From positions 288,001-352,000 of the forward strand of contig CAWJIM010000024.1 of the NCBI GenBank assembly GCA_963842945.1: a DNA stretch of 64,000 bases, given 5' to 3'. Made by a program: the position numbers and the translations under genes. Origin of the DNA: an uncultured Gemmatimonadales bacterium (lineage in GTDB: Bacteria > Gemmatimonadota > Gemmatimonadetes > Gemmatimonadales > GWC2-71-9). How positions within the stretch are numbered: the first letter of the stretch is position 1; the number at the start of each line of letters is the position of its first letter. The notes below the pieces were generated by a model. It was given only the letters and a program-made list of their open reading frames with translations, had not been told where the DNA came from and searched no databases. Positions 1 to 64,000 of this stretch are shown here, piece after piece.

Positions 1-487
1 GCCGTCCCGCGACCGCGGCGCCGCGGGCCCAGATGAGGTCATGCCCCCGCACGACCTGGGGCGCGAAGAGTTGGTTCTCCAGATATCCGTGCTGCAGGCC
101 GGCCTGCTGCACCAGCGCGGCAATCCGCGTCGCTTCCGCGACATTCCGAGCGAGAGGCTTCTCACAGGCCAGGCCGGTGAGCTTCCCCCGGCCGCTGGTT
201 ATCGCGTGCACGATCTCTTCCACGTTCTCCAGCCGGGCATGATTCGGGCCACAGAGCCAGAGTGCTTCGATGGCGGGATCGGCCACCATCTCCGTGATCG
301 AGCGGTAGGGCTTGGCGGGACCGACGTCGAGGTCGCGAGCGAGGGCCGCCGCCGCGCGAGCCCGCTCTTGATTGGGACTCCACACGCCGAACACGTCGGC
401 GTCGCGCACAGCCACGAAAGCCTGGAGATGGAACCTGGCGTTGAAGCCGCTGCCGATGATTCCGATTCCCAACCGCTTGCCCCCCAT
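1..487 (-). CDS. Gfo/Idh/MocA family NAD(P)-dependent oxidoreductase (runs off the left edge)
   Basis: Manual translation from ATG 487 gives MGGKRLGIGIIGSGFNARFHLQAF...LACEKPLARN, with a Rossmann GxG motif and the EKP motif. Absent from the ORF track because it has no stop inside the window. Confidence 0.85.
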   Translation of the reverse strand, partial: MGGKRLGIGIIGSGFNARFHLQAFVAVRDADVFGVWSPNQERARAAAALARDLDVGPAKPYRSITEMVADPAIEALWLCGPNHARLENVEEIVHAITSGRGKLTGLACEKPLARNVAEATRIAALVQQAGLQHGYLENQLFAPQVVRGHDLIWARGAAVAGR

Positions 488-521
488 AGCCACCCTCCAG
501 GACATCGTGATCCTGCCCGGC

Positions 522-1187
522 TCAGTCTCGATATTGCACGCCGATCTTCCGGAGGGCAGCCTCAGGACAGCCCGACCACTCCGGAACAAAGGTGTTCCCC
601 AGGTACTGCAGGTCCTTCACGCCCATCTCGCTCGACCAGAATCCGGACGCGGTGAGATCGCGGAAGGAGTTGAAGAATGCCACTCCGGGCTTCATCTCCG
701 GCCGAGCGCGAGCAGGCCATGCAATGTCGTCCAGGAGCCTGGTCCGATCCCGGTCGGCACATGCCACGAAGCGCTTGCCGAAGCGGCGGCCGCACTCCCA
801 GTCGATCCATGCCAGCCCGCCTCGCATGGCCGTTCTAGCCTCCGGGGCGGTATCCTGGTCCGCCATCATGAAGTCCATGAACTCAGGCACCCCCGCGTCG
901 GTGGCGCTGCCCGATCGCCCGTCCCGGGGGATCACGAGATCGGCGAGGACGCGGACGGTCTCGTATTCCTCAGCGGTGAAGAACTTGAGGTCCAGGGTCG
1001 AGTGCCCGGCGCCGACCCACAGGCGGAGGACTCTCTCCCTCTGGGCTGGGGATGGTCGCCATGACAGCGCGACTCCGAGGGGGAGCGCTGCCAGCAGCTT
1101 GAGGGCGTCCCGGCGCTTAAGGCCCTCGCCGCCCTCGATTCTAGGCTCTGGACTCTTGGCGTTCTTCACAGGGCATTTCGTTTCCAT
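522..1187 (-). CDS. Gluconate 2-dehydrogenase subunit 3 family protein (small subunit of a GMC dehydrogenase)
   Basis: Tat-like RRDALK; ADLVIP...SGSATDAGVPEFMDFM; FRDLTASGFWSSEMGVKDLQYLGN. Confidence 0.88.
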   Translation of the reverse strand: METKCPVKNAKSPEPRIEGGEGLKRRDALKLLAALPLGVALSWRPSPAQRERVLRLWVGAGHSTLDLKFFTAEEYETVRVLADLVIPRDGRSGSATDAGVPEFMDFMMADQDTAPEARTAMRGGLAWIDWECGRRFGKRFVACADRDRTRLLDDIAWPARARPEMKPGVAFFNSFRDLTASGFWSSEMGVKDLQYLGNTFVPEWSGCPEAALRKIGVQYRD

Positions 1188-2849
1188 TGATCCGCTATGT
1201 AGTCGCTGGTGCGCCAGGACAGGGCCAGAATGGTCCAGGTGGGGTTCTTGTCGGCTTGACTGACGAAGGGCCCGCCATCGGCGACAAAGAGGTTTTTGAC
1301 CTCATGGGACTGGCAGTGCCGATTGAGAACAGAGGTTCCGGGGTCGTTCCCCATGCGAGTGCCTCCGACCTCGTGGATGATTCGGCCCCCAGCAGCGATC
1401 CCGAAGCCGTCCTCGGCCGTGGGCATCGGCGTGAGTGGCTGACCTCCCATCTCGGTGATGATCGCCCGCAGGGTTTCCTGCGCATGCCTCGACTGCGCGA
1501 TCTCATGCTCGCTCCATTTCCAGTGGAAGCGGAGCACCGGGATACCCCACTGATCGACCATGTTCGGATCGATCTCACAGTACGAGTCGACGTTCGGGAC
1601 CATTTCCCCCCGGCTGGCCAACCAGATCGTGGCACCGTAATACCGTCTATAGTCCTGCTTGAGCCGCTTTCCATAGCCCCCGCCGGCGGGATATTGATGG
1701 ACGTCATTCATGGTCCCGTAGCCGGGCTGGCCCCGCCCGCCCCCCACCTCGATGTGGTAGCCTCGGGGAAAGTCCAGTTTTCGGTTATCCAGCCACCAGG
1801 GCATGTAGATATGCGCGCTACCGACCCCGTCCTCGTTGTGCGGTACCTGGTTCATAAGACGAGGGATCACTCCAGTGACGTCACTGCCGGTCGTGTCGGT
1901 GAGATACTTCCCACGGCGCCGCTGGAGTTCGCCAGCCCGTCGGGGAAGCGGGCTGATGTGGAGTTGAGCAGGAGCCGGGCCGACTCGCAGGCGCTCGCGG
2001 CGAGCACCACCGCTCGAGCGCGAACGTGCCGGACTGCTGCGCTGGTCTTGTCGACGTAGGACACGCCGCTGGCGAGTCCCCGCCGGTCCACCGTTACCTC
2101 GCGGGCCATCGCGTTGGTGATCAGAGTGAGCCGGCCAGTGGCGAGCGCGGGTGCGATGAGCACGCCAGGGGAAGAGAAGTTCGAGTTGGTCCGGCAACCA
2201 CGGTAACACTGCCCGCAGTAGTGGCATGCCGCACGACCGTTGTGCGGCCGGGTGAGCACCGAGATGCGGGCCGGAATGCAGGTGACCCCCAGCCGGCCGC
2301 ACGCATCCTTTACTAGGAGCTCGTAACAGCGTGGCCGAGGCGGCGGCAGGAAAATACCGTCCGGATGGTTTCGCAGAGCTTCCACACTCCCGAAGATTCC
2401 GACCAGACGATCGACCCGGTCATAGTAGGGCTTCAGCTCATCGTATCCGATGGGCCAGTCATCCCCCAGACCATCGATGCTCTTCCCCGGAAGTCGTCGG
2501 GACCGAATCGGAGCGAGATACGGCCCCAATGATTGGTCCGCCCACCGAGCATGCGCGCCCGCCACCAGTCGAAGCGGGTGCCGGGCGCGACCGTATAGGG
2601 CTCTCCGGCGATATCCCACCCACCGATGCAGCCGTCGAACTCGCCGAACGGGCGCTCCCTGGTCGGCGCGCCGCGCCGGGGTGATTGGTAGAACCACTCG
2701 AACATCGCCGAATCCTTGCGGCTGTCCCACATCCGCCCGGCCTCGAGCAGAACCACATTGGCGCCGGCCCGGGTAAGGGCGTAGGCCGCCATCCCCCCGC
2801 CGGCGCCGGACCCCACGATGCACACGTCATACGGAGGAGCGCGTCCCAT
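1166..2849 (-). CDS. GMC family FAD oxidoreductase (frameshifts near 2487 and 1915)
   Basis: YDVCIVGSGAGGG FAD motif, RMLGGRTNHWGR, CHYCGQCYRGC and C-terminal IIHEVGGTRMG...KNPTWTILAL are spread over three frames. Confidence 0.88.
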
Positions 2850-2851
2850 TC

Positions 2852-4534
2852 CTAGAGCTGATTCCTCTTGAGCTGTTCCACTGCGTAGGCGGCGGCACGC
2901 GCGGTCAGCGCCATGTACGTGATTGATGGGTTCTGGCACGCCGACGAGGTCATGCAGGCGCCATCGGTCACGAACAGGTTCTTCACATCGTGACAACGGT
3001 TGTAAGCATCGAGGACCGATGTCTTCGGGTCGCGACCCATCCGCGCCGTTCCCATTTCATGGATGGAGAGGCCCGGGGCGTTGTCCTGCACGAACGCCTT
3101 GATGTCCTTGACCCGGGCCGCTTCCAGCATCTCCGCCGCAGTGACCGACATGTCCTGAAGCATCTTGCGCTCGTTGTCGCTCCACATGCAGTGAATCCGC
3201 AGGGCTGGAATGCCCCACGCATCCACCTTCGTCTTGTCCAACTCGACATAGTTGCTCGACCGAGGGAGGCACTCACCGAAGCCATAGAAGGTGAAATTCC
3301 ACTGGCCGGGTTGCCGCAGCTCCGCCTTGAGCGAGGCGCCGATCCCCTTGGTGGTGGCGCCTCGAGCCCACCCATCCCGGCCACCCCCACCCTGGAACCC
3401 ATAGCCCCGAACGAAGTCCGGATGTCTGGTCTTCAGATTTCTGAACCGGGGAACGTAGACCCCGTTCGGCCGTTGGCCAAAGGTGTCGTACTTCTCCAAG
3501 CCGGGAATAGTGCCGCTGGCGCCTCCCCCCATGGTGTGGTCCATCAGGTTCCGGCCCAGCTCACCGCTGGAGTTGGCCAGTCCCGTGGGAAACCGCCGGC
3601 TCGAGGAGTTGAAGAGGATACGGGTGGACTCGAGCGCGGAGGCGCACAGAAACACGACCCGGGCCTGGAATTCGAGCGGTTGCCGGGTCTGCGCGTCGAT
3701 CACCCGCACCCCGGTCGCGCGGTCCCGGCGTTCATCGTAGATGACACTGTGTACCACGCTGAATGGGCGAATCGTCAGCCGGCCGGTGGCCCGTGCGGCG
3801 GGAAGCGTGACGTGAACGCTGTTGAAGTAGGAGCGAGTGGTGCACCCGCGCCAGCAGGGTCCACAGTAGTGACAGGCTTCGCGTCCGTGATGGCGCTGGG
3901 TCAGAATGGCACAGCGCCCGATGGTCATGAGACGCTCATCCCCGAAGTGCTTTGCGATTCCCGCCTGGACTACCTTCTCGGCGCAGTTGAGCGGCATCGG
4001 GGGGAGGAACTTGCCGTCGGGCAGGTGGGGAAGTCCCAGCCGTTGGCCGCTTACCCCGATGAAGTCGTCGACATAGTCGTACCACGGCTCGATGTCGGCG
4101 TAACGGATGGGCCAGTCCACCGCGATCCCCTCGCGCGCATTGGCTTCGAAGTCGAGATCGCTCAGCCGGTAGGTCTGACGTCCCCACATAATGGAGCGTC
4201 CACCCAGGTGCCGGCCGCGGATCCAGTAGAATGGCTTGTCGGGATCGAAGGTGTACGGGTTCTCCACGTCGTTGACGAAGAACTGGCTGGTCTGTTCCTC
4301 GAAAGGGCCGGCCTTGCTCTGGATGAAATGGATGGTCTCGGCATCCTTGCGGTCGCGGAGCCCGCGGAACTTGAACTCATAAATCGGCTTGTGCTCCAGG
4401 TAATCGCGAGCGGGGTCGATCGATCGGCCCGCCTCCAGGACCAACGTGGCGAGGCCTCGCTCGGTCAGCTCCTTGGCGGCCCATCCACCGCTCATCCCTG
4501 AGCCCACCACGATGGCATCATAGCTCCTCCGCAT
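2852..4534 (-). CDS. GMC family FAD oxidoreductase
   Basis: Intact ORF: YDAIVVGSGMSGGWAAKELTE, CHYCGPCWRGC, IHEMGTARMG, QNPSITYMALTARA. Confidence 0.93.
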   Translation of the reverse strand: MRRSYDAIVVGSGMSGGWAAKELTERGLATLVLEAGRSIDPARDYLEHKPIYEFKFRGLRDRKDAETIHFIQSKAGPFEEQTSQFFVNDVENPYTFDPDKPFYWIRGRHLGGRSIMWGRQTYRLSDLDFEANAREGIAVDWPIRYADIEPWYDYVDDFIGVSGQRLGLPHLPDGKFLPPMPLNCAEKVVQAGIAKHFGDERLMTIGRCAILTQRHHGREACHYCGPCWRGCTTRSYFNSVHVTLPAARATGRLTIRPFSVVHSVIYDERRDRATGVRVIDAQTRQPLEFQARVVFLCASALESTRILFNSSSRRFPTGLANSSGELGRNLMDHTMGGGASGTIPGLEKYDTFGQRPNGVYVPRFRNLKTRHPDFVRGYGFQGGGGRDGWARGATTKGIGASLKAELRQPGQWNFTFYGFGECLPRSSNYVELDKTKVDAWGIPALRIHCMWSDNERKMLQDMSVTAAEMLEAARVKDIKAFVQDNAPGLSIHEMGTARMGRDPKTSVLDAYNRCHDVKNLFVTDGACMTSSACQNPSITYMALTARAAAYAVEQLKRNQL

Positions 4535-4536
4535 GC

Positions 4537-5208
4537 TCACCTTCCTGTCGGCGAATGGACTCCAGTGGCAACGCATGGGTCGTAGCGCCCCGGGATGGTT
4601 ACCATGTGGAGCTCGCGGTTCACTCCGATCTCTGACGTGTAGTAGCCGTAGATGGTGAGGAACTTGATCTGCTGCCAGAAGGGCGCGGGCTGCTCGACCG
4701 GCTTCTCCTGCTGCGCCTCGCGAGGCTTCTCCGCTGGCTTCTCCTCCGGCTTCTGACTCGGTTCTAGCGGCTTCTTCTCGGGAGGCTTCTGCTTCGGAAC
4801 AAGCCCGAACTCCTGCTCCAGCACCAGGAGAATCCGCTGCTGTTCAGCCGGCTTGGCAGCGGCAAAGTCCTGACCGACCTCAGCCCGGCTGCGATGGTCG
4901 AGGTCCACCAGTCCGGCAAGGAAACGGGTCCGCTCATCGGTATGGTAATGCTCGGCAACGATGAGTTCGATGAACTGGGGCACTCCTGCCGCCTGCGCCC
5001 CCGGAGTGTCGGTCTCGGGGATAATGCACTCGGCGATCGCGGAGACGGTTGCCCGCTGGTGAGGGTCGAAGAGGCTTGGGAGAGCCTCGCGCTGTACCAG
5101 GGCGTTCAGCCGCTGGCCCAGGAGGAACAGATCTTCAGGCCGGTGCCGGGCGAGCACCGGAATACATACAGCACTGCCGAGAACACGCACGACCTCTCGC
5201 CTATTCAT
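4537..5208 (-). CDS. Gluconate 2-dehydrogenase subunit 3 family protein
   Basis: MNRREVV Tat-like start; IIPETDTPGA..AGVPQFI; LTIYGYYTSEIG; carries a K/P/E-rich insert. Confidence 0.88.
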   Translation of the reverse strand: MNRREVVRVLGSAVCIPVLARHRPEDLFLLGQRLNALVQREALPSLFDPHQRATVSAIAECIIPETDTPGAQAAGVPQFIELIVAEHYHTDERTRFLAGLVDLDHRSRAEVGQDFAAAKPAEQQRILLVLEQEFGLVPKQKPPEKKPLEPSQKPEEKPAEKPREAQQEKPVEQPAPFWQQIKFLTIYGYYTSEIGVNRELHMVTIPGRYDPCVATGVHSPTGR

Positions 5209-5238
5209 CAGGAGCCTCCAGGTTTCAGTGCTCCTCCC

Positions 5239-6084
5239 TCAGGCATCTCCCAGATCCAACTGCTTGAGGTACTGGTAGCTCGCCCGGGCGAAAGCGAGCG
5301 GGTCCTTTGGATCGTCATGCTCGACGAAGAAATGGCGAGCTCCCGCCTGCTGGCGCCGAGTGAGGATGCGTCGGAAATCTATGACTCCCTTGCCCACATC
5401 CACGTGCTGGTAGGCCGGGGGGCCGGCGGAATCCTTTACATGCACCATCTCGAAGCGGCCCGGGGATCGGTTGAAGTATCGCACCGGGTCTTGGCCGGCC
5501 TTGCTGATCCACATCAGATCGAGCTCGAACGAGACATTGGCCGGATCCGTCTCCGCCAAAAGTACGTCATAGGGGATCTGGCCGTCGACCGGGCTGAATT
5601 CGAAGTCATGGTTATGGTAAGCCAATCGGAGACCAGCGCGCTTGGCGGCCTCGCCCAGCCGATTGAACTCAGCGGCCCGGCGCTTGATGTCGTCGATGGT
5701 GCGGCGATCCTCCTCCGCCAGCCAAGGGATCACGATGTACTGGTGGCCTATGAGATTGGCTCTCTCGAGAGTGCCGGACCAATCCTGGCGCATTGTGTCG
5801 ATGGGAACGTGGGCCGATGGGGCCTGGAGCCCATGGCGCCGGAGAATGGCTTTGATCTCCTCGGGCCGGCGATCGAAGTATCCGGCGAACTCCACCTCCA
5901 CGTAACCGATCGACGCCAGGCTGGCGAGGGTGCCTTCAAAATCTTCACCCAGCCGCCGACGGACGCTGTAGAGCTGGATACCGATGGGACTGAGGGGTGC
6001 CCCAGCACTGCCGGGGAACCCTTTCAGGGTAGTCAGCCAGGCCAGGCCACCGATAAATGAGCGTCGATTCAGGGATTCCCCCAC
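5239..6084 (-). CDS. Sugar phosphate isomerase/epimerase (xylose isomerase-like TIM barrel), Tat-exported
   Basis: NRRSFIG Tat motif; GIQLYSVR, YHNHDFEF, ELDLMW, HVKD, FVEHD. GTG start at 6084 is inferred. Confidence 0.88.
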   Translation of the reverse strand: MGESLNRRSFIGGLAWLTTLKGFPGSAGAPLSPIGIQLYSVRRRLGEDFEGTLASLASIGYVEVEFAGYFDRRPEEIKAILRRHGLQAPSAHVPIDTMRQDWSGTLERANLIGHQYIVIPWLAEEDRRTIDDIKRRAAEFNRLGEAAKRAGLRLAYHNHDFEFSPVDGQIPYDVLLAETDPANVSFELDLMWISKAGQDPVRYFNRSPGRFEMVHVKDSAGPPAYQHVDVGKGVIDFRRILTRRQQAGARHFFVEHDDPKDPLAFARASYQYLKQLDLGDA

Positions 6085-6148
6085 AGATCGTGAGTAGGCC
6101 CAAGATGTGGCTCCAAATCGTGGGACGCCAGCACGATCGACTGCACCA

Positions 6149-6183
6149 CTGCCCGGCTTCCCTGCTTCCCTACTTCCCCGCTT
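6149..6183. repeat. Tandem 8-bp repeat CT(G/T)CCC(C/T)G x4
   Basis: CTGCCCGG CTTCCCTG CTTCCCTA CTTCCCCG directly upstream of glgP. Confidence 0.6.
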
Positions 6184-6193
6184 ATAATTGTCC

Positions 6194-8347
6194 ATGCTCA
6201 CCCCACAGACTCGCATTCCCTACCTGCCGGCCCGCATCGAGGGTCTTTCAGCGCTCGCCATGAACCTGTGGTGGAGCTGGAGTCGGGAAGCGCGGGCGCT
6301 CTTTCAGTCAATCGACGTCGCGCTGTGGCACCGTACCCGGCACAACCCGCTGGAGCTGCTCTGCCGGGTCGAGCCGGCACGCCTCGCCGCGTGCGCCAGC
6401 GACAGTGACTTTCTCCTGCGTTACGACGCGGTCATCCAGCGGATGGAGCATGAGGCCGACCACAGCGACACCTGGTTCGCCAAGAACTATCCCGATGTGG
6501 ATGGCCGGCCGGTCGCCTACTTCTGCGCCGAGTTCGGGCTCCACAACTCGGTGCCGATCTACTCTGGTGGTCTCGGTGTGCTTGCCGGCGACCACTGCAA
6601 ATCGGCCAGTGACCTCGGTGTTCCGCTGGTCGGCGTCGGGCTGTTCTATCGCAAGGGTTACTTCGATCAGCGGTTGAATCTGGAAGGCTGGCAGGAAGAC
6701 AGCGACGAGGAGTACGACGTAAGCGCCACTCCTCTCGTCCCCGTGATGGGATCCGGCCGGCAACCCTGGCTCACCACGGTGCAGACATCGGGACGGCCGG
6801 TCCACGTGCGGGCCTGGCAAGTCATGGTGGGTCGAGTACCGATTTACCTGCTCGACACCAACCTCGATGCCAATCATCCCGACGATCGCGGTCTGATGAA
6901 CAAGCTCTACGCCGGCGGGCCCGAGCTCCGGGTGCGGCAGGAGTGGATTCTGGGTGTGGGCGGCGTCCGGGTGCTCCGGGCCATGGGCATCGATCCGGGC
7001 GTGTGGCATGCCAACGAGGGCCATGCGGGATTCATGTTCATTGAGCGACTGCGGGAGCTGATCGTCGCCGGTACGCCGCTGGATGAGGCGATACACCAGG
7101 TTCGTGCGCAGAGTGTATTCACCACTCACACTCCGGTGCCTGCCGGACACGACGCGTTTCCGGCCGACCAGCTCGAGGCCTGTACCGGCCCGGTCTGGGA
7201 AGAGATGGGAATTACCCGGGAACAGCTGCTCGGCCTGGGAGCGCACCCCGGCCATAGCAATCAATTCCACATGACGGCGGTGGCCATGCGCCTCTCGGCC
7301 CGGGTGAACGGCGTCTCCCGGCGGCATGGGCAAGTCACTCGCAACTTATGGCGTGATCTCTGGCCCAACCGCCCGTGGGAGGCAGTTCCCGTCACCCACG
7401 TGACCAATGGCGTCCACCTGGCCACATGGATGTCGAGTCCGGTCATGGAACTGCTGGACGAACACCTGGGCCCCGATTGGGGAGACCGACTGGAGGAGCC
7501 GAGCTTCTGGGATCAGGTCCTGACTCTGGATCATACCAGGCTTTGGGAAGCCCATTTGAGACAAAAGCGCGCGCTCGCCAACTTCATTCGGGAGGACACC
7601 AGGCGGCGCTTTGCCGGCCAGCTCAAGGAAGCGTCGCAGGTCGTGGGCGCGGGAACGCTGCTCGACCCCATGGCCTTCACCATCGGCTTTGCCCGTCGGT
7701 TTGCCACCTATAAACGGGCGAACCTGATGTTCCGGGAGATCGATCGGTTGCGCCGGCTGCTGGTGGACCCGTGGCGACCGGTGCAGATCATCTTCGCGGG
7801 AAAGGCCCATCCGGCTGACAATCCGGGGAAGGAACTGCTGCAGAGCGTCTATCAGTTCACCCGGGATCCAGGATTCGAGGGGCGGGTCGCTTTTCTGGAA
7901 GATTACGACATGCACCTCGCTCACCTTCTGGTTCAGGGAGTCGATCTCTGGCTCAATCTGCCCCGGGTTCCTCTCGAAGCCTCCGGCACCAGCGGAATGA
8001 AGGCGGCCCTGAACGGTGTGCCTCAGCTGAGTACGCTCGACGGCTGGTGGCAGGAAGGGTACGACGGCTTGAGCGGGTGGGCGATCGCTCCGGCGGCAGA
8101 AGGCATGGATGCCGATGCGGCGGATGCTGAAGACTTCTACCGGCTGCTGGAGGAACAGGTGGTGCCGCTCTATTACACCCGCAATGCCAACGGGGTTCCG
8201 CTCGGCTGGGTGGAAAAAATGCGCCACGCACTGCGGCTGGCCGGCAGCCGGTTTACCGCGCGACGAATGATGCGAGAGTACGTGCAGGAGTACTACGCTC
8301 CGGCAATTCAGGGGGAGGCGTCAGGCGACGACCCACCCACGGCATGA
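6194..8347 (+). CDS. glgP: Alpha-glucan (glycogen/maltodextrin) phosphorylase
   Basis: AYFCAEFG..SGGLGVLAGDH, NEGH, FARRFATYKRA and the PLP motif EASGTSGMKA. Confidence 0.95.
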   Translation: MLTPQTRIPYLPARIEGLSALAMNLWWSWSREARALFQSIDVALWHRTRHNPLELLCRVEPARLAACASDSDFLLRYDAVIQRMEHEADHSDTWFAKNYPDVDGRPVAYFCAEFGLHNSVPIYSGGLGVLAGDHCKSASDLGVPLVGVGLFYRKGYFDQRLNLEGWQEDSDEEYDVSATPLVPVMGSGRQPWLTTVQTSGRPVHVRAWQVMVGRVPIYLLDTNLDANHPDDRGLMNKLYAGGPELRVRQEWILGVGGVRVLRAMGIDPGVWHANEGHAGFMFIERLRELIVAGTPLDEAIHQVRAQSVFTTHTPVPAGHDAFPADQLEACTGPVWEEMGITREQLLGLGAHPGHSNQFHMTAVAMRLSARVNGVSRRHGQVTRNLWRDLWPNRPWEAVPVTHVTNGVHLATWMSSPVMELLDEHLGPDWGDRLEEPSFWDQVLTLDHTRLWEAHLRQKRALANFIREDTRRRFAGQLKEASQVVGAGTLLDPMAFTIGFARRFATYKRANLMFREIDRLRRLLVDPWRPVQIIFAGKAHPADNPGKELLQSVYQFTRDPGFEGRVAFLEDYDMHLAHLLVQGVDLWLNLPRVPLEASGTSGMKAALNGVPQLSTLDGWWQEGYDGLSGWAIAPAAEGMDADAADAEDFYRLLEEQVVPLYYTRNANGVPLGWVEKMRHALRLAGSRFTARRMMREYVQEYYAPAIQGEASGDDPPTA

Positions 8348-8357
8348 GACGAATGGC

Positions 8358-9872
8358 ATGGCGACGATACGGCAGCCCGACCGGGAGGTAGCCGAGTCAG
8401 CGCCGCTCCGCACGACCAACGGTCAGCCGGTTTCCGTGGTGCACGTGACGGCAGAGTACTACCCGTACGCCCGTATCGGGGGTCTGGCCGAAGCGGTGAG
8501 CGGTCTGGCCAATTTCCAGCGCGCAGCCGGACTGAACGTCGCGGCGATTCTTCCCCTCTATCGCACGGTCCGTGATGTCGAGCCCGACCTCGAGCCGGTG
8601 GGTCAGCCTTTCATGGTCCCGATGGGCACCCACACCGAGGAAGCGCGCGTGTTCCGGGTGTCCGGCGCCAGCGCCGGGCCCCAGGTCTTCTTCATCGAGC
8701 ACCTGGATTACTTCAACCGACACGGGATTTATGGCGAAAACGCCATAGACTATCCGGACAACGCCCGACGCTTCGCCTTCTTTGCGCTGGCGGCAGTGAC
8801 GGCGCTGCCTCGGCTGGTTCCGGGAGCAGTACTCCTCCACGCCCACGACTGGCACACCGCGCTGGCGCTGGTCTATCTCCGCACGCTCCTGAAGGCTCGA
8901 TTCACTGCGCCGGTCACCGGGGTGCTCTCGGTCCACAATCCAGGCTACCAGGGGCACTTTCCGCCTGACGTCATGCCGCAGATCGGGCTGCCCTGGGAGC
9001 TGTACAACTGGCAACAGCTGGAGTGGTACGGCAAGGTCAATTTTCTGAAGGGCGGACTGGCGTTCGCCGACTTCGTCACCACGGTCAGCCCTACCCAGGC
9101 CGAGGAGCTCCGGACACCGGGCGGCGGTTTCGGCTTGCAGGAGGCATTCATCTGGCTGGCCGATCGCTTGGTGGGAGTCCTCAACGGCATTGATCAGCAC
9201 GCGTGGAACCCCGCCAAGGACTCGCAGATCACCGCCCAATACTCGGCTCAGAATCTGGAGGGAAAGCGCCGTTGCAAGGCTGGGCTGCAGCGATCCTTCG
9301 GGCTGCCGCAACGGCGAAAGGTTCCGCTCTTCGGAATGACCGGTCGCATGGTCACTCAGAAGGGGCTCGATCTCATACTTCAGAGCCGTCAGCTGCTGGA
9401 GACCGACGCCCAGTTCGTGTTTCTCGGCAGCGGTGAGCAGAAGTATGAGACCGCGCTGGTGGAGCTGGCCTCCTCGGCGCCGGATCGCATTGGCGTGCAG
9501 CTCGACTTTACCGACCGGTTGGAGCACCGGCTCATGGCCGGAGCCGACATCTTCCTGATGCCCTCGTTGTACGAACCCTGCGGCCTCACCCAGATGCGGG
9601 CTCAACGCTACGGCTCCCCACCCATTGTGCGCCACGTGGGCGGTTTGGCCGATACGGTGGAAGATTCGGTGACGGGGTTCGCCTTTGACGGCTACACGCC
9701 GGAAGCCTTCCAGGAGGCTACTTTTCGCGCCCTGGACTGCTTCAATCATCCTTCCACCTGGCAGACGATCATGCGTCAAGGCATGGCTCGGGACTTCAGC
9801 TGGGAGCGATCCGTGGCCACCTATCTCGACGTATATCGGCGCGCCGTCGCCCGGACTGCGGCCTCGGCGTGA
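8358..9872 (+). CDS. glgA: Glycogen synthase (GT5)
   Basis: E..PYARIGGLA (KxGGL-like), HAHDWHT, HNPGYQG, QKGLDL, MPSLYEPCGLTQM. Confidence 0.93.
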   Translation: MATIRQPDREVAESAPLRTTNGQPVSVVHVTAEYYPYARIGGLAEAVSGLANFQRAAGLNVAAILPLYRTVRDVEPDLEPVGQPFMVPMGTHTEEARVFRVSGASAGPQVFFIEHLDYFNRHGIYGENAIDYPDNARRFAFFALAAVTALPRLVPGAVLLHAHDWHTALALVYLRTLLKARFTAPVTGVLSVHNPGYQGHFPPDVMPQIGLPWELYNWQQLEWYGKVNFLKGGLAFADFVTTVSPTQAEELRTPGGGFGLQEAFIWLADRLVGVLNGIDQHAWNPAKDSQITAQYSAQNLEGKRRCKAGLQRSFGLPQRRKVPLFGMTGRMVTQKGLDLILQSRQLLETDAQFVFLGSGEQKYETALVELASSAPDRIGVQLDFTDRLEHRLMAGADIFLMPSLYEPCGLTQMRAQRYGSPPIVRHVGGLADTVEDSVTGFAFDGYTPEAFQEATFRALDCFNHPSTWQTIMRQGMARDFSWERSVATYLDVYRRAVARTAASA

Positions 9873-11566
9873 GCACGCGCTCGATGGATTTCGTGTTTAC
9901 CCTGCACAGCCACCTACCGTACGTGCTGAACCACGGGCGGTGGCCCCACGGCAGCGATTGGCTGTGTGAAGCGGCGCTCGATACCTATCTCCCGCTTCTG
10001 GAGATCCTCCAGGGACTCGAAGCCGATGCAATTCCCGCCCCCGTTACCATCGGATTCACGCCCGTTCTCGCCAATCAGCTCATCAATCCCACGTTCGTCT
10101 CCGAAATGGAGACCTTCTTCGAGCAGCGGATCTCCGCGTGCGATGAGGCGCCGTCGTCCCTGGGCAAGACCAGCGAGAGTCACCTTGTCCCTCTGGTGCG
10201 CTACTGGCACGACCGATTGGTCCGGCTGCGCGAGCTGTTCCACGCGGTGGGGCAGGACATCATTGGCGCGTACCGTGCCCTGGAGGCCGCAGGCCGGCTG
10301 GAGATCATCGGCTCGGCCGCCACTCACGGCTACCTGCCGCTGCTCGCTCGAGACGAAAGCATTCGGCTTCAGCTGGCGGTAGGTGTGTCCGAGCATCGCC
10401 GGATATTTGGACGATCGCCCAGCGGCTGCTGGCTGCCCGAATGCGCCTATCGGCCGAGAGGGCCCTGGGAGCCATGGCCCACGGCACCAAGGACCGGAAT
10501 GCGTCGGGGGATCGAAGAACATCTGGCCGATGCCGGCTTTCAATTCTTCTTCGTCGATGCTCACCTGGCGGCGGCGGGCAGACCGCTTGGCCTCTCGGGT
10601 GATCCGGCGGGCGATCCCACGGTCCACGCTCCACTCACCCGGCCAATGTCCACCGAGGCACTGCGGTCCCCTTATCGGGCTTACCGGGTGGCCCACGGGC
10701 CGGTGGCCGCCTACGTCCGTGACCCTAAAGCCTCCATGCAGGTGTGGAGTCGGTTTGAAGGCTATCCCGGCGACGAGTGGTATCTGGAGTTTCACAAGAT
10801 GCGCTGGCCCGGAGGACTCAAGTTGTGGCGGGTGAGCGGGCCCGGCGTCGATCTGGGCGAGAAGCAGCCCTACAACCCGGAAGGCGCGGCAGATCGCGCC
10901 CGGGGACACGCGGAGCATTTCGCGCATCTGCTTGCAGGGATTGCCGCAGGTCAGTCGCAAAACCGCGACGGCGTGGTGGTGGCGCCCTTCGACACCGAGC
11001 TCTTCGGCCACTGGTGGTTCGAGGGACCCATGTTCTTGGGCAATATGTATCGAGCGCTGGTGCGGCAGCGGGAGATGATCTCTCCCGCTACTGGTTCTCG
11101 GCACCTGCGGGAACATCCGCCTCGAGCCGCGATCAGGCTTCCCTGGGGCTCCTGGGGTGCCAACGGTGATAGCAGCATGTGGCTGAGCCAGCATACCGCG
11201 TGGACCTGGGAGCGGCTCTGGCCGCTCGAGCAGTCGTTCTGGGACGTGGCCCCCAGCAGCATCGGGTCAACCAGCGCCCGACCAGTTCTGGCGCAGGCGG
11301 CTCGGGAGCTGCTGCTCGCCCAGTCGTCCGACTGGCAGTTCATCATCTCGACCGGCGCCGCCGCCGATTACGCCGAACAGCGCATCCGGCAGCACTGCGC
11401 GGACGCCGAAGAGCTGATTGCGGCTCTGTCCGCCGGTAACGACTCCCAGCTGGAGAGTGCGCAGCGCCGGGCGGAAGAGCTGGGACAGCGGGACCAGTTG
11501 TTTCCCAATGTTATTCCGGCCATTGCCGCCGCTCTGGGCGGATCGCGCTCCCTCGTAGTCGGATAA
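9869..11566 (+). CDS. GH57 1,4-alpha-glucan branching enzyme (DUF1957 type)
   Basis: LHSHLPYV, ATHGYLPL, WLPECAY (nucleophile), PFDTELFGHWWFEG (acid/base), ARELLLAQSSDWQF. Confidence 0.92.
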   Translation: MSTRSMDFVFTLHSHLPYVLNHGRWPHGSDWLCEAALDTYLPLLEILQGLEADAIPAPVTIGFTPVLANQLINPTFVSEMETFFEQRISACDEAPSSLGKTSESHLVPLVRYWHDRLVRLRELFHAVGQDIIGAYRALEAAGRLEIIGSAATHGYLPLLARDESIRLQLAVGVSEHRRIFGRSPSGCWLPECAYRPRGPWEPWPTAPRTGMRRGIEEHLADAGFQFFFVDAHLAAAGRPLGLSGDPAGDPTVHAPLTRPMSTEALRSPYRAYRVAHGPVAAYVRDPKASMQVWSRFEGYPGDEWYLEFHKMRWPGGLKLWRVSGPGVDLGEKQPYNPEGAADRARGHAEHFAHLLAGIAAGQSQNRDGVVVAPFDTELFGHWWFEGPMFLGNMYRALVRQREMISPATGSRHLREHPPRAAIRLPWGSWGANGDSSMWLSQHTAWTWERLWPLEQSFWDVAPSSIGSTSARPVLAQAARELLLAQSSDWQFIISTGAAADYAEQRIRQHCADAEELIAALSAGNDSQLESAQRRAEELGQRDQLFPNVIPAIAAALGGSRSLVVG

Positions 11567-11568
11567 TC

Positions 11569-13537
11569 ATGGCTTCCATCCGTTTCGTTTTTGGTCTCCA
11601 TCTGCACCAGCCAGTCGGCAATTTCGATCACGTGTTCGAGCAACATGTGGCTGATGTGTATCGGCCAATCCTCGAACGGCTGTCCGGCCGCGGATTCCTC
11701 CCAGCGGTGCTGCATCTCTCCGGCCCGTTGCTGGAGTGGCTCGAGGCCAACAACACGGCGTATCTCGATTTCCTGGGCCGGCTGGTCAGCGATGGAAAGG
11801 TGGAGCTGCTCCTGGCCGGCTTCTACGAGCCCGTGCTCGCCTCGATCCCCCGCCGTGACCGGGTGGAACAGATCCAGTGGATGCGCGAAGGCATTCGCCG
11901 CCGGTTCGGCGTGGATGCGAGCGGTCTCTGGCTCACCGAACGGGTGTGGGAGCCCGAGCTGGCAGCCGATCTGGCCAACGCCGGCGTTCGCTACGCGCTG
12001 GTGGATGACCGGCACTTTCTGGTCTCAGGATTTGCGGCCGACCAGCTGCACACGCCCTATTGGACCGAAAGCGACGGCCGGCGGGTGGCGCTCTTCCCCA
12101 TCGACGAGCGGCTCCGGTATCTGATTCCCTTCCGGCCTCCGGAGGAGACCGCGGACTACCTGCGTGAGCTGCGCGGCGCCGGCCACCGCCTGGCGGTGCT
12201 GGCCGACGATGGCGAGAAGTTCGGCGGCTGGCCCGGCACCAAGGAGTGGGTGTACGAACGTGGCTGGCTGGACCGATTCATGGACACGATGAGCGGATTG
12301 ATCGAACGGGGCGAGGTTGAGCTCAGTACCCTGGCGGACGCGCTCGAGCACGTGCCCAGTGGCGGCATTGCTTACCTGCCGAGTGCCTCATACCGGGAGA
12401 TGGAGGGGTGGTCTCTGCCTCCGGATGCGGCGCTCCGGCTGATCCGGCTGGAGCGTGACCTGGGCGAAGCGCGCATCTCGGGCCCCGATGGCCCCCTGAT
12501 CCGGGGCGCACATTGGCGGAACTTCCTGGTGAAGTATTCCGAGTCCAACCGGATGCACAAGAAGATGCAGGCGCTCTCGCTCCTGCTCCGCGAGGCCGGC
12601 GACCCACCCGCTGGCCCGGCGCGCAATCGGACGGGCCCAGTGCAACGATGCTTATTGGCATGGAGTATTCGGCGGCCTGTATCTGCCCCACCTCCGAGAA
12701 GCGATCTGGCGCAATCTCGCCCTGGCTGAACGGGAGCTGCGGAGGGGCCAGGGTTTGGCGGCCGAGGTCTGGGACATCGACGGCGATGGCCACGAGGAAA
12801 TCTGGGTCCATTCCGATCGGTTTTCAGCCATCGTGAGTCCCTGGCGAGGGGGAGCCCTCGAGGAATACACCCTGTTTTCCACTGCGACCAATTACGCCAA
12901 TACGCTCACCCGGCGACGGGAGGCCTATCACGATACCGCCATGGAGCAACGCGCTGAGACCGGCAGCCACGAAGGCGGAACACCCAGCATCCACGATATC
13001 GAAGAGGGGATCCACCTCGACCAGCGTCCGCCGATCGACGCCGACGATCGCGCTCTTTTTGTTGATCGGGTGATCTCCAGCACACTGCAACGGGAGCAGT
13101 ATGCCGCGGGAGATTACCAGCCGGTCAAGTCGTGGGCGCGCTGCCGCTATATCGGTGACGTCGGGCACGAGCCCGATGCGGTCGAAATCAGGATGAATGG
13201 AGAAGGACTTGCGAAGCAGTACCGGTTTTTGCCGGACGGGAGCATTACGGTGAGCTACACCTGGGAGGAATCAGTCGGTCAGCCCAGCGACTTCTTCACC
13301 ACCGAGCTCTCGCTCTTTGCTCCGCTTCCACTGGTCACCGACCCGCAGGCGGACATCTGGACCTTTCCCATCGAGACGGTGGCCAAGTCAGAGCGGGGGC
13401 TGGACCGTACTCGTCAAGGCGAGTCGGTTACCCTGCGCTGGCCGGTGGAGACGGGTACCGCAACCATCGAGCTCCCGGCCACGCAGACCCAGTCAATGGA
13501 ACCCGCCATCGCGGCTAAGACCGCCGATCTTGCCTGA
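11569..13537 (+). CDS. GH57 alpha-amylase/4-alpha-glucanotransferase (frameshift near 12615)
   Basis: HLHQPVGNF, WLTERVWEP, DDGEKFGGWP; continues in the shifted frame as QCNDAYWHGVFGGLYLPHLR and into the C-terminal domain (ORF 12755-13537). Confidence 0.88.
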
Positions 13538-13559
13538 CCTGATTGACAAAACCTGACTA

Positions 13560-13952
13560 TCACCGGGGCGGAAGCAACACCCGCTCGGCGCAGGTATTAC
13601 AAATGCCATGCGTGGTGTGAGCATTGTGCTGACGTTCCAGGAACTGCTCCATTGCCAGCCACTCGTCTCCAGCCCGAACTCGACGACACCAGGCGCAGAT
13701 CACTACCAGAGATTCGAGATACTCGATCCGCCGAAATGCCCGGTAGGTGATGGTGACGACAACCGCTCCTACCGCCAAGGCCAGCGCTGACTCGAGCAGG
13801 CCTTCGCTCGGCCGCAGCGGAGTGGCCGGGGTACCAAACAGCAGTCGTGGCAAATCCAGAATCTCGTCCAGCCATATGATCGCGATGATCAGGAGAAATC
13901 CTGCCACTTCCAGTGCCAGCGTGTAGCGGAACACCGCGCCTCGGAGCGTCAC
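13560..13952 (-). CDS. Two-TM protein with C-terminal CxxC...HGICxxC putative metal-binding tail
   Basis: Two hydrophobic helices, then VICAWCRRVR...HTTHGICNTC. GTG start is inferred. Confidence 0.7.
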   Translation of the reverse strand: MTLRGAVFRYTLALEVAGFLLIIAIIWLDEILDLPRLLFGTPATPLRPSEGLLESALALAVGAVVVTITYRAFRRIEYLESLVVICAWCRRVRAGDEWLAMEQFLERQHNAHTTHGICNTCAERVLLPPR

Positions 13953-14176
13953 GAGCCTTAGCCTCAAATGAGTGTTTATAACAGATAATAGGATCGCCGC
14001 GCCTGGGCTGTAGCTTCCCGCCTCAACGCAGCAATTGCCGTCGCGGCCAGGCGATATCAAGACACTAGGATGGAGCGGCTGGAAGGTGCAAACTTTTGCG
14101 ATGGGGCCAAGCAGGAAGTGGCTGGGTGGCGCGTGTCTTGCCCCCGCTCCGGCTATCCCCAACCGATGTAGGCCAA

Positions 14177-14821
14177 ATGTTCAGCAACAGTGCCGTTCGG
14201 CCTGTCCGAATGCAATACGCGTTCGCGCTTTGCGGGGCGATGCTGCTGTCGGCCTGCGCCTCCAAGTACTCCCAAGTTCCAGCTCGCCTCGATCTGGCTC
14301 CGTACGGCCGGATTGCCATCGTCACGTTTGCGGCGGATCGGCCCAATGATCCCATGAGCACATTGGCAACTCAGCGCTTTGCCGAGGCCTTGCTCGCGAG
14401 CCAGACCGGTGTCGAGCTGCTCGAGCTGGGATCAACCGACTCTTCACTGAAAGCGCTTCCAGCTGCGACTGATGCGGTGGCACTGGCTCAGGCCCTTGGG
14501 AAGCAGAAGAACGTTCCGGCCGTTTTCGTCGGCTCGCTCAAGGTGTCGCAGCTGAAGCCCCGCGGACACATCGGCGCATCGGGCATGAACGTGCAGGCCG
14601 GCGTGTCGGCCGAGCTCACCGTGAGGCTCCTGTCGACCAGCACCGGAGGCACGGTCTGGCGCTCCAGCTCGATGGCGAACGGCACGGTGGGACAGCTGAA
14701 TATTTCCGACCGGCTGCCGTCGATCGCGGTGCGGGACAAGGAAGAGGCGTACGGTGAGATCGTCCGTCAGCTGATCGTGGATGTCACTCGCGACCTTCGT
14801 CCCACCTGGGTCAAGCAGTAG
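14177..14821 (+). CDS. Putative lipoprotein (CsgG/LpoB-like fold by pattern)
   Basis: Lipobox LLSAC; RIAIVTF; VRLLSTSTGGTVW. Confidence 0.7.
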   Translation: MFSNSAVRPVRMQYAFALCGAMLLSACASKYSQVPARLDLAPYGRIAIVTFAADRPNDPMSTLATQRFAEALLASQTGVELLELGSTDSSLKALPAATDAVALAQALGKQKNVPAVFVGSLKVSQLKPRGHIGASGMNVQAGVSAELTVRLLSTSTGGTVWRSSSMANGTVGQLNISDRLPSIAVRDKEEAYGEIVRQLIVDVTRDLRPTWVKQ

Positions 14822-14841
14822 CCGCCCTACCCGAGGCGTCG

Positions 14842-14875
14842 AAACAGCCCCTCTTTATCGAGGGGCTGTTTTTTT
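14842..14875. terminator. Intrinsic terminator between convergent genes
   Basis: AAACAGCCCCTC-6nt-GAGGGGCTGTTT followed by a T run; overlaps the stop of the HD gene. Confidence 0.75.
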
Positions 14876-15433
14876 GCCCCTGCTCACGGTCTCTTCGTCC
14901 AGGCGAGCCCGGATGGCGGCCAACAAAGGGTCTGCCGCGGTATACTGCTGCCCGTAGGCGAGATTGAAGGCGTAGTCAAAGTCGGGAGGGTTTTTCCCCT
15001 GGGTGTGCTGCAGAATGGTTTCCAGCTTGTCCAGCCCTTTGGCCAGCTTCGCTTCGGGAGAGCTTGCGGCCTCGTAGTCGTCCCACAATTCGACAATCTC
15101 GCGACGCAAATCAGGCGGGAGCGGCTCGCTGAGCTCCAAAAGGTCGGCGCGTTCGTGGCTGGCTTTCGGCATTCCCGCTGACTGCAGCGGCGCCGGCACG
15201 TCGCCTCCCAGCGCTTCGCCCAGATCGTGGATCAGACACATCTTGAGCAGCCGTGCCAGATCAATCCCGGGTGTGCGGCCGTAAAGAAGCATGGCCATAA
15301 GTGCGAGGCGCCAGGTGTGCTCCGCCACGCTTTCCCGATCGCCGGCGGAAGTCCAGCCGCTGCGAGTGACTGTTTTCAGCCGCTCGGCCGCACGGAGGAA
15401 GCTGAGGACGCCCTCGATGTCGGTGGGCTGCAT
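14855..15433 (-). CDS. HD domain phosphohydrolase (YfbR/HDDC2-like)
   Basis: LKTVTRSGW, ESVAEHTWR, CLIHDLGEA, DKLET. Confidence 0.9.
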   Translation of the reverse strand: MQPTDIEGVLSFLRAAERLKTVTRSGWTSAGDRESVAEHTWRLALMAMLLYGRTPGIDLARLLKMCLIHDLGEALGGDVPAPLQSAGMPKASHERADLLELSEPLPPDLRREIVELWDDYEAASSPEAKLAKGLDKLETILQHTQGKNPPDFDYAFNLAYGQQYTAADPLLAAIRARLDEETVSRGKKTAPR

Positions 15434-15443
15434 CTCGACTCCG

Positions 15444-15944
15444 CTACTTCAGGCGTCGGTCATTCCTCGCCGGCGGCCACGCACCCAACAACCGGCGCAC
15501 CACTACCAGCTCACCAATATGGTAAGCGGCATGGTCGGCAGCCAGCAAAATCTCCCGAAGATACGTCTGGCCTTCGCCGTGGGGGATCCGGGCTTCGAGA
15601 GTGATCTTGGGATCTTTACTCAGGTCCTGCAATCCGGCCCGATCTCGAAGAAACTCCCGGACGCTCGTGTCCCAAGCAGTAGAGTCCGGCGGTGAGGCTG
15701 AGGATGGCCAGTAATCATCCGGCCACTTGAGCTCGCGGTACTTGGGATTGCGGCAGAAATCCAAGATGTCGGCCTGGGTAATCCGGAGGTGCTCGACCAG
15801 CTGCCACGGGGAGTAAGGCAGACTCGCCGGATTGGTTCCCTGCAAATGAACCGGCAAATCGGTCACGGCCGCCTCGAAGCTGATATGCGCGTCCTCCCAG
15901 CTCAACAGCTTCGTCAGGTGTTCTCGGATACTCGAATCGGCCAC
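15444..15944 (-). CDS. DinB family protein
   Basis: PYSPWQLVEHLRITQ and DHAAYHIGE His triad. Confidence 0.88.
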   Translation of the reverse strand: MADSSIREHLTKLLSWEDAHISFEAAVTDLPVHLQGTNPASLPYSPWQLVEHLRITQADILDFCRNPKYRELKWPDDYWPSSASPPDSTAWDTSVREFLRDRAGLQDLSKDPKITLEARIPHGEGQTYLREILLAADHAAYHIGELVVVRRLLGAWPPARNDRRLK

Positions 15945-15947
15945 GGC

Positions 15948-16536
15948 TCACTCCGGATTGGATTTCGGGCCGCTCTCCAACGCGCCGCGCAGCGCTCGGA
16001 ATGCACGCGCCAGATCGGGCAACTGGTGGTTCGCATTCAACCCGCTGGGGTTGGGCAGGACCCACAAGCGCGCTCTCGCCGATCACTTCCTGCTGGCGTC
16101 CCATAACGGCTTTGGGCCGGTCGAACGCTGTACGATAGGCGCCGATTCCAACTACCGCCACCCAACGCGGACAGTAGCGCACGACCTTTCGCTCGAGTCG
16201 CCTTCTGCCTGACCGCAACTCGTCGGGGGATAGCTCCGCTGCCGTCGCGGTGGCCCGCGCGACCAGATTGGTGATGCCCAGGCCTTCCTCCAGGAGCAGA
16301 TGCTCCTCCCAGGGACTTACCAGCCGGTGAGTAAATCCGGCGGCGTACAGTGCCGGCCAGAAGCGATTTCCCGGCCGAGCGAAGTGGTGGCGCGTGGCTC
16401 CGGAGTAGAGCCCGGGATTGATACCGCAGAACAACACCTCGAGATCCGGACGGATCAGGTCCGGAACCGTGCGGCCTACGGCAGCCGCGACCTCAGCCTT
16501 GGTAGGCCGGGGGAAGCTCGAGGGACCATTCACCAC
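15948..16536 (-). CDS. mug: G/U mismatch-specific DNA glycosylase (frameshift near 16070)
   Basis: VLFCGINPGLYSG..HHFARPGNRFW and GITNLV; after the shift WVLPNPSGLNA. Confidence 0.9.
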
Positions 16537-16538
16537 GC

Positions 16539-16895
16539 TCAGAGGAGAGTCAGCAGGATCGTCAGAATGAAAGCCGAGATCCACGACTTGAGATAGACGC
16601 CGCGGGCCTGGCGTCTGACTGAGGAGAGCTCCAGAGGATCGCTGATGTGCTCGGGGCCCGTATCCATGTCACGCTGACCGCGTGCGGCGAGCTTCACTCA
16701 GGTGCGTTCCCGGGCCTGAAAGAACCCCAGTGCGGCGGCCCAAAGCGGAACGATGAGCAGCAGCCTCCATCCGCGCGCCGCATCAGTATGGATCAGCATC
16801 GCCGCGGCTACCAGGCTGGCGGTGAGGAGCACGACGCCGAAGGTGAGCCGCTTACGACGCTCATGGGGACCGATGTTGGCGGTGGCGGTGGTCAT
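16539..16895 (-). CDS. Small membrane protein (YgaP/DUF2892-like N-terminus) with in-frame TGA; candidate selenoprotein, 118 aa
   Basis: The 65-aa ORF ends FFQARERT-TGA (16698-16700), but the frame continues VKLAARGQRDMDTGPEHISDPLELSSVRRQARGVYLKSWISAFILTILLTLL to TGA at 16539-16541, 2 nt before the mug GTG start. Confidence 0.75.
16670..16700 (-). promoter_or_regulatory. Putative bacterial SECIS element
   Basis: UGA + 18 nt + GGUC: UGA GUGAAGCUCGCCG CACGC GGUCA GCGUG, a 5-bp perfect stem with a GGUCA loop. Confidence 0.65.
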
Positions 16896-16917
16896 CGAGA
16901 TCCGATCGCGGCCGGCA

Positions 16918-17472
16918 CTACCCTGCCGGCTCTGCCGGCCGACCCGGAGCGATCCTCTTCTCTGCCCGACCCTTCACGTAGGCATAGATCGCCTGAATTT
17001 GGTCAGGGCTCAGCGTCCCTTTGAATGCGGGCATTCCGCGATCGGGACGCCCCTGACTCACAACCTGGCCGAACTTCTCCGGCGTAGCGACCGGACCCCC
17101 GGGAGCCAGCGATACCAGCAGATTGGCCGCCACCGGATTGGGCAGCACATCCTGGCCGTGGCACCGGGCGCAGTTCACGCTGTACTGCCGCCACCCTTCG
17201 TACTCGGTCTGGCTCACCTTGGGGGCATTTGCCGGCTGATTCGCTTCCGCCTTCTGCGGCGCGGTCGGGGGAGTATCGACGGCGGATGACTGGGACGGCG
17301 TGATCGGAGGGGTGGCAACTCCGGTATCAGGAGTGATAGCGGTGTCGACCGGGACTTGTGGTGCACCGCTGTCGATCGGCGCCGGCCCGCTCTCCGAATC
17401 CGACGCCCGGGACCCGCAACCTGCCAGGAGGATCAGCCCCGACAGCAACGCCACGCCAATCGGCCGCCTCAT
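16918..17472 (-). CDS. Monoheme cytochrome c lipoprotein
   Basis: Lipobox LAGC, Pro/Thr-rich linker, heme motif CARCH, axial Met in GMPAF. Confidence 0.88.
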   Translation of the reverse strand: MRRPIGVALLSGLILLAGCGSRASDSESGPAPIDSGAPQVPVDTAITPDTGVATPPITPSQSSAVDTPPTAPQKAEANQPANAPKVSQTEYEGWRQYSVNCARCHGQDVLPNPVAANLLVSLAPGGPVATPEKFGQVVSQGRPDRGMPAFKGTLSPDQIQAIYAYVKGRAEKRIAPGRPAEPAG

Positions 17473-18246
17473 CCGCCGGATCTCACGGCTGGACGCCCCG
17501 GATGAATCTTGGCATCACTCCGACCTTTCACATACGAGTAGATCGCCTCGATCGTGGGCATCTCCATACCCAGAGAACACCATGAGGGCATGCCCTTGGG
17601 CGGGCCGGCCGGCGCAGACCGTCTGGACGAACAGCTCCTTGGTGTTGATGGGGCCGTCCGGCTTGAGCGACACGATGAGGTGCGGCGCGATGGTCGTTCC
17701 CTGCGCGTCCTCGCCGTGGCAACGCGCGCAGTTCAGGTTGAATTGCTTCCAGCCGTCGTAAACCTGCTGGGGAACCGTATCGAGCGGCGCCGTGTGGTAA
17801 GGATCGCGCAGGGGCGCATCGGCCGCGGCTGTCTGCGAGGGCGCGGCTGCGCTCTCCGCCGGCTTGGGGGCGCTGTCGGGCCGTGGAGCGGCCGCCTCAA
17901 CAGTGGTATCAGGACGCTGAGCGCTGGCCTGCGCTGCAGGTTTGGGCTTGGCCGGCCGGGGGGCCGGCTTCGGCGCAGCCGGCTTGGTGGCGACTGCTTT
18001 GGCGGTATCGGCGCGAACACCGGTCGATTCCGGCCGGCTTACGCCGGAGGTGTCCCGCATCTGAGCGTTGGTGTCGCTCGATGTACTGACCGCAGCGTCG
18101 GCGCCTGAGGTCGGGGTCGTATCCCGCGACACCACACCGGAGCGCTGTTCGCCCCCGCAGCCCGCGAGGCCGGCCAGCACGAGCACGCCTGTCAGTGAGG
18201 CCTTCCATCCCCGCAAAGTCCAATGCTTCCGGCAAGCACCAATCAT
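17469..18246 (-). CDS. Monoheme cytochrome c lipoprotein, paralogue (frameshift near 17595)
   Basis: LAGCGG lipobox, Pro/Ala/Lys linker, CARCH; shifted tail WCSLGMEMPTIEAIYSYVKGRSD; stop overlaps the next start (ATGA at 17469-17472). Confidence 0.82.
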
Positions 18247-18402
18247 GTGAATGAACCCCTCCTCTAGTGTGGCCGTCCAGCGCGTCGAGTGAGCTAAAGA
18301 TTGTCTGCTCGCCCTGGTTGCTAGGTGACGCAGGTCACGAGAACGGTGCAGGAATTCAGACCCCAAATTATTATCCCGGCATGACGCAGAATCCGAACTG
18401 CT

Positions 18403-19267
18403 GTGACGTTGGGACTGGTGCAGATGCGCTGCACACCCGAGCCCGTCCGGAACATGGCCGCCGCCGTTCAGGGGGTGCGGGACGCGGCGGCACGTGGAGC
18501 CCAGATCGTCTGCCTCCAGGAGCTGTTCCGCAGTCAGTACTTCTGCCAGACCGAAGACCACCGCTGCTTCGATTTGGCCGAGCCGGTGCCGGGACCCTCA
18601 ACCGAGGAGCTGGGCGCGCTGGCCGCGGAGCTCGGGGTGGTCATCGTGGCGTCACTGTTCGAGAAACGAGCCCAGGGCATCTACCACAATACCGCCGCCA
18701 TTCTCGATGCCGACGGACGGTACCTGGGGAAATACCGGAAGATGCACATACCGGATGACCCCCAGTACTACGAGAAGTTCTACTTCACGCCCGGCGACCT
18801 GGGCTTCCGCTCCTGGGACACCCGGTTCGGCCGCATCGGCGTACTGGTGTGCTGGGATCAGTGGTATCCCGAGGCGGCCCGGCTGACCGCGATGAGTGGC
18901 GCCCAGATTCTGTTCTATCCCACCGCCATCGGCTGGCTACCGGCCGAGAAGGAAGAGCACGGCGCACAGCAACAGGCCGCCTGGGAAACCATCCAGCGAA
19001 GCCACGCCATTGCCAATGGGGTCTACGTCTGCGCGGTGAATCGGGTGGGATTCGAGGGAGCGTCGGACGCGGGGAATCGAGTTCTGGGGCGGCAGCTTTG
19101 TCTCCGATCCGGGAGGCCGGGTGATCGCAAAGGGAGGCACCGGCGAAGAAGTCCTGATCGCGCGGTGTGACCTCTCCAAGGTGGACGCCAGTCGGACGCA
19201 CTGGCCGTTCCTGCGGGATCGCCGGATAGACGCCTACGCCGACCTCACCAAGCGCTATCTCGACTGA
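18403..19267 (+). CDS. aguB: N-carbamoylputrescine amidase (carbon-nitrogen hydrolase; frameshift near 19070)
   Basis: Catalytic E-K-C: LQELF, YRKMHIPDDP, VCWDQWYPE; shifted tail FWGGSFVSDP...HWPFLRDRRIDAY. Confidence 0.87.
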
Positions 19268-19304
19268 AAGCACGTCCTCCACTCCTGCTCAACTGGGCTA
19301 TCGG

Positions 19305-20336
19305 ATGCCGGCCGAGTGGGAGCCCCACCGCGGCACCTGGCTGAGTTGGCCCCATAAGGAAGCGTCCTGGCCGGGGAAGTTCACACCGATTCCCCGCATC
19401 TTCGCCCGCATGGTAGGTCTTCTGGCCGACCACGAGGAAGTCCATATCAACGTGGCCGGACCCGCAATGGAAGACGAAGTGCGGCGGCTTCTGTCCGATT
19501 GCGGCACTGACACCGGCAACGTGTTCTTCCACCTCCATCCTACGAACGACGCCTGGTGTCGAGATCACGGACCGATCTTCGTTCAGCGTCCGGAGGTCGA
19601 ACATCCTCAGGCCATCATCGATTGGGGGTTCAACGCCTGGGGTGGAAAGTACCCGCCGTACGATCTGGATGACGTCATACCTACCCGGATCGCCCAAGAG
19701 CTGAGCCTTCCGGTCTTCCAGCCGGGCATCGTGCTGGAGGGCGGCTCCATCGATGTGAACGGACGGGGGACCCTCCTGACCACCGAGTCCTGCCTGCTCA
19801 ACCCCAACCGCAATCCTGCGCTGACTCGCCTGGAGATCGAACAGTTTCTCCGGGCATACCTTGGCGTGCGTCACATCCTCTGGCTGGGCGACGGTATTGC
19901 CGGCGATGACACCGATGGGCATGTCGACGATCTCACCCGATTTGTCGACGATCGGACCGTGGTCACCGTTGTGGAGGAGGATCCCGCTGACGAAAACTAC
20001 GAGCCGCTCCAGGATAATCTGGAGCGGCTCCGGGGCATGACCGACCAGGACGGTCTTCCGCTGCGGGTGGTTACCTTGCCAATGCCGCGAGGCCTGTGGC
20101 ACGAGGGCCAGCGATTGCCGGCCAGCTACGCCAACTTCTACATCGCCAATGGGGTGGTGTTACTTCCCACCTATGATCCCGAGCGCGACGAAGAGGCGCG
20201 CGCCACTCTGCAGGAACTCTTTCCTTCCCGGGAAGTGGTTGGCATCGATTGCACCGATCTGGTCTGGGGACTCGGCGCCTTTCATTGCGTGACTCAACAG
20301 TGGCCGGCGGCAGCGGGGCAGACGGGAAGCGGGTAA
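19305..20336 (+). CDS. aguA: Agmatine deiminase
   Basis: MPAEWEPH, DAWCRDHGP, LEGGSI, DTDGHVD, ASYANF, GAFHCVTQQ. Confidence 0.93.
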   Translation: MPAEWEPHRGTWLSWPHKEASWPGKFTPIPRIFARMVGLLADHEEVHINVAGPAMEDEVRRLLSDCGTDTGNVFFHLHPTNDAWCRDHGPIFVQRPEVEHPQAIIDWGFNAWGGKYPPYDLDDVIPTRIAQELSLPVFQPGIVLEGGSIDVNGRGTLLTTESCLLNPNRNPALTRLEIEQFLRAYLGVRHILWLGDGIAGDDTDGHVDDLTRFVDDRTVVTVVEEDPADENYEPLQDNLERLRGMTDQDGLPLRVVTLPMPRGLWHEGQRLPASYANFYIANGVVLLPTYDPERDEEARATLQELFPSREVVGIDCTDLVWGLGAFHCVTQQWPAAAGQTGSG

Positions 20337-20411
20337 GTGGGGAAGTAACCGCGCCCGGCTGTTCTGCTGTCCCACTGCCCTGCTGCCCCGCTGCCCTGCT
20401 GCCCCGCTTCC
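20309..20411. repeat. Inverted arrays of 8-bp tandem repeats between convergent genes
   Basis: Left arm GGCAGCGG/GGAAGCGG-type units x5; right arm CTGCCC(C/T)G-type units x6. Confidence 0.7.
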
Positions 20412-20799
20412 TTACGACTTCTGCCAGGTTCCTACCAGCGCTGCCCGGCGTCCACCGCAGGTGTCCATGCCCAAGCCGGCGATGCGAAGCTCGTCCTGAT
20501 CCCGGCTCACCACATAGCGAGCGTCTCCGGTCTGGCAGGCGCTGACGGCGGTATCGGCCTTGAAGACCAGGGTGTCGCCGTTGAAGCGACCGCGTCCCTT
20601 CATGTCCACCGAATCGGGCCAGCGGGGCGAGGGAAGCATCAGCTCCACGCCGCCGTTGGAGGCCAGCTTCATGTGAACTTCGCCTTCTCCGTAGAGGTCG
20701 CGCTTCCAGGTACCGGCGTATTTGCCACCCGTCTCCGCCGCAGGAGGCGAGCAGCCCCAGCAGCAGTGTCAGGATGACAAGAGACCGCGTGCCAATCAT
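20412..20799 (-). CDS. Hypothetical lipoprotein (frameshift near 20735)
   Basis: Lipobox LLASCGG in one frame; body with two Cys in ORF 20412-20672. Confidence 0.6.
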
Positions 20800-20828
20800 C
20801 GGAACTCCTTCCTTGTGGAGGTTGCCAA

Positions 20829-22187
20829 TCAGCTCCGTGGCTGCGTCTCTGCCGTCGGTATGGGCAGAGTCGGGAAAATTACGTCGGGCGGGGGCCCCGG
20901 ACGATCGATTGCCTGAAGGTTGGCGGTCAAGCCATAACGCCGGTAGTCGATCCAGCTGTGGCCCCCTTCGTACATCAGGGAGTACCGCTTGTTGTAGAGC
21001 AGCTCGTTGATCAGTGATGCTTGATCGACCGGGCCGGCGTAGGGTGCCAGGAGTCCGGAGGTCTGCCGCACGACATTCAAATCGGTGACTGCAGGTCCCA
21101 GCTGGCTCAAGTTGATGTTGGCCTCGGCCCGCAACAGGATCAGCTCCTCGTTCTTGATGAGCGGGATCGGCGAGCTCGGACTAGGGTAGCGAATCCAGCC
21201 CAGGTCTGAGCTGAACGTCTGGATCGGAGTGGTGTTCGTTGTACCACCGGACCGGGGAGGCCGCTTCACCAGCTTGTTCAGGAAGCGCTGGTCCAAAGCT
21301 CCTCCCGGTTGCAGTTGCGCCTGAGTTTCCAGCGTCGGGTGCCCAAAGTTCTCGCTGGTCTGCGAGCTCACCGCGAGCGGATTCGTCACGTCACCCGCGC
21401 CGGTGCCGAAGTCCATGTAGACCCCAAGGTCCATCGGTGCCGCGGGATCCAGGAACGATTCGCCGAGGAACGTGAGTGCCCCGGCGTAATCCCCGCGGTA
21501 GACAGCCACCCGGGCGCGCAGGGCGCGATTGAACTTGAGGAAGGTTGCTGGAGTGTCGAACCCGGCGAATCCCGACGGCAGAGTAAACGGAAATGCCGCT
21601 CCCACCAGCTCGGCCACGCTCTGATCGAGCAAGGCAATTACATGATTCCAGGCCTCCGCGTTACTGACGAAGGGAGCCGGAGGTGCGCTGGCATCGCGGC
21701 CCACGTCGATCGGAATCTGATCCTGGGTATGGGAATCCAGGATGATCATGAAGTTGTAGGCCTGGAGCGTATGGGCAAAGCCGCTGGTGGCGCTTTGTTG
21801 CTCTGGCGTCAATGAGCTGGCAGTGGTAATGACCGCCAGGAGGTCGTTGGCACTGCGGATGGCCGAATACGGCTCCAGCCAGTGGTCGCCGCCAAAGGCG
21901 CGGCTACCCGGGTCAAGGGGGCCCTGCATCATCTCCTGTACGAATCGCGTATCGGCTGGGTCGATGCGGAACGCCTCTCGGCCCCAGATGGCGGCATCGA
22001 GCGCCCAGTCGGCCACATCCTGACGGGTGGCGATCAGGATGCCGTTGGCCGCCGCGCCGACCTGAGCGGCCGAAGGGTTTTCTCCGATGACCGCGGGGCT
22101 ATTGGGATTGGCAATGTCGAAGTCGCACCCGCCGACTCCGACCAGAGCGAGAACCGGCAGCAGTCTGCTGAGAGTGGTCGGTGTCAT
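20829..22187 (-). CDS. RagB/SusD family outer-membrane lipoprotein
   Basis: Lipobox GGC; PLIKNEELILLRAEA; YSLMYEGGHSWIDYRRYG. Confidence 0.9.
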   Translation of the reverse strand: MTPTTLSRLLPVLALVGVGGCDFDIANPNSPAVIGENPSAAQVGAAANGILIATRQDVADWALDAAIWGREAFRIDPADTRFVQEMMQGPLDPGSRAFGGDHWLEPYSAIRSANDLLAVITTASSLTPEQQSATSGFAHTLQAYNFMIILDSHTQDQIPIDVGRDASAPPAPFVSNAEAWNHVIALLDQSVAELVGAAFPFTLPSGFAGFDTPATFLKFNRALRARVAVYRGDYAGALTFLGESFLDPAAPMDLGVYMDFGTGAGDVTNPLAVSSQTSENFGHPTLETQAQLQPGGALDQRFLNKLVKRPPRSGGTTNTTPIQTFSSDLGWIRYPSPSSPIPLIKNEELILLRAEANINLSQLGPAVTDLNVVRQTSGLLAPYAGPVDQASLINELLYNKRYSLMYEGGHSWIDYRRYGLTANLQAIDRPGPPPDVIFPTLPIPTAETQPRS

Positions 22188-22189
22188 GG

Positions 22190-25166
22190 TCAGAACCCCA
22201 AGTCGATCGAGAAGAAGAAGCTGCGACTCGGCGGGAACGGTGCCACATCGATATTCCGCACGATCGCTTGGTTGGCGAAGTTGCTCACCTCCGGGTCCAG
22301 CCCGCGATAGGGCGTGAACCGCAGGAGGTTCCGACCGGTCACCGACAGGCGGGCGTAGCGCACTCCACCCCCAAACAGCCGGCTGGTAAACGACTCGGGG
22401 ACGTTATAGGAGAGATTCAGCTCTCGCAGCTTCAGATACGATCCGTCCTGGACATAGGCATCGGTGAAACCTGCGCCTAAGCGATTGGTCCGGTCCGCCC
22501 CACCACCAGGCTCGAGATAATCCTTGCTGTTTAAGGAGATATCGTACAGGAACTCGGTCAGGTTGATGATATCCCCGCCTTATTTCCAGTCGAACAGGAA
22601 TCCCAGCGTAAACCGGTGGAAGTCGATGTCATTGGAGAAGGACATCTGAAAGTCCGGATTGGCATCTCCCACTTTGCCTGCGATCGGATTCCCCGCCGCA
22701 TCAGTCCCGATGATGCCAAAAATCTGCGTCGGCGAGCTGTCCTGCTCGATCTGGAACGTTCCCAGCGAAAGAGCAAAACCGCCGGTCTGGAAGGGCGGGA
22801 CGTTCAGCTCGGTGATCTTGGCTTTATTGGCAAAGAACGTGGTGCGGAAGATCCAGTTGATGTCCCGGCTCTGTACCGGCTGCAGGGTGAGCGAGGCCTC
22901 GACCCCTCGGTTCCGCATCCTGCCGCCGTTGCCAAAGATCCGGAGCTCCTGGCCCACCGAGGGGGCCACGGTTTGCTCCAGGATCAGATCCCGTATGTTG
23001 CGCTGGTAGACCGTCATGGTCAGCTCGGCCCGCCCACGTATAAACGTGGCATCGAACCCGCCCTCGAACTCGTCCTGTCGCTCCGGCTTGATGGTGGGAT
23101 CACCCGCGCGGTTTCCGATGTAAGTGCCGAATTGCCCCCGATGGTTCCGGTGGTGTCGGTGACGAACTTGGCGCCAAAGAGCGCCCGGTTTCCGGTCTGG
23201 CCGTAGGCACCCCGGAGCTTGAACTCCTCTACACCCCCGAAGGGCTCCACAAACCGGTAGGAGGCCGCGGCCTTGGGATAAAGGAAGAACTTCTCGGTGT
23301 CGCCGTTGGCGCTGCTCCGGTCGGCTCGAACGCCACCGGTAAGCAGTAAACGGCGATCGGCCAGCAACACCTCTTCCTGCGCGAAAATGCCGAGGTCCCG
23401 CACCGGCTCGATGCGGGATGAAACCGACTGGCTCGTCGTCTGCTGGACGTTCTCCTGACCCGAGAGCAGGGTGCGTCCCAGAACCTGGGTGGCATTCAGC
23501 TTTCGGTCTTCGTACTGAATTCCCGCCCGAGGTGGTCAACTGGGTTCCCTCCTCCGAGCCGGACGAGTTGTAGATGTGACTCATGTTGAGGGCGCGTTCA
23601 GGTTCCGGTTGGATGACCTGCTGGTCACCACGGTTCCAGGCTGGCCATCCGCATTCTCGTACTGCAGCTCGGGCGGCGACACCAGGTCGTTGTCCTGCTG
23701 GAAGTAATCCACGCCTCCGATGCCGATAAACTGCAGCGTGCTCTTGGCCGACTGAAACGGCGTCCATCGCAGCGTGCTGGTACCCAGGATCCGCCAGACG
23801 TCCTCCTCGTTGGTGAGCAGGGAGAAGGTCTGCAGCGGATTGCTGGCGCTAAAGGCATTGACCGGGAAGTCGGCCGCCGTGACGTCTTCGTGAATCCCGC
23901 TGCCCGGCATGCAGGTTCTGGAAGCTCGGCGTGGCCGAGAACGCGACGAAGGGGCTGGTGCTGGAGTTGTCGTTGTTGGAGAGTCCCCGCTCGGACATGC
24001 TGTGCGTGCCATCCAGATTGACCTGAAGCTGGAAGCCATTCCCCAGCACCTGGTCCAGATTGGAGCGAATCGACTGTTTCTTGTAGCCGGTGTTGATCGC
24101 AATGCCCTCGTCGTTCATGAACAAGCCGGACACATAGTACTTGGTGTTCTCGGTCCCGCCGCTCACACTGGCATTGGTCTCATAGGACAGGGCCGTTCGG
24201 CCATACAGCTCGTCCTCGAAGTTGAAGGATGTTCCCGGCTGGAATGCGGCGGTAACCGCAGCGGTGTCGCTGAACACCGAAAGCGCTTCGTCCAGAGCTG
24301 CCGAAGGTGCGGGATCCCAGCTCATTGGCCCGGGTGTGGGTTCCAAATTTCTGAGACAACGTGAACTGCGGCTTGCCGACCTGGCCCCGCTTGGTGGTGA
24401 TGACGACCACGCCATTGGTGGCCTTGGACCCGTAGATCGCCGCCGCCGACCCACCTTTCAGCACCTCGATTCGCTCGATGTCCTCGGGATTCAGGTCGGC
24501 AATCCGGTTGACCGGGTTGTCCTGGTTCCGGGGATTGCCGCCGCACTGGGCACAGCTGACGGCGTTCTGTCCATTGGGAATCGCGGCGTTGCTGACCACG
24601 ATCCCATCCACCACGTACAAGGGGTCCACGCTGGCGTTGATGGTCGAGACGCCGCGGAGGTTGAGCTGATACCCGCCGCCGGGCGCACCGGAGTTCGCCT
24701 GGATGTAGGCCCCCGGAATCTTGCCCTGTAGCGCACTCTCGAGGGTGGGAGCCGGCGCCCGGTTCAGCTCACTCGAGGAGACGGTTGCCACGGCGTTGGG
24801 CAGGTTTTGACGCTCCTGGCCGGTGGCCTGCCCGGTGATGACGATCTCCTCCAGGTTGAACGGGTCGGGCTCTAGAGCGAAGTCCGCCGTCGGTTGCGAT
24901 GCCGGAACGGCGATCTGTTGCCGCTTGTAGCCGATGGCCCGGACCACGAGGCTGACGTCACCCGCCGGCGCATTGAGGACGTAGTTCCCCTGGTTGTTGG
25001 TCCCGGCCACGATACTGGTTCCGCTGACAGAGACCGTTGCCTCGGGGACTCCCCCTTGAGTTTGAGTATTGGTTACCCGCCCGCTGATCTGGCGGACTTG
25101 TCCCACAGCGAGCTGAGCGCTGAGGAGCGAGAAAAACACGGACGTGCCGCACACGCGCAATGCCAT
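22190..25166 (-). CDS. SusC/RagA family TonB-dependent transporter (several frameshifts, one in-frame TAA at 22580)
   Basis: N-terminal CarboxypepD_reg domain, plug motif DLNPEDIERIEVLKGGSAAAIYGSKATNGVVVITTKRG, IKPER, DGSYLKLRE and C-terminal ...SIDLGF. Confidence 0.88.
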
Positions 25167-25338
25167 GGCGCCTCCGAGGTGATGACCACATCGAGTCTGT
25201 GAAAGTTGGTACTACAGTGCATCAGGCCCCATTACCGCGCAAGGAGCCTGAACATCACCCCACTCGGCACAACCTCGTAACGGGTGCCACACGGTCAGAG
25301 CCGCGAGGCCGCGGGTGACATATCTCAGGCGGGCTGAA

Positions 25339-26573
25339 TTACGCCGTTGGATGATGACCAGAGAGACACCGCCCACACCAGTCATGACGCACGCGTTCGG
25401 CCGCAGATGGTAGAGCCACTGGTCGGGATCCGAAGCATCCAGCACTGCAAAGTCGGCCTGTTTTCCTGGCTCCAGCGAGCCGACAGCGTGCTCGAGCCCG
25501 ACCGCCCGTGCCGCATGGATGGTGGCTCCCTTCAGCGCCTCCGCCGGTGTCATCCGCAGCAGCGTACAGGCGAGCGTCAGCGTAAAGGGGAGGTGAAAGG
25601 AGGGAGCGGAGCCGGGATTGAAATCCGTCGCGATTGCCACCGGAACGCCGACCTCTATCAGTCGGCGGGCCGGAAGCGGAGGCTGGTTCAGGTACACCGT
25701 CGCCAGCGGCAAGCCCACTGCCACCACTCCTGCTCCGGCCATGCGCGCGGATGCCGCCTTCAGAGATGAACTCCAGGTGATCGGCCGAGACGGCACCCAC
25801 CTCGACCGCAAGCTCAGCTCCACCGCCGGAGGTCAGCTGGTCGGCGTGGAGTTTGGCCCGGAGACCCTGCGCGCCCGCGGCCCGAAGGATCTGCCTGGCT
25901 TCGGTCACGGTGTACGCTGAATCTTCGACGAACACATCGCAGAAGGCGGCCAGCCGCTCGCGCGCCACCCGCGGGATCATCCGCTCAATGAGGAGCTCGA
26001 GATATTCCGCTCGCCGCTCCCGGAACTCAGGGGGAACCACATGAGCACCGAGGAAAGTGGGCACCACCCGAACCGGCTGCTCCGCTGCCAGCCGCCGATA
26101 GACCCGGAGTAGCTTGAGCTCATTCTCCTCGTCCAGCCCGTATCCGCTCTTGCATTCAACGGTGGTGATGCCCAACGCGAGCATCTCCCGCAGAAACCCC
26201 TTCGCGCGGTGTCACGAGGTGGTCTTCGCCGGCGGCACGGGTGGCTCGGACGGTAGAGAGGATTCCACCTCCGGAGCGGGAGATCTCCAGATAGCTCCGG
26301 CCCTGGATCCTTTGGACGAACTCGTCCGCCCTCCAGCCGGCAAACGCTAAATGCGTGTGGCAGTCGATGAGGCCGGGAATAACCAACCTGCCGCCGGCAT
26401 CGATCCGTTCGGCGATGGTATAAGCATCCGGAAGGTCCCGTTCGGGTGCCGACCCAGGAGATCCGCCCGTGGGCGTCCCAGGCCATGGCAGCATCGGAGA
26501 TGACGTGCGTGTCGCCCTGCCCGCCTTCGGCGCGACAGGTGGCGAGCTGGCCGATATTTGCGAGGACCTTCAT
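25339..26573 (-). CDS. hutI: Imidazolonepropionase (frameshifted; 3' end approximate)
   Basis: [46 protein letters not shown]. Confidence 0.88.
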
Positions 26574-26587
26574 GGAGGAGCTTATGG

Positions 26588-28267
26588 TCAACCGCTCACG
26601 TCGTTCACCATGGGCAGATCGACGCCCCGCTCCTTTGCCGTTTCGATGGCCAGATCGTACCCGGCATCGGCATGGCGCATCACTCCGGTACCGGGATCGG
26701 CGGTAAGAACCCGGCGGAGCCTTCGGTCGGCTACGTCGGTCCCATCGGCCACAGCCACCATGCCGGCATGAATGGAATAGCCGATGCCAACGCCACCGCC
26801 GTGGTGAAGCGAGACCCAGCTGGCGCCACAGGCGGTATTCAGCAGCGCATTCAGCAGCGGCCAATCGGCGATCGCATCGGAGCCATCCTTCATTCCCTCC
26901 GTCTCGCGATTGGGTGAGGCCACCGATCCGGTGTCCAGGTGATCCCGACCGATCACGATCGGAGCGCGCACCCGTCCAGTTTTGACCAGCCAGTTGAAGC
27001 GCTCGCCCATCTCGGCGCGCTCGCCGTACTCCAGCCAGCAGATCCGGGCGGGCAACCCCTGGAACGCGACCCGCTGCTGGGCCTGCCGGATCCAGCGTGC
27101 CAGTCCTTCCTTCTGAGGGAAGGTGTCCAGCACGGCCTGGTCGGTTGCGGCGATGTCGGCAGGATCTCCCGAGAGTGCAACCCAGCGAAACGGGCCGGCA
27201 CCCCGGCAGAAGAGTGGTCGGATGAACTCCGGCACAAAGCCGGGAATGTCGAAGGCCGACTGCATGCCACGGTGGTCGGCCACCTGTCCGCGAAGATTGT
27301 TGCCGTAATCGAACACCACGGCTCCGCGGGCCTGGAGATCCAGCATGGCCTGCACATGCACCGCCATCGAATCGAGGACCTTGGCTTCGTAGGCCTGCGG
27401 GTCCGCCTCGCGAAGCTGGCCGGCCTGCTCCAGATCGAGGCCGGTCGGGATGTAGCCCAGCCTGAGATCGTGCGCCGAGGTCTGGTCCGTCACCACATCG
27501 GGAACAACCCCACGGCGAAGCAGCTCGGGCAGCACTTCGGCGATGTTCCCGACCAAGCCAACCGAGAGCGCCTGCCCTCGCGCCCGGGCCGACTCGACCT
27601 GCTGGAGGGCGGTGTCCAGGCTGGTCTCCAATCGGTCGCAGTATCGGGTAGCGACCCGCCGGCGAATCCTCTCCTCGTCAACGTCTACCCCTAAAAAGGC
27701 GGCGCCGTTCATGGTGGCTGCCAGCGGCTGCGCCCCACCCATGCCGCCCAGTCCGCCGGTCACCACCAGCCGGCCCTTCAGGGTGCCCCCGAAGTGCTGT
27801 CGGGCGCATTCGGCGAAGGTCTCGTAGGTGCCCTGCAGAATTCCCTGAGTTCCGATGTAGATCCAGGAGCCGGCGGTCATCTGGCCATACATGGTGAGGC
27901 CCAGGGCTTCGAGCCGGCGGAACTCGTCCCAGGTGGCCCACCGTGGCACCAGGTGAGCGTTGGCGATCAGGACGCGAGGCGCCTCTTCGTGAGTGGTAAA
28001 CACGCCGACCGGCTTCCCGCTCTGAACCAGCAGCGTCTCGTCGTTCCCCAGACGGCGAAGCGTGGCGACGATGCGCTCGTAGCATTCCCAGTTGCGGGCG
28101 GCCTTCCCTCCTCCGCCGTACACGATGAGCTCATCCGGCCGCTCTGCCACCGCGGGATCCAGGTTGTTCATGAGCATCCGAAGGGCGGCCTCCTGGTGCC
28201 AACCACGGCAGGAGAGGGCCGATCCTCTCGGGGCAGAGATCTGATGGGGCTGCGTCAGCATCGACAT
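26588..28267 (-). CDS. hutU: Urocanate hydratase
   Basis: [57 protein letters not shown]. Confidence 0.96.
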
Positions 28268-28357
28268 AGGGCGCTCTGGAGATGGCCGGATCAAGGCTAG
28301 CCTTTCGCAGAATGGCCTGCAACCTTTTGGGCCGCCGTACGATCCAATCCCCCCGCG

Positions 28358-28930
28358 ATGACCGAACTCGGCCTGGGAGTGGCGACTCTGGAGCACGAAC
28401 CGACCGGCAGGACCGATCCGGATGCAGTGGACGCCACGCTCGCCGCCAGCGGAGATGCCAGTGCGTTCGAGCGGCTGTACCGGACGCACGTGCCCAAGGT
28501 GTACGGACTGATTCGCCGCATGCTCAACGACGACGATGCAGATGAAGTCGCCCAGGACATTTTCGTACGGGCCTGGCAGAAGCTCGGCACCTTTCGGGGC
28601 GAGGCCGCGTTTGGAACCTGGCTTCACCGACTGGCGGTAAACGTGATCCTGGCCCGGAGGGAGACGTTGGGCACCCGGCGCAAGCGGTACGTGGAGGGCG
28701 ACATGGTGCTGGAGACGGTTCCCAGCCGCCGGGCCACACCGGAGATGTCGATGGATTTCGAGGCAGCCATGGAGCGGCTGCCCGATGGAGCCCGGGAGGT
28801 GTTCGTGCTACACGATGTAGAGGGCTACCGTCATGAGGAGATTGCCCAGATGCTCGGCCTTGCTACCGGCACGTCCAAATCCCAGCTGCATCGTGCGCGA
28901 ATGGCGCTGCGTCAGCATCTGGAGCGCTGA
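28358..28930 (+). CDS. ECF sigma-70 factor
   Basis: [42 protein letters not shown]. Confidence 0.92.
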
Positions 28931-28939
28931 GGAGGAATC

Positions 28940-29638
28940 ATGACCCAGGATCCCTGGACCGATCGGCTGTCGGAATACCTCGACGGAGAGCTGCCCGAAT
29001 GGGAGCGGCATGCGCTCGAGTCGCACCTCGAGAGCTGCGCCGAATGCTCGCTGATCGTGTCCGATCTTCGGCGGGTGGTGCGCCGCGCGCGTACGCTCAA
29101 GAATCCTCCTCCGGCCACCGATCTCTGGCCCGGCATTGCCGCTCGAATCGGGGCAGGGATATCCAAGTCTCAGGACGTGGTGGATCTCGGCGCTCAGCGC
29201 CGAGTGCGCCGCCGCTGGGCGTTCTCCCTGCCTCAGCTTGCTGCGGCCAGCATTGCCTTGATGACCGTTTCGGGCGGAGCCGTCTGGTTCATGAGCGGGA
29301 CTGCCCGCCAGTCGGTGGTGTCAGCTCCCGCCCCGTCGAGCCCGCCCGAGGGCACTCCCGCCGTCAGCGTGGCAATGAAGCCCAATGCCTCTCAAAGCTA
29401 TGCCGCTGCCGTGGCCGACCTGGAGCGGGTGCTGGCCGAGGGGCGGGGCAAGCTCGACTCCACCACGGTCAGGATCATCGAACAAAATCTGGCCGCCATC
29501 GATCGGGCCATTGCTGAGGCACAGCGCGCACTCGACGCCGACTCAGCCAACCTGTACCTCAACACTCACCTGGCCGAAACGATGCGGCGTAAACTGGACC
29601 TGCTGCGCCAGGCCGCCGCCCTCGTTCCGGTGAGCTGA
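28940..29638 (+). CDS. Zinc-finger (ZAS) anti-sigma factor
   Basis: LSEYLDGEL, HLESCAEC (HxxxCxxC), one TM helix. Confidence 0.88.
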   Translation: MTQDPWTDRLSEYLDGELPEWERHALESHLESCAECSLIVSDLRRVVRRARTLKNPPPATDLWPGIAARIGAGISKSQDVVDLGAQRRVRRRWAFSLPQLAAASIALMTVSGGAVWFMSGTARQSVVSAPAPSSPPEGTPAVSVAMKPNASQSYAAAVADLERVLAEGRGKLDSTTVRIIEQNLAAIDRAIAEAQRALDADSANLYLNTHLAETMRRKLDLLRQAAALVPVS

Positions 29639-29650
29639 AAGGATCTCCAC

Positions 29651-30553
29651 GTGCTGTTCGCCCTCCTGACCGGTACCCTGGCGCTGTCACCCATTGTCCA
29701 GGCGGATACCACGCTCAACGCGGTGCGGGGTCAGCGCCTGGACGTCAATGCCTATGCGGGCGAGGTCACGGTGCGCGCGTGGAACAGAAACGCGGTTCGG
29801 ATCGAGGCCAGTGGCGCCGATCAGGATCAGCTCGAGATTTCCAGCAGCGCGACCGCCATCAGTATTCGGACCCATGGGCGACACGGCCCTCCCGAGGAGA
29901 TCACGCTTCGGATCAGCGCGCCCGCCTGGATCACGCTCAGCCTGAGTGGGGTCAATACCAACGCCAAGGTCGAAGGGATCCGGGCACCCATCTCGGTCGA
30001 GACGGTCGAGGGCGAAGTGGATGTCACCGGTGGGGAGAGCCTGATCTCGCTGCGTTCGGTTCAGGGGTCGGTCCGGCTGCGGGGAGCCAAAGGCCGGATC
30101 AACGTGAACTCGGTGAACGAGGACGTGGAAGTAGCGAACAGCTCCGGCGATGTCGCGGCCCAAACGGTAAACGGAGAGATCCTGCTGCAGGGGGTAAATG
30201 CTTCGAGCGTGGATGCCAACACGGTGAACGGCGACATCTCCTACTCCGGTCCGATCAGGAGCGGCGGCCGCTATGCGCTCTCAACCCATAACGGAGACCT
30301 GACACTGACCGTACCGGAGGGGACGAGTGCCGGGGTGACGGTTTCCACCTTCAGCGGCGATTTCGAGTCCGAATTCCCGGTCCCCCTGCGGGGCACCCGG
30401 AAAGGGAAAGGGTTCAACTTCACTCTGGGCTCGGGCAGCGCGCAGGTCACCCTCGAGTCGTTCCAGGGGACCATCCAGCTGGTTCGTCCGGGGAGCGAAG
30501 AAGACCCGGCCCGCCGTAAGCGAGACCATGACCGGGATCATGACGAAGACTAG
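29651..30553 (+). CDS. DUF4097 beta-strand repeat protein
   Basis: Signal peptide and repeated TVNGD/TVEGE/SVQGS motifs. Confidence 0.85.
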   Translation: MLFALLTGTLALSPIVQADTTLNAVRGQRLDVNAYAGEVTVRAWNRNAVRIEASGADQDQLEISSSATAISIRTHGRHGPPEEITLRISAPAWITLSLSGVNTNAKVEGIRAPISVETVEGEVDVTGGESLISLRSVQGSVRLRGAKGRINVNSVNEDVEVANSSGDVAAQTVNGEILLQGVNASSVDANTVNGDISYSGPIRSGGRYALSTHNGDLTLTVPEGTSAGVTVSTFSGDFESEFPVPLRGTRKGKGFNFTLGSGSAQVTLESFQGTIQLVRPGSEEDPARRKRDHDRDHDED

Positions 30554-30971
30554 CCCACTACCTGCACTAAACCGTCGCATTTTGACGGGCTCTGCTCCGG
30601 GGGTGAGAACCGGCACACTCCCGTCCAGGAACCGGGCAGATTTGTAACACCGGCGATACAAACCTCTCGACAACACGGCTTACACTCAAGATTCAGACTG
30701 AGCCGCCGGCTTCGTACCTCGCTCCGGTTCTGTTGCCTAAGCGATTATTCGCTCGCCATTTAGCTCGCCGGACCTTACCTAGCTCTCTATGACCTGGGGA
30801 TGAGCTCCGGGTTGACAGCAGCGGGGTGCAACCCCCGTCGGGTCGGCTCCGAAAGATGGGGCAAGCTGTAAAGAAATCGGCGGCTGGTGGACGGTACAAA
30901 GCCGGGCACGTGTCTTGTACTTCGGGCTGATCGGTAGTCCCAGACCGAACCTCAGCCCGGAGTCTCGAGCA

Positions 30972-31529
30972 ATGCATGCCCTGTTGAAGAACGCCCTTGT
31001 GGGTACAGTCGCGCTTGCGCTGGCCGGCTCCAGCACCGCGTCGGCCCAGGTAGGACTGACCTCGAACGTTGCCACCGTTGCGCTTACCGCGACGAAGGCA
31101 GCCACCCTGACGGTGAGCACGAACGTCGCCACCGCGACCCTGGCCAACATCACGGACAACTCCACGGCCAACCAGTTCACCCCGGTAAGCCTGACCACCG
31201 ACTGGAACCTGAACGCCGGCTCCTCGGTGCGGATGATCGGCTGGTTTGCCACCCCGGCGCAGGCGCTGGTGAACGGTACTGACCTGATTCCCTCCTCGAA
31301 GGTCGAGGGTCGGGTTGGGGCCACGGCGTTTGCCGCCTTCACCAACGGTGCCGTGGGCGGCGTCGGCGTCGCCGGCGGAAGCCTGCAGCTCTTCAGCCAG
31401 GCAGTGGCCGCGGGCAGCTACTTCGGTACCCGCACCGACCAGCTGGATCTCCGGTTGAACCTGACCGGCACGACCACCATGGCCGGCAACTACACCGGTA
31501 CGCTCAACCTCCAGGCGATCGTTCAGTAA
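30972..31529 (+). CDS. Secreted pilin-like protein (putative major subunit)
   Basis: Signal peptide ending ASA-Q, alternating N-terminal strand VALTATK, Thr/Ala/Gly-rich, C-terminal AGNYTGTLNLQA. Confidence 0.7.
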   Translation: MHALLKNALVGTVALALAGSSTASAQVGLTSNVATVALTATKAATLTVSTNVATATLANITDNSTANQFTPVSLTTDWNLNAGSSVRMIGWFATPAQALVNGTDLIPSSKVEGRVGATAFAAFTNGAVGGVGVAGGSLQLFSQAVAAGSYFGTRTDQLDLRLNLTGTTTMAGNYTGTLNLQAIVQ

Positions 31530-31557
31530 GCCACGAACGAAATACCTGGGCCTAGCA

Positions 31558-32120
31558 ATGGGCAGCCGTACGTTCGGTCTTCTCCTTCGCCCTGAGCGCC
31601 TTCCTGGTGCTCGGGGCGAAGGAGCTTTGTGGGCAGGCCCGGATCATCTCCTTGGCGGCAACGTCTCCTGCCGACCTCTCTCTGGTGATCACCTCCGGCG
31701 CAATACAGACCATAGCCGGGGTAACCGATAATGCGGTTAACAGCTTCCCGTCTCCGGTGGTCCTTCAGACCACCTGGAGCGTCAACCCGGGGCAGACCAA
31801 CACGGTGAATCTGGTGGCCTATTTCCTGGTTCCGGCACAGGCGCTGGTTGGCGGGACGACACAAATCCCCTCCAGCCGAGTGCTGGCCCGGATGTCGACC
31901 GGGCTTCCGACCGCGTTTACTGCGATTACGCAGAATGCCTTCGCCGGAGTGGGTACCGCCGGCGGCAGCCTGCAACTCTACTCGGTCGACGATCAACGGA
32001 AGCAACAAAAATACGAGTCGCACTGACAACCTCGACTTGCAGCTGAATCTGGTAGGGTTCCCCACCCTGCCTGCCGGCTCGTACACCGGCGTGCTCAACC
32101 TTCGGGTGATTACCCAGTGA
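31558..32120 (+). CDS. Second pilin-like paralogue (two frameshifts)
   Basis: Shares PAQALV, IPSS, GGSLQL, RTDNLDL and AGSYTGVLNL with the upstream gene. Confidence 0.65.
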
Positions 32121-32874
32121 AGCCCGACAGCCGAACAGCCTGGCTGAGTCTGGTGGTCCTCTGCGGGGCCTTCCTGCCGCTCCGGCCGATCGTGGCGCAG
32201 TCGGTGAGTCCGCCCATCGCTGAGTATCAGGAACGAGCCCGCTCCAGCTTCCAACTCAAGAATGCGTCGATTTTCCCCCTCAGCGTCGTGCTCGAAGTGC
32301 GCGGCTTCCGCATCTCCGAAGCGGGCGACGTGATCGACGTTCCGCTCGATACCAGCCATATCCACGTGAAGCTTTCGGAGATGAGCTTTCGGCTCCCTCC
32401 GAAGGGAAGCCGGACGGTTTTTTACGAGGCCACAGCGACAGTCTTCCCGCCTGGTTCACGATCCTGAGTGCAATGACGGGAGCGCGAACGGATAACGGGC
32501 TGAACGTCCGCATTCTTCTGCCTCACGTGGTCTATCTGAATCAGAAGCAACCGCTCCGAAAGGAAGAGGTTGTGATTCGCCGGTTCGAGCAGGATCCCGG
32601 CACGAACAAGGTCCGGGTCCAGCTGGAGAATCTGGGGCCTCACCTGGGCCGGGTTCATCAACTGACCGTGAGTACTCACGACAAGGTCGGACAACCGGGT
32701 GGCGGGTTCCCCCTCATGCCTCACAGCCGTCGTTGGGCCGAGCTCGAGTGGGATAGTCCGGCTCAGCCGATGCGCTTGAGCATCCGCTTCGCCCGTTTCA
32801 CCGTCGATACAGTCCTGACGCCCGTAGCGGCGTCGCTCGCCGCCGATTCGAGCGCGAGCGCTCTCCGGCCGTGA
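32117..32874 (+). CDS. Putative periplasmic pilus chaperone (PapD-like pattern; frameshift near 32445)
   Basis: Signal peptide, then SVSPPI, FQLKN, FRLPPKGSRTV, ILLPHVVY, VQLENLG; GTGA coupling with both neighbours. Confidence 0.55.
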
Positions 32875-34515
32875 CCCGCTCGGTCCGCCAATCCCGATTG
32901 GCGGGGAAGGCCATCCTTGCCGCGGTTCTGCTGTTCTTTCCCGCCATCATCGCTCAGGCTCAGACGGTAGTTGAGATGCAGGGTGGCGGCTCCTCGCTCT
33001 CGGGCGGCTACGGAGCAACCGCCAACTTCTGGCGATCCGGGGTGGACGGCTGGGTGGGGTTGGGATATCTGGACGGCTTTCGCGCGGGCGCTTTCCTGAG
33101 AAAGGCCGCCGGCCATGGCGACACCCTCGGGTGTCGGTAACAGCGCGCTGGTCGTGCGGCTTCCCACCGACATCTTCACTCCAGGATACAATCTGCTGGT
33201 CCAGGGACTCAGCTACGCAGGCGGAAATCGAGCGGACCTCCTACCTGGTCTTCGGCGGTGCCAGCTCGGCGGGAGTCGGAGCACCGGCCTTCCAGCCGAC
33301 CAACATCGAGCAGCCAATGGGCGCCGTGTTTCTACGGCACTCCGTCAAGCCCAACCTCTATCTCACCACCAGCGCCATCTTTGCTCGTCAGCAGACGGTC
33401 CTCCCGGGTGATCGAATGGCAGCCCTCTCCCGATCTCACGACCGGCTTCGTGATCGGGATGGGTTCCGATCGCCCCTACGCCGCGTCCAGTGTGTCCGTC
33501 CGCGAGGGCCGGGTCGGGCTGATGGGCTCCTATGTTTGGAATCCGGATCGGTTCAGGAGAGCGCCGGTTCCGACCCCGAATCAGACCGAGGTAGACCGGG
33601 AAAACCTGACCTTTACCTACGATCTCAGTCCCGAGTTCTCCGTCGGATTCGCCCGGCAAAACTTCGTGCAGGATTCGGCGGATGCCCAGCCCCCGATACG
33701 CGCCGTGGGAAACACCGTGTTCGCTGGAGGTCGCTGGCGTGAGCTGCGGCTGACGGCAGGCGTGTATCACTCAGAGTCTCAGGATATCTCCAATCTCAGC
33801 TCGTACCTTGCGGTGGGACGCGAGCTGACTCGCTGGCTCGACGCCGAGATGTTTCTCCTGCAAAGTCGCCCGGAAGGACAGCCTACGGTTACTACTCCGC
33901 TGGCAAACCTCAGGTGGCGTCTGTCCCCCCATTTCGGGTTAAGCCAGCAGATCGTCTTTCACCATGGAGAGCCGACGGTGCTGTGCGGCGCCAGCCTCAG
34001 GACCAGCTTCGGAGAGTTTGGGCTGGACTATCAGATCGTGCATCAGCCGCTCCAGCCGTTGAGCCCCTTCCGCAGCGCCTTGAATCTGACCGCGCGGCTG
34101 CAGCTGGGAAGCTACTCGACCAATCTCGGCACCTACGTCCGGCCCGGATGGAACAGTGGATTACTCCGCCTCGGGGAGCACGTTCCTGTACATGGGAAGC
34201 TTTGGCGGAATCCAGCCGCAGCAGATTGGTGGGGCCATGGCTCGGTACGTGGTTCAGGGCACCGTTCGCGATGAGTCAGGCAATCCGGTCGAAGGCGCTG
34301 CGGTGAAGCTGAATGATGGGGTGGTGTATACCAACTCAGCTGGGAGAGTTCTTTCTCCGGGTTAAGCACCCGGAGCACTACACACTGGCAGTGGCGACCG
34401 AGGATTTCCTGCTGCCCGGGACGCTGGGAAGTGGTAAGCGCTCCAACTACGGTGGTGGCAAGGCAATGAGAAGCAAGTCAGCCCAGTCGTGATCGTGCTC
34501 CGCCGCACGCCCTGA
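32871..34515 (+). CDS. Putative outer-membrane usher-like beta-barrel with C-terminal carboxypeptidase-regulatory-like domain (several frameshifts)
   Basis: Signal peptide, amphipathic beta strands, C-terminal VVQGTVRDESGNPVEGAAVKL..TNSAG. Confidence 0.5.
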
Positions 34516-34521
34516 CCTGCG

Positions 34522-34987
34522 TCACTTCACGTCCAACAGCTCGACGTCGAACACCAGCGTTGCGCCGGGTGGGATGTCTGGTGGAGCACCGGCGGTTCCA
34601 TACCCGAGATCCGGCGGAATGACGAGCTTGCGACGCCCGCCGACCTTCATGCCGGCTACGCCTTCATCCCACCCGGCAATAACCTGCCCGGCGCCGAGGG
34701 CAAATCCGAAGGGCTGGTTGCGGTCTCGGCTGCTGTCGAACTTCTCTCCATTGGGCAGCCAGCCGGTGTAGTGCACCGATACGGTTTTCCCCGCCGTTGC
34801 GGTTGTACCGCTCCCGACCGCCACATCCTGGTACCGTAATCCGGAGGGCGTCCTGGTCATGGCGGTGGTATCTACGCCGAGAGCAGCACTGAAGCCGCCG
34901 GCGGCAGGCGGCGCGCTCACGATCCGCCTTGCCGGTGCAAGCGGCCAGGGCGAGTAGTACCAACACGGGCACTTTGTTCGGTTTCAT
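34522..34987 (-). CDS. FKBP-type peptidyl-prolyl isomerase, lipoprotein (frameshift near 34920)
   Basis: [53 protein letters not shown] lies in the upstream frame. Confidence 0.92.
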
Positions 34988-35042
34988 TTGGGATCCTGGG
35001 CCTGAATGCGCGAATGGCCGCCAGCTTGAGCGGCCCTTCCAA

Positions 35043-35116
35043 TCGGGACGGCGGGATTTGAACCCGCGACCCCTGCAACCCCATTGCAGTGCGCTACCGG
35101 ACTGCGCCACGTCCCG
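35043..35116 (-). tRNA. tRNA-Pro (GGG)
   Basis: CGGGACGTGGCGCAGTCCGGTAGCGCA CTGCA-ATGGGGT-TGCAG ...GGTTCAAATCC...GTCCCGA; CCA not encoded. Confidence 0.95.
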
Positions 35117-35375
35117 AGACTGATCGAAGAGGCGGAATTGTAGCCCCAGCACTTCGGCCACGCTACCCCTCCTGTGACCCGAACATGCCCTCAGCCGAAC
35201 GGTACTTCGGCGGTCGCTTTCTTCAGCTCCCACTCCATAGTTAGCCACCGACAGCCCCACGGCGGCCCGCGACTTGCGATTACGGCCCGATACGGCAAAA
35301 AACCGGGCTCCCCAGCCCGGCATTTCGTGGTATGGTGCCGCATGGTGCGGCGCCAAGCGGCAGCGGAGGAGCCCA

Positions 35376-35549
35376 ATGAGCCATCAGGACGAGCGGCCGT
35401 GGGAAACTGGTGGAGACCTTCCCTGGGAGAGCTCGGAGGACGAGGATCAGACCGACCACACCTGGCGGGGAGATCTTCACTTCGACGATTGGCCGGAGAA
35501 TCTGGCTGGACCCGAGTACTGGCTCTACAAGAAACAGCGCGATGAGTAG
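35376..35549 (+). CDS. Small acidic Trp-rich hypothetical protein (57 aa)
   Basis: GGAGGAG RBS, MSHQDERPWE...GPEYWLYKKQRDE, own terminator. Confidence 0.7.
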   Translation: MSHQDERPWETGGDLPWESSEDEDQTDHTWRGDLHFDDWPENLAGPEYWLYKKQRDE

Positions 35550-35565
35550 CGCGAGAGCGTACCGG

Positions 35566-35603
35566 TGAGAGGGGCCGAACGGTGTTCGGCCCCTCTCAGT
35601 TTT
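35566..35603 (+). terminator. Intrinsic terminator
   Basis: 15-bp perfect stem TGAGAGGGGCCGAAC/GTTCGGCCCCTCTCA followed by GTTTT. Confidence 0.85.
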
Positions 35604-35695
35604 CAGACCTCAATAGACGCTAATCCCTCGCCGATAGTCCCCGCATGCGATAATACCCTTCGGTAAATCTTTGGTATTACGCGACTTAGACCCTG

Positions 35696-35723
35696 TTGAC
35701 CTGAGCTAAGTCATTGCTATTTT
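35696..35723 (+). promoter_or_regulatory. Possible sigma-70 promoter
   Basis: TTGACC-16nt-TATTTT with TG extension, in an AT-rich intergenic region. Confidence 0.4.
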
Positions 35724-35841
35724 TCAGCTTACCTGGTGGAACCAGTACGGGCCCGAGATGGTTTAAACCCTCGTGTCGGTGCCAGGAATGAGACTCGGAG
35801 GGCTGGCCGAGCCGGCCCATTTCAATGAATCGGAGATCGGA

Positions 35842-36883
35842 ATGTCAGACACGATGGAGCAGGCTGAGGCTACCGCCCAGCCGAAAGCGTGGGACCCGTT
35901 TCAGCTGATGGACCGAATGGATGAGGAGGCGCTCCGCCGGGAACTGGAGGGGGTGGCCAGCACCGACCTGGTCTATGTGGTGCGGGAGGGAGGACAGGAA
36001 GTCGTTGGGCTCTCCAAGACCGGAGTCGACGAATGTTGCATGGCGCTGGTCTCCCAGGGTCAGGTCATTCGGGAGGAAGATCTCCAGTACGAGTTGATCG
36101 GCGAGGGCGAGGCACGGGAGGCGCTCTTCAAGGTCAAGGCCGCGCGGTTTGCGGTTTCACCCTCGGGCCAGGACGTCCGTCTCGATCAGGTGATCGGGGT
36201 CAAGCGTCAGGCCCTCTACTATGAGGCCGTTCCGCTGGACCTGGATGCCAAGGTTCCCAGCAGGAAATATCGGGGCAAGACCTATCGCGACCTCCTCGAG
36301 CAGCGAGGAAGGCCGGGACTATTTGGGCTGGATGGCGGAGAACTTCAACGAGCCGGAGATCCGGGAATTCGTTCGGAAAATTCTCGCCGGTGAGGACGTG
36401 GTTGCTCGCCGAGGGCCCCAGCTCAATCCACACTGGTATGAGCACGGCGCCATGAAGGCGGCGCGAAATGCGCGGTTTCGTCTGATTCCAGGCAACGTGC
36501 GCGCTCAGGTAATGGCAACGGCGCGCCAATCGGGACAAACCCGGGTCGTCGAGGCGCAGCCGGGTACCATCCCCAGTGCTGCCCGGGCATTTCCGCTTCC
36601 GGCGAGCGTGGCTGCTCGCAGTGAGGTGCTTGCCCCTACCGGTCGGATAAGCGACCGGACTGAGGCGGTAGGGCGGCCGGGTCCCTATGCGCCCACCGAA
36701 AAACAGGTGGCGTTCTACCAGCGGCTGGCCGCTTCGCCGGTGTTCAGTGAGGAAGAGCGTGAGCGTGCGCTCGATTGGCTCGCGACCAAGGCCACTCGGC
36801 AGACGATCAAGGACCAGATCGACTGGCTCAAGCGCCAGGTGGAAACCCGCAAGCCCAGGACGGCCGGCGAGTCGGCAGCGTAG
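35842..36883 (+). CDS. Hypothetical protein, possible single-strand annealing/recombination protein (frameshift near 36300)
   Basis: GGAG RBS; GLSKTGV, KAARNARFRLIP, internal KYRGKTYRDL..DYLGW, C-terminal PTEKQVAF. Confidence 0.6.
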
Positions 36884-36900
36884 GGCTCGGCAGTGAAAGA

Positions 36901-36941
36901 GAAGGGTGAAAGAGCGAGGAATCTTTCACCCTTCATTTTTT
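36901..36941. terminator. Intrinsic terminator between convergent genes
   Basis: GAAGGGTGAAAGA...TCTTTCACCCTTC followed by ATTTTTT. Confidence 0.8.
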
Positions 36942-37918
36942 ATGCTTATGTCCTCGCGGACTGCCAGCGCCACGCCCGAAATGATCGCGCTTCCACCCAG
37001 CGCGGTGTGCCACCCAATCGACTCTCCCCCGAAGGCGACTCCCACCAGCACTGCAATCAGCGGAGTGACCAGGGGAATCATGAGCACGCCGGTAACCGCT
37101 GGTATGGCGGATAAGCCAGTAGTACATCAAAAAAGCGATCACCGAGCCCAGAATGGTGAGATACGCCAGCGCTCCAAGCGCCATTGGCGTCCAGCGGAAG
37201 GCCAGCGGGCTTCCCTCGAGCAGCATGCCACCTATCAGGAGGGGCAAGCATCCGCCCAACATCTGGGTTCCCGCCAGCACCGCCGGCTCGATGTGGGTCC
37301 CCCGGGCTTTGACCAGCACACTGGCGTGAGCGGTGGCCAATGCCGCCACGATGATGCCGGCACTGGCGGCAAACGCCTGCGGACCTCCTGTGCCAAGCTC
37401 GCCGGAGAACACCACCGCCACGCCGAGCAAACCCAGCAGGACACCGACGATCTTTCGTCGGGTAAGCGGCTCCGCACGCAGATACCGGTGGGCCAGAGGA
37501 AGCCCGAAGAGCGGCACCGTAGCACTCAGCAGCGCAGCCAGAGCCGGACGAGATGTACTGCTCGCCCCAAAAGACCAGCGCATAGTTCACCGTGATGCTG
37601 AGGAATCCGGTATAGGCCAGCAGGCCCCATTCTCCAGCTGAGCGGGCAGCCGAATCCGCTGGATCACGCACGATCCCGCCCAGCAACACCGCCGCAAGGG
37701 CGAATCGAATTCCCGCAAAGGTGAGCGGCGGCAGGTCTCGGAGTCCGAGCTTGATGGCCAGCCAGGTGGAGCCCCAGATCCCAGCCAGGGCAAGCCAGAG
37801 AATGAGAGCTATTCGCCGACGAGGTCGGATCCTTCCGACGATCGCCGGATCGACTCTCGGGCGGACCCAGGTTTGGCAGGCCGCTCCTTCGAGGTTTGCG
37901 GATGTCGGAAGCAGGCAC
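36926..37918 (-). CDS. EamA/DMT family transporter (frameshifted; start approximate)
   Basis: IWGSTWLAIKLGL..PPL.FAGIRF, LVFWGEQYISSG, YLTILGSVIAFLMYYWL. Confidence 0.85.
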
Positions 37919-37940
37919 GGCCCTCCTAACCGGGGTGATG

Positions 37941-37989
37941 TGACACAATATCAATGTTGACACAATTCGTGTCAAATAACAGATTGTCA
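37941..37989. promoter_or_regulatory. Putative MocR operator in the divergent promoter
   Basis: TGACACAAT direct repeats at 37941 and 37958; inverted half-sites GTGTCA (37969) and ATTGTCA (37983). Confidence 0.65.
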
Positions 37990-37991
37990 CT

Positions 37992-39381
37992 ATGACAAGT
38001 TGGACTCCAGAGCTCGATCCGGCAGCTGAGCCCAAGTACCTCGCCCTGGTTGAGGCCCTGCACCGTGACGTGGAGGGCGGGCGGCTGCCTCCAGGAACCC
38101 GTCTTCCCACCCAACGGCAATTGGCCAATCGCCTGCGCATTGCCATCGGAACCGTGAGCCGGGCTTACACCGTCGCCGAGCAGCGTGGGATCGTGAGAGG
38201 AGAGGTGGGACGGGGAACATTCGTTCGGAGGGAGGATCCCAGCTATCGGGAAGGGGCGGATGAAAGCGAAGATGCCGGGCTGATCGACCTGAGCCGGGGA
38301 AGGCTGGTGCGACCGTCCGACGATCCGACGCTCGCCCAAACCTTGAAGCTGTTGTCGCAGAGAAGGGACCTGCACCAGCTAGTGGACATCTATCAGCCGC
38401 CCCACGGGATGGCGCGGCACCGTGCCGCGGCGGCCGCCTGGCTAAAGCGATGGGGACTCGAAGCTGAGCCCGAGAGAGTCGTGATCACCAGCGGCGCACA
38501 GCATGGGGCCGCGGTGCTGCTGGCTTCCATGGCGCGGCCCGGCGATCTGATCCTCGACTGAGGAGGTGACCTATTCCGGCATAACTGCGCTGGCACGCTT
38601 GCTTCAGCTTCGGGTGCAGGGGCTTCGGATGGACCAGGATGGCCTGCTGCCCGCCGAGTTGGAGGCCGCATGCCAGTCCAGTTCTCCCCGCGCGCTCTTC
38701 TGCATGCCTACCCTGCAGAATCCAACCGGACGGACGATGCCGCTGCAGCGGAGACGGGAGATCGCGGACATCATCCAGCGCCACCGCCTGACGGTCCTGG
38801 AGGACGACGTCAACGGATTCTTGCCGGCGGAGCCATTGCCGCCGATCGCCGCATTAGCCCCGGACCACACGTTCTACATCACCGGCACGTCGAAGAGCCT
38901 CGCCCCAGGGCTCAGGATTGGATACGTCGTGTCGCCGGCCGCCGAGATGCAGCGGGTAAGCGCGACCATGCAGGCCACCACCTGGTTCACCGCGCCGCTC
39001 ATGGCCGAGATCGTCACCCAGTGGATCGAGACTGGCCGGGCCGACGAAATGGCGGAGTGGAAGCGGGTGGAAACAGCCGCGCGGCATCGGCTGGCGCGGC
39101 AGATCCTGGGGCCGTGGCTGCCGGCGTCAGGCCCGGTCAGCTTTCATCTCTGGATGCAGCTGCCGGAGCCCTGGCGCGCCGAGAATTTTGTGTCGCAGGC
39201 CCGCGCGCGGGGGGTCGTGGTCAATTCGCCCGACGAGTTCCTGGTCGGCCGGGAAACCGCTCCCCATGCTGTGCGAGTTTGCCTGGGCGGCGGCATGAGC
39301 CGGGCAAGACTGGAAGACGGACTCAAACGACTGGCCGAGCTGCTGCGGACGCCGCCAGGGCTGAGTGCGATTGTTTACTAG
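37992..39381 (+). CDS. MocR/GabR family regulator (GntR HTH + PLP aminotransferase-like domain; frameshift near 38558)
   Basis: PGTRLPTQRQLA..GTVSRAY..GRGTFV; ITSGAQHG; QNPTG; SKSLAPGLRIG. Confidence 0.9.
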
Positions 39382-40629
39382 TCGCCTGGAACAAGCTCTC
39401 GCAGCCGCCGAAGCTCGGGCACCTTCAGCTGCCGTCGTCGCCACTACCAGCAACGTAGCCAACCCCCCGAACACCACAGACGGCACCGTGCCGATCAGGC
39501 GAGCCGCGGTGCCGGATTCAAAGGCGCCGAGCTCGTTCGAGCTGCCGATGAAAATGGCATTCACCGATGCCACTCGGCCCAGCAGATGGTCGGGGGTCAT
39601 TACCTGCAGCAGGGTGGACCGAACCACCACGCTGACGGTGTCGGCCATGCCACTCAGGGCCAGGAGGGCCGTGGAAAGATAGAAGTCGCGGGACAGCCCG
39701 AACCCGATCATGGCCAGTCCGAACAGAGCCACGCTGACGAACAGGGTGCGTCCGGCGCGTTGAAGCGGGGGCCGGTGAGCCAGGACCAGGGACATCAGGA
39801 CCGCGCCGACGGCAGGTGCCGCTCGCAGGATTCCAAGCCCCTCAGGGCCGACATGGAGAATCTCCGCGGCAAAAACAGGAAGCAGGGCGACGGCACCGCC
39901 AAACAACACCGAGAATAAGTCGAGGGTGAGTGCGCCGAGCACCACCGGCTGGCCCCGGACGAACCGGATCCCGGTTGCCAAACTCTGAAGAAACGACTCG
40001 TCCGCTGGTGCGCTGCGAGTCGGGGCGTGCCGCAGCCGTGCCAGAGCCAGCAGAGCCACTCCCATCAGTGCGGCGTCAACACCGTAGGCAGCCCGTGCAC
40101 TGCCAAATCCGTAGACCAAACCGCCCACCGCCGGACCGACCACCTCGGCCAGCTGCCAGGTGGAGCTGCGCCAGGTGACCGCGTTGGGGTAGAGGTCCCG
40201 TGGTACCAGCTCCGCTCCCAGGGCTGTACGGGCCGGCTGCAGAAAGCTCCGGGCGATTCCGCTACAGAAGATGACGAAATAGATCGGCCAGACCCTGCCT
40301 GACCTGATAAGGTCGGGCCGGAGGGTGAAGCCGAACAGGCTCAGCGAACAAACCAGTAGGACCGCCAGGGCGATCAGAGAGACGCGCAGCCGTGGGATTC
40401 GGTCGGCCACGTGGCCCGCGAACAGGGCGAATCCGATAAACGGCACGGCCTCTGCCAAACCGATCAGACCCAGTGAGAGTGGATCGCGCGTCAGCTCGTA
40501 GATCTGCCAGGACACCACGACCGCCTGAATCTGGGTGGCGACGGTCATCGCCAGCATGCTGTAGATGAACCAACGGAAGTTGAGGATGCGAAGCGCGGCG
40601 TAGGGATCGTGGCGGGTGGGTTGGCCCAT
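39378..40629 (-). CDS. MFS transporter (EntS-like; frameshift near the C-terminus)
   Basis: Many TM helices; AGHVADR; LDLFSVLFGG; GRVASVN..FIGSSNELGAFESG. Confidence 0.9.
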
Positions 40630-40818
40630 GCGCGGCGGAAGCTAGCTGCGTTTTGCCGAGGCACAAAGACTTTTGCCGGACCGCGCATGCCCTCGCTGAG
40701 CTGGGGGGATTCCTAAGTCATTACCTGCAAAGCCTTGTGGCATTCAAAGTTGCCCGGCCCGTTTTGTGCAGCTAGCCCCGCTCGGCAGTACAACTCCCGC
40801 ACTCAATCCCTGGCAGGC

Positions 40819-42324
40819 ATGAAGCGGCTGATTCTCTGGACCAATCTTCTGGCCCTTGCCGCGTGCGCGCGTGCAATTCCGCCGGCTCCTCACGGCATCG
40901 CTCCAGTCTCCGCCATTCCCGGAGTTCGCGCTCCATACCTGGAGCGTGCCGCCCCGCGCGAGATCGCTGCGGATTCGAGCGTCAACGATCTCGCTGACGC
41001 ACAGCCGGATGCCGCGGGTGTTCCCGAGTTCCTCCCTGACGATGTCCGGTGGGACATCGACGTCAGGAGCTTCGCCAATCATCCCCGGGTCCAGTACTAC
41101 CTCAACTACTTCCAGGGCATCTCCCGCACCGGCCTGAGCGTCTTTCTGGCCCGCGGTGCCCGTTATGAGTCCATGATTCGCCGGCGGTTCGAGGAGGAAG
41201 GTCTTCCCGGCGACCTGGGATATCTCGCATTGATCGAGAGCGGCTACTCCAACGAGGCAGTGAGCCGCTCACACGCGGTGGGGATGTGGCAGTTCATGAA
41301 GGGAACCGCTCGGGGCTACGGCATGCGGGTAGATACCTGGGTGGACGAGCGCCGGGACCCGGTAAAAGCCACCGAGGCCGCAGCCCGGTATCTGCATCAT
41401 CTGCGGGATCGCTTCGGCTCCTTGTACCTGGCCGCAGCGGCTTATAACGCCGGCGCGGGCAAACTGTCCCGGAGCCTGGGCAAGCTTCAGTGGGAAGCCT
41501 CAGCTGACAGCAGCGACGCCGAGGGCGAGGCCCTGGAGGAAGACGACTCCGATGCGGAGGCCGCCGCGGATGAAATTGAGAGCACGCTCGACAGCACCGA
41601 CGTCACGAGCGATGCGGCCTTCTTCCGGTTGGCCAGCACCGACCTCCTGGCCACTGAGACTCAGGATTACGTCCCCAAACTGATCGCCGCCGCCGTGGTG
41701 GCCAAGCAGCCGGAGCGCTACGGCATTGCTCCGTCTGAAGTGGCGCCCTTTGCCTACGACTCGGTGGTCGTGAATGGGGTGACTGGGCTGGACGTGATTG
41801 CCCGTCTCGCCGAAGTAAGCCCGGAAGAGATCCGGGACCTCAATCCGCAGTATCTCCGGTTCGCCACGCCTCCCCACACCCACTCCGTGGTTCGGCTGCC
41901 GCCTGGCGCTGGTGAGAACGTGGCGGAAGCCTACGAGAAACTGCCCGCTTCCAAGCGGGTCCACTTTCTGACCCACGTGGTGCGCCGGGGCGAGCGACTG
42001 AGCAGCATCGCCGCGCGCTATCACCTTCCGGTGGCCGAGGTTCGCGGCGCAAACCCGAGAGCGCGAACGGCGCGGCTGAAGAGTGGTACCCGGCTGGTGA
42101 TCCCCACGGTTGCCGTACCGTCGGCGCTGGCCATACGCGCGGCGAACGGCCCCGCCTTCAGCCGGCATCAAGCTCGCATCGCCACCCATCGGGTCCGCTC
42201 AGGCGAGACCCTGATCGGGATTGCCCGGCGATATCGGGTTTCACTTCGCGCGCTCCGCCGGATCAACGCTCTGCCCGTCGAGTACACGCTGCAGGCCGGG
42301 AAGCGGCTGCGGATTCCCAGTTAA
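40819..42324 (+). CDS. Lytic transglycosylase with two LysM domains (MltD-like lipoprotein)
   Basis: LAAC lipobox, IESGY, AVGMWQFM, AAYNAG, ETQDYVPK, two LysM motifs. Confidence 0.9.
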   Translation: MKRLILWTNLLALAACARAIPPAPHGIAPVSAIPGVRAPYLERAAPREIAADSSVNDLADAQPDAAGVPEFLPDDVRWDIDVRSFANHPRVQYYLNYFQGISRTGLSVFLARGARYESMIRRRFEEEGLPGDLGYLALIESGYSNEAVSRSHAVGMWQFMKGTARGYGMRVDTWVDERRDPVKATEAAARYLHHLRDRFGSLYLAAAAYNAGAGKLSRSLGKLQWEASADSSDAEGEALEEDDSDAEAAADEIESTLDSTDVTSDAAFFRLASTDLLATETQDYVPKLIAAAVVAKQPERYGIAPSEVAPFAYDSVVVNGVTGLDVIARLAEVSPEEIRDLNPQYLRFATPPHTHSVVRLPPGAGENVAEAYEKLPASKRVHFLTHVVRRGERLSSIAARYHLPVAEVRGANPRARTARLKSGTRLVIPTVAVPSALAIRAANGPAFSRHQARIATHRVRSGETLIGIARRYRVSLRALRRINALPVEYTLQAGKRLRIPS

Positions 42325-42351
42325 CTCAACCCCCACCTCAGACTCCGGGAA

Positions 42352-42561
42352 GTGACCGTGTCTGCCGAAACCTCGACCCCCAGCGCCTCCATACCGGCTG
42401 CGAATCCGAACGGGTTCGCTCGGACGGCGATGGCGATTTTTGCCACCATGGTTCTGCTCATCGTTGCCCTTACCGGGATTCTGGTGGAGACAACGTGGCG
42501 TGAGCCTTCCAGCTCCATCGAGGTGGCCCCACCCGATCCGGGGAGCGTCGCCCGCCGTTGA
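42352..42561 (+). CDS. Small single-TM hypothetical protein
   Basis: Hydrophobic helix; stop overlaps the next start. Confidence 0.45.
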   Translation: MTVSAETSTPSASIPAANPNGFARTAMAIFATMVLLIVALTGILVETTWREPSSSIEVAPPDPGSVARR

Positions 42562-43598
42562 GCGGAGCCGTTCGAGCCACCTGGCTGCTGGCGCTTGGAC
42601 TCGGGTCCTCTCTGGCGCCGGCGCTGGTCGCGGGACAGGTCCGCAGCCGAGGCGCAGCCTATGCGCTAACTTCTGCGGCCGATACTACAAGGGAAAAATC
42701 GAACGGCAGTTCCGCACCCTCAGCCGGAGCGGCGAGGCGCGGTGATCCGGGGCTATCTCTCCTCCTGGGGCCTCCCACCCCTTCCCGGCAATTTCACGCT
42801 CACAGACAGTGGTCTTGTGTTCCGCTCGACCAGCGGCAGCCTCTCGGCCAGAGCCGCGTACGCTCTCGTTGGCTTACGTGGATGATGAGAATGGCCGGAC
42901 TCATTACGTCTTCCGGTTAGACAGTGGTGTTTTTGAGACCGAGGCTCCGGGAGCTCTGCTTGAAGTGGCCACGAATCCACGTTGGCTCCAGAGTCAGCAA
43001 TTGGTTGATGGGACTACCGACCGGAGATCGCCGACGGCGGAACCGGGTGTTTCGCTGCAGGCAGCCCACGAAATCGGGAGCACCGCGTACGCCGATTCAC
43101 TTGTATCAGCTGTTTGGCCGGCCTCGCGCGCCCATGGGACTGATCGGCCGGCGAGGGAGCGGCCGCCGGGCGGCTGGGCGAATACATCGCGTCCCGCGAT
43201 TCCGTGGCGCTCGACCCGGGGCACATGACCGGCGTGGCGCAACTTCGTCATGCGCTGGTGCATGAGCTCGGTCACCGTTGGCAGGTCAAAGCCAGGGCTC
43301 AGCTCACTGCACTCTGGTCGGGAGTTCCAGCGATTCGCGATCCGAAGCGGTATGGCTATGATGACCGTTCGGAGCACCAGGCAGAGGCTGTTGCCTTTGC
43401 CGTCAATTTTCTGCAGACCACGGCCACGACTCGCCCGGCCATCGCAGCGAGCTCACTCGCCCTGCTCGATCATTACGAGCTGCTCGTGCCGGGAACCACC
43501 ACGATACCCGATACCTTCTGCTGCAGCCGATCTATCGCCGCCATCCACTGCGGCCGTTTCTCGCCAGCGGCAGACTCACCTACGCTCTAGAGAAGTAG
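42558..43598 (+). CDS. Secreted hypothetical protein with HExxH zincin motif (multiple frameshifts)
   Basis: Signal peptide; LRHALVHELGHRW...YG..EHQAEAVA. Confidence 0.55.
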
Positions 43599-45497
43599 CT
43601 CCCGCCGCCTCCAGAACCCGCTGTCGTTGTCCCGGCGTGAGCATCTCCCGGGCGATCACCTTTTTCACCAGTCGAGCCACGAAGGTGTAGCCCCGCGGGT
43701 CGTAGACCATCCACCGGTGCCACTCCAGCTCATCGAGCGCCTCCGCCACCTTGCTTTCCGGCAGGTCCAACACTCGAGCCAGCAGATCGAGAGAGACCCG
43801 GTCGCCCAGGACCGACGCGGCCGCCAAGGCCCGTTGGGCGCCGGGACTGAGACGGCGAAACCCCACGCGAATAGCCGCGAGCACGGTGTCGGGGAGATCC
43901 CCGGGCATGGTCTGGTCCAGCGTCTTGTACGGCTCCGGCCAGGCTCCCGCGGTGCCCCGAAGATCCAGGCCCAGGGCCACGGCCCGGAGCAACTCGACCG
44001 CCAGGAGCGGGAGCCCGGCAGAGTCGGTGGCGACCCGGCGGACTACCCGCTCGATCTCGACATCGCTGAACCCCGGCAGCATTCGCCGAGCCAGGGTGCG
44101 CAGGTCGGCGGAGCCGAGTGAGCCCAGCCGAACGGCGACGCCTCTGGACGGTATTCCCCAGCCGGCTACGGAGCGCGTCCAGCTCGGCCCGGGGCGGATG
44201 GGAGTCGGTGGCAAACAGCAGGATGACCGGTGCGGATTCGAGGTCGCGCAGAATGGCCCGGAGTGCCTGCATGGACGCAGGATCCAGCCACTGGGCATCG
44301 TCGACCGCCAGGGCGATCGGCTGCTCCTCGCTGGCCGCACGAAGGATTTCGCTCAAGGCGCGCCCCCAGGAAAGCGGAGCGCCATCGCTGGGCAGGTGGG
44401 GAAATCGGTCGGCCCATTCCGGGAGCGCGTCGGCAAATATGGCCAGAGCCCGGGCGGGTGCCGCAGCCAATCCCCTGGCCTCGAGCAGACCGCTCCGGGC
44501 GAGCCCGCGAATGCCGCTCCACTCCTCTTCGTGATCGCCTTCGACCGCACGCACCGCGGCCACGGCAACACCATCGAGTCGCAGCCTGCCGAGCAGCTCC
44601 TCCATCAGCCGGGTCTTCCCCACCCCGCTCTCGCCCTTCGAGGATCAGGGCGCACGCGTGTCGCTCGGCGCGCGCGGCCGCGGCCGCATCGGCGAGGCGT
44701 GACAGCTCGGGTTCGCGTCCCACCAACGGCAGCCGAGGCTCTCCCTCCGCTGGCTCTCCGGAGCGACCCGGCGCAGGCGGCCGGACCGTGCGCTCGTGTC
44801 GCACCCGCTCGGCCAGCGCCTGCGTCTCCGGATCGGGCTGTGCCCCAATCTCCTGCTGCAATCTCTGGGTGAACTCGTCGTAGCGTTCCAGCGCGCCGGC
44901 GCGGTCTCCTGCGAGAACCAGGCTTCGCATGATGATCCGGAGAGCGGCCTCGGAGCCGGGATCCAGGGAGAGGGCACGGGCCGCCACGGTGGACGCTTCC
45001 TGTGCCTGGCCGGCCCGGAGCAGGTCCTCGGCGTGACGGGCGAGGACCTCGATGCAGCGAAGCCGGATGGCCGATCGCTCGCTGGCCAGCCAGTTCTCGA
45101 AGTCGGATGCCCCGGCGATCGAGAAGCCTTCGAGAAACTCACCGGTGATGAGACGCGATGCCGCCTCCCATTCGCCCGCGGCTGCGTATTCCTCCAGCCG
45201 ATCGATATCGAGCTTGACCGATGCTGCTGCCAGCCGGACCTGCCCCCCGCTGGTGTCCACGTTCCCATCGCCCAGGTAACGCCGGAGCACACGGATGGCC
45301 TCATTCAGCGAATGACGAGCCGCTGCTTCGGGCTTTTCTCCCCAGAGCAGTCCGATCAGGTGCTCCCGGGCACGTCCTCGGGGAGAGCGGGCAAGGTATA
45401 CCAGCAAGCCGAGGTGCTTGCGCCAGAGCAGCTCGGATGGCGCCGGAGCACCATCCACACTCAGCCCAACAGGGCCCAGGGTCTGACAGGAGATCAT
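43576..45497 (-). CDS. BTAD (SARP-like) domain + AAA/STAND ATPase regulator (frameshifts near 44630 and 44145)
   Basis: TLGPVGL, LLVYLA, FENWLASER, Walker A GVGKTRL, Walker B AVDDAQW, GLPLLAVEL. Confidence 0.85.
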
Positions 45498-45720
45498 GCT
45501 AGGAAATTGCGCTTCGAAGCCCGACTTGAGAAGTGTGAGCGCTACGGAAGGGGCAATGTGCTGCCGAACACGGCAGCGAATCCACACCGGTGTAATCCTA
45601 AGGCGGCCTGCACCAGGAGAATTGGGTGACCGTAATGCTGCGTTGTCTCAACTGCGGATTCAGCTTCACCGTAACCTTTCCGTCGGTGGAACCGCCGCTG
45701 GATAAGAGCCGCCCGGTGGT

Positions 45721-46224
45721 CTGTGGCCACTGCAGGTCAACCCACTGGTCGTCCCAGACCTTCTAGCATCCGCCCACCTCGCGGCTCCATCCGAGCTGCG
45801 TTTCCTACTTCGGCTGCTCATCGCGGCGGTTCTGGCTGGGGTTTTAGGCTGGGAACGAGAGTCCGCCCATAAGCCGGCCGGCTTACGAACTCACATGGTG
45901 GTGGGCATAGCTTCTGCCCTGTTTACCGTGCTGGGGGAGTTGGCCCTTCAGGACCAAGCCACCGCGGTCGGGGCCGGCGCGCGAGGTGACCCGGTCCGCG
46001 TCATCCAGGCTGTCGCGGTGGGAATTGGGTTTCTGGGCTCAGGCGTCATTTTCGTCGCCAAGGAAGGCGACCGGGTCCGTGGGCTCACGACAGCCGCCTC
46101 GATCTGGGCAACCGCCGGTGTCGGAATTGCGGCCGGCTCCGGCCGATTTCTGCTGGCGGTGGGAAGTACTCTCCTCCTGATGCTGGTCTTACGGGTCATG
46201 GCGCGATTCGATCAGGATGCCTGA
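45721..46224 (+). CDS. MgtC/SapB family protein (start uncertain)
   Basis: RLLIAAVLAGVLGWERE..KPAGLRTHM, GIGFLGSGVI, GLTTAASIW. Confidence 0.88.
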   Translation: MWPLQVNPLVVPDLLASAHLAAPSELRFLLRLLIAAVLAGVLGWERESAHKPAGLRTHMVVGIASALFTVLGELALQDQATAVGAGARGDPVRVIQAVAVGIGFLGSGVIFVAKEGDRVRGLTTAASIWATAGVGIAAGSGRFLLAVGSTLLLMLVLRVMARFDQDA

Positions 46225-46293
46225 CATCCGCACTTGATTCCGGCTTGACTCCCTCCTGAGACCATTCTGCAGAGGCAGTACCGCGGAGGAGTC

Positions 46294-46745
46294 ATGTATC
46301 CAACCCCGCTCAGCTTCCTGGGTCCCCTTGGAGGCAAGCGGATTCTGATATGCGGGATCGGAGTCGAGGCAGTGGCCTTTGCGCTGGCCGGCGCCGACGT
46401 TTACGGCTTCGACCGTTCGGTCACCCAAGTAGAAGCCGTCAAGGACCTTGCTCGGAGTCTCGCTCTCCGAGGCCGGATCTCATCTCCAAACCGCGAGCAA
46501 TGGATCAGCTGGCCTATCCGGACCGATTCTTCGACTTGGCGTTCGGAAAGACGGTTCCCGAGAATGGTGATCTCGAAGCCGGGGTCAGAGAGCTGGTGCG
46601 GGTGCTGAAGGTCGGCGCGCGGGCCGCGTTCGTGCTCCGGACCGAGGACGGCCTGCTGCAGGAAACGGTACGCCGCGTCTTTGGTTCGGCGGTGCTGGGG
46701 GAATGCTGGATTGGAGTGGAGAAAAGCTGGAGCGAAGACCGCGAG
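46294..46745 (+). CDS. Class I SAM-dependent methyltransferase-like protein (frameshifted; end approximate)
   Basis: GKRILICGIG..A.AGADVYGFD; LAYPDRFFD; ELVRVLKVG. Confidence 0.6.
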
Positions 46746-46817
46746 AGCCACTGGTCGGATTCGAACCGACGACCGCTCGATTACGAATCGAGAGCTCTAC
46801 CCCTGAGCTACAGTGGC
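46746..46817 (-). tRNA. tRNA-Thr (CGT)
   Basis: GCCACTGTAGCTCAG... CTCGA-TTCGTAA-TCGAG ...GGTTCGAATCC..CAGTGGCT. Confidence 0.95.
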
Positions 46818-46829
46818 GGATACGTCGGA

Positions 46830-46911
46830 TGCCCTGGCGCGGATTCGAACCGCGACGCCTTTCGGCACTACCCCCTCAAGATAGCGTGTCTACCAGTTTC
46901 ACCACCAGGGC
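46830..46911 (-). tRNA. tRNA-Leu (GAG)
   Basis: GCCCTGGTGGTGAAACTGGTAGACACG CTATC-TTGAGGG-GGTAG, long variable arm, GGTTCGAATCC. Confidence 0.95.
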
Positions 46912-47008
46912 GGAACGGCGCAGCAAGATAGCCGCCGAGCGAAAGTGGGTCAACCCTGACGGTGCGAGCTAAGTGATTAGCTGGCCACGACTAAGGAGAC
47001 CCGCTTCC

Positions 47009-48670
47009 TTATCGATCGAAGGGACTTCCCGCAATAGGAGCCCCGTTTAACTGGATGTCCAGTCGGACGCCCCTCGTGGTCACCAGGACAAATGCGTCGG
47101 TGTAGGTACCATCCTGGTTGTCATTACAGCGAGGAGGATTCTGCGCCCGACCATTTACGACACAGACGCGAGGTTGACTTCCAGTCGCACTGATTTGTAC
47201 CTGGTCTCCGCCCCGCCCGACCAAGTTGCCTTGGCCATCCCGGACAGTAACAACCAGATCGATAGCAGCAAAAAAGCTGATCTGCCTGCGCCTGACCTCT
47301 GCCGTGCTAGTCGATGGGTCGGCTGGTCCCGGCGCCACTGTGGTGGCAGCTCTTACGTCCGGCAGTGGCTCCCCTTTGAAAACGACGGTGATGTCATCTT
47401 TTCCGGTGTGCACCGGGACGTAAGAGGCGGTGTACGACCCGCCGCTAGTCTCCGTAACCGGTATGTCGCTGGGATTTGCCCCACTGATCCGGATCGACAG
47501 GTCGGCTGACGCCCCGGGAATGTCGTTGTTGAAATCGTCCTTGAGCCGCAGCGACATGGTCGTCTTCTGCCCCGCTTCACCGTCGGAAACCGAGAGCGAG
47601 CTTCGCTGGCCCGACGGTTTGCCGGGACGAACTGCAATTTCAGGGGAGGTGACGGGAGTAAATCCCGGCGCTGAGAAGATCAGCGTTCGGGTTCCGGTCC
47701 CTGCCCGGAACTCGAGGTCGGTGAAGGTGACTCTGCCATTTTCATCACTGGTTCTGCTGGTGTTGCCTCCGAGTGACCCACCCGCGCCCACATCTACAGT
47801 GACCTTGACGTCCCCGCGGGGAAGTGGCGCGCCAGTCGGGTCCTGGAGCTGGATCTCAGGCTGCTGCTCCAGCGTTTCTCCGGCGACCGCAATGGTAGAG
47901 GGCGGCGTCACGAGGGCCAGCACCGGTTTCGGGGCAGGCACCGCGGTAGCGATGAACGCTATAGGCGGACCCTCCAGCGCCTGGGCTTCGGCAACTGCTC
48001 CGTACGATCCGGGACTGTTCCCAAGAGTGTGGGCGACTGCGGCACGCCCATCGGCTCCGGTTGTGTCGGTTTGGGGACTCACCTCACCGCCGCCGGTCGA
48101 CTGCCATATCACCTCGACTCCAGGCACTCCATTGCCGAATCGATCCACCGCCCTCACTGCCAGGGATTCCGGCAGCATGGTGCTCACCTGGGCGGTTTGA
48201 CCATTGCCCCCAGCCATCGCCAGAGACTCGGGACTTTCCGGCTGCGCGGCCACGTGGAAGCTGGTGAGACCATTGGTGTCCGGTACTATTGCAGAGGCGC
48301 GCGCCTCCACCACCTGATCTCCCGCCGTGGTGCTCAGGACATAGTGAACAGCCGCCTGGCCCGAGGCATTGGTGGTGACCGGTTCGGTGGGCTGGATCGA
48401 GGCCCCGTCTGGCGGCACAAAGGTCACCTCGACACCCGGCACCGGCCGACCGGCCGGATCGGTTACTTCGGCGACCAGCGAGTCGGCCAGGGGCTGGCCC
48501 ACAGTGGCGGTCAGATTTTCTGCGTTGACGGCCGCGATCCTGGCGGGCTCCCCGTCGCGAGGCAGCAGGAGCTCGTCTCCACCGCAGGCGGCGAGGAGAA
48601 GCAGGGTGAACAGAGAGACGGCTGGAAGGAGCGGAACGCCCCGGGCAGGATCAGTCCCCGCCATGCCCAT
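47009..48670 (-). CDS. Ig-like (Big_1/invasin-type) repeat lipoprotein
   Basis: LLAACGGDELLLP; repeats of VTDPAGRPVPGVEVTF...TNASG; filamin-like C-terminal repeats. Confidence 0.85.
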   Translation of the reverse strand: MGMAGTDPARGVPLLPAVSLFTLLLLAACGGDELLLPRDGEPARIAAVNAENLTATVGQPLADSLVAEVTDPAGRPVPGVEVTFVPPDGASIQPTEPVTTNASGQAAVHYVLSTTAGDQVVEARASAIVPDTNGLTSFHVAAQPESPESLAMAGGNGQTAQVSTMLPESLAVRAVDRFGNGVPGVEVIWQSTGGGEVSPQTDTTGADGRAAVAHTLGNSPGSYGAVAEAQALEGPPIAFIATAVPAPKPVLALVTPPSTIAVAGETLEQQPEIQLQDPTGAPLPRGDVKVTVDVGAGGSLGGNTSRTSDENGRVTFTDLEFRAGTGTRTLIFSAPGFTPVTSPEIAVRPGKPSGQRSSLSVSDGEAGQKTTMSLRLKDDFNNDIPGASADLSIRISGANPSDIPVTETSGGSYTASYVPVHTGKDDITVVFKGEPLPDVRAATTVAPGPADPSTSTAEVRRRQISFFAAIDLVVTVRDGQGNLVGRGGDQVQISATGSQPRVCVVNGRAQNPPRCNDNQDGTYTDAFVLVTTRGVRLDIQLNGAPIAGSPFDR

Positions 48671-50025
48671 CGCGTTCATGGATCTCGAAGACCTCGCTGT
48701 CGACGCTCGGTAAGCCGTCTGAGCTGGCACGCAGTCGATACTGGCCTTCCTTGTCGACGTTGAGATCATCGAAGATGGCGATGCCCGAGCGGGTCTTCTC
48801 CCGCTCATGGCCTTTGAGCTCTCCATCATCGTTGTCGCCGAGTAACTCAAGTCTAATCTCGAACTCGCCCTGAGTCACCACTTGGCCGTTCTGATCCAGC
48901 ACGGCCACCTGGACCGCCGGCTCCAGCTTCTTGTCTTTCTCCGCGGGGGATGGCTGAACCCGGAACTCGAGCCGGGTGGGGCTCGCGCTGCCTCCCCCAC
49001 CGCCACCACCGCCGTCCACCGCTCGCCACTGCCCTGAAGGTGACGAACCCGACCCCCGAGACCACAGCGTTCAGCGTGTTGACCCCGGAATTGGGGCCGA
49101 GGGTCCAGCGCACCTGCGCTTCACCATTGTCGTCGGTGGTGCTGGTGGCGCTCACACTGCCCCCACCGGTGCCAATCACCCAACTCACGGCGCGGTTGGC
49201 GACGCCGTTGCCATCTTCATCTTCCAGCCGGACAACGAGTGGCTGGCTGAGCTCCTGGTTCGGTGGGCCGGACTGATCGTTCCCGGAAACCCGAATCAGG
49301 CGGCGGGGGCCTCCCGGAGCAGCCGTGGCAGTAAAGGAGACTGGAGAGCCCTCCAGACCGTCGCTGGACGCGGTGGCGGTCTGAGTGCCCACAGTTGAGG
49401 CGAGGCTCCAGACGGTGGCGGCCTTGCCGTCGGGACCGGTGGTTGTGGTGGCCGGATCTACGCTGCCGTCTTCCGCGGCCCAGTCCACCCGAGCACCCTC
49501 GACCGGATTGCCGAACTGGTCGGTGATAAGCACCTCGAGCGGATCAGCGAGCTCAGCTCCTACCCTGTCCTCCTGACTGTTGCCGCCTGCCTCCTCTATG
49601 CGATGCGCCTCCGCCGGGTGGACAGCCGCCTGAAAGGTGACGAAGAGCTCATCGTTTCCGTCGACGCTGGCGGTAAGGGACTGGCCCCCGGCGGCTGGCC
49701 CCAGCACCCACTCCGCTTGAGCCAGCCCATCCGAGTTCGTCGTTGCTGCTTCCGGACGGACCAGAGCACCCTGAGCGTCCTCCCCGGGCGTGAAGACGAC
49801 GCGCTGGCCGGCCACGGGAGCGCCCCGCTGATCCACTACCCGGACAACGATCGGATCCTCGAGGGGGGCTCCAGCCGCTCCGTCTTGCTCGTCGCCTTGG
49901 AGCTTGGTGATGGTGGCGGGACGGGACTCGCTCGGCAGGAAGAGGTCCGATCCGCCGCACTGCGCGAGGAGGGCGAGAACGCCGATGACGGCGCCGGTTC
50001 TTCCGAGACGGACGAGTGGGTGCAT
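48651..50025 (-). CDS. Ig-like (Big_1) repeat lipoprotein (frameshift near 49020)
   Basis: AQCGGSDLFLP; three Big_1 repeats (DxxGNPV..V.W...T..DG.A..W.LG). Confidence 0.85.
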
Positions 50026-50044
50026 GAGAGCCTGGGCAGAAGCT

Positions 50045-50077
50045 AAAACCGCGCGATAAACTAGGTTATCGCGCGGT
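50045..50077 (-). terminator. Intrinsic terminator
   Basis: 12-bp perfect stem ACCGCGCGATAA/TTATCGCGCGGT, with a short T run on the minus strand. Confidence 0.65.
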
Positions 50078-50120
50078 GGGCCAGGCTGATATGAGGTGGA
50101 TCACACGAGGGAATTCGTGA

Positions 50121-51991
50121 TTACAGCACCAGAACGTTCTGACTAGTGGTGTTGGTAGCGCCCTGATCGTCTTCGACCGTCAAAGTGACCAAATACGGGA
50201 AAATACTCGCAGTGAAAGCATGGCTGGGATTCTGCTCTGTCGAGACGGGAGTTCCGTCACCAAAATTCCAGGTCCACTTGACGATCGTCGTATTGCCCTG
50301 GGGATCCGTGCTGGTGTCGGTGAACTGACACGGCGTGGCTCCAACGCAATCTGCGTGCGTAAAGGCTGCCGCAGGCGCATCGTTCGTCGGCGGCGGCTGG
50401 TTGACGTGATGCGGAGTCGTCGCCGGAGCTCGACGCAAAGATGTCGCTGCCCTTGTAGGTCGCCGTGATGTCACCCGATGCTGTGGGTGAGACCTGACAA
50501 CTACCCTGCGGAGCGGCAACCGTGCACGAAGGCGAGCCACTCACTGAGATCTCAACTTCCCCACTGGGCGTTCCGCCGGACGAGGAGACGGTGATGCTCA
50601 CCGTCACCGGCTGACCCGGGCTGGACGGATCGGGATCGTCAGCGATGATCGTGGTCGTCGTCGCGATCTTCTGCACCTCGATCTTGCTCGAGGTCGCCGA
50701 GCGGAATCCGTCGGCCGCAAAGATCAGCTTGTGCGTACCGCTGCCCGCGCTGATGCTCAGATCGCCGAACTGAGCCCGGCCGTTTGCATCGGTCGCAATG
50801 GTTTTCGTTCCGTTAAGCTGCCCATTGCCTTGGGAGAGGCTGACTGTGATCTCCACTCCCGGCACCGCCAGATCGTGTCCCTGAGCGTCCCTCACCTGGA
50901 CCACCGGAGCAGGATTCAGGGTGGCACCCACTGGTACTGACGAGGGCGGCTGAGTGGTGACAGCAAGGTTGCTGGGAGCACCGGTTCCTGTGCCGGTCGC
51001 ACTAAAGGTGACCGTACCCACGCCGGAGACCACAGCGTTCAGGGTGTTGCTGCCGGGGTTGGGACCCAGCGTCCAGGTCGTGCTGGCCTGACCATCGGGT
51101 CCGGTGTTGCTGGTCGCCGGATTGGCGCTCCCACCGCCCGCCCCAACCACCCAGCTGACCGGCCGGTCGACGATCGGGTTGCCGCCAGCATCCAGAACTC
51201 GCACCACCAGCGGCTGCGGCAGCGGAGAGCTGGTCGGCCCTTCCTGATCGTCTCCCGAGACAATGGTGATCGAGCTGGCGTTGCCCGCCGTGGCGTTGTG
51301 GGTGAAGGTCACCGCGGACCCGACGGCGGAGGCCCCGGTCTGCTGCAAACCCGCCGTCGGTCCCAGGGTGCGGGTGACGGACGTCTGTCCATCTGCTCCT
51401 GTGACGGTGGATTCCTCGCTCACCGCCCCCCCACCCTGCGCCGTCCAGGTCACGGTGACGCCGGAGATAGGATTGCCGAAACCATCGGTCACCGCCACCA
51501 CCAGAGGCTGAGGCAGCGTCGGTTCCGACCGGGGCGAATTGGTTGTCCCCGGACACCACGGTGAGCAGATTCGCGTCGGCCGCCAAAGCGGTCGCCGAGA
51601 AGCCCACGGCGATCGGGGTACTCCCCTCACTCTGATGGACCCGAGCTTCGCCCGTCAGCGGACCGACCTGGGAACCCAGGGTGATCCTGGTGCCCGCGAG
51701 GCCTTGAGCGTCGGTGACGCCGCTTTCCGGGGAGAGCGAGCCGCCGCCATTGTCTACCAGCAGCACGAAGTCAACGGTCACTCCAGCCACCGGCCGTCCC
51801 TGGCTATCGCTCACCTTCACGATGAGCGAATCCAGTGGCGAGCTCACCCGGGCTTGCTGTTCGTTTCCGCTCACGATTTCGATGCGAGCCGGCGCACCCT
51901 CACTGGGCAAGGTGAGGTTGTCGTCACTGCACGCGAAGACCAGCGGAAGTCCGGCGACCACGAGGGCCGAGAGCTTAAAGACGTTCACCAC
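50121..51991 (-). CDS. Ig-like (Big_1/Big_3) lipoprotein with C-terminal PKD domain (frameshifts near 51525 and 50415)
   Basis: VFACSDDNLTLP; Big_1 repeats; WTWNFGDG..STEQNPSHAF..YLVTLTV. Confidence 0.83.
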
Positions 51992-52258
51992 CCATCCTTG
52001 CGCGGGTTCGAGTACCAGGCGCACGATGACGCCATACAAGTGCGAGGGGGCAGTCTATTCCCACCGACCCGGAGAATAAAGGGCCTGGCTCACACCTGAC
52101 TTCTAAGTTCTGTAATGAGCGGGACCTGCGGAGGGGGAAGCAGCTTACATGCCCGGCCCGGGTGAGAGGCCGGCTTCTAAGTCTCTACCTGAGGCGGGCT
52201 TGAAACGGGTGAGCCGGAGATTGTAGCGGCAGCGCCACGCCAACCTGACCCGGCCGCC

Positions 52259-52987
52259 TCAGAAGAGGACGTTAGCCTTGAAGGTTATCTCTGATGCCAC
52301 CCCCTCGACCGCAGCGGTGAGCTTGTGGATGCCGATCCGGTCGCCCAGGGTCCATGTGGTGGTGGCCTTACCCTCCGAATCGGTTTCGGAGGTTGCCGGG
52401 CTGGCGTTGCCCTCTCCCGCAACTACCTGCCAGGTAACGGGCTTACCCGGCACCGGGTTGCCGTAGCGGTCTGTCACCTGGACAACCGGGGGAGTCATAA
52501 CCATCTGTTCACGCCGGCCCGGCTGGTCCAAGGGGGTCTGCGCCGTCAGAGCCGCCGGGGGGCCCGCTCCTGCCACAGCATGGAACTCCGCAACCTTGTC
52601 CTCACCCTCGACCCCGGTCAGTCGGGCCACCACGATGTACGAGCCGGGAACAGTCCCCAGGGTCCAGTTCGAGACAGCCTCACCGGCGGAGTTAGTGGTA
52701 GCCGACAACGGATCAACCGCGCCTCCTGCGGGGTCGGCGAGCTCGAAGGTGACCGTCAGGCCACTGACCCCCTGTTGATCCTGGTTGAGGACCCGAACAA
52801 TGAGTGGCGCGCCAAGCCTCTCGCCCACCGGGCCGTGCTGTTCGTCGCCGTTCACCTTGGTGAGCGCAACGCTCTCGGCCGCACTGCCCGGAGACTCGGG
52901 AAGGACCAGATCACTGCCGCATCCAAAGAGGCCAAGCGAGAGGACGACAAGACCCGGCCGCACGATTATTGAGGTCGTGTGGGACAT
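52259..52987 (-). CDS. Ig-like (Big_1) two-repeat lipoprotein
   Basis: LFGCGSDLVLP; TDRYGNPVPG..VTW..TDSEG.A..WTLG. Confidence 0.85.
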   Translation of the reverse strand: MSHTTSIIVRPGLVVLSLGLFGCGSDLVLPESPGSAAESVALTKVNGDEQHGPVGERLGAPLIVRVLNQDQQGVSGLTVTFELADPAGGAVDPLSATTNSAGEAVSNWTLGTVPGSYIVVARLTGVEGEDKVAEFHAVAGAGPPAALTAQTPLDQPGRREQMVMTPPVVQVTDRYGNPVPGKPVTWQVVAGEGNASPATSETDSEGKATTTWTLGDRIGIHKLTAAVEGVASEITFKANVLF

Positions 52988-53181
52988 TGATTCACGCTAT
53001 CTGGAAGTACGCCGACCCGGTAGGGTCGGATCAGGTGGGGGTGCAGCAGAATAGTCCCCTGAGCACCAAATCGGTAGTGTCTCACTCGCCCCTGGTTTGC
53101 TGCCATCACCCACCTTTCGACCGCCATTAGGTTTGGAAACCCCGCAACTGCTCTCCCTCTCGCAAGGGCCGGACCACTTTC

Positions 53182-53892
53182 ATGGCGCTGCGCTCCCGCT
53201 CTGTCCTGGTAGCTGGATTCCTCCTCGTGGCAGCGGTATGCGCCCGACTTGGAATCTGGCAGGTTCACCGGCTGCGAGAGAGACGTGCGGCCAACGCGCT
53301 GGCCCAGTCGGCCAGAGCTGCGCCGACAGTGCAGGTGGATAGCTTCGGCCTGGATAGCAGCCTGATCGGTCGCCGGGTCGTGGTGCGTGGCCGGTACGAC
53401 AATGGCCACGACATTGTTCTTCGCGGGCGGGGATACGCCGGGGTTCCCGGGGTGGAGATCGTGTCTCCCCTGCTGCAGCAGTCAGGCGCGGCGGTATTGG
53501 TCAACCGGGGGTTCGTGCCCGCTCCGGATGCGGTCACCGTTGAGCTGGGCGCACTCACGGAGCCCGGCCCTGTGACCGTCCAGGGCATTGTCCTGCCATT
53601 CGATTCGGCCGCCGGTGCCCCATTGCAGCGGGGCAATCAGACAACCTGGGCGCGGCTCAACCGCACAGCCATCACAGAGCAGTTTCCCTACCCGATCGAG
53701 CCGCTCTACGTCCGGCAGACTCCCGACAGCAGCTTACCCCGGTTTCCCCGGCGGCTCGACCCGCCGCCGCTGGATGACGGCCCCCACCTGAGCTACGCCA
53801 TTCAGTGGTTCGCGTTTTCCGTAATCGCCCTGGTCTTTGGGGTGATCATGGCCATCAGGCCTTGGGGCGAACACCGTCCAGCTCCTCGATAG
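53182..53892 (+). CDS. SURF1 family protein
   Basis: LGIWQVHR, VLVNRGFVP, HLSYAIQWF. Confidence 0.92.
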   Translation: MALRSRSVLVAGFLLVAAVCARLGIWQVHRLRERRAANALAQSARAAPTVQVDSFGLDSSLIGRRVVVRGRYDNGHDIVLRGRGYAGVPGVEIVSPLLQQSGAAVLVNRGFVPAPDAVTVELGALTEPGPVTVQGIVLPFDSAAGAPLQRGNQTTWARLNRTAITEQFPYPIEPLYVRQTPDSSLPRFPRRLDPPPLDDGPHLSYAIQWFAFSVIALVFGVIMAIRPWGEHRPAPR

Positions 53893-55081
53893 TCTTGGTG
53901 GACGGCTGCCGGCTCTTCTGCAGGCGCGCGGCGGTCGCTTCTGCCCCCCGGAAGGCGCGAAGCAGGTTTCTTCCCGCGAGCTTTTTGAGATCGCCGTCGC
54001 TCCACCCCCGCCGAATCAGCTCGGCAAAGAGCTGCGGGAACTTGGACGCGTCTTCCAGCCCTTCAGGCACGGTGTCGATCCCGTCAAAGTCACTTCCGAT
54101 CCCCACATGGTCCACTCCCGCGACCTTCCGCACATGCTCGATGTGGTCGGCCACCTGCTTGAGGGTGGCCGTCGGCTGCGGATGGGCATTCTTCCACTCG
54201 TCGGCCTGTCTACGCCTCTCGCTGGTATCGCTCACTGTCGCCTTGAGCCGGTCCCATTCCCGCTGGTACTCCGCGTCCCAGGCTGCGGCTTCCGGGGAGA
54301 CGAACGCAGGCACGAACGTGACCATCACGACCCCACCGTTCTTGGGCAGCCGAGCCAGAATCGAGTCCGGCACGTTACGGGGATGCTCGGTGAGCGCCCG
54401 GGCGGCCGAGTGGGAGAAGATGACCGGGGCCTCACTCACGTCCAGTGCATCGCTCATGACCGAAGGAGCGACATGGGACAGATCTACCAGCATGCCCAGG
54501 CGGTTCATTTCCCGCACCACTTCCTTGCCGAACTCGGTGAGCCCATCGTGCCGGGCACTATCGAGCGCCGCATCGGCCCAGTCCAGGGTGACATTGTGGG
54601 TGAGGGTCATGTACCGTGCCCCCAGCTCGTAGTACGATCTCAACGCACCCAGGGAGTTCTCGATGGCATGACCGCCTTCCATGCCCAGCAAGGAGGCGAG
54701 GCGGCCCTTTTTGAAGTCGCGCTCGATATCGTCGGCCGTGAGGGCCAGCGCCAGCCGATCGGGATAACGGGCGATCATCCGGCGGGCGATGTCGAACTGC
54801 TCCAGCTGCACTCGCGCGTAGCCGCTGTCCTTGATTTCCCCGGGGATGTAGATCGACCAGAACTGCGCGGCGACCTTTCCCTCCTTGAGGCGCGGCAGGT
54901 CGGTTTGCTTGGGCGACGGGCGCCGAATGTCGTAGGCAGCCACATCGCGGGGAGCGTCTTTCGCCTCCCGGATTTCCCAGGGCAGGTCGTTGTGGCCATC
55001 GATCAACGGGGTCGAAGCCAGGAGCTTCCGGGCATGCTCGAGGGCAGGATCTGAAGACTGGGCGGCCACAGAGGAAGCCAT
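53855..55081 (-). CDS. Membrane dipeptidase (peptidase M19); true start probably slightly upstream
   Basis: IDGHNDLPW, GMEGGH, MTLTH, VDLSH, FSHS, GIGSDFDG. Confidence 0.92.
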   Translation of the reverse strand: MASSVAAQSSDPALEHARKLLASTPLIDGHNDLPWEIREAKDAPRDVAAYDIRRPSPKQTDLPRLKEGKVAAQFWSIYIPGEIKDSGYARVQLEQFDIARRMIARYPDRLALALTADDIERDFKKGRLASLLGMEGGHAIENSLGALRSYYELGARYMTLTHNVTLDWADAALDSARHDGLTEFGKEVVREMNRLGMLVDLSHVAPSVMSDALDVSEAPVIFSHSAARALTEHPRNVPDSILARLPKNGGVVMVTFVPAFVSPEAAAWDAEYQREWDRLKATVSDTSERRRQADEWKNAHPQPTATLKQVADHIEHVRKVAGVDHVGIGSDFDGIDTVPEGLEDASKFPQLFAELIRRGWSDGDLKKLAGRNLLRAFRGAEATAARLQKSRQPSTKTIEELDGVRPKA

Positions 55082-55089
55082 GGTTAGGA

Positions 55090-55278
55090 GGAAAAGCGTG
55101 AGCGGGAGCTGCAGACAGCGGAGGGGAAAAGCGTGAGCGGGAACTGCCGACAGCGTGAGCGGTGAGCGGGAGTGCGCATTGAAGATCTGGGTGAGAGTTG
55201 GAATATCAAATCTAGTCAACAAGCTAATGCCGAGTACTGTCCCCTCCGAAGCAGCCCCGCTCACCTCACCGCTCACGT
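55090..55278. repeat. 31-bp imperfect direct repeat plus inverted GTGAGCG arrays
   Basis: GGAAAAGCGTGAGCGGGA.CTGC.GACAGCG at 55090 and 55125; CGTGAGCGGTGAG near 55154 is inverted near 55266-55278. Confidence 0.6.
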
Positions 55279-55289
55279 TCTCTGTCCCC

Positions 55290-55630
55290 GTTTTTAGACT
55301 CACCAGCTCCGTCCGGATGAGGAACTCGGGACAGATCGTTCGATCGTACTCGTAGGGCCCGCCGGTCTCCGCATCGATCCAGGGGAATCCGCGACACACC
55401 GCGGGGTAGTACGGCTGGGCGTGGATGGTGCACACGTTGTCCTTGAGAAAGACACAACGGCCCCGCCGCACCCGGGTCCGCCACTCACCCCAGCGCGTAC
55501 GATAGATCAGGTCGGGACTGTGGAGCTCCGCAATGGCCGCGGCCTCCTCCTCGCTCAGAGTGACGCCGTAGGCACAACAGGAAGACTGGTGAGGACAGGG
55601 AAAGCACGGTAAGGCCGGCAGGTCATGCAT
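55290..55630 (-). CDS. YkgJ-like CxxCxxCC cysteine-cluster protein (runs in frame into the dipeptidase; 3' end approximate)
   Basis: CFPCPHQSSCC...CVFL..NVCTIH...PAVCRGFPW...CP. Confidence 0.75.
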
Positions 55631-55638
55631 GTGCAAAA

Positions 55639-58301
55639 TTAGTCCGGTTGGGCCAGCGTTACCACGATGGTGACGATCTCGTGCGGCGCAGCGTGAAATG
55701 GGACACTGCGGCTGCCTTCTCCCAACCTGATCTCATGCAGCGGGTGCTCGTCGGCCCGGGAACGCTGCGCGGCGGAGAGCGGGGCAGACATATGCCAGAC
55801 ACCGGCAGCCGGCTGAGACCTGGCGTTGAAACAGCGGAGTACCAATCCACCTCCCTGCTCCGCGGGCTTGATGGCGGAAAAAACGAGTCCCTCGCCCTCC
55901 AGCCGGATTTCGATTGACGGCGGGCTGAGCGGAGAGGCCTGACGAAGCCATTGGGCGCGGACCGGGAGAAAGGCGTCTTCCCAAAGCTGCGGCAACGTGG
56001 TTCCCTGCTCCACCTCCGCCTGGGTTACCGGCGCGAGCGCGAGCTGCACGCGGTCTCGGCCCAGGCACTGCGCTTCTGGCGTCGGCGTGGGCCAGCCGGC
56101 GTGGCCGGGCCGGGTCGGAAGGTCCCCCCGAGAGAGCTGGCCCACCGAGCGCAGGAGCGTCATCAGCAGATCGCCCCCGGGTCGCAGCTCGTACTCGAAA
56201 AAACCGGGAGTCAGCAGCGCCAACCCCCGGTCCCTTTCGGAGCAAGCGACATATCGATGTGCCGGGGCCGTGGCCACCGGTGTCTCCCGCCGGTAGCGGC
56301 TGGGCCGAGAGCCAACCGGGGGCCGGGCAATCGCCCCGAATTGCGAACCCGCCGTGGCGCTCGCTCCAGGAAGACCGGTCCGCACTCGCGCGCGCAGCCG
56401 ATGGTCCCGCGCTCGATTGTCCAGCTCCAGCGTACACCGAAGCAGAGGGCTTCCTGCGTAGAGCGAAAGCGTCACCCGCGCTCCAACTTCCTCGCGCGTT
56501 CCTCCCCGGCCCGGTCGGAGGGTGAGTGCCCAGCGGAGCTCAAACGCCGACACCAGGGGTCCCTGAGCCAGCGGTCGGACCGCAACTTTGCTCCGGGTCC
56601 GAACGGTTCGGTCGCGAAGGGGAGGGGCATAGGTGTATGTGTCCCCCACGTCGCCGCTGGCTTCCAGGCTCAACACATCATGGTACAGCTGGCCCGTACG
56701 ACGATCTCTCAGGGTAATGGTTCCCGCCACCGCCGATTCGGATCTCCAGTAGCTCATTCCCCATCGAACGCCCACGAAGCCACGCGCCGCCTTGCACCGG
56801 TTTCGCCCCGGCGCCCAAACCGTAGACCTCAAAGCCCATTCCCTTGACGGCCTGAGTCTCAAACGCCACCCGGGTGCAGTCGACCTCATCCTGGTCGGGA
56901 TAGTGCCGCGCCGCATCGAGTCGCTCGTAGTCGCGTCTTCGCCCCAGCCATTGGACCCCGAGCGGAGCGTCACTGCCCACGAAGTGGAAGGGACGCGCTC
57001 CCGTGCCAGTTCGAGGAACATTGTCTCCAGGGGGTCCCACCAGAACATCCCGCTCAAACCAGGTGACATCGGCAATGACAACGCCGGATCGGGGTCGTGG
57101 CACCGGATTCCAGAGCACCAGCTGGGGTTCGCCCAGCTCGGGCTGGTCTCGCACCCGGTCGGGGTTGTTGCCGACCAGCTCGTCGAGGCTGGTACGGGCT
57201 ATTTCGGCCGCGAGGTTCCTGGCATCCTGCAGCCGAAGGCTCACCCGCCTTGCCACCTGATCGCTGGTGCAGCCACCGATCGAGTCATGGAACTCGCTCT
57301 GAAGCAGCAGTCGCCAGGCATGATTCAACAGAGGCCGGCGGTCACAGCCGCGATAGGTCCCGGCCAAGGCTGCCAGCGGATCGGCGCTTCCACTCAAAGT
57401 GAGCTCGGCCAGAGCGTGCAGTCGCTTGAGCGGCGCCCTGGTGCCGTGGACACCCTGAAGAGTCCAGGTATAGCCGTAGGACCAACGCAGCTCGCCCGCA
57501 ATCACCGGCACGGCGGCCGACTCCGCCGCAGCGGCAACAAAGAATTCATGGAGCCGGGAGACTGCGGAACTGGCTCCCCGGCTCGAGCTCGCCGAGCAAG
57601 CGCTGCAGCTTCAGGATCTCGGGGTGGGCGGCATGATGGTCGGCGCCGACGAAGACGGCGACCTGGTGGGTCGCCGCGCGCTCGACCAGCGCGGAGCGGA
57701 TGCGAGACCATACCCGGGGCAGCCGCTCTGCGTCTGCGGGTAGCGCCGCACCGATCTCGTAGCCATCCGGTGGCAGATGATAAAGCAGCACCTCGCGTCC
57801 GTCCGGACCGCGCCAGCGATATAGATCGTGCTCCTGGCCGGCCTCGCCGCCCAACCCGCGCCAGAGCACTCCGAACCGGATGCCGAACTCGCCGGCCAGC
57901 TGGGGCCAAACTGCCGGGTGCCCGAAGGCGTCCGGCGAATAGAGCACGTCACTGCGACCACCGAATCGGGCCGCGTGGGCCTGTCCGGCGAGCAGATTTC
58001 GAATCAGCGATTCTCCGGAGGGGATCAGCTCGTCAGCCAGAACGTACCAGGGACCTACCTGAAGCCGTCCGGAGCGCACCAGCTCCACGACGGTTGCTTC
58101 GCGCTCGGGCCGGACTGCCAGATAATCCTCGAGGAGCACGGTCTGTCCGTCGAGCAGGAAAGTGGATCCGGACTCCGAGGCGAGCCGGTCGAGGAGATCA
58201 TCTAGAGCGGGAACGAGGCGGGCAAGAAATACGGATTGCGGGAGGTACCACTCCCGGTCCCAGTGGGTATGCGGGATGAGATGGAAGGTGTACCCGGCCA
58301 T
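55639..58301 (-). CDS. GH38 alpha-mannosidase/mannosylglycerate hydrolase-like protein (frameshifted)
   Basis: HTHWDREWY, LDGQT, GPWYVLADE, PDAFGH, FHDSIGGC, TLLRSVG. Confidence 0.87.
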
Positions 58302-58322
58302 TGCCGGGAAAGCTAACCAGCC

Positions 58323-58620
58323 TCAGTCGTAGCCGGTGAAGGGCTCGGTCTCGAAGCGAGTGCCTTTGGTACGAGTCTTCAAAGAGGTGAGTGATTCGGA
58401 GGGTGGACGGGAGCCGCTCGACCCTGCTCTCGATCAGCTTCAGATTCGGATTATTGCCCAGGCCAAGAGCATTAAGCCGTTCCGCCTCGGCTCGGGCTAC
58501 ATCGCCTGGTGTGGGGCGGCTGGCTGGATAGGCATCCTCGTGATGACGGATCAAGGCCTGCCAATGCTGGTCACCCGCGCGTTCGATTGACTCTCGAATC
58601 TGTTCCCGGGTGAATGCCAT
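58323..58620 (-). CDS. Hypothetical protein (frameshift near 58370)
   Basis: MAFTREQIRESIERAGD...; shifted tail FETEPFTGYD. Confidence 0.6.
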
Positions 58621-58798
58621 TGTTTTCAGCCTGCTCCGGGGCAAGCTCGATGAGGAAGACGGCCGACAAGATCAGAAATCCGCCCGCCAGAGGCCCAAAG
58701 CGGATGTTTCCGAAGTAGTAGCCCAGTAGAACGAACACGGCCACCATGCCGAGACAACACCATCCCGCCACCCGGCGGACCATTTCGCTGATGCCCAT
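58571..58798 (-). CDS. Small two-TM hypothetical protein
   Basis: GGAG upstream and two hydrophobic helices; 3' end uncertain. Confidence 0.45.
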   Translation of the reverse strand: MGISEMVRRVAGWCCLGMVAVFVLLGYYFGNIRFGPLAGGFLILSAVFLIELAPEQAENNGIHPGTDSRVNRTRG

Positions 58799-58863
58799 AC
58801 CCGTCTCCGAAGAGGGGACGGTCTAACATGTCATCCAGCCGGAACCTTCGGCTGTATGTCACG

Positions 58864-60056
58864 TCACCGGGCCTCAGTGACCGCCAGCAACCGAGCGGCA
58901 GCGGCAAAGCGTTCCTGGTTCAGCAGAAAGCCGGCCGAGCTGGTTGGCACCCGCATCCGGCCCTGGGAATCCATCGTGAGCGGAATGACATCGGCGTCGG
59001 GGCCGAACCACCGCGTGCTGGGCTCCACATCCGAGGGGTAGACAAAGCCCGGCAAGGCCGCAGCCGCAATAGCAGCCTGAGATCCTATGCCGGACTCGGG
59101 CATGGTACCGGCCCACAGTTTGGCGCCGTAGGAGCGAGCGAGGGGGTAAATCCGGCAGACCTCCGTCAGACCACCCACCCGATGCACCTTGATGTTCCAG
59201 ACCCGTGGCCCTTCCAGCTCGACGATCTGTCGCGCGGCCCGCGCATCGTGCAGCGTCTCGTCCACGCACACAGGGGTCCGAAGCTCACTGGCAAAGGCGC
59301 GCGTGCCCCACAAGCTCGTCAGGAGGTAGAGGCTGCTCGATGTAAAGCAGATCACCCCGGTCGAGATCCTGTAGAGCAGCTCTCTGCTCCGGCCACTGGT
59401 AGGCTCCGTTCGCATCAACCGTCAGGGGCAAACCGGAACCGGCCATCGCTTCCTCTGCCGCCTTGATCGGGGCAGCATCCCAGCCGGGCGCGATCTTGAT
59501 CTTGACCCGACGGTATCCCCGGGGGATTGCCTGCTCGATCCAGCGGCGGAGGGTCTGGAGCGAGCGGTCGGCCGGGATGCCGAGCGCCACACCGCAATCG
59601 ATGACCGGAGAGGACTCGACGCCGAGCCGGTCAGCGAGAACCTGAGCCAGTCCGGTATTCTGCCGCGCCGCTTCGAGGTCCCAGAGCGCCGTGTCTATTG
59701 CCGCGCGGGCAAAGCGGTTTCCTCGAATGCCATCGTGCAAGACAGCGATCGGCCGCCTGGGATGAGCCGGGTTGGGCCTGCAACAGGCGGGGAATCAACA
59801 CCTGCTCCAGGAGATGGCGGGCACCCGCCAGGGTTTCGTCGGAGTAAAAAGGCAGCTCGAAGGGCGGCGACTCGCCCAACCCGCGGTTGCCCCGCTCGTC
59901 GTGCAGAATCACGACCAGAGACCGGCGGTGGGTCATGGTGCCACCGGAGATGATGAATGGCTCTACCAGCGGCAAAGTCAGCTCATACAGCTCGACCCGC
60001 TCGAGTCGGAAGCTGGTGGAGCTGGGAGAGGCGGAGCTGGCGCTCAGCGAGGTCAT
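58864..60056 (-). CDS. Enolase-superfamily OSBS/N-acylamino acid racemase-like protein (frameshifts near 59745 and 59293)
   Basis: GYRRVKIKI (KxK), VDANGAY, IEQP, VDET, NIKVHRVGG, PSD. Confidence 0.85.
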
Positions 60057-61201
60057 ACCCGGCTGAGATTCTGCAGATCGAGGAACTTGAGCTCCCCGTC
60101 TCGCCGCTCGAGTTGGCCTTCTGCCTCGAGGTCAAGCATTCCGGCTATGAGTCCGTCCTTAGGATCAAAGACCAGCGCATGCAGGGCACGCTGGGGACGA
60201 GACCCGGCTGTGGCAGGCGTACTCCGAAAGCGGAAGCTGAAAACCGGTATGCAGCTGGACACTTTCACAGCCGGCGCGGGCATAGTCCAGGAGAATCCGC
60301 CCGCTACCTACGTTGCCGCTGGCCACCAGGGGCGGCAGAGAGAAGTCGTTCCGCGAAGCCAGCTCGAGTACCCGCAGATTGCGCTCGCTCAGATCGTAGC
60401 CGCCATACGCCACGCCCAGCGCCGGGTCCCACAGCCGATTGAATACCACCAGCGTGTCGGCCGAACTGGAGGCGCGCAGCATTTCCAGCTGGAAGGCGTC
60501 GTCGAAACGGGCGTTCATCAGCTTCAGCGCCAGGCGGACGGGCCGGTCAGTGCCTCGACGAATCTGATCGGGAACCTCTCGCAGCCACCGCAATATCTGG
60601 TTTCGCTCATCGGCCAGCGCGTCTCCCGCCAGCGTGGGAGAGAAATCCTTCTCCAGCGACAGGGTCTCGTTGACCCCACGCTGCGGCGATGCGCTCGGTG
60701 GTATGGCGATACTCGGCGGACCGAAATGGCTCGTCCAGCCGGGGGAGGTGGTATTTGACTGAGGGCACCGCGACGATCTCTCCCGAGCGGGTGAGATCGC
60801 CGGCCGAGCGAACCAGGGACGAGATAGTCTTCGAAGGAGCGGTCCCAGCCTCGGCCCTTCCAGGTGACCGTCCACCCCTCGCGTCCAGTCTGGGACCGGC
60901 GCCGCTCGACTCTCATCCGCGTCTCGTGGATGGCCCATGCTGCCATCGCCCGCTCTCCAGCCGGATCCTCTGCGATCACCGTCTTCAGAACGACGAACGC
61001 GAGACCCGCTGCCCGATCGGTTTCCAGCTGCTCGAGATTGAGCGAGAGTTGCCCCGATCCCTTGCCGATCGGGTGCGGAAGAGGGTGACCCAGGTACCGG
61101 GCGCTGAGATCTATCCGGTAGGCGTCCCGGACGTGGTCCGGGAAGTCGCGCGGAAGCTCGCGCCTGAAGCGCTCGAAGTCACGCTCGAGTCGCTCGCGCA
61201 T
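60053..61201 (-). CDS. Dihydroorotate dehydrogenase-like FMN TIM-barrel hypothetical protein (frameshifted)
   Basis: YLGHPLPHPIGKGSGQLS, FVVLKTV, ALKL, VASGNV, AGCESVQLHT. Confidence 0.55.
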
Positions 61202-62072
61202 CGCGGACCATGCGCTCGACTGCCGCGCGTTCAATGGCTGGAAGTGGAGGTCCCCACGGGTCGTCGCAGGCCTCTGGAGGAAGGGCGCCCTCCGCTGCGG
61301 CCGCCCACAGCATGCGGCGGATGTAACCCTCCATGGGCTCGATGAAGGTGGTCTGGCTGAATCGGTCGCACTGCTCGGACAAGGCGATGAAGCGAGGCCA
61401 ATCTTCCGCCATCCGGGCGCGAAGCAGATCGGCCTGGAGATCCGGAAGAGCGGAGCCCATTCCGATCAGCGCCGCGCGGGCGCCCAGGAGAAGAGAGTAA
61501 CCCAGAAAACGATCTTCGCCGGTGATGAGCAGCTTGTCAGGATGCTCCCGGAGCACGGCGGCAATTCGCTGGAAGGTGATCACCGAATCGAGCGTAGCCA
61601 CCTTGATGCCGACCACGTTGGGCAGGTCGAGAATGCCATGCAAGGTGCGGTCGTCGTAGTCCACTCCGCCGGCGGCCTGATACAGATAGAACGCGATGAC
61701 CGGTAGCTCCCGGCCGAGCCGCTGATGATATCCAACGGGATCGCTGGATTGAGGAAAGGCGAGGAGAGCATCGGCCTTTCCCCGGCGGGCTTCGATGGCC
61801 ATGGTGATGTCGCGGGCACCGGCAACCAGTACGCGATCCGGCAGCGCCTCACGCCAGGTATCGAGCACCAGTCTGCGTTGCTCCGAGCTGAGGTGGGGAC
61901 CTCGTCCGGTATGGGCCCAGACCGCGACTCCGGCTACTGGCTGGCCGGCCATCCAGCCGGCATAGGAGCGTTGCGCGGCCGGATCGAGATCCCCACCGCG
62001 AAACGGCACCGGCACAGCCGGGATGAGTCCGCCATCGAGACGCTCGATCAACGAGCTGACATCCGCCGTCAC
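61179..62072 (-). CDS. Dihydrodipicolinate synthase/N-acetylneuraminate lyase family protein
   Basis: GLIPAVPVPF, WAHTGRG, FYLY, Schiff-base Lys in VVGIKVA, TGED. Confidence 0.85.
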   Translation of the reverse strand: MTADVSSLIERLDGGLIPAVPVPFRGGDLDPAAQRSYAGWMAGQPVAGVAVWAHTGRGPHLSSEQRRLVLDTWREALPDRVLVAGARDITMAIEARRGKADALLAFPQSSDPVGYHQRLGRELPVIAFYLYQAAGGVDYDDRTLHGILDLPNVVGIKVATLDSVITFQRIAAVLREHPDKLLITGEDRFLGYSLLLGARAALIGMGSALPDLQADLLRARMAEDWPRFIALSEQCDRFSQTTFIEPMEGYIRRMLWAAAAEGALPPEACDDPWGPPLPAIERAAVERMVRDARATRA

Positions 62073-62878
62073 GCCTTCACCCGGCGAAGCTTGCTCTTGG
62101 CCGGGCTCCCGCTGAGCGCCGAAGCATTCTCCGCTTCTATGGCTGAGCGGTGCTCAGAGCTCAGGCTCGAGGAGGTCCAGCTTGGCCACGCTGTTCTCCG
62201 GCAGCCGAAGCGGCTGCCCGGTTCCGAAGACAAAGCGCTCGACTCCAACGGTGCGCAGCAGGGTCTCCAGGTGATCCTCCGGCGGTCCCCAGATCCAGCA
62301 GATGTCCCACCAGATCCGGGCGGACTCTTCCGGAGTGGACCCGAAGTGCACTTCCTCTACGAAGCTCCGGTCGGCGTGGGTGATGAGCAACCGCACTGCC
62401 GGATCGGCGCGCAGGAGTGTCCGAACTGCGGCTGCCGGCAGCTCGGGAGACCGATCGTTGGGGTGGCGCTGCCGGGCGTCCTCGAGGCGTACCGCCATGA
62501 TCAACGCCATGTTCTCAGCGGCACAGGCCTGAACCAGCAACCGCATCTCGGGCCCGGTCGGGATCCAATGCGTAGTAAGTCGGATCAGATCTCACCGCTG
62601 GTGCGCCGCGGGACCGAGCCTCCCGGAGGCTTTGCTCCCACCCCTTGAGTCCCGGATGAACCGCCGGAATCGGGCGCAGTCGCTCATTGTCGTCAGTGAT
62701 CTGGTATAGCCAGGAATTTCCTTCAGCCGGGGTCCCGCCAGAACACGCTGGGTAGGTGGGTGATCCAGGCCTGGTCTACGGAGACGCGGTCCATGGATTG
62801 GAGCAGCGCCTCCACCGAGGTCCCGGGAACTCTCCGAAACGGATAGGCGCCCACGAAGCTATTGACGTCGAGGCGCAT
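62069..62878 (-). CDS. Amidohydrolase-fold protein, degenerate (frameshifted)
   Basis: MRLDVNSFVG, GVERFVFGTGQP; TGATG/GTGA coupling with neighbours. Confidence 0.7.
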
Positions 62879-63678
62879 CAATCGGTCGGGAACGCGTTGG
62901 GGGGAAAAATCCGGGCGGCATTGCGCCACCGGATCAGCTCGAGCTCGGACGGCGAAAGCAGATGTTCCAGGTAGCGCAGCTTAGCCCAACCAGTATCAAT
63001 GGTGAGATCACAACCCCAGAGCAGGCGCTCCACGCCCACGGCCTCGACGCAGGCCTCCAGCATCCCGCCGTCCACGCCGCTACCGGAGAGGTCTACGTAC
63101 ACGTTGGGGAGAGACCGAATGGCCGCCAGTGAGTGGATCCAATCGCCCCCACCGCCGATATGTGCCAGCAGAAAGTTGACTCCAGGGTGCCGGGCAGCCA
63201 GCGCTCCCAGCTCGATCGCGTCGCTCGCTTCCTGTCCCGGGTAATCCCGCCGCCGGTGTTGCCAGATGTGGTGGAGTACGGGAACACCGCGCTCACCGGC
63301 CACCCGGCAGATCGGGTCCAGAAGAGGATCGTCGGCCCTGCGGCTTGCCGCCAGCTTGATCCCGACCATGCCGGCATCCAGGCAGCGAGCCAGCTCGCTC
63401 AGCGCGTGGCGCTGAAAGTTTGGATTGACGACGGCATAGCCGCGGATGCCCCCGGCGTGCTCCCGTTGCAGGGCCAGGAGGAAGCTGTTGCCGTACTCGA
63501 TGTCGCTGGGAGAGGGAAAGTAGATGGGAGAGGTGGCACCCCAGCTGCCGAGAATCGAGGCAACGTGGACCGTAATACCAACGCGCTCCCCGGCTCGCAA
63601 CCGGCTGGCATTACGTTCTCGCCAGTCGGGGCGGGGGGAGCGGTCGTGCAGGAAATGGGCGTGAACGTCGATGAGCAC
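62878..63678 (-). CDS. Amidohydrolase_2 family protein
   Basis: IDVHAH, VGIKL, VLHH, LAHIGGG, YVDLSGS, LLWGCD. Confidence 0.88.
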   Translation of the reverse strand: MLIDVHAHFLHDRSPRPDWRERNASRLRAGERVGITVHVASILGSWGATSPIYFPSPSDIEYGNSFLLALQREHAGGIRGYAVVNPNFQRHALSELARCLDAGMVGIKLAASRRADDPLLDPICRVAGERGVPVLHHIWQHRRRDYPGQEASDAIELGALAARHPGVNFLLAHIGGGGDWIHSLAAIRSLPNVYVDLSGSGVDGGMLEACVEAVGVERLLWGCDLTIDTGWAKLRYLEHLLSPSELELIRWRNAARIFPPNAFPTD

Positions 63679-63689
63679 CCGTGCTTCCT

Positions 63690-63857
63690 CTACTCCTCCT
63701 CTTGGGGCAGGTTCTGAGGCAGCCCTCCCAGACCCGCTTCACTCTCATCGGTAACTGTCAACTTCAGATCAGCGTTGGTTGCGACCTCTTCTTCCAGGGT
63801 GCCGTCGTCATCGTCCACATCGTCGAAATCATCGAGGGTAGGTTTGCGCGATGACAT
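63690..63857 (-). CDS. Small acidic hypothetical protein (55 aa)
   Basis: AGGAGGAG RBS before ATG 63857; MSSRKPTLDDFDDVDDDD...PQEEE. Confidence 0.6.
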   Translation of the reverse strand: MSSRKPTLDDFDDVDDDDGTLEEEVATNADLKLTVTDESEAGLGGLPQNLPQEEE

Positions 63858-63897
63858 GTCTCCTCCTGTGCGGTAAAGAACAGACCCACCCCACAAT

Positions 63898-64000
63898 TTA
63901 GGCAGGTTTGGCCACGGTCGAGAGGGCCTCGGCAAGCAGGGCGAGCGAGCGATCGACCGTGGGTGCGTCGTGAGCCAGAGAAACGAAGTTGTAGGCCGAG
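63898..64000 (-). CDS. C-terminus of a probable class III aminotransferase (partial)
   Basis: SAYNFVSLAHDAPTVDRSLALLAEALSTVAKPA-stop resembles HemL-like C-termini. Confidence 0.55.
   Translation of the reverse strand, partial: SAYNFVSLAHDAPTVDRSLALLAEALSTVAKPA

Follow-up and report, generated by a model that had tools for sequence, protein, structure and literature searches.

A predicted selenocysteine codon between the second and third transmembrane helices of a small membrane protein family in Gemmatimonadota

Does the TGA that closes a short open reading frame (ORF) in a Gemmatimonadales genome end the gene, or does it encode selenocysteine (Sec) in a longer one? In the stretch of 64,000 nucleotides analysed here (the window), a 65-codon ORF at 16698..16895, on the minus strand like the other features of this gene described below, starts with ATG and stops at a TGA at 16698-16700. 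Beyond that TGA the same frame stays free of stops for another 52 codons, up to a second TGA at 16539-16541. A preliminary inspection of the letters (hereafter, the sequence-only reading) had reported both the stop and the open extension, which are borne out at exactly these positions, and had proposed that the UGA encodes Sec in a membrane protein that gene callers truncate. Read through, the frame would give a full predicted selenoprotein CDS of 118 codons at 16542..16895, with UGA as Sec at codon 66, an extent backed by full-length homologues and by codon periodicity on both sides of the UGA.

The layout of the locus accommodates this longer gene. Its ATG start codon (16893..16895) lies 22 nt past the stop (16918-16920) of an upstream ORF encoding a cytochrome c (Pfam Cytochrome_CBB3), and the true terminal stop would be the TGA at 16539..16541, where relatives have TAA, TGA or TAG. 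The downstream neighbour is a gene of the UDG/mug superfamily (Pfam UDG), with a GTG in the mug frame at 16534-16536, 2 nt past the terminal TGA; this GTG matches the earlier claim that the extension fills the gap and ends 2 nt before the mug start. The intergenic space between the cytochrome c ORF and the mug gene is filled by the 118-codon read-through.

The most conventional alternative is that the UGA is an ordinary stop, leaving a two-helix product of 65 residues, and that the 52 codons are a separate GTG-started gene or mere spacer. Gene callers give exactly such a product, and a GTG-started ORF of 52 aa does occupy 16539-16697. Using queries in which the frame was translated with Cys at the UGA, a word-indexed protein search returned 74 matches, 62 of which are entries of 64-77 aa that cover the first half and stop where the 65-codon ORF of the window stops, one of them being that ORF itself. 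These entries are what an ordinary stop would yield; under the Sec reading they would be truncated by gene callers, as had been claimed. The other 12 matches are full length (116-186 aa) and carry at position 66 either Cys (nine) or Trp (three); the three Trp homologues also run past the usual C-terminus, through their terminal TGA, as expected from a gene caller that reads TGA as Trp. When 1.84 billion representatives were searched exhaustively with HMMER, 938 relatives passed E <= 0.001, most of them 117-130 aa long, and in the best 149 of these 938 column 66 is Cys in 142. The in-frame UGA (residue 66, 16698..16700) aligns with this Cys. The existence of hundreds of single homologues of about 120 aa with Cys at codon 66 argues against an ordinary stop, and the homologues show similarity on both sides of a residue that is either this near-invariant Cys (142/149) or a conserved TGA (122/129 loci, see below).

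Codon statistics point the same way. Among 87 unique indel-free Sec forms, the mean entropy at codon positions 1/2/3 was 0.85/0.68/1.47 upstream of the UGA and 0.83/0.58/1.30 downstream of it. A loss of conservation past the UGA was looked for and was not seen: none of the 87 Sec forms has a further stop downstream, frame and length are kept in 87/87, and the codon periodicity is maintained up to a terminal stop that is TAA in 32, TGA in 31 and TAG in 24. The 52 codons past the UGA, with their normal codon periodicity, are by this signal evidently translated. The first 65 residues alone do score better on the Pfam model YgaP-like_TM (19.7 bits, still sub-threshold), a point for the ordinary stop; on the other side, the downstream part alone matched no Pfam family, and the model of the full-length protein is one unit with a pLDDT of 96.6. 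Taken together, we regard an ordinary stop as very unlikely.

A different objection is that the TGA itself is spurious, having arisen either as an error of sequencing or assembly or by a recent nonsense change of TGC or TGT, so that the copy in the window would be an artefact or a pseudogene. The assembly does contain errors, as selA, selB, rpoB and rpoC are all divided between frames, with two single-base insertions in selA relative to a same-genus orthologue. Since rpoB and rpoC are also broken, the breaks in selA and selB are taken as assembly indel errors and probably do not represent gene loss. These errors elsewhere in the assembly are, however, indels and not substitutions, and the same TGA occurs in 121 other loci from independent assemblies. 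It is also found in contigs from two public soil DNA runs that cover 16526-16870 with identical letters at 16698-16700, although these runs may include the source sample. Moreover, the hairpin of the window has a compensatory A-U pair, described below. Contigs from RNA libraries, in which DNA may be present, span 16783-17071 only and end short of the UGA. An error or a fresh mutation at this codon appears extremely improbable.

The distribution of the TGA form was surveyed more widely. In Gemmatimonadota the gene was detected in 30 of 401 genomes, with exactly one TGA inside the match in 26 and none in 4; the phylum tallies over 401 genomes include two that are flagged as unpublished (G057 and G157), and the conclusions are the same without both. 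Further loci came from species-representative genomes (28) and from metagenomes that carried no habitat label (80). Across the 138 loci L023-L160, codon 66 could be scored in 129 and was TGA in 122, TGC in 5 and TGT in 2; among the nine loci left unscored, an earlier reading had given TGA for L040 and TGC for L050. By record title, the TGA carriers are Gemmatimonadales and Gemmatimonadaceae, and TGA forms also occur in metagenome-assembled genomes labelled Anaerolineae/Chloroflexota, Blastocatellia (Acidobacteriota), Methylomirabilota, Rokubacteria and Planctomycetota. A FastTree phylogeny, built for 182 Sec and Cys sequences from 112 columns with residue 66 masked, was poorly resolved; the Sec/Cys label requires 18 changes on it, only 3 of which are forced by well supported branches.

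Decoding of UGA as Sec presupposes dedicated machinery, and the check for it found tRNA-Sec, selA, selB and selD in the source genome. There are two tRNA-Sec genes with anticodon UCA, scoring 70 and 63 bits, which are distinguished by 4 of 98 positions and by unrelated flanking sequence. selA was detected at 287 bits, above the cut-off, selB at 235 bits, 7 bits short of its cut-off of 242, and selD at 366 bits with one in-frame TGA. The selD UGA stands in a G-A-G-U-A-C-K context and is followed by a hairpin that also presents GGUC. Among the other genomes carrying the TGA form, selA is present in 25/25, while it is missing in 1/4 of the Cys-form genomes; as selA occurs in 318/401 genomes across the phylum, this co-occurrence is weak evidence.

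The pair of unlike tRNA-Sec genes leaves room for read-through that does not involve Sec, in which near-cognate suppression or a Cys-charged tRNA resembling tRNA-Sec would place Cys or Trp at residue 66. Both tRNAs nevertheless score above the Rfam tRNA-Sec cut-off, ARAGORN calls both tRNA-SeC, and the genome holds the full selA/selB/selD set. In addition, the loop of the hairpin fits the description of bacterial SECIS elements given in the available part of PMC1088965, and its GGU is constrained in the TGA forms only. Read-through of this other kind is thus very unlikely.

The candidate SECIS element lies shortly after the UGA. Numbered from the U of the UGA, CACGC (nt 17-21) pairs with GCGUG (nt 27-31) around the loop GGUCA (nt 22-26), which gives a SECIS-like hairpin core with a 5-bp stem at 16670..16684; the sequence-only reading had described GGUC on such a stem 18 nt after the UGA, as is indeed the case. 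The E. coli fdhF element presents GGUC at about the same spacing from its UGA. Judged by folding energy, the hairpin does not go beyond chance (z = +0.78 for the 71-nt region, with 161 of 200 shuffles folding as well), but judged by conservation it does. The five core pairs together with GGT at nt 22-24 are complete in 74 of 85 unique Sec forms vs 1 of 7 Cys forms, a control that comprises only these 7 Cys-form DNA sequences and in which the sequences are mutually related. Part of this conservation has another source, since the A-[A/S]-R-G-x-R motif, itself conserved, is encoded where the stem forms, and much of the stem conservation is therefore at the protein level.

The loop is more informative, since its glycine codon can be compared at synonymous sites. 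Among the 85 unique Sec forms the Gly73 codon in the loop is GGT in 78, GGG in 6 and CGT in 1, with GGC and GGA in none, while the control codon Gly80 is GGT in 26, GGC in 32, GGG in 13, GGA in 11 and another codon in 3. In the 6 Cys forms that retain Gly at residue 73, the codon is GGC in 5 and GGT in 1 (GGG and GGA 0). The useful signal of the hairpin is a synonymous-site constraint on the GGU loop that, among the sequences compared, acts in the TGA forms only, and to this extent the candidate SECIS hairpin was upheld.

Covariation added little to this synonymous-site constraint. Within a specified 7-pair structure, the five core pairs can each form in 95-100% of the 85 unique sequences, with hardly any variation. 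Pair 18-30 is G-C in 80, G-U in 3 and A-U in 1, the last being the window itself, where two synonymous substitutions are involved. The covariation score of the 7-pair structure was 0.052, vs 0.037 for shuffles; sliding the partner by +2 gave 0.082, as several pairing registers are open to the GC-repeat sequence. As the pairs hardly vary and the slid control is as good, covariation does not prove the structure, and RNAalifold returned 3 consensus pairs only, with no covariation. A scan of 16400-16900 against Rfam at E <= 10 gave chance-level rows only and no SECIS family.

These data suggest that 16542-16895 on the minus strand is very probably one gene, encoding an integral membrane selenoprotein of 118 residues in which UGA 66 specifies Sec. 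The claim that Sec occupies the position of a conserved Cys is supported by Cys in 142/149 relatives, TGA in 122/129 loci, the GGU constraint and the Sec genes. A ribosome translating this mRNA would meet the UGA at codon 66, with the hairpin 13 nt further on presenting GGU(C) in its small apical loop; this loop would be bound by SelB loaded with Sec-tRNA(Sec), and selenocysteine would be inserted in place of termination. Past the UGA, translation would go on to produce a short helix, a beta-hairpin and the third transmembrane helix before it ended at the real stop, 16539-16541.

In the family of the predicted protein, N7 is invariant, and I8, G9 and R16 are kept at 90% or more, which makes the N-terminal motif N-I-G-x-x-E-R-x-x-R (residues 7-16, 16848..16877), common to the YgaP-like TM domain, the site of the strongest N-terminal conservation. 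In the full-length alignment the best-conserved protein segment is V-K-L-A-A-R-G-Q-R-D-M-D-x-G, after position 66, and residue 66 itself falls inside the best motif of the family, F-Q-A-x-x-x-T-[U/C]-V-x-L-A-x-R-G-x-R-[D/N]-x-D-x-G, in which Q60 is kept in 136 of 150 alignment rows. In 73 of the 74 unique Sec forms listed, N7 and residue 66 are 59 residues apart. Of 133 representatives, 80 have a second Cys 1-3 residues ahead of the N-I-G motif, as do 32 of the 74 unique N-termini of Sec forms, but the protein of the window does not. In databases, the relatives are named 'hypothetical protein' or 'uncharacterized membrane protein', or are nameless. Neither Pfam nor NCBIfam has a model that reaches its cut-off for the 118-aa protein or for 28 homologues, and an NCBIfam scan of the 118-aa protein gave zero families at E <= 10.

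AlphaFold2, run on the full 118 residues with an alignment of 67 sequences, predicted one compact unit (mean pLDDT 96.6, pTM 0.86). In this model a short helix (67-71) directly after residue 66 and a beta-hairpin (74-83) separate the helices of residues 10-36 and 41-63 from that of residues 87-117. Helix 10-36 contains transmembrane helix 1 (about residues 17-36, 16788..16847), and transmembrane helix 2 (residues 41-63, 16707..16775), with F-Q-A at its end, is seen in both the model and the conservation. Transmembrane helix 3 (about residues 100-118, 16542..16598) lies wholly 3' of the UGA; it had been claimed for the extension, and the long hydrophobic helix that the model places at 87-117 agrees with it. 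The N-terminus has four Arg/Lys residues and the loop of residues 61-99 has nine, from which the positive-inside rule predicts that the N-terminus and this Sec-bearing loop are cytoplasmic and the C-terminus is outside.

Comparisons of the structure did not lead to a named relative. Foldseek against the PDB gave no match at E <= 0.001, and a profile search of PDB sequences none below E 0.68. A wide search with VIA-align had a best Z of 7.0, to generic helical bundles, which is within the range for unrelated helical proteins, and these candidates were rejected. With the Cys homologue P0005 as query, the ESM Atlas returned unnamed clusters only, plus a weak structural row of the YgaP family. A structural likeness of P0005 to the fungal membrane domain RAX1_C (TM 0.87) was also observed there.

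The genomic context was also examined. No recurrent neighbour was found by Pfam in the ORFs around 15 related loci together with six ORFs of the window that adjoin the gene; depending on the locus, the neighbours include ABC-F, carbonic anhydrase, Ogt, DUF456, ECF sigma factors, AcrB, ferredoxin-thioredoxin reductase, HMA and others. All-against-all clustering of the neighbouring ORFs was swamped by shadow ORFs, the DNA being GC-rich.

In known selenoproteins, Sec is found mostly at redox-active sites. For this reason the Sec/Cys switch points to residue 66, which is taken as the working nucleophile. Located at the cytoplasmic end of helix 2, Sec/Cys66 would present its selenol or thiol as a nucleophile at the surface of the membrane and could act in redox chemistry or a sulfur/selenium relay, perhaps assisted, in about half of the family, by the second Cys just before N-I-G. 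A role of residue 66 as a working nucleophile in redox or relay chemistry is possible, though on present analysis doubtful. A 2026 review considers that most uncharacterised selenoproteins are probably redox in function (PMC13188914). We put forward, equally tentatively, the fuller reading in which the gene of the window is the founding member of an unrecognized family of small integral-membrane selenoproteins, distant kin of YgaP/DUF2892, where Sec marks the Cys after helix 2 as catalytic, not structural, and provides a selenol that faces the cytoplasm, serves redox or sulfur/selenium relay chemistry and is paired with an N-terminal Cys in some members of the family.

Whether the family had already been catalogued was a question raised at the outset, and no entry for it was found in Pfam, NCBIfam or a recent inventory. 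That 2026 inventory (PMC13188914, Table 1) lists 119 prokaryotic selenoprotein families or subfamilies, each with a domain identifier; none of the 119 fits by name or by its listed Pfam/NCBIfam model, families with only cd or PTHR identifiers having been judged by their names. The available part of the deep-Sep paper describes nine further selenoprotein families, among which there is no comparable membrane protein (PMC12013277). The literature on selenoproteins with DUF2892, YgaP, Gemmatimonadota or transmembrane as terms does not describe the family, though supplementary tables may hold unnamed candidates. Sec decoding as such is textbook; what is new and uncatalogued is the family.

The consequences concern, in the first place, annotation. 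Dozens of public entries of 64-77 aa, deposited in GenBank as hypothetical proteins, are truncated, and the Sec reading restores the 118 residues; the gene affected belongs to a family that is common in soil bacteria and is present in many soil genomes. The list of selenoprotein families would gain a small integral membrane protein, and by name few of the families listed are membrane transporters or permeases. For an uncharacterised membrane family of about 938 representative clusters, the Sec/Cys switch also singles out a working residue, residue 66. If the fuller reading given above is true, it would be the first mechanistic clue for the whole uncharacterised membrane group and would add a widespread selenoprotein to soil Gemmatimonadota.

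How the gene compares with known systems can be considered for its hairpin, for other membrane selenoproteins and for the protein domain that it most resembles. Like bacterial SECIS elements, of which fdhF is the prototype, the hairpin starts soon after the UGA, lies inside the coding region and has a small apical loop containing G, the last being the hallmark of bacterial SECIS elements according to the available part of PMC1088965. It differs in that its core stem is only 5 bp long, without an evident bulged U, and in that Arg/Gly codons of a conserved motif supply its sequence, such that structural and protein constraints overlap. Compared with selD of the same genome, where GGUC stands at nt 36-39, the GGUC of the window's gene (nt 22-25) is 14 nt closer to the UGA.

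Membrane and transporter selenoproteins in the inventory comprise the YeeE/YedE thiosulfate transporter family and a putative mercuric transport protein, and also the ABC transporter permease subunit SaoP, the SO_0444 family Cu/Zn efflux transporter and a cation-transporting ATPase (PMC13188914). With these the family of the window shares a bacterial origin, a Sec/Cys pair and a downstream hairpin. In sequence they are unrelated to it: their Pfam/NCBIfam models gave no match at E <= 0.1 to the protein of the window or to 28 homologues. Judging by names alone, the inventory transporters are many-helix proteins, whereas the protein of the window has three helices and no recognizable transport domain.

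The closest resemblance is to the YgaP-like TM domain (PF11127, formerly DUF2892), to which the sequence-only reading had likened the protein. The resemblance extends to the motif, the helices and a following Cys, but by profile scores the kinship is sub-threshold. Both have N-[VIM]-G-x-x-[DE]-R-x-x-R at the N-terminus, followed by two transmembrane helices and a conserved Cys directly after helix 2; in the protein of the window, residues 7-16 read N-I-G-P-H-E-R-R-K-R, and helices 10-36 and 41-63 follow the order expected of YgaP-like_TM. Against this, PF11127 scored 17.0 bits with the full protein and 19.7 with the first 65 residues, compared with a cut-off of 25.3 (the weak matches to this model have E 0.00094-0.0065), and among the 28 homologues it gave 1 match, at 17.6 bits. 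hhalign against PF11127 reached a probability of 42% (E 2.6e-4) over residues 5-58, in 46 columns that end before the Cys, and the YgaP-family row of the ESM Atlas, aligned to residues 6-80 of P0005, had a TM of 0.47 by query and 0.76 by row. The source genome has three canonical DUF2892 genes elsewhere, and a whole-genome search with PF11127 recovered them without the window's gene. The two groups also differ in detail. The Cys context is T-[C/U]-V-x-L-A in the family of the window vs C-P-x-Y in the YgaP-like TM domain, and the spacing from the motif Asn to this residue is 59 residues vs 44 in the first DUF2892 alignment row (N4 to C48). Finally, the family of the window has, beyond what the YgaP-like TM domain contains, an additional conserved loop and a third helix.

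The genome to which the window belongs (assembly GCA_963842945.1, G000) carries two genes for tRNA-Sec with anticodon UCA, located at positions 14378-14471 of contig C15 (L001) and 150251-150344 of contig C1 (L002). These differ at 4 of 98 positions and lie in unrelated flanks; the pair could stem from a genuine duplication or from the 6% contamination of this metagenome-assembled genome (MAG). Its selD gene (L020; contig C19, 381780-382700) has an in-frame UGA in the motif G-A-G-U-A-C-K and is itself a selenoprotein gene, with a 3' hairpin that presents GGUC at nucleotides 36-39 after the UGA.

The selA (138515-139839) and selB (8832-10665) genes, both on contig C2, are each split between reading frames, as are rpoB (32519-36960) and rpoC (28044-32343) on contig C23, two of these four long genes being essential. 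Aligned with its orthologue from the same genus, selA shows two 1-nt insertions. Given the four split genes and these insertions, indel errors seem to be frequent in the 24-contig assembly.

Within the window, the mug/UDG ORF (15715-16584, minus strand) spans 289 codons, of which only residues 42-159 match the Pfam profile, and its tail overlaps an adjoining ORF of 166 aa (15444-15944). The true mug stop is probably hidden by another assembly frameshift. Upstream of the predicted selenoprotein gene (16542-16895, minus strand), two ORFs stand in tandem on the same strand, and N-C-A-R-C-H-G, the haem c motif, occurs in both. One (16918-17472) encodes a cytochrome c matching Pfam Cytochrome_CBB3; the other (17515-18561) had no match in a Pfam scan at E <= 1e-6.

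A phylum-wide genome search located the predicted selenoprotein gene in 17 of 147 genera, including the window's own, and in none of the 24 other genomes of that genus. Either the gene is patchily distributed, or the bin's label names a lineage other than the one from which the contig comes. Three full-length homologues among JGI protein entries (P0003, P0004 and P0025) carry Trp at position 66, the predicted Sec site, and read through their terminal TGA, which suggests that their contigs were called under a code with TGA as Trp and that full length was restored by accident. Close behind the homologue stands a gene for a ferredoxin-thioredoxin reductase beta chain in one Methylomirabilota MAG (L074, 4842-5321, minus strand) and an ORF with a heavy-metal-associated (HMA) domain in one Planctomycetota MAG (L080, 4445-4906, minus strand), both on its downstream side; each neighbour is a single case and they form no pattern.

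At the structural level, the ESM Atlas model of P0005, a homologue with a natural Cys form, aligns with Pfam RAX1_C, a membrane domain at the C-terminus of RGS-domain proteins in fungi, with a TM score of 0.87, a likeness that may reflect just a common three-helix arrangement.
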